This document shows positions 1 through 20,000 of a stretch of DNA of 20,000 bases, piece after piece. Position numbers and translations under genes: made by a program. The stretch is from an uncultured virus (IMG/VR IMGVR_UViG_3300008261_000015) (taxonomy: Duplodnaviria; Heunggongvirae; Uroviricota; Caudoviricetes): IMG/VR virus record IMGVR_UViG_3300008261_000015. One strand, written 5' to 3'. How positions within the stretch are numbered: position 1 is the first letter of the stretch; each line of letters opens with the position of its first letter. The notes beneath the pieces were generated by a model. The model was not told the DNA's origin. It made no database searches and was given only the letters and a program-made list of their open reading frames with translations.

Positions 1-1
1 T

Positions 2-3000
2 AAAATAATCTCTGAGCAAAAAGCTCTTGGAAAGAAGCCAGTTGAAGTTGCCAGAGAGGCAGCTAAATACTTAAAGAACACTGAAGCTTACAAAAAGTTA
101 GGAGATAGAGAAAAAGCTAAGGCTCTATATGGAGTTAAGAGACTTTCTGGTATGAGAGTTAGTGTCACTACAGATGAATATGCTGCACTTAAAGACCAGA
201 TAAAACTAGAAGCAAAGGCTGCTAGAGAATCTGCTATAGATTATAAGAAGTCTATATCTAACTTGGTTTCATACGTAAGATCACTAGTTAAGGATGGCAA
301 GATTAGCACATTTAAAGCTGGAGTAATTATTGGAAGAATAGCAAATACAAATCTATCAAGCCCAGAGTCTGTAAACAAAACAATTAGTTACGTTGCAGAT
401 GTATTCGATAGTGCAAACTTAGCAATGAAAATTAGCCGTGCTAAGTCTCTTGTTAAAAACGCTAAGAGAAACATCAAGAGTAAGATTGGTCAGAGCCCAG
501 ACTTATTTACAGCAGCTAAGGTTCTATTGTCTATAGATCCTCACTTCATACCTACGCCTTTGATTGACGATTACTTAAACATCATGGAGGTAATTGGAGA
601 AAGAGCTAGAGTTCTATCAATTAAAGATGCTGGAGAAATGGCAGCTAAGATGAACGTGATCATCAACGCTGTAATAAATGAGTCAGAAACTGGGGTTACT
701 TCGGCTGAAGAAACTAAAGTTAAGGCTACACCAGAAGAAAGCGCTCAGGAAGCAGAATCACTAATCAGACAGATTGAATCTGAGACACTAAATACTTCAA
801 AGGTTCTTGATAAAAATTCTAACGCTGTAGCTAGAAAGGTAGCGTCTATCAATAGAAAAGATATGACGGAGTTGCTATCTACAGATAAAGATGGTGTAGT
901 TGATTACTCTAAGCTGAAACTTTTGTTAGGTATTAGAGATAACATCAAAGCTGGTATTGTAACAAACGAAGCGTTGAACCTAGTTACCACTGTAGAGCAG
1001 AATAGAGGAGTTGACACATTCTCTAAACTTCTACCTAAAATTAATGGTATGAGCATTTTGAACGGAGTTACTAGAACTTTAGGTGAAGTTAAGTCTTTGA
1101 TTACTAATAAGTCTGGGGTACTACAGGCAATGAGATCAACAGGTACTCCTAGCGTAGATGATGTGTTAGGAAACTTTAATGACACAACTATATACAAACT
1201 TACATTCGGTAAACTTGCATCTGCTAAAGGAAAACTTGACGCTACTTTGTCTGACAGATCTGCAAAAGCTAGTGCGGCAGAAATTCTATTTCAAAACGGA
1301 GTAGGGATTGGTCCATTAAGAGGCACACTTAGAACAAATAATGAAGTTGTTAAAGCGAAGTACAAGGTTCAAGCTCTATTGCTACAAAAGGAATTTGAAT
1401 CAAATCCTGGAAGTGAATCCGTATCTCCAGCTATAGATTTCATTAATGCTACCATTAAGGCTGTAACTAGAAAAGAGTCTTCGCTTACAAAGCACGACGC
1501 CAAGATACTTAGAGAGATTAAGACTGAGTTTGGAGCAAAAGACGCTGATGGAAAAGAGACTTTGAACTTCAAGAAGATGGAAGAGTCTCTAACTGCTAAC
1601 GATAAAAAGGCAATGAAGCTGATTGAGGAGATTAACGCTTCGACAGCTGAGGAGGCTTTATTCACAAGTTCTGTAATCAGAGGAAAAAGAGTTGATATAT
1701 TAAACAATTACGTTCACCACGCTGTAAGTGATAGAAATTTGATGAATCAAATGGTGGATTTGGTTAATAAGTTACTTGGAAGAGGACCTGACGGAAAGCC
1801 GTCTACCAAAGCAGGTACGCTAAATGAAAGAACCCCTGGGGCTAAGGCAATTATATTTGATCCAGTGTTCTCTTCAATGAAGGGTGCTAGAGAAACATTG
1901 ACTGACTTTTACATGACAACAGCCATTAGAGAGGTTAGTGGTATGCTTGATAAACTTGAGAATAAAGTGCTTGATGATGATAATACTACAGAGGCTCAAA
2001 GAGATTCAGTTCAAGCTGTAAAAGAAGCTGTAAAAGAAGCCCTAGAGATTACATTCCAAAATCACTTTAGCGAAGACACATTTGGTGAAGCACTCATAAA
2101 TGCGATTAAGAAACTAGGATATCAGTCTATGTTGGCCTCACTTCCAAGAGCTGGCGCTGAATACTTGTCGAACATGAGTTATGCGGTATTATCAGATCCT
2201 GTAACAATGGCACAATCTGTTGGATTGTCTGACTTTGCTTACTCTTCTGATATGCTTGGATTCTTGGAGAATATAGGAAGTTCTGAGTCTACACGTCTTG
2301 CTGGTAATGAAATGCTAACTAGCAAGTATGCTGAAGGTGGATTTGCTTCTGGATATGGAAGGACATCTAAGTCTGGAGCGTCATCAAAGGTTATGAACTA
2401 CGCTTCATTTATTGCAGACATGACAGCTGGTAATGTATTTAGGACAAATGATGTAACTGCTGACTTAGTTGTATCTACACCAGACAAGGCTATTTCAAAG
2501 CCTTACTATGCACAATTCTTTGTGAATAAATTTAAAGAGTTGACTGGAGTTGAACTTTCAAAGTCAGAACTTAGAAAAATTGCTAATGGTACATCAGAAT
2601 ATCTTTCTCCAAAGTACGAGAATGCAATTGCAAAATCTAGAGAAGACGCTGACTTAGCAGTTATTAGAATGGCTGGATCAACAAACTCATTTAACACTAT
2701 TCTAAAGAACGTACCTAGAAAGACTGACAAGCCTTGGACTTCAGCGTACAGAGCTATAAATTCATTGATGGCTAGATTCTACCTGACTGAATACGGAACT
2801 CTAAGATCTGCTGTAATAGCTTTATTCAAGTCTGGCCAAATTAGCAGGCTGACTGCTGTTGGACTGATAGCTGGATCTTTGACTAGAATGAGTATGTACC
2901 TAGTTGCATTTGGATTACTAGCAAAATTGTTCGACTCAGCTATCGCTAACTTACTTGACCTTGAAGAGCCAGAGGAGGAGGATGAAGACTTGATGACTAC

Positions 3001-3628
3001 AATTAAGAGAAGTATAGTTGGTTCTGGTGTAAATGCACTTACGAGAAGAACTCTAGGAAACGTGCCATACATTCCAATTGCGTTGGGAGTAGAGCTGATG
3101 AACGAGGAACTTGGTGAAGATTACGGATTAAGAGATGGTGACTATGACCCATATAAAAATTCATTAGTCTTCTCAAGAATAACAAATGAAGACTTCTACA
3201 CGAAAAGTCCTTATGAGATTTTTGGAAAAGTTGTAGCTGGGCCATTCTCTCCAATAGTGTCAACTGGATTTAGAGCCATTACTTTGGGCGCTAGAGCCAC
3301 TAAAGAAGGTTCTAAGCCAGAGACTAAGAAGAGGGCTATGGATGAGCTTGAGCAGAGAATGAGTATGGAGGCAATTGGAAACTTTGGTCTTATTCCTTTC
3401 TACAAGGACACAAGAAGAATCATGATGAATGATTTTTATGCGAGAAATTACGATAAAAAAGAAGATTCTTCTTTCACTATCACGGAAAAACAAATAGATT
3501 TGGTCAGAAAATCAAATCCTGCTGCCGCTAGAAGAATGAGATTGTTCAAAGAACAACAGAAAAAAATAGAAGCAAGAAGGAGAGCGATTAAGAAAAAGTT
3601 TGAAAAGAAACAAACCAAATCCAATTAA
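2..3628 (+). CDS. Very large phage protein, 5'-truncated by the window; probable internal virion/ejection protein
   Basis: The frame is open from base 2 (KIISEQKALGKKP...) into the listed ORF 152..3628, giving >1200 aa. Ala/Lys/Ser-rich helical composition with a hydrophobic segment near the C-terminus. No catalytic motif recognised; function inferred from size and context. Confidence 0.6.
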   Translation, partial: KIISEQKALGKKPVEVAREAAKYLKNTEAYKKLGDREKAKALYGVKRLSGMRVSVTTDEYAALKDQIKLEAKAARESAIDYKKSISNLVSYVRSLVKDGKISTFKAGVIIGRIANTNLSSPESVNKTISYVADVFDSANLAMKISRAKSLVKNAKRNIKSKIGQSPDLFTAAKVLLSIDPHFIPTPLIDDYLNIMEVIGERARVLSIKDAGEMAAKMNVIINAVINESETGVTSAEETKVKATPEESAQEAESLIRQIESETLNTSKVLDKNSNAVARKVASINRKDMTELLSTDKDGVVDYSKLKLLLGIRDNIKAGIVTNEALNLVTTVEQNRGVDTFSKLLPKINGMSILNGVTRTLGEVKSLITNKSGVLQAMRSTGTPSVDDVLGNFNDTTIYKLTFGKLASAKGKLDATLSDRSAKASAAEILFQNGVGIGPLRGTLRTNNEVVKAKYKVQALLLQKEFESNPGSESVSPAIDFINATIKAVTRKESSLTKHDAKILREIKTEFGAKDADGKETLNFKKMEESLTANDKKAMKLIEEINASTAEEALFTSSVIRGKRVDILNNYVHHAVSDRNLMNQMVDLVNKLLGRGPDGKPSTKAGTLNERTPGAKAIIFDPVFSSMKGARETLTDFYMTTAIREVSGMLDKLENKVLDDDNTTEAQRDSVQAVKEAVKEALEITFQNHFSEDTFGEALINAIKKLGYQSMLASLPRAGAEYLSNMSYAVLSDPVTMAQSVGLSDFAYSSDMLGFLENIGSSESTRLAGNEMLTSKYAEGGFASGYGRTSKSGASSKVMNYASFIADMTAGNVFRTNDVTADLVVSTPDKAISKPYYAQFFVNKFKELTGVELSKSELRKIANGTSEYLSPKYENAIAKSREDADLAVIRMAGSTNSFNTILKNVPRKTDKPWTSAYRAINSLMARFYLTEYGTLRSAVIALFKSGQISRLTAVGLIAGSLTRMSMYLVAFGLLAKLFDSAIANLLDLEEPEEEDEDLMTTIKRSIVGSGVNALTRRTLGNVPYIPIALGVELMNEELGEDYGLRDGDYDPYKNSLVFSRITNEDFYTKSPYEIFGKVVAGPFSPIVSTGFRAITLGARATKEGSKPETKKRAMDELEQRMSMEAIGNFGLIPFYKDTRRIMMNDFYARNYDKKEDSSFTITEKQIDLVRKSNPAAARRMRLFKEQQKKIEARRRAIKKKFEKKQTKSN

Positions 3629-3630
3629 TA

Positions 3631-4476
3631 ATGCAAATCAAAGTTCAAAATGACTCGTTTCTTGTGGAGGTTCCACTAAAAGATGGGGCCGATCAGAATA
3701 GTATCTTGTTCATTTCTGATCTTCACTTCGACTCAAAGAAGTGTAACAGAAGAGCCTTAAAGGCTATGATGGATGAAGCGGTTGAAAGAGATGCGAAGAT
3801 TGCTATCTTCGGAGACATCCTGGATATCATGGGAGCTAAGTTTGATCCTAGATCAAGCAAGGGTGACATTAGACCAGAGTACAGCACCAATAACTACTTC
3901 ATGGACGTGTTGGACGACGCAGTAAGATTCTTTGGTCAGTATGCAGACAGAATTTTATTCTTGTCCATGGGTAACCATGAGGACTCTGTAAAGAAGAGAC
4001 ACGAGTTTGACTTGTTGTCGATAATGTCTTACAAGTTGAAGCAGGAGTACAACTGGAAGGGTTTAACTGGACCTTACGAAGGTTGGTTGTTGTTCAGGGT
4101 TCTAGAAGGATCTACATCAATCAACAGAGGTACCATTAAGGCTTACTACACGCACGGAGCAGGAGGTAACGCACCAGTGACTAGAGGTGTTATTCAAACA
4201 TCTAGAAGACAGGTACAGATTAGTGCAGACATGTTCATTTCTGGACACATTCACACTCAGTTTGCATTCCCTATTCCACAGCGTGTGGTAAACAACCATG
4301 GTGTTGAAGAAATAAAGGACATCGTTCACTTACAACTAGGATGTTTTAAGGAAAGCCACAGAGGTTCTTGGGAAGCTCAGAGAGGTTTTGGCCCTGCAAA
4401 CATCGGTGGTTACTGGGTGAAGTTTTTACTTAAGGACAAGAAGCCAAGATTTATCGAAGAAAGAACTATCTATTAA
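3631..4476 (+). CDS. Calcineurin-like metallophosphoesterase
   Basis: Full motif set in order: SDLHFD, GDILD, GNHE, THG, GHIH. Confidence 0.9.
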   Translation: MQIKVQNDSFLVEVPLKDGADQNSILFISDLHFDSKKCNRRALKAMMDEAVERDAKIAIFGDILDIMGAKFDPRSSKGDIRPEYSTNNYFMDVLDDAVRFFGQYADRILFLSMGNHEDSVKKRHEFDLLSIMSYKLKQEYNWKGLTGPYEGWLLFRVLEGSTSINRGTIKAYYTHGAGGNAPVTRGVIQTSRRQVQISADMFISGHIHTQFAFPIPQRVVNNHGVEEIKDIVHLQLGCFKESHRGSWEAQRGFGPANIGGYWVKFLLKDKKPRFIEERTIY

Positions 4477-4718
4477 TGAAAGAAACTGCAAAGTATTACA
4501 GCGAGAACCCTGAAGCAAAGAAGAAGAAGGGTGAGTACGACAAAAAGTACAACAAGGAGACTGTTGAGGATCGCGTGGAAAGAAACCGTGCCAGACGAGA
4601 AGCAATGAAGAAAGGGAGAGTTAGAAAAGGTGACGGCATGGATGTGGATCACGTTGATGGCATCAAGTCTAAAAAAACTAGAGTAATGACCGCGTCAAAA
4701 AATAGAGCAAAGAAATGA
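4476..4718 (+). CDS. Small basic HNH-like protein (T7 gp7.7-like)
   Basis: RNRARR...KGDGMDVDH...SKNR pattern. TAATG overlap with the upstream stop. Confidence 0.7.
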   Translation: MKETAKYYSENPEAKKKKGEYDKKYNKETVEDRVERNRARREAMKKGRVRKGDGMDVDHVDGIKSKKTRVMTASKNRAKK

Positions 4719-4960
4719 ATCAATTCGAAAATCCTTTTGCAGGTAGCGCACTAAAAGTATTGAGAGCAATCGATGAGTCGAAGCTTTCAACATGTGCCAT
4801 GCAAGACAAAATTAAATCAACTCCAATAGAAGAAGAAAATGAGTTTTACACACTATTCAACGACGGCACGCTTATCAAAAGAACAAGATCAAAGTTCCCA
4901 ACAAGCGGATACCTCAAAGGAGAAAAAAGAATCTCATTCGTCGAGCATTACGGATTTTGA
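4715..4960 (+). CDS. Hypothetical protein (81 aa)
   Basis: ATGA overlap with the HNH-like gene stop, in operon orientation. Confidence 0.7.
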   Translation: MNQFENPFAGSALKVLRAIDESKLSTCAMQDKIKSTPIEEENEFYTLFNDGTLIKRTRSKFPTSGYLKGEKRISFVEHYGF

Positions 4961-5204
4961 GAGGTCTCTGGTAAGCGTTCTCAGGGATGTAGGTAAACTG
5001 CTATCTGAGAAGAATAGACTCTATGGTAACGCTTATTTCGAGCCTACAGGAGTCTTCTCAAAGTTAACTCCACTAGAGAGAATAGACGCAAGGATTGATG
5101 AGAAGCTGGCACGAATAAAGTCAGCACAGAACGATGATCAGGAGGACACTACGAACGACTTAATTGGTTTACTAGTGATACGGAAGATCTGCTTAATGAA
5201 GTAA
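4839..5204 (+). CDS. DUF1599 / nucleotide-modification-associated domain 1 (Nmad1)-like protein; start uncertain
   Basis: LLSEKNRLYGNA...RIDEKLARIK...EDTTNDLIG matches the KNxxYG / R.xDKxxR / EDxxxDLIG pattern. Confidence 0.75.
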   Translation: MSFTHYSTTARLSKEQDQSSQQADTSKEKKESHSSSITDFERSLVSVLRDVGKLLSEKNRLYGNAYFEPTGVFSKLTPLERIDARIDEKLARIKSAQNDDQEDTTNDLIGLLVIRKICLMK

Positions 5205-5234
5205 GAAGAAGCCCAGAAAAACTGGGCTTTTCTT
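5203..5234 (+). terminator. Intrinsic terminator after the Nmad1-like gene
   Basis: AAGCCCAG-AAAAA-CTGGGCTT hairpin followed by TTCTTATT. Confidence 0.75.
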
Positions 5235-5236
5235 AT

Positions 5237-5244
5237 TATATTTG
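5237..5244 (+). promoter_or_regulatory. Bacteroidota primary-sigma -7 element (TAnnTTTG)
   Basis: TATATTTG ends 25 nt upstream of the ATG at 5269, which has an A-rich leader. Confidence 0.65.
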
Positions 5245-5268
5245 TGTGAACCTAAAACAAAAAAGAAA

Positions 5269-5559
5269 ATGGAGAAGTTTTTAAGTATCCCAGTAACGAA
5301 CGAGCAGAATCAATTGCTATCTGCCACAGGTATCGTATTAATTGTACAAGCGTCAACAACTACTGTTGCCGTACACTACAAGTCAAGCACAGGAACTGAT
5401 GTTGTGACAATCACTCATGCGGCAGCTCCTTCTGGTAATGAGGCCCAGCGTGACGCTATTCAGAATGCAGTTGTTGCTGCATTGGGAACATCATGGACAA
5501 AGGTAGCGTTCCAAGTTGAGAACCTACCTTATGCCGTGTCAGCTATTGCAATTGCTTAA
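5269..5559 (+). CDS. Hypothetical 96-aa protein, possibly a virion/decoration protein
   Basis: ATG at 5269 follows AAAACAAAAAAGAAA. Ala/Thr/Val-rich sequence. Flanked by a promoter box and a terminator. Confidence 0.7.
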   Translation: MEKFLSIPVTNEQNQLLSATGIVLIVQASTTTVAVHYKSSTGTDVVTITHAAAPSGNEAQRDAIQNAVVAALGTSWTKVAFQVENLPYAVSAIAIA

Positions 5560-5577
5560 GATTACCAACCTATTAAG

Positions 5578-5604
5578 AAAGCCATTCTTCGGGATGGCTT
5601 TTTT
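5578..5604 (+). terminator. Intrinsic terminator with a cUUCGg tetraloop
   Basis: AAAGCCATTC-TTCG-GGATGGCTTT followed by a T-tract. Confidence 0.85.
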
Positions 5605-5606
5605 AT

Positions 5607-5614
5607 TATCTTTG
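5607..5614 (+). promoter_or_regulatory. Bacteroidota -7 element (TAnnTTTG)
   Basis: TATCTTTG immediately after the terminator T-tract, ending 19 nt upstream of the ATG at 5633. Confidence 0.65.
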
Positions 5615-5632
5615 CGTTCAAACTACTAATCA

Positions 5633-5764
5633 ATGGCAGGTAAAAATAAAGCAGCTGCGGCTCAGGTAAAGATTTCATTCGGTAAACGAAGAACAGGTGT
5701 AGCAAAAAAAAGCTTCTCTAAGTATGAAGAGAAGCCAAAGAAGTATAGAGGTCAGGGTAGATAA
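5633..5764 (+). CDS. 43-aa highly basic peptide ending in KKYRGQGR (absent from the ORF track)
   Basis: Hand translation: MAGKNKAAAAQVKISFGKRRTGVAKKSFSKYEEKPKKYRGQGR*. Has its own promoter box. Confidence 0.75.
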   Translation: MAGKNKAAAAQVKISFGKRRTGVAKKSFSKYEEKPKKYRGQGR

Positions 5765-6109
5765 TTACTTTTTATCTAACTTAATTTCACCATCTAAGTA
5801 CGCCAATATAACTTCTGAAAGTTCAGAGAACTTCTCTGGATCTTCAATGGAAAACATTTGCTCAAACATATTAGTAACGGCAAAGAACCAATCTCTAGAT
5901 GGACTTCCTTCAACGTAGGAGAACGACTTGCTAGATACTCTCTCGAAGTTAGCCTTTAGATTTTTTAATTTATTTTCAAGCGATGGATCATAAACTCTAA
6001 GCATGTTAGACTTTGACAATTGATCTAGCATGAGTTCATTCAACGCTTCGAATCTCATGTAGCAAGTTACTTGATCTTTTAATTTCTGAGGCACTTCCAT
6101 ATTATTCAT
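5765..6109 (-). CDS. Hypothetical protein (114 aa); last gene of the minus-strand block
   Basis: ORF track; its stop abuts the stop of the convergent peptide gene. Confidence 0.75.
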   Translation of the reverse strand: MNNMEVPQKLKDQVTCYMRFEALNELMLDQLSKSNMLRVYDPSLENKLKNLKANFERVSSKSFSYVEGSPSRDWFFAVTNMFEQMFSIEDPEKFSELSEVILAYLDGEIKLDKK

Positions 6110-6200
6110 TGTTTTTTATTTGCTCTATTTCAATTATTGCTCTACCAACAAATATAGACATTGCTATAATAAGTAGAGATATTAAGATTGAGTAGTCCAT
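6102..6200 (-). CDS. 32-aa membrane peptide
   Basis: Hand translation MDYSILISLLIIAMSIFVGRAIIEIEQIKNNE*; overlaps both neighbours and fills the gap. Confidence 0.5.
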   Translation of the reverse strand: MDYSILISLLIIAMSIFVGRAIIEIEQIKNNE

Positions 6201-6376
6201 ATTTTAAATAATTCTTTATCTTCTGCTTTATTTATAGTAAACCTCTTTCCATATTTTTTATACGCATATTCAAAAGCATTGCTATACGTACCATAGAATT
6301 TATCATTGTAGTCAAAATCATCAATTTCTTTATTCCATTCAATAAAGTCGTCTGCATATATTACGTACCATTCCAT
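6182..6376 (-). CDS. Hypothetical protein (MEWYVIYADD...)
   Basis: ATG at 6376 within ORF 6182..6415 is the preferred start. Confidence 0.6.
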   Translation of the reverse strand: MEWYVIYADDFIEWNKEIDDFDYNDKFYGTYSNAFEYAYKKYGKRFTINKAEDKELFKIWTTQS

Positions 6377-6430
6377 ATTTGATTTTTGTAAGAGTTGTCC
6401 TCGCTTTTCGGACAAATTCCGAATTAGTGC

Positions 6431-6592
6431 TTATTTATTTGCATGAATTTTTACTAAGTATTCATTCACTATATCCTTAATCATAACCTCTTTATCCTGA
6501 CTATTCACATAGCAAAATAGACCGTCAATAGTTGCAGTGCTGTAGTGCTTGATTAACCAGTTTAGAAATAGTCCATAATCATTCGCCTTCAT
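6431..6592 (-). CDS. Hypothetical protein (MKANDYGLFLNW...)
   Basis: Internal ATG at 6592 overlaps the end of the upstream gene. Confidence 0.6.
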   Translation of the reverse strand: MKANDYGLFLNWLIKHYSTATIDGLFCYVNSQDKEVMIKDIVNEYLVKIHANK

Positions 6593-6818
6593 AAACTTCT
6601 TTGTAGTATTCTTCAAACGCAACGTGAGAATCAAAAGGCGTATAGTAATGAGTGTCTGTAAAAGCATCCTTCATCTGCTCCTTCTCCATTTCTTTTGCTG
6701 GGTAAAAAAGATTATGTTTCATTATAAGAAAATCTGTAGGAGAAATTTGTTTTGCTTCATACTTTTCAAATAAAGAATTAACTTCTTTTTCATACCAATC
6801 TACTGCTGTCTGTTTCAT
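6579..6818 (-). CDS. MKQTAV-family small protein, copy 2
   Basis: MKQTAVD...AKEMEKEQ...YYKEVYE; paralog of the adjacent ORF. Confidence 0.8.
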   Translation of the reverse strand: MKQTAVDWYEKEVNSLFEKYEAKQISPTDFLIMKHNLFYPAKEMEKEQMKDAFTDTHYYTPFDSHVAFEEYYKEVYEGE

Positions 6819-7015
6819 AGTTCTTCGTATGTTTCTTGATAGTATGTTTCTGAATTTACGTATTTCTTATTATCATATTTACCCTCGATGAAAGCCGTTC
6901 TTATCTGCTCTTGTTCCATTTCTTTGGCTTCATTTAAAATGCTATTCCAAACAAACTTATCCTTTGGTGCTTCCCATAGTTTAGTAAATAACAAATCAAC
7001 CGCTGTCTGTTTCAT
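6815..7015 (-). CDS. MKQTAV-family small protein, copy 1
   Basis: MKQTAVD...AKEMEQEQ...YYQETYE; start at 7015 forms an ATGA overlap with the upstream stop. Confidence 0.8.
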   Translation of the reverse strand: MKQTAVDLLFTKLWEAPKDKFVWNSILNEAKEMEQEQIRTAFIEGKYDNKKYVNSETYYQETYEEL

Positions 7016-7203
7016 TTGACTATCTCTTTTAGCTGATTCCAAATATTAATTTGGTTCTCTCCCCAGTACATGTCACACTTACCATCCTTGATTGGTGGAC
7101 TCATAAAGTAGGATTGCCTATACTCATTGGGAGTTGCCGTGAACCTATAGCAGGATTCTTTGTGGGGACAATCTGTCCCTACGCACATTGTGATATCAGC
7201 CAT
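7012..7203 (-). CDS. Cys-rich small phage protein, possibly metal-binding
   Basis: MADITMCxGxDCPxKESCYRF...C pattern with four Cys. Confidence 0.75.
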   Translation of the reverse strand: MADITMCVGTDCPHKESCYRFTATPNEYRQSYFMSPPIKDGKCDMYWGENQINIWNQLKEIVK

Positions 7204-7332
7204 GATTTTTTATAATGTTAAACATGTTTTACAAAAACTGCCAAATTGTAAAATATATTTTACTTTTGGCAACTTATCTAATAAAGTGCCGAAATATAGT
7301 GGTCGCAATTTTCGATCGCAAATTATGGCAAA

Positions 7333-7461
7333 TTATTCAAATAAGTCTTCCCCGTTGTAGTCAGGATAGTTTTTATGCATTTTATCAATGCCTCTGACCC
7401 AAAGAAATGAAATGACTGAGGAGATAATTAAGATAACTCCAATTACTATTAAATTTCTCAT
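7333..7461 (-). CDS. 42-aa membrane peptide
   Basis: Hand translation MRNLIVIGVILIISSVISFLWVRGIDKMHKNYPDYNGEDLFE*; A-rich leader just downstream of the tRNA. Confidence 0.6.
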   Translation of the reverse strand: MRNLIVIGVILIISSVISFLWVRGIDKMHKNYPDYNGEDLFE

Positions 7462-7478
7462 ATATGTTTATGTTTATG

Positions 7479-7550
7479 AGCTCCCTCGAGGAATCGAACC
7501 CCGTTATTCTGAGTACAAATCAGACGCATCACCATTTATGCTTAGGGAGC
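7479..7550 (-). tRNA. tRNA-Thr (anticodon UGU), CCA not encoded
   Basis: Acceptor stem GCTCCCT/AGGGAGC; D arm GCAT-AAATGGTG-ATGC; anticodon arm TCTGA-TT(TGT)AC-TCAGA; T arm CGGGG-TTCGATT-CCTCG. Confidence 0.92.
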
Positions 7551-7614
7551 AGTGCTCGTCTTTCCGAGCCGTCAACATTTTAACACAAAAGCCACTGGAA
7601 AGCACTGGCGACTT
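7551..7614 (-). ncRNA. Candidate structured RNA in the tRNA 5' leader
   Basis: Two hairpins with complementary loop sequences (CTTTCC / GGAAAG); see findings. Confidence 0.45.
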
Positions 7615-7644
7615 AGTTTAACATAACCCAAAATGAAAACTTCA

Positions 7645-7806
7645 CTACTCATCATCAAAATCTGTAATAATATCTCTAAGGAGTCGTATAGCATGTTTGC
7701 ACTTCTTAATGGACTCCTCTTTATCGTGATCCATCATGAGTTCATACAACTCATCTATGCAATTGTGAAGTTCTTCAATACAGAAGATAATGTACGACTC
7801 TCTCAT
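7645..7806 (-). CDS. Hypothetical 53-aa acidic helical protein
   Basis: Hand translation MRESYIIFCIEELHNCIDELYELMMDHDKEESIKKCKHAIRLLRDIITDFDDE*; ATGA overlap with the upstream gene. Confidence 0.65.
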   Translation of the reverse strand: MRESYIIFCIEELHNCIDELYELMMDHDKEESIKKCKHAIRLLRDIITDFDDE

Positions 7807-8105
7807 GATATTTTTATATTATTTTCAAAATCTGAAAACTTTAACCCCCACACTAAAGCAACCATACCCATCTCTCTTTCAGCTCCAAATTTAGACATTC
7901 CGAGGTTTTTAATTAAATATTTTTCACCCCATTCTTTCCACCTTTCATTCTGATCCATCGTAATTGTCCAATCAGTATACCAATCGTCTCTCCTGTCTTT
8001 AATATCATCATGTGTAACTGAATGACCAGCAATCTCAAACATCTTATTGATTAAATCAATAATTGCTTTTTCTTTCTTTTCTTTAACGGTTAACCTTTTC
8101 CCCAT
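7803..8105 (-). CDS. Hypothetical Trp-rich protein (MGKRLTVKEKK...)
   Basis: ORF 7803..8129; the internal ATG at 8105 gives the smaller overlap with the upstream gene. Confidence 0.7.
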   Translation of the reverse strand: MGKRLTVKEKKEKAIIDLINKMFEIAGHSVTHDDIKDRRDDWYTDWTITMDQNERWKEWGEKYLIKNLGMSKFGAEREMGMVALVWGLKFSDFENNIKIS

Positions 8106-8337
8106 CGAAAACTTCGGCCTTACAGCCATGATCTTTTAGTTCCTTTATCCTATAATCTTGTAACACGGATGGCTTCTTACCAGGAACCTTGACTTCGTAG
8201 AACTCTACTGGACAACCTGGTGGTATGGCAACAACGTCAGGGATACCATTTTTGTTGGTCTTGATCAACTTGATTACGTAGTAACCCTGACTTTCTAGAC
8301 TCTTTATGAGTTTAGATTGTATTGCCTGCTCTCTCAT
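8083..8337 (-). CDS. VRR-NUC family (PD-(D/E)XK) nuclease / resolvase-like
   Basis: E..IQ..., GIPD, FYEVK, PSVLQ motifs; downstream of the SF2 helicase. Confidence 0.85.
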   Translation of the reverse strand: MREQAIQSKLIKSLESQGYYVIKLIKTNKNGIPDVVAIPPGCPVEFYEVKVPGKKPSVLQDYRIKELKDHGCKAEVFDGEKVNR

Positions 8338-8355
8338 ATTTCTCGAAATATAGAA

Positions 8356-8523
8356 CTATTCGGTAAAAAGAGAAACTAATGTTGAGAAAATTATCAGAAA
8401 ATTAACGCAGAAACACAAATAAACTATATATTTCATACTTTTTCTCCTGAATTCAAGTTCTAAAGTCACTTCATACAAGAAATAGTAGAAGAAAATTTGA
8501 CTAAGTGCTATGATTAAAATCAT
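8356..8523 (-). CDS. 55-aa protein with two hydrophobic segments
   Basis: Hand translation MILIIALSQIFFYYFLYEVTLELEFRRKSMKYIVYLCFCVNFLIIFSTLVSLFTE*; ATGA overlap with the helicase stop. Confidence 0.5.
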   Translation of the reverse strand: MILIIALSQIFFYYFLYEVTLELEFRRKSMKYIVYLCFCVNFLIIFSTLVSLFTE

Positions 8524-9743
8524 AAGAAATCTTTTTTAAAGTGTGACAACGTGTAATCTTTTTTCTTAGAGACAGCGTCATAAATTCTTTTCTCAATACC
8601 AACGTCAGAGAATACCCAGTACACACTACTACTCAATCGATCTATAGTAGTCATCCTGTCTCTGCTCTGCCAATAACTTGTGGCTGAGAAGTCGATGTTG
8701 AAATATACTAACGCTTCAGCATTTCTCAAAGAAATTCCCTCTCTACCAGATACAATTTGCAACGCAATGTTCTTATCTGTTGAATTAAACTCATCTAACT
8801 CAGTGGTCAATCTATCTTTGTAAACTGACTTGAGTAGATCCAACTCAGACTTGAACTTGTAAAAGATCCCAATCTTGGTACCCTTGAAGAAGTCAAAAAT
8901 GAAGTCAGCCTTCGAGAAGTCAGTGATCAAGTAAGCGCCATCTTCCGTCTTCACTGATCCAGACGCAATCTGATGGATCTTAGTCATGAGTTTAACCGAC
9001 GTGTCTCCAAGAACCACGTTGCCCTTCCCAAAATCCAAAACAAGATCTTTCTTTAACTTCTTCACTATCATGTGTGTCTCGTCAGACATCTTACAACTCA
9101 AGACAATCTCTGTCGTATTTACGACAAACCCTGCCTCCTTCTGAGTGTAATTAATCATGAAGGGTTTCATCTTATCTAGGATCTCATTCTTACCGTCAGA
9201 GTAATCGTTGACAGAGAAGCCGTTGATGATCTTAGAACTTACACGAACGTAGTCCTTAGCGAACTGGTAGAAGTTCTTGTAACTCCTAAACGGGTTTCCT
9301 TTTATCCCAAATACTTGATGATAGATCTGGGAGTAAGATTCTGGAGTAGGAGTACCGCTAAGAAGTATAACCTTTGAAGCCTTAGCAACGAGATCCTTAG
9401 AGAGTTTCGCTCTTCCACTTGGTTTAGGGAATGCTCCAAGACCATGAGCCTCGTCAAGTATAAGAACATCAAACCACTGGAACTCCCTCTTGTGTGCACT
9501 TTCATAATTAATTACCTCGATTAAATAGTCTGGAGATAAAGCCTCGTAGTCCTTTTGTACCGAAGAGATTGCTTTCTTCTTTGTCAAAAACAGAACCCTT
9601 TTCGGATTCAGCCTCTGACAGATACCAAGGCTCGTTAGAGTCTTCCCAGTACGAACTTCCATTGCTAGGTAGACAAATGTCTCCGTAGATAAGATGTTCA
9701 TCGACTGATCGATTATCTCTTGTTGATAGTCTCTGAATTTCAT
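8520..9743 (-). CDS. Superfamily 2 (SNF2-like phage) helicase
   Basis: Q-motif RDYQ, EVRTGKT (Walker A), LDEAH, LSGTP, GREGISL, QSRDR. Confidence 0.9.
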   Translation of the reverse strand: MKFRDYQQEIIDQSMNILSTETFVYLAMEVRTGKTLTSLGICQRLNPKRVLFLTKKKAISSVQKDYEALSPDYLIEVINYESAHKREFQWFDVLILDEAHGLGAFPKPSGRAKLSKDLVAKASKVILLSGTPTPESYSQIYHQVFGIKGNPFRSYKNFYQFAKDYVRVSSKIINGFSVNDYSDGKNEILDKMKPFMINYTQKEAGFVVNTTEIVLSCKMSDETHMIVKKLKKDLVLDFGKGNVVLGDTSVKLMTKIHQIASGSVKTEDGAYLITDFSKADFIFDFFKGTKIGIFYKFKSELDLLKSVYKDRLTTELDEFNSTDKNIALQIVSGREGISLRNAEALVYFNIDFSATSYWQSRDRMTTIDRLSSSVYWVFSDVGIEKRIYDAVSKKKDYTLSHFKKDFL

Positions 9744-9960
9744 TTTTGATTTTATTTAGTCGTGAACAGCACTCGTATTCTTCGATCGACTCCAGCACAC
9801 GTATGAGCCTGTCCAGATCCTCCGTGGAGGGATCTGAATCAGGATCATGTGCAAATGGAATCACGCTGTTTGGTTTATACACCATTAAATCATATAGACT
9901 CATAATTTTAGTAATAACTTTATATGAGTTCCAGACGGCTTCAGTTTCAAAATTTGTCAT
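9508..9960 (-). CDS. Hypothetical protein with an EEYECCSRL motif; long overlap into the helicase gene
   Basis: ATGA coupling to the primase stop. The first ~70 aa occupy the gap between primase and helicase. Confidence 0.6.
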   Translation of the reverse strand: MTNFETEAVWNSYKVITKIMSLYDLMVYKPNSVIPFAHDPDSDPSTEDLDRLIRVLESIEEYECCSRLNKIKNEIQRLSTRDNRSVDEHLIYGDICLPSNGSSYWEDSNEPWYLSEAESEKGSVFDKEESNLFGTKGLRGFISRLFNRGN

Positions 9961-12377
9961 AGTTCAAGTGTTTCTTGCTCATAAATTACAGACTTTTTTC
10001 TTAATCTAAACCATCTACCTCTAGTATCACGTCCTTCCTCTGGCGCCAGTCCTTCCTTGAAGTTAGCGTAAGCAACCAACCAGCGGTTGAATTCGATCCT
10101 AGATACCGCCCTCTTAGACCTTGGAGCAAAGTCAGAGTAGTCACCAACGAAGTCATCAAACAAGTCTGTCTTGTAGATCTTCTCCATGTTCATGAATCTA
10201 GTAAAAAGGTTAGAAGGGTTGTTATCGTTGATAAGCCCGCAGTACTCAACAAACTCGTGACAAGTCTCAGCAGAAAGCTGACGTATCTTAAGATTAACAA
10301 ACTTACTTCTAACCATACCATTTTCCATGTAGAACTGCAAACACTTAATCATGAACATATCGAACTGGCACCACTCATCATCATCCCAGTCTGAAAAGAA
10401 CATTCGACCAAACTCTTGGAAAGGAGTAAAGTCTTCTCTGTAGTGATTATGAAACTCTAACTCCCACTTACGTCTGGAGAATGAGTTACCTTTACCCTTA
10501 ATCGCGTAGTTCGTAGTGATTGCAATCTTTGGAGAGTTTTCATAAGGAATCTTGATAGCATCCTTATTTTTCTTTTCTAGGGTAATACCCTCTGTAATAT
10601 CTGAGAACAAAGACTCAAAGTCAAACCCCTTCTTGACGTCATCAAAGCATAGTATCTGGGTATCAGCAGACACGAGTTGATATGGGAAAGACTGAGTAAA
10701 ACTAAACTGCTTACCATTAATAGTTACAACCTTCTTGATCTTTGATATAGCCTTCATGTACAAACCCTTACCAGTACCACCCTCTGGGTTGTCGCTGATC
10801 AACTCATCGTTAAGGATCACAGCCATAGACTTGGATAAGTCCTTGTACTGGTGGAGGAGATAACCTGTTGTAGACCTTAAAGACTTGAACCTGTCATCAT
10901 CCTTAGCACAGATGTTGTACATAAACTTCTCGAAGTCACATCCTGTGTACTCGCAGTCAAGGTACATACGATCAATCACGTGATCCTTCCAAACGTAACC
11001 AGCAAGGTCGATGTAGTCGATGGCATCAACAGAATCCTTAGTTACCTTGACAGCGCAGTTCTTGTAGTAGATGTATGCCTCACTCGAAGTATCCTTAATG
11101 AATAGAACATCTACTGGAGACAGCAAGGTAAGGAAGTCCTCACTAAAGAACTTGGTCTTCTCAGCAAAGAAGTTATATACTGATTTGTTGTTTGACTTAA
11201 GCAAGTAATCCAATACAAAATCCTTGATCTCATCATCACTACTATTGCTTATCAAGTTGTTTACAACGCGCACGAATATGTGCTGAGTAGAACCAGAAGG
11301 GTAGTACTTAAAGAATCCATTGTCTTCAAGAAAGTTCTTGAACATGATTGGGATGATCTTTATTTGACCACTCTTAGGGTTTTCACTCCAGAAAAGTTCT
11401 GGCTTCTCTTCCTCCTCGATTTTTGAGATTATATCCTCAGCGTCCGCTCCAATCAGGCCGAAGGACTCCACCTGAAGGAGCAATTCTTTTTTTGAATCAC
11501 CTCTCCTAATACCATCTCTAACTAGATCAATACGTTCTCTATCCTCATAGAACTTAGTTCTAAACTTGTCCTTATTTCTATCGTAAGCGTTGTCTATGGT
11601 CTGATATATTTCCTTGAGAGTAAACCCTTCCTCGGCGTACTGGCTGAGCACAGATGATGCGAACGACTTAGGCACACCAAACTCATTGAATGCCATGGCA
11701 AGAGTGAACGCGGAGTTGTTTCTGTTACCCTCGTTCATTGGAAAGTTCTTCGTCCACCACTTGATAAGGATCTCTGCCACTTTGTTTTCATCAGTAATTG
11801 GAATGGTCGGAATTCCATCCCTTACCTCTGTGTAGTCATCTTCTAGTGTATCCTCCCACACAGAAGAATTCTCATTGATATATATCGTAGGATCGTAAGA
11901 CTCGTAGCATACACGAGACACGTTCTTAGAAGTTGTATCGAAGTGTGAGTTGTTGAAGAACTTACCAAGCGCGTTAAAATAATTCTTATGCTTAGACGCA
12001 TCAGCTGGTATCTTAACTAAAACCTTGAGCCCGTTGCCAGATGGTGAAACGAATACAGAGTACACGTACTTTGACTTACAGAAAAACTCCCTGTCATCGT
12101 ACATATCTGTACGCTTCTTATACTTGTCAAAATCTAAACATATTAAACCGCTATGCTCTACAAGAGAATCGTCATTCCTCTTATTGAACTTACCAGAGAA
12201 GCAAATTGCAGGAAGTTTTAACTTCAATTCATATTGCTCTTGCTGAGTGTCGCACTCTCTGATTTCTTTGATCAGATTCTTTGACGCTCCAGACCTAATC
12301 CTCTCTAGCACATAAGTGACGTCTCTATAGAAAGGTTGGTCAGTATTTTTCACGTGTGAAAAAACTGTAACTTGCAT
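9957..12377 (-). CDS. Primase-helicase: BT4734/VirE-N-like (AEP/PrimPol) N-terminal domain, primase C-terminal domain, and SF3/D5-like P-loop NTPase
   Basis: KLPAICFSGKF, HSGLICLDFD, FVSPSGNGLK, DTTSKNVSRVCYESYD; EGNRNNSAF; NPEGGTGKG (Walker A), CFDD (Walker B), ITTN. Confidence 0.85.
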   Translation of the reverse strand: MQVTVFSHVKNTDQPFYRDVTYVLERIRSGASKNLIKEIRECDTQQEQYELKLKLPAICFSGKFNKRNDDSLVEHSGLICLDFDKYKKRTDMYDDREFFCKSKYVYSVFVSPSGNGLKVLVKIPADASKHKNYFNALGKFFNNSHFDTTSKNVSRVCYESYDPTIYINENSSVWEDTLEDDYTEVRDGIPTIPITDENKVAEILIKWWTKNFPMNEGNRNNSAFTLAMAFNEFGVPKSFASSVLSQYAEEGFTLKEIYQTIDNAYDRNKDKFRTKFYEDRERIDLVRDGIRRGDSKKELLLQVESFGLIGADAEDIISKIEEEEKPELFWSENPKSGQIKIIPIMFKNFLEDNGFFKYYPSGSTQHIFVRVVNNLISNSSDDEIKDFVLDYLLKSNNKSVYNFFAEKTKFFSEDFLTLLSPVDVLFIKDTSSEAYIYYKNCAVKVTKDSVDAIDYIDLAGYVWKDHVIDRMYLDCEYTGCDFEKFMYNICAKDDDRFKSLRSTTGYLLHQYKDLSKSMAVILNDELISDNPEGGTGKGLYMKAISKIKKVVTINGKQFSFTQSFPYQLVSADTQILCFDDVKKGFDFESLFSDITEGITLEKKNKDAIKIPYENSPKIAITTNYAIKGKGNSFSRRKWELEFHNHYREDFTPFQEFGRMFFSDWDDDEWCQFDMFMIKCLQFYMENGMVRSKFVNLKIRQLSAETCHEFVEYCGLINDNNPSNLFTRFMNMEKIYKTDLFDDFVGDYSDFAPRSKRAVSRIEFNRWLVAYANFKEGLAPEEGRDTRGRWFRLRKKSVIYEQETLEL

Positions 12378-12533
12378 GACAACTTTTTTTGATGTAAATG
12401 ATTGATTTTCAGGGTAATGACAGAAATGCTCACTTTTTTTTCCTAATAAAAAAAAATAAAAAAAAGATCAATAAATAAAATCAAAAATAAATGGAGGGCA
12501 AATTCTTGTCATTCTTGTCATTTGCCCATCCAT
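12376..12533. other. Putative replication origin (iterons, A-tract core, hairpin)
   Basis: ATGACA x2 and TGTCAT x2 flank a nearly pure A/T tract; 13-bp stem hairpin; lies directly upstream of the primase gene. Confidence 0.5.
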
Positions 12534-12558
12534 TCATTTAAACTTAACTAACTGACTA

Positions 12559-12795
12559 TCAGAAGTCTACTGAATCATCCTTTGATTTACTACCAAAGTC
12601 GTTGAACTCAAAGTAGAATCTTCCATCCTTAGTTTGTTTCAGGTCGAAGTTCACCCAACCCTTTTGGTTTTTCTTTTGATCTGCCCACTTTGAGAATGGC
12701 TCAACCTCAAGTGATAGGGTTGATAGTATCCAATCTGGTGCTTTTGGATTTTTTTCGAATCTAAATCCATCTGGTTTTTTTGGTTTTTCACTCAT
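12559..12795 (-). CDS. Probable single-stranded DNA-binding protein
   Basis: Small and aromatic-rich (KAPDW, KGWVNFDLK, FYFEFND) with acidic tail DDSVDF; follows the ERF and RecE-like genes. Confidence 0.6.
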   Translation of the reverse strand: MSEKPKKPDGFRFEKNPKAPDWILSTLSLEVEPFSKWADQKKNQKGWVNFDLKQTKDGRFYFEFNDFGSKSKDDSVDF

Positions 12796-13520
12796 AACGT
12801 TTGATTTAAATAAAATTTATTGGGGTTTAAAGATTTATTTTCTCCAAAGAACAACTCGTAGTTCTCACAGGCAGACTTTACTTTGTAGTATCCTCTCTCC
12901 AGAAACTCGTCTGAACAATTGAAGACTGCCAAATTACAGGTTTCTTTTTCAACTACAAAAAACTTTAGTTTTCTTCCGAATATTTCTTGGTAGATGTACG
13001 CTTGGCTATCGTAGTTGTACTTGTTTGCTGACCACTTGAAGTCCTTGATTGAACTGGTGGTCTTTAGATCGATCACGAAGTTGTCAGACACGATGTCTGC
13101 CTTACCCTTCCATGGCAATCCGAAGATCGTGGTGGTACCTGCTGACTCATACTCGTTACCAAATTGGTAGATCTCGTTATAGAAATCATCATTAGTCTTC
13201 ATGGTTTCAACCATGTCCTTTACTTGATCAGCCTCAGACTGCAATAGGGCTATCTCTAGGCCACGTTCTTCAACGAACTCCTTGTACACCTTGGTAGTTC
13301 TAGTGGACGCGTCTATCACCATTGAATTGAACTCCTCGACTCTGTCTGGTTCAATCATTAGCGCGTGGAACAAAGACCCAGCAAGCATGTCCTTGGTGGT
13401 CTCCTTGTCTTGCTTGAACGCCTTCGGGTTGTAAAGTAAGGCATCGATGTCTGAGTTGGAAAGGTAAGCCTTGCCTACCTCTCCGTAATAGATCTTAGGA
13501 TCGTTGAGATTTGAACTCAT
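12792..13520 (-). CDS. RecE/exonuclease VIII-like PD-(D/E)XK nuclease (DUF3799-like)
   Basis: LSNSDI, GSLFHALMIEP, KGKADIV, IDLKTT, YNYDSQAYIYQ, FFVVEK. Confidence 0.85.
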   Translation of the reverse strand: MSSNLNDPKIYYGEVGKAYLSNSDIDALLYNPKAFKQDKETTKDMLAGSLFHALMIEPDRVEEFNSMVIDASTRTTKVYKEFVEERGLEIALLQSEADQVKDMVETMKTNDDFYNEIYQFGNEYESAGTTTIFGLPWKGKADIVSDNFVIDLKTTSSIKDFKWSANKYNYDSQAYIYQEIFGRKLKFFVVEKETCNLAVFNCSDEFLERGYYKVKSACENYELFFGENKSLNPNKFYLNQTL

Positions 13521-14091
13521 TTTCTATTCTTGTTTTAGTTTCTGGATTGATTGAATACTTGGTGGAGATTCTCTTGACGATCTCAGTCAAGCCTAGTTCT
13601 TTGTTGTTTTGTATCATGTCGACAACATTCACCCACTTGTCTTCTGGAAGTTCTGGAAGTGTTACAACCTTGGCAGGCTTAGGCTCTACGTAGATTGGCT
13701 TCTTGTCTGAATGATCATTACTTGCATCTGGATCTAAATAACTATCATCGATGAGGAGGAGGCCTGAAAGCGCATACTTCCGAGCATACGAGGAGGACGC
13801 TCCGAAGGACTGCCCTACATCCATACCCTTTCTATTGACATCTATTCCCGCTTGAGCGGTCACTGATCTCCCCTCCAACTCTTTCTGAATTGATACGGTA
13901 GACTCAATAAATACTAGGCCACCCACTTCTTTAACTTCGTCATGAATGGTCAAGGTGCACCCGTACTTTAAAAGTAAAGGCTTAAGCGCCTCAAGGATGT
14001 CCTCACATGATCTGTACTTGTACTTACCAAATGAGTTGAACTGACTCTTTGGCGCCTTAAGTTCTGATTGGATTTGAATTAGTTCTTTCAT
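13495..14091 (-). CDS. erf: ERF-family single-strand annealing recombinase
   Basis: IQSELKAPKSQFNSFGKYKYRSCEDILEALKP and GQSFGASSSYARKYAL...DD.DPD. Confidence 0.9.
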   Translation of the reverse strand: MKELIQIQSELKAPKSQFNSFGKYKYRSCEDILEALKPLLLKYGCTLTIHDEVKEVGGLVFIESTVSIQKELEGRSVTAQAGIDVNRKGMDVGQSFGASSSYARKYALSGLLLIDDSYLDPDASNDHSDKKPIYVEPKPAKVVTLPELPEDKWVNVVDMIQNNKELGLTEIVKRISTKYSINPETKTRIENEFKSQRS

Positions 14092-14435
14092 TTGCTATTT
14101 AGTTTAATATATCTGTCAATAAGTTTCTTCTTGTTTACGTAACGCTTCCACATTCTCTTGTCATCCTTCTTTGGTGACGGCTCTTTACTAAGTAGTAGTA
14201 AGTTGTATTGAAACATCACACTCTCATAGTCATCATACCCAGATTTCAAAGCGAACTCCTTCGTGTAGTCAGCACCCAAGTATTCAGTCATGACACCATA
14301 GAACATGGTTCTAGGAGTTTCTAATGTGTCTTCAAACCTAGTGTTAGCATTCAAAGATTTACCCTCTCTGGAGAATGCAAAGTTTGCTTTTACGGCCTTT
14401 TGTAGTAGGTATACAAATTGTTCTTCACTTGTCAT
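14088..14435 (-). CDS. Hypothetical protein (115 aa)
   Basis: ORF track; ATGA coupling to erf. Confidence 0.7.
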   Translation of the reverse strand: MTSEEQFVYLLQKAVKANFAFSREGKSLNANTRFEDTLETPRTMFYGVMTEYLGADYTKEFALKSGYDDYESVMFQYNLLLLSKEPSPKKDDKRMWKRYVNKKKLIDRYIKLNSK

Positions 14436-14670
14436 AAATTAAATTGTCTTTAGTTGGATACAGGTCGTAGTCAACCCTCTCCTTGTTTAAAATGATTTCG
14501 ATTTCAGTTTTTCTTTTTCTTTTATTTAATAAGTCAATCTGCTTTTGTATCAACTTCTTATCGATGAATGTACCCATGCCGTGATCTTGCCACGGCAATG
14601 GGTATCCATTGTCATCAAAGAACCTCCTCCTTATTGAGTAGTTTGGCTTTGATACAACTTGCTTTTTCAT
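14425..14670 (-). CDS. Hypothetical protein (81 aa)
   Basis: ORF track; overlapping operon arrangement. Confidence 0.7.
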   Translation of the reverse strand: MKKQVVSKPNYSIRRRFFDDNGYPLPWQDHGMGTFIDKKLIQKQIDLLNKRKRKTEIEIILNKERVDYDLYPTKDNLIYDK

Positions 14671-14795
14671 TTTAGTGGTTTTCTAGATTCTTTGAAGATA
14701 TGTTGGAATGTCTCATTGAAACTATAGTTTGATCTGATAGTACTTCTCACACCCTTTGGCGCAAGGTCATTTGGTCTCTTGATTTGATCTTTCAT
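14667..14795 (-). CDS. Hypothetical 42-aa protein
   Basis: Hand translation MKDQIKRPNDLAPKGVRSTIRSNYSFNETFQHIFKESRKPLK*; ATGA overlaps at both ends. Confidence 0.6.
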   Translation of the reverse strand: MKDQIKRPNDLAPKGVRSTIRSNYSFNETFQHIFKESRKPLK

Positions 14796-14983
14796 CTGAA
14801 GTTTTCTTTTGCTTTTCGTAATGCTTCTAACTCTGTGTCAGCGGATCCGCTGTCGTATGCCCATCCATCGGTAAACCAATAAACCCAGTCACCAGACTTG
14901 GATTGGAAAACGCCCACGGATTTTTTAGGTATGTCCATGTTGTAGAACATTTTTTTTGCTTGGTCGCCGATGTACACATTCAT
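14792..14983 (-). CDS. Hypothetical protein (63 aa)
   Basis: ORF track; ATGA coupling. Confidence 0.7.
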   Translation of the reverse strand: MNVYIGDQAKKMFYNMDIPKKSVGVFQSKSGDWVYWFTDGWAYDSGSADTELEALRKAKENFR

Positions 14984-15189
14984 AGTTCGTATGCTTGCTG
15001 AACGATTTTATCTAACTTACTAATCAACTCATCCTCTGGAGAATCTAAGTACAATGTGTCCGTGGATACGCAATCAGAAGTTCTGAATATACTTACACCC
15101 ATGGTGTGTACACTGAAACTATAATGGTGACCTAACTCAAGCGCTAAGTCAAGCAAGGTGTGTGCGATCGATTTCTGTAGTCTCGTCAT
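14980..15189 (-). CDS. Hypothetical protein (69 aa)
   Basis: ORF track; ATGA coupling. Confidence 0.7.
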   Translation of the reverse strand: MTRLQKSIAHTLLDLALELGHHYSFSVHTMGVSIFRTSDCVSTDTLYLDSPEDELISKLDKIVQQAYEL

Positions 15190-15479
15190 TCTTTTACAAA
15201 TTTTCCGTCAATTAACTTACCCTTTCTTTCTTTAATTACATTGTAGGCCGACTCAACACACTCCGTGAAGTCTAGTCCTTGCATTCTGGCTTGGATCACC
15301 AGAGTTACCACAATGTCACCGATCGCGTCTACGACCTCTGGTCGATCATTCTTAGTTACCGCGTCAAGGAGTTCAAAGCACTCCTCCATGGTCTTCTCTG
15401 CTTGTTTCCTTGGCGTTGATCCTGCAATGATGTTGCGATCCTCTGCCCATTGTTCGATTTTCTCAATTATATTCTGCAT
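15186..15479 (-). CDS. MazG-like nucleotide pyrophosphohydrolase
   Basis: QWAEDRNI...KTMEECFEL...DAIGDIVVTL...AYNVIKERKGKLIDGKFVKE (EExxEL / DAIGD metal-binding motif). Confidence 0.88.
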   Translation of the reverse strand: MQNIIEKIEQWAEDRNIIAGSTPRKQAEKTMEECFELLDAVTKNDRPEVVDAIGDIVVTLVIQARMQGLDFTECVESAYNVIKERKGKLIDGKFVKE

Positions 15480-15694
15480 ATTTTTGCTAAACTGGTTTCT
15501 TTAATGTTATACTTGTTTGAAATTTCTACTGCCTTCTCAAGGTGCATGTCATAAAACTTTTTCCACCCAGCGTTCAATATAATTCCTTGATCTTTGGATT
15601 CCTTCTGGACTTGCTTTTTAAAAGCCAGATACTCCTTTGTTGCTTCCTCCACCCTAGTGCAGTACGCGTCCAAACTTTCTTCTTTCACTATCAT
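15467..15694 (-). CDS. Hypothetical protein (75 aa)
   Basis: ORF track; overlaps the MazG-like start. Confidence 0.65.
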   Translation of the reverse strand: MIVKEESLDAYCTRVEEATKEYLAFKKQVQKESKDQGIILNAGWKKFYDMHLEKAVEISNKYNIKETSLAKICRI

Positions 15695-15831
15695 TTCTTT
15701 AGATTTAAAATTCTGGTAATTAATGTTCTGTTGTCACCACACTTCGCGCGTAACTCAGCGTAGTACCTTACTTCTGCCATAAGCACAAATGCAAAGGCGA
15801 CCATAAAAACAAGAGCAAGGAACTTTCTCAT
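15691..15831 (-). CDS. 46-aa protein with an N-terminal hydrophobic segment
   Basis: Hand translation MRKFLALVFMVAFAFVLMAEVRYYAELRAKCGDNRTLITRILNLKK*; ATGA overlaps at both ends. Confidence 0.6.
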   Translation of the reverse strand: MRKFLALVFMVAFAFVLMAEVRYYAELRAKCGDNRTLITRILNLKK

Positions 15832-15971
15832 TTCAGTTCCATGCTAATTAGTTGTGGCCTCACGAATGACTCCTCGTGAATTCTTACTGCCAAATCCATG
15901 GCGCTCTTCTTAGATGTATGGGCGCCACCAATTGGGCACCCATTAAGCATCAATATATGCACGTATCTCAT
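15828..15971 (-). CDS. Hypothetical 47-aa protein
   Basis: Hand translation MRYVHILMLNGCPIGGAHTSKKSAMDLAVRIHEESFVRPQLISMELK*; A-rich leader. Confidence 0.55.
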   Translation of the reverse strand: MRYVHILMLNGCPIGGAHTSKKSAMDLAVRIHEESFVRPQLISMELK

Positions 15972-16011
15972 TGTATTAAATTGTTTTTTGATGAGTGGTA
16001 GTATGTTGTTA

Positions 16012-16239
16012 CTAGCGGATACCTAACGCAAGGTCTTCATTGTATTCCCACACGCCAGTCTGTAATGACTTGGCTATCTCCTCAGCGTACATGTGCTCCA
16101 TAGTCTTGCCGTCAACAATCACCGTGAACGTCTGTCTTCCTTCCACGAGATCCGACTTACGAATCACCACGTCAGAATTTTTGTGTATCCCAAATGTTGA
16201 TAGGAGACCCATACCGATAAATAAGATTATTGTTTTCAT
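16012..16239 (-). CDS. Hypothetical protein with a signal-peptide-like N-terminus
   Basis: MKTIILFIGMGLLSTFG hydrophobic start. Confidence 0.7.
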   Translation of the reverse strand: MKTIILFIGMGLLSTFGIHKNSDVVIRKSDLVEGRQTFTVIVDGKTMEHMYAEEIAKSLQTGVWEYNEDLALGIR

Positions 16240-16496
16240 GATAAGTTTTTGTCTAAAAATCCTGCAATTGTTTCAATGTGCATTTTATCAATACTTTGGC
16301 CATCCCAGATTACCCCATCGTGTTCAATCTCAAACTGATTAGTCAAGTCTATACATAAGTCATACAGACCATCAGAACCTAAATCACCTAAAGTATTTTT
16401 GATGACTTTAGGCATCAGTTCACATTCAAGTGCAAGGGTGATTTGCGCCACAATCTCGTGATGCGTCTTCGCCCAACTTCTGAATCCATTTGTCAT
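16236..16496 (-). CDS. Hypothetical protein (86 aa)
   Basis: ORF track; ATGA coupling. Confidence 0.75.
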   Translation of the reverse strand: MTNGFRSWAKTHHEIVAQITLALECELMPKVIKNTLGDLGSDGLYDLCIDLTNQFEIEHDGVIWDGQSIDKMHIETIAGFLDKNLS

Positions 16497-17089
16497 ATCT
16501 CTACCTCCTTACCTTTCTTGCAGTCGTATAAAGATTTCTGGTAGTTGCCAAGCGCAACCCTCTTTGCCCAACCCTTGTCTTGGATGTTCTCACAAATCTG
16601 GATGATAAGGTCGCCTTTGCGTTCTTTAATCGACAGATAGCCAAGTGATGATGCCTTCCAGTACAACTGCTTCAAGATGTCACTTGCCTCTTGCCATGGT
16701 AAGGATGCGTAACGCTCAACACGTGTAATGATGGCGGGAGATGCACTGCATACAACGTAACCCTCGTTGAATCTAATCTCGTTCGAATCCCAGTCAAGAA
16801 ACAAATCCTTCACACCTTCGTTTAAGGCCGACTTAATCTTTGCATCCAGATTCTTTACTTGCGTAGCAATCTGGTAAACTGATGTAGTCTTGTAACCTAA
16901 GTTCATTTGTCTACTACTAAGTTCTTCGTTCTTGGCTTGTTCAATCTGTAACTTGCTGAATACAGATGTTACTAAGTCAAAATGTTGTTGAGTTACCTTG
17001 TCTGCAAAGTACAATGCGTCAGAAACAACTTGTTCTGCGCGTTCCAAATCGAATCCGTTTGGCACGTTAATTTCAATTGTGTATTTCAT
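16493..17089 (-). CDS. Hypothetical protein (198 aa)
   Basis: ORF track; ATGA coupling on both sides. Confidence 0.75.
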   Translation of the reverse strand: MKYTIEINVPNGFDLERAEQVVSDALYFADKVTQQHFDLVTSVFSKLQIEQAKNEELSSRQMNLGYKTTSVYQIATQVKNLDAKIKSALNEGVKDLFLDWDSNEIRFNEGYVVCSASPAIITRVERYASLPWQEASDILKQLYWKASSLGYLSIKERKGDLIIQICENIQDKGWAKRVALGNYQKSLYDCKKGKEVEI

Positions 17090-17361
17090 TTTCTTTCTAA
17101 GTTTAAGTCTTCTGCAAAATAATCTATTGAATCATAAATAGCCTCAATGGTATGGTCATTTGTCAATGACTTGTACAAGATGTCTTGTGCCGTATCTTCA
17201 TCGCAATCATAGTTAGTCATCACATCTTCCACGTGCCATAAGTTTATCACGAAGTATCCATGGCGTTCTAAAATCTTTTTAGCATCCTCAATGCTAAGGT
17301 GCTCTTTTGCGTACTCCAATACCTCTTGCTTGGCAGTATCACTTGCTGGTGTGAATTTCAT
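17086..17361 (-). CDS. Hypothetical acidic protein (91 aa)
   Basis: ORF track; LWHVEDV motif; ATGA coupling. Confidence 0.75.
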   Translation of the reverse strand: MKFTPASDTAKQEVLEYAKEHLSIEDAKKILERHGYFVINLWHVEDVMTNYDCDEDTAQDILYKSLTNDHTIEAIYDSIDYFAEDLNLERK

Positions 17362-17573
17362 ATTTGAATTTGTTTTGGTTCTATAATTATATTGTCTCTG
17401 TATACATACTCTAACTCGTCCACCAAGTCTTCGTTGGTGTAGTCCTCGTTCAAGTCGCGCTTACGTTCAACGAACGGCACGAGAACGTCCATGATTTGAC
17501 GTTCCGTTAGGTCGGTAGCAATCATGAAGTTCTCCTCGTCCCATGCAGTTGTCTTGATTTCAAATGCTCTCAT
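17358..17573 (-). CDS. Hypothetical acidic protein (MRAFEIKTTAW...)
   Basis: Internal ATG at 17573 of ORF 17358..17600. Confidence 0.7.
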   Translation of the reverse strand: MRAFEIKTTAWDEENFMIATDLTERQIMDVLVPFVERKRDLNEDYTNEDLVDELEYVYRDNIIIEPKQIQI

Positions 17574-18102
17574 ACAACTCCTTAAGTTCGTCCAAGTCAT
17601 CAGCAGTTACGTATGTGAACTGAGACAACCACTCATCTAAAGTCAACACCTCGTCAGCGTAGTCAAGTCCTTTCTCTACCTCGAATAGGAACGACTCGTA
17701 ATCGAAGTGGTACAACCCCTCAAGGAATGGATACCTTACATCCTTCTCTCCTTTAGAGTCGATCGAAAAGATTCCCATGTAGTCATTACCAGACTCGCTG
17801 TACTTGTTGTCTACGTTAACTCCGTACTGCTCGTGTAGTACCCGTAGGAATCCGTTGCATGGTTCCCATGGAGTCTGGATATTCATGGAGATGTAGTCGT
17901 CCTCCAGAAACATTCCGTCCAAGTCAATCAACACATCCCACTTGCAACCCCACCTTTTTACGTTTGCTACAACGTCACCACCTTGGTAGTCCTTGTCCAA
18001 TGCGCGGAACATACGTCCGCTTGGGTTGGCTTCCAATACTTCTTTAATCTTGGAGACTCCATCTCCACTGATTTGAATAAAATTGTTACATAAATTTGCC
18101 AT
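17560..18102 (-). CDS. DUF1281/YubB (Api92-like) ferredoxin-fold protein
   Basis: MANLCNN, WGCKWD, TPWEP, YSESGNDYMG match the MPNWCxN / WGTKWD / TAWSPP / Y.E.G.df.G pattern. Confidence 0.75.
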   Translation of the reverse strand: MANLCNNFIQISGDGVSKIKEVLEANPSGRMFRALDKDYQGGDVVANVKRWGCKWDVLIDLDGMFLEDDYISMNIQTPWEPCNGFLRVLHEQYGVNVDNKYSESGNDYMGIFSIDSKGEKDVRYPFLEGLYHFDYESFLFEVEKGLDYADEVLTLDEWLSQFTYVTADDLDELKELYESI

Positions 18103-18107
18103 GATTC

Positions 18108-18257
18108 TTATAAGTTAGTTGTTCCAATTACTTTTACTCTATCTTGATTACTATCCATCCACCTAAGCCAATTCTCTAGGTGGTTGTTGTCCTTGAACTC
18201 CTTCACCTGCGTGAAGTACGTCCCGTAGGTACTCTTCATGTCTACCTTTACTTTCAT
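18108..18257 (-). CDS. Hypothetical 49-aa protein
   Basis: Hand translation MKVKVDMKSTYGTYFTQVKEFKDNNHLENWLRWMDSNQDRVKVIGTTNL*. Confidence 0.6.
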   Translation of the reverse strand: MKVKVDMKSTYGTYFTQVKEFKDNNHLENWLRWMDSNQDRVKVIGTTNL

Positions 18258-18349
18258 TGCTCTAGTATTTTAAGTCCAAGCATAAATCCAATTATGAATA
18301 TTGGAGATAGTGCTATAATTGTGTAGATAATTTCAATTAGTTTTCGCAT
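18254..18349 (-). CDS. 31-aa membrane peptide
   Basis: Hand translation MRKLIEIIYTIIALSPIFIIGFMLGLKILEQ*; overlaps both neighbours. Confidence 0.5.
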   Translation of the reverse strand: MRKLIEIIYTIIALSPIFIIGFMLGLKILEQ

Positions 18350-18513
18350 AACGTTGATACTTGAATGTGTTTTAAATAATTTTTCTTACTCTTTACCTTG
18401 TCCACCGCAATGTCACATGCGTGGTCTTCGTTGTTGGCGACCACCCTCATTCGAGTGGTACGCCATGTCAACTTATCTGATTGCCAGTCCACAACTACAC
18501 TATAGTATCTCAT
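18337..18513 (-). CDS. Hypothetical protein (MRYYSVVVDW...)
   Basis: ATG at 18513 forms an ATGA overlap with the upstream stop. Confidence 0.65.
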   Translation of the reverse strand: MRYYSVVVDWQSDKLTWRTTRMRVVANNEDHACDIAVDKVKSKKNYLKHIQVSTLCEN

Positions 18514-18740
18514 GCTAACATCCATTGGTCGTATATGTAGTCGTAGTCGCACTCCATTACTTCAGCAAGTCGCTCGAATACTCTTTCACGAATCACTGAA
18601 TCACTAACTCCGATGTACTTGTATACATCCTTGTACCTATCTAGTTGTCTAAACAATCCCTCGAATGTTGCCTCGGGGTGAATCTCGTAACCCAAGTCAT
18701 CTGTTGGGTAGTTTTCGGTGTACCAATCAATTATCTTCAT
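18510..18740 (-). CDS. Hypothetical acidic protein (76 aa)
   Basis: ORF track; YPTDDLG...DSVIRERVF. Confidence 0.75.
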   Translation of the reverse strand: MKIIDWYTENYPTDDLGYEIHPEATFEGLFRQLDRYKDVYKYIGVSDSVIRERVFERLAEVMECDYDYIYDQWMLA

Positions 18741-19053
18741 AGTGTAGAAAGTATTTTGGATCGAACTGATATTTTTCTCCGTTAAACAATGGGCTGTAAA
18801 TTAACTTACCCTCATTTGTTTCATGGTCGAAAATTGCAATGCACTCTTGCGTCATGATTTCGCACAACGCCTCAACAAAATTTCTATTGATGTAGTCCAA
18901 CACTCCTACGAATGTTGGTTCTTCAGCACCTTCGTACTGGCCTATCTTCTCTTGGTACTTCTCAAGTCCAAAGATTTTGAATTCATTAAGTAACTTGGCT
19001 ACTTGTTGCAGGGTAAGTGGGTTATTGTTTAACCCGATGTTGATTGTGTACAT
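18727..19053 (-). CDS. Hypothetical protein (108 aa)
   Basis: ORF track; INIGL...EPTFV...QECIA...FDPKYF. Confidence 0.75.
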   Translation of the reverse strand: MYTINIGLNNNPLTLQQVAKLLNEFKIFGLEKYQEKIGQYEGAEEPTFVGVLDYINRNFVEALCEIMTQECIAIFDHETNEGKLIYSPLFNGEKYQFDPKYFLHYEDN

Positions 19054-19057
19054 AGTT

Positions 19058-19234
19058 TTAATTGTCTTCTAAGTTTTTCCAGTCTGGATTGATTTCGATA
19101 TACTCTTTAATTAACCTAGCGTTATCTTCGCTAAGACTTGCCAGATTTTCTAGCAGTTCTACAAATAGGTAGGAACATGCATCTTGCACATCCTCCGATA
19201 CCCTTTCTCTAATTTTACTGAGGTGTTGGTTCAT
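19058..19234 (-). CDS. Hypothetical 58-aa protein
   Basis: Hand translation MNQHLSKIRERVSEDVQDACSYLFVELLENLASLSEDNARLIKEYIEINPDWKNLEDN*. Confidence 0.6.
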   Translation of the reverse strand: MNQHLSKIRERVSEDVQDACSYLFVELLENLASLSEDNARLIKEYIEINPDWKNLEDN

Positions 19235-19619
19235 AATTAAATTGTTTGAAACTTGAAAATATTCTGTATCCTCTTATCACTACATCATCACGCTCGTTTC
19301 TTTTGGTGGAAGTCTCAACTTCAAGTATCCATTCATCACCAACGTGTGTATACTTTACGTCTGAAGAGTTAGAGAATTTTTCAATAATTATATTCTCAAT
19401 AGCCAAGTCTAGTTCATCACTTGTGCCATCAAGCAGTAACGTATTCCCGTCTGTATTCGCTCTGTAGTTAGCGTAGTGTTGAGTGTAAAAGTAATCACCT
19501 TTACAACCGCAACCACATGCATTTAATACTCCTTTATAAACTCCAGATATGTTTTCCCAATTGATTTTGAAGTTCATTGGTTCATATAATGGGGTTGCAT
19601 TTTTGATTTGAAATTCCAT
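19215..19619 (-). CDS. Hypothetical protein with a CGCGC motif
   Basis: ORF 19215..19643 with likely start MEFQIK at 19619; YKGxxxACGCGCKG. Confidence 0.7.
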   Translation of the reverse strand: MEFQIKNATPLYEPMNFKINWENISGVYKGVLNACGCGCKGDYFYTQHYANYRANTDGNTLLLDGTSDELDLAIENIIIEKFSNSSDVKYTHVGDEWILEVETSTKRNERDDVVIRGYRIFSSFKQFNYEPTPQ

Positions 19620-19620
19620 G

Positions 19621-19797
19621 TTATCCTTCGGTTTCAAGTTCAATTTTTTCTTCAGTTACACAACACTGCTCCAACTCTATGGTATAAATCATGTCGCCTA
19701 GTTCGTTCAATTTTTTGAACGCGTCCTGCTCGTTTTCAGCGTCAACTACAATGAGTGTTTCGTACACTCTGGTCATTTTGAATGTGTAAGTTTTCAT
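19621..19797 (-). CDS. Small protein resembling the DpnD/PcfM-like family
   Basis: MKTYTFKMTRVYETLIVVDAENEQDAFKK fits a V.A.xE.EA pattern; start at 19797 after an A-rich leader. Confidence 0.55.
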   Translation of the reverse strand: MKTYTFKMTRVYETLIVVDAENEQDAFKKLNELGDMIYTIELEQCCVTEEKIELETEG

Positions 19798-19875
19798 TTT
19801 GTTATGGGTTATGGTTTTAAATAAATAGCACCTACTCGCAATCAAATGCCACGCTCTAGGCGGTAGGTGTGTAAG

Positions 19876-19998
19876 TTAATCCTCTTCTTCCTCGTCCTCC
19901 CATTCAGTCCAATAAATTACATCGTCTGCATAAGCATCATCGATGTCTCTATACCCTTGGTCGATGCAATACTGCAATGCATCTGATTCGTACTTGAA
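19876..19998 (-). CDS. C-terminal fragment of an acidic hypothetical protein (starts beyond the window)
   Basis: ...FKYESDALQYCIDQGYRDIDDAYADDVIYWTEWEDEEEED*. Confidence 0.6.
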   Translation of the reverse strand, partial: FKYESDALQYCIDQGYRDIDDAYADDVIYWTEWEDEEEED

Positions 19999-20000
19999 GT

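Follow-up and report, generated by a model that had tools for sequence, protein, structure and literature searches.

The leader of a phage tRNA-Thr gene within the window (the whole 20,000-nucleotide stretch of viral DNA that was analysed) consists of two independent RNA cassettes, A and B, that are neighbours by chance. Judged by sequence comparison, element B, which lies next to the tRNA, is an uncatalogued and very widespread small RNA module, and element A is a second, clade-specific one. The original prediction had joined the two as a single two-state or kissing-loop element; its more general proposal, a dedicated structured RNA without an Rfam family directly 5' of a tRNA, is supported, and the joint element is not.

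The minus strand from 7614 to 7551 reads exactly as it was quoted, and tRNA-Thr(UGU) begins at 7550 (7478..7550, minus strand, CCA not encoded). Read towards the tRNA on this strand, the leader comprises element A (7591..7629), an unconserved A/U-rich linker (7575..7590), element B (7554..7574, a single copy in the window) and an unpaired spacer of 3 nt (7551..7553), for which homologous loci have 3-8 nt. The nearest protein gene upstream of element A is a 53-aa ORF without a PHROG family (7645..7806, minus strand), part of a same-strand gene run that also codes for a primase, a helicase and an endonuclease. The gene content of the window is phage-like: upstream on the same strand it has those three genes as well as exonuclease VIII and Erf-like ones, and DNA near-identical to it comes mostly from freshwater metagenomes. 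As the sole match in an Rfam scan of the window was the tRNA, no family covers the leader element itself. The contig from RNA run X19 spans 7634-7806 only, with the element outside it, and is uninformative on expression. Elsewhere in the window, positions 7278-7476 behind the tRNA form an exchangeable cassette, related contigs linking 7277 to 7477 via different letters, and 7212-7277, a block without coding sequence, is conserved and has promoter-like matches. Three short tandem ORFs at 6431-7042 (minus strand) share sequence motifs, two of them starting MKQTAVD, and are apparently a small paralogous family.

Both predicted hairpins are present in the minimum-energy fold, with pair probabilities of 0.97 and 0.86 when the tRNA is attached, and hairpin 2 does end 3 nt ahead of the tRNA. 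None of 200 shuffles folds as well as hairpin 2, while the stability of the full 64-nt stretch is not unusual (z -1.36). Hairpin 1 had been drawn with a 9-nt loop, but because two further pairs form within those nine bases its predicted loop is CUUUC (7602-7598); the hairpin is real, and it forms the 3' half of a larger conserved element whose start, at 7629, lies beyond the range first given. CTTTCC and GGAAAG are complementary as letters, but hairpin 2 uses the first G of GGAAAG in its stem, and five rather than six loop-loop pairs are therefore open. The folding was done with ViennaRNA, whose scoring leaves kissing and pseudoknot contacts outside. The 10-bp helix put forward as the alternative state is possible on paper, but its best fold is 5.8 kcal/mol worse (-12.8 vs -18.6 kcal/mol) and none of its pairs exceeds a probability of 0.023; an analogue of this helix was found near B in none of the listed contexts.

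Element B, hairpin 2 with its 5' flank, follows the pattern UGRCR, a 4-5 bp stem and a GAAAGA loop; in the window the 5' strand UGACG occupies 7574-7570, the stem has 5 bp and the loop lies at 7564-7559. The exact 20-mer occurs at at least 119 loci in viral contigs, and, the scans being samples shaped by their search patterns, all copy counts given here are minimum values. When three stem positions were left free, all three paired in 116 of the 123 unique phage matches listed, with C-G, G-C, U-A, A-U and U-G pairs observed among the matches listed. This is the unbiased pairing count; the rows of alignment A1 were chosen for full pairing, so its pair counts are circular. In the chance-rich genome collection, 53 of the 121 matches listed were paired at all three positions, and the unpaired ones lay mostly within long reading frames (38 of 46, vs 10 of 31 paired ones, among the matches listed). 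A search for the hairpin only returned, among the matches listed, UGACA, UGGCA or close variants in the five preceding bases, with the flank G retained in 90 of 93 and the flank C in 92 of 93. A search for flank and stem gave 109 loops among the matches listed: GGAAAGAC in 50, GGAGAGAC in 14, about a dozen insertion or substitution variants, and a remainder that is apparently unrelated. These loop variants fit GNRA or GNRNA folds plus two bases (GAAA 50 and GAGA 14 of the 109 listed loops, and one-base insertions).

Across phages, hairpin 2 covaries with its flank and loop fixed. The element acts as RNA and not as DNA: among the 203 listed contexts described below, 60 tRNAs near B lie on the same strand and none on the opposite one, and non-Watson-Crick stem positions favour U-G (12, vs 3 for C-A or A-C, among the matches listed). 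B has a single helix of 4-5 bp, and the flank G and C and the loop GAAAG are the same in all 24 tmRNA copies and nearly every phage copy; the bases of a candidate strand-loop contact are thus themselves invariant, and covariation therefore carries no information on that contact. Against Rfam 15 at gathering score, only tmRNA overlapped B, at 2 of 80 B loci, and the hammerhead and HEARO hits were neighbours with no overlap. Two ordinary explanations were rejected: a T precedes TGACA in only 30 of the 123 matches listed and a steady -10 box was not seen by eye, as regards a sigma-70 promoter, and a U-tract follows in 30 of the 203 listed contexts, as regards a terminator.

Occurrences of B span phages of Proteobacteria, Bacteroidota, Bacillota and cyanobacteria, and include Bacillus and clostridial contexts; phages T4, T5 and crAss001 gave no match, nor did E. 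coli MG1655 under strict filters. From at least 323 fully paired instances we kept 203 contexts with independent flanks. A tRNA lies within 150 nt in 46 of these 203 listed contexts, roughly three quarters being without one. The claimed linkage to tRNA 5' ends stands in part, for hairpin 2, with a tRNA starting 3-8 nt after B in 25 of the 203 listed contexts (33 with relaxed ARAGORN); the anticodons are many and different, and the gap varies in length and has no fixed sequence. An ORF start is found 6-40 nt downstream in 49 of 169 matches listed, vs 17 of 167 in the control, and the tail after B is A/U-rich and unpaired. In contigs related to the window, a similar tRNA-Thr again follows B at 3 nt, and in two runs the stem of B is compensated and its loop longer by one base; two other related tRNA-Thr leaders are without B. 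As the tRNAs of T4, T5 and crAss001 are also made without it, B is dispensable for tRNA maturation. A neighbouring 108-aa ORF was rejected as a guide to B, with no B near any of the 43 loci found through it.

Among named phages, P1 has B between its trnI and ban genes, mEp390 has two copies in its leftward operon, phiEt88 has B after a Q-like gene, and further copies occupy non-coding regions of PhiPLPE and of Vibrio, Bacillus and Stenotrophomonas phages; the records examined hold 1-5 copies each and no inverted pairs. In P1 (L642:2350-2525, trnI-ban) and mEp390 (L643:2165-2310) B is the last part of a longer RNA-like element that has conserved blocks and no annotation. DNA similar to this longer element is present in 2017 of 5426 E. 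coli genomes; it had no Rfam match, and no description of it was found in the full-text literature search. The crAss phage cr272_1 carries five copies, four of which follow a RAGATH-1 hammerhead ribozyme at a spacing of about 115 nt in a 1.5-kb non-coding region (L282:1400-2900). A 322-kb viral contig (L179:600-990) also has five, with four in a 78-bp tandem repeat that runs up to a terminator-like hairpin. One B copy is 50 nt 3' of a HEARO hit; at L219:601-911 and L404, a HEARO/omega-type RNA with no adjoining nuclease ORF in view is followed by B and an apparent IS200/605-type end.

Element A (7629-7591), of which hairpin 1 is the 3' half, consists of a conserved 5' block, a variable insert of 0-5 nt and a 22-nt core containing the hairpin (7609-7591). 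The core is identical in 29 loci, which represent 18 distinct contexts and follow several different genes; this invariance is partly built in, as the search patterns demanded most core letters and would miss diverged copies. One hairpin is predicted, a conserved partner for the 5' block was not found by eye, and within the hairpin a single pair changes from G-C to G-U and nothing covaries. A is confined to related freshwater phages; cultured phages gave weak chance matches only, 14 A loci matched no Rfam 15 family, and three further pattern hits proved unrelated. Hairpin 1 was rejected as an intrinsic terminator, since a terminator scan found none and most relatives have no U-run after it, as was a distant site complementary to the A loop in 4 of 5 A-bearing genomes, which lies within a protein gene on the other strand. 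Within a few bases after A, the 18 contexts have a tRNA or tRNA-like unit (9), a terminator-like hairpin (6) or B (3). Some of these units are long (about 70-135 nt), with normal acceptor and T arms and a swollen middle, and occur directly after A (L683, L685, L692, L698, L700-L702, L705, L707) and also after B (L012, L052, L100, L108, L166, L195); most are missed by ARAGORN and score weakly as tRNA in Rfam.

The two elements come and go separately. A precedes B in the window (L693), L697 and L682 only, with linkers of 16, 26 and 27 nt, and five A-bearing phage records, four of them at least 95% complete, have one A each and no B. Where the locus is syntenic with that of the window, L692 lacks B but carries A, and in L682 both elements precede a tRNA-like unit other than the window's; with L697, these loci show A, B and the tRNA unit exchanged separately. 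Hairpin 1 is invariant also where hairpin 2 is absent. The joint pattern of both hairpins had no match in viral contigs, and the 80 nt upstream of B contain a complement of its loop, the CTTTCC partner of the original prediction, at chance level (3 of 201 listed contexts; shuffle mean 2.3, maximum 7). From the absence of B in the five A-bearing genomes, the co-occurrence in 3 of 18 contexts and the chance-level complement, we concluded that A and B are independent. The complementarity of CUUUC and GAAAG at this locus is most likely a coincidence, although a local A-B contact may exist within this small clade.

B was also found outside phages, after two genome hits fell within tmRNA. In a sample of 40 tmRNA loci from one actinobacterial class, of which 32 were parsed, 9 loci (8 distinct in that region) contain exactly three tandem B copies in the pk3/pk4 position (L444:171-552, L448, L672, L675, L714-L718), and the other 23 have ordinary pk3/pk4. 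This type of tmRNA departs from its relatives in helix 2 and pk1 sequence as well. Among the 24 copies in the 8 distinct tmRNAs, UG(A/G)C and GAAAG are kept in all and a 3-bp stem is fully paired in 23. The closing pair is G-C in 11, U-A in 4, C-G, A-U and G-U in 1 each and mismatched in 6, a pattern that favours a loop of six bases and leaves the 5' strand and GAAAG as the invariant core. A covariance model hit B in 2 of 61 genomes of this class; built on 5-bp phage copies, it misses most of the 4-bp tmRNA copies. No other tmRNA scores above cut-off in the genomes with a B-triple tmRNA, an argument against self-cleavage and against dependence on a phage protein. The pk3/pk4 region is described in PMC4236655 as maintaining the overall fold.

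The reading we favour, at a probability of roughly 45% and thus tentatively, is that B is a non-cleaving compact fold that would mark and protect junctions in multi-part RNAs. In this reading B is self-contained and spans about 21 nt, an unpaired UGRC strand leading straight into a short stem with a GAAAGN loop at its tip. The invariant 5' strand may fold back onto the loop to yield a compact knot, for example a mini-pseudoknot in which an extruded G from a GNRA-like GAAA turn pairs with the invariant C. Phages would place such a knot at transcript junctions, before an RNase P site, before a ribosome-binding site or at the ends of non-coding RNAs. At a tRNA it would fold at once, preventing mispairing between leader and tRNA, and leave a short single-stranded tail for RNase P; after cleavage it would shield the upstream RNA from 3' exonucleases. 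Element A, specific to its clade, is another module placed in a comparable position. Similar words occur in E. coli 23S rRNA, where UGACAG at 328 and GGAAAG at 307 lie in neighbouring loops of helices 19-20, presumably a T-loop module, and GGAAAGAC lies at 2056; there, both words are in hairpin loops and in reverse order, and as short words recur by chance this likeness is a lead only.

Strict conservation across phyla and tandem copies are not explained by a plain barrier alone, and a possible if less probable reading, by analogy, makes B a candidate docking site for a conserved host RNA-binding protein (S1, another OB-fold chaperone or a nuclease partner), which it would recruit to phage leaders, tRNA precursors and the tmRNA arc. 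Protein sites typically combine a freely covarying stem with unpaired bases that do not vary, as B does; the copies are both tandem and dispersed, and B is enriched before start codons. On the other side, what S1 would contribute at a tRNA leader is hard to see, and B also occurs in Bacillus and clostridial contexts, where S1 is reduced. The ligands of S1 include pseudoknots, such as pk2/pk3 of tmRNA and a 5' one that helps translation (PMC4236655, PMC7708055). The likeness to these RNAs extends to the three B copies that fill the pk3/pk4 region in 8 distinct tmRNAs and to several ordinary pk3 of the same class, which show AAGAC or GAAC, similar purine-rich letters, in a loop; unlike pk3/pk4, B is a single covarying helix whose second Watson-Crick helix is only proposed. 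A RegB/S1 site was rejected, PMC1702504 giving a single-stranded GGAG consensus with GGAA poorly cut. Compact folding and host-protein binding can both hold. Their boldest combination, which we regard as rather unlikely, would be a natural mini-pseudoknot of about 20 nt that recruits one conserved S1-like host factor in phages of many phyla and was put in three copies into tmRNA by one bacterial lineage, with A a second, unrelated solution for the same position that could itself be a 5'-side processing RNA.

Improbable, in our view, is the suggestion that B is a boxB-like or put-like antitermination or Rho-shielding signal for read-through of long untranslated phage regions. In the lambda nut site, boxB is a GNRA-like pentaloop bound by N, and B resembles it in its short stem, its purine-rich loop, its phage origin and its variants fitting GNRA and GNRNA folds; the boxB likeness first proposed for the loop stands to this extent. 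Some copies are early in operons (mEp390, PhiPLPE, phiEt88), and B recurs about every 115 nt through the crAss non-coding region. Unlike boxB, B has a six-base loop with two extra 3' bases and an invariant UGRC strand 5' of the stem. A boxA-like sequence within 40 nt at no more than 1 mismatch was found in 0 of 203 listed contexts (at 2 mismatches, in 16 listed contexts vs 34 for the antisense control). For most copies the position, too, is unlike that of a nut site, some lying in mid-tmRNA or at the 3' ends of units. N-boxB pairs diverge between phages, whereas B has the same letters in phages of many host phyla.

Three further readings are very improbable. A two-state or kissing element made of hairpins 1 and 2 that gates RNase P at this tRNA would draw on CUUUC and GAAAG being complementary and adjacent here, in L697 and in L682; against it stand the rarity of A before B, the A-bearing genomes without B, the chance-level complement, the energetic cost of the alternative helix and the absence of the joint pattern from viral contigs. 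We likewise give little credence to B, or A, being a self-cleaving RNA that makes tRNA 5' ends, as the original prediction had offered: the core of B is invariant and a hammerhead ribozyme neighbours it in crAss cr272_1, but self-cleavage leaves a 5'-OH, the gap to the tRNA is 3-8 nt without fixed sequence, and three copies sit in the single tmRNA of several genomes, an argument that concerns B and not A. B has only 21 nt, and we know of no natural ribozyme as small as that. The nested double pseudoknot of theta and HDV ribozymes has several helices, whereas B has one and A one predicted hairpin. Theta ribozymes are HDV-like and a precedent at the other end of the tRNA, acting, according to Kienbeck 2024 (PMC10879173), at phage tRNA 3' trailers and leaving 5' ends to RNase P; like B they are small structured RNAs fused to phage tRNA genes, and unlike them B lies 5' of the tRNA, is 21 nt long with one helix and a variable tRNA gap, and has no Rfam ribozyme match. 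Finally, a single-stranded DNA site for a REP-like, HUH-type nuclease that shuffles cassettes is scarcely credible: B has the tetranucleotide-plus-hairpin layout of REP and IS200/605 ends, one copy lies between a HEARO hit and an apparent IS end, and cassettes at this locus are exchanged, but B keeps strictly to the transcribed strand (60 to 0), unlike REP and IS200-605 hairpins with copies in both orientations, has 1-5 copies per record without inverted pairs, and is retained within tmRNA.

Like the phage candidate structured RNAs described before (Weinberg 2010, 2017; Fremin 2023), which are covarying, intergenic and often near tRNAs or upstream of genes, the elements lie between genes, frequently close to tRNAs or ahead of genes, and B covaries; unlike those, A and B are not covered by any Rfam 15 family, except for tmRNA as the host of B. 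A full-text search, covering running text rather than figures and mostly open papers, found no description of A or B. The supplements of Fremin 2023 (PMC10690425) gave no hit in the files within scope, two large files, possibly with alignments of the motif, lying outside it; in those of Weinberg 2010 (PMC2864571), none of the 13 matches in file 5 and of 2 examined among 8 in file 4 is the B hairpin; and GGAAAGAC was not found in the supplements of PMC12286853.

A 21-nt module with near-fixed unpaired bases is thus found in phages of several host groups, among them the textbook phage P1, and as a triple substitute for a tmRNA pseudoknot region, and such a spread points to a basic fold or a conserved host partner, overlooked so far because usual screens do not suit so short a motif. 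Its size suits NMR, binding and reporter tests, and the B-triple tmRNA is a ready assay of what the pk3/pk4 arc requires. If the mini-pseudoknot reading is true, B would be among the smallest autonomous RNA folds. It would also flag non-coding RNA regions in phage genomes.
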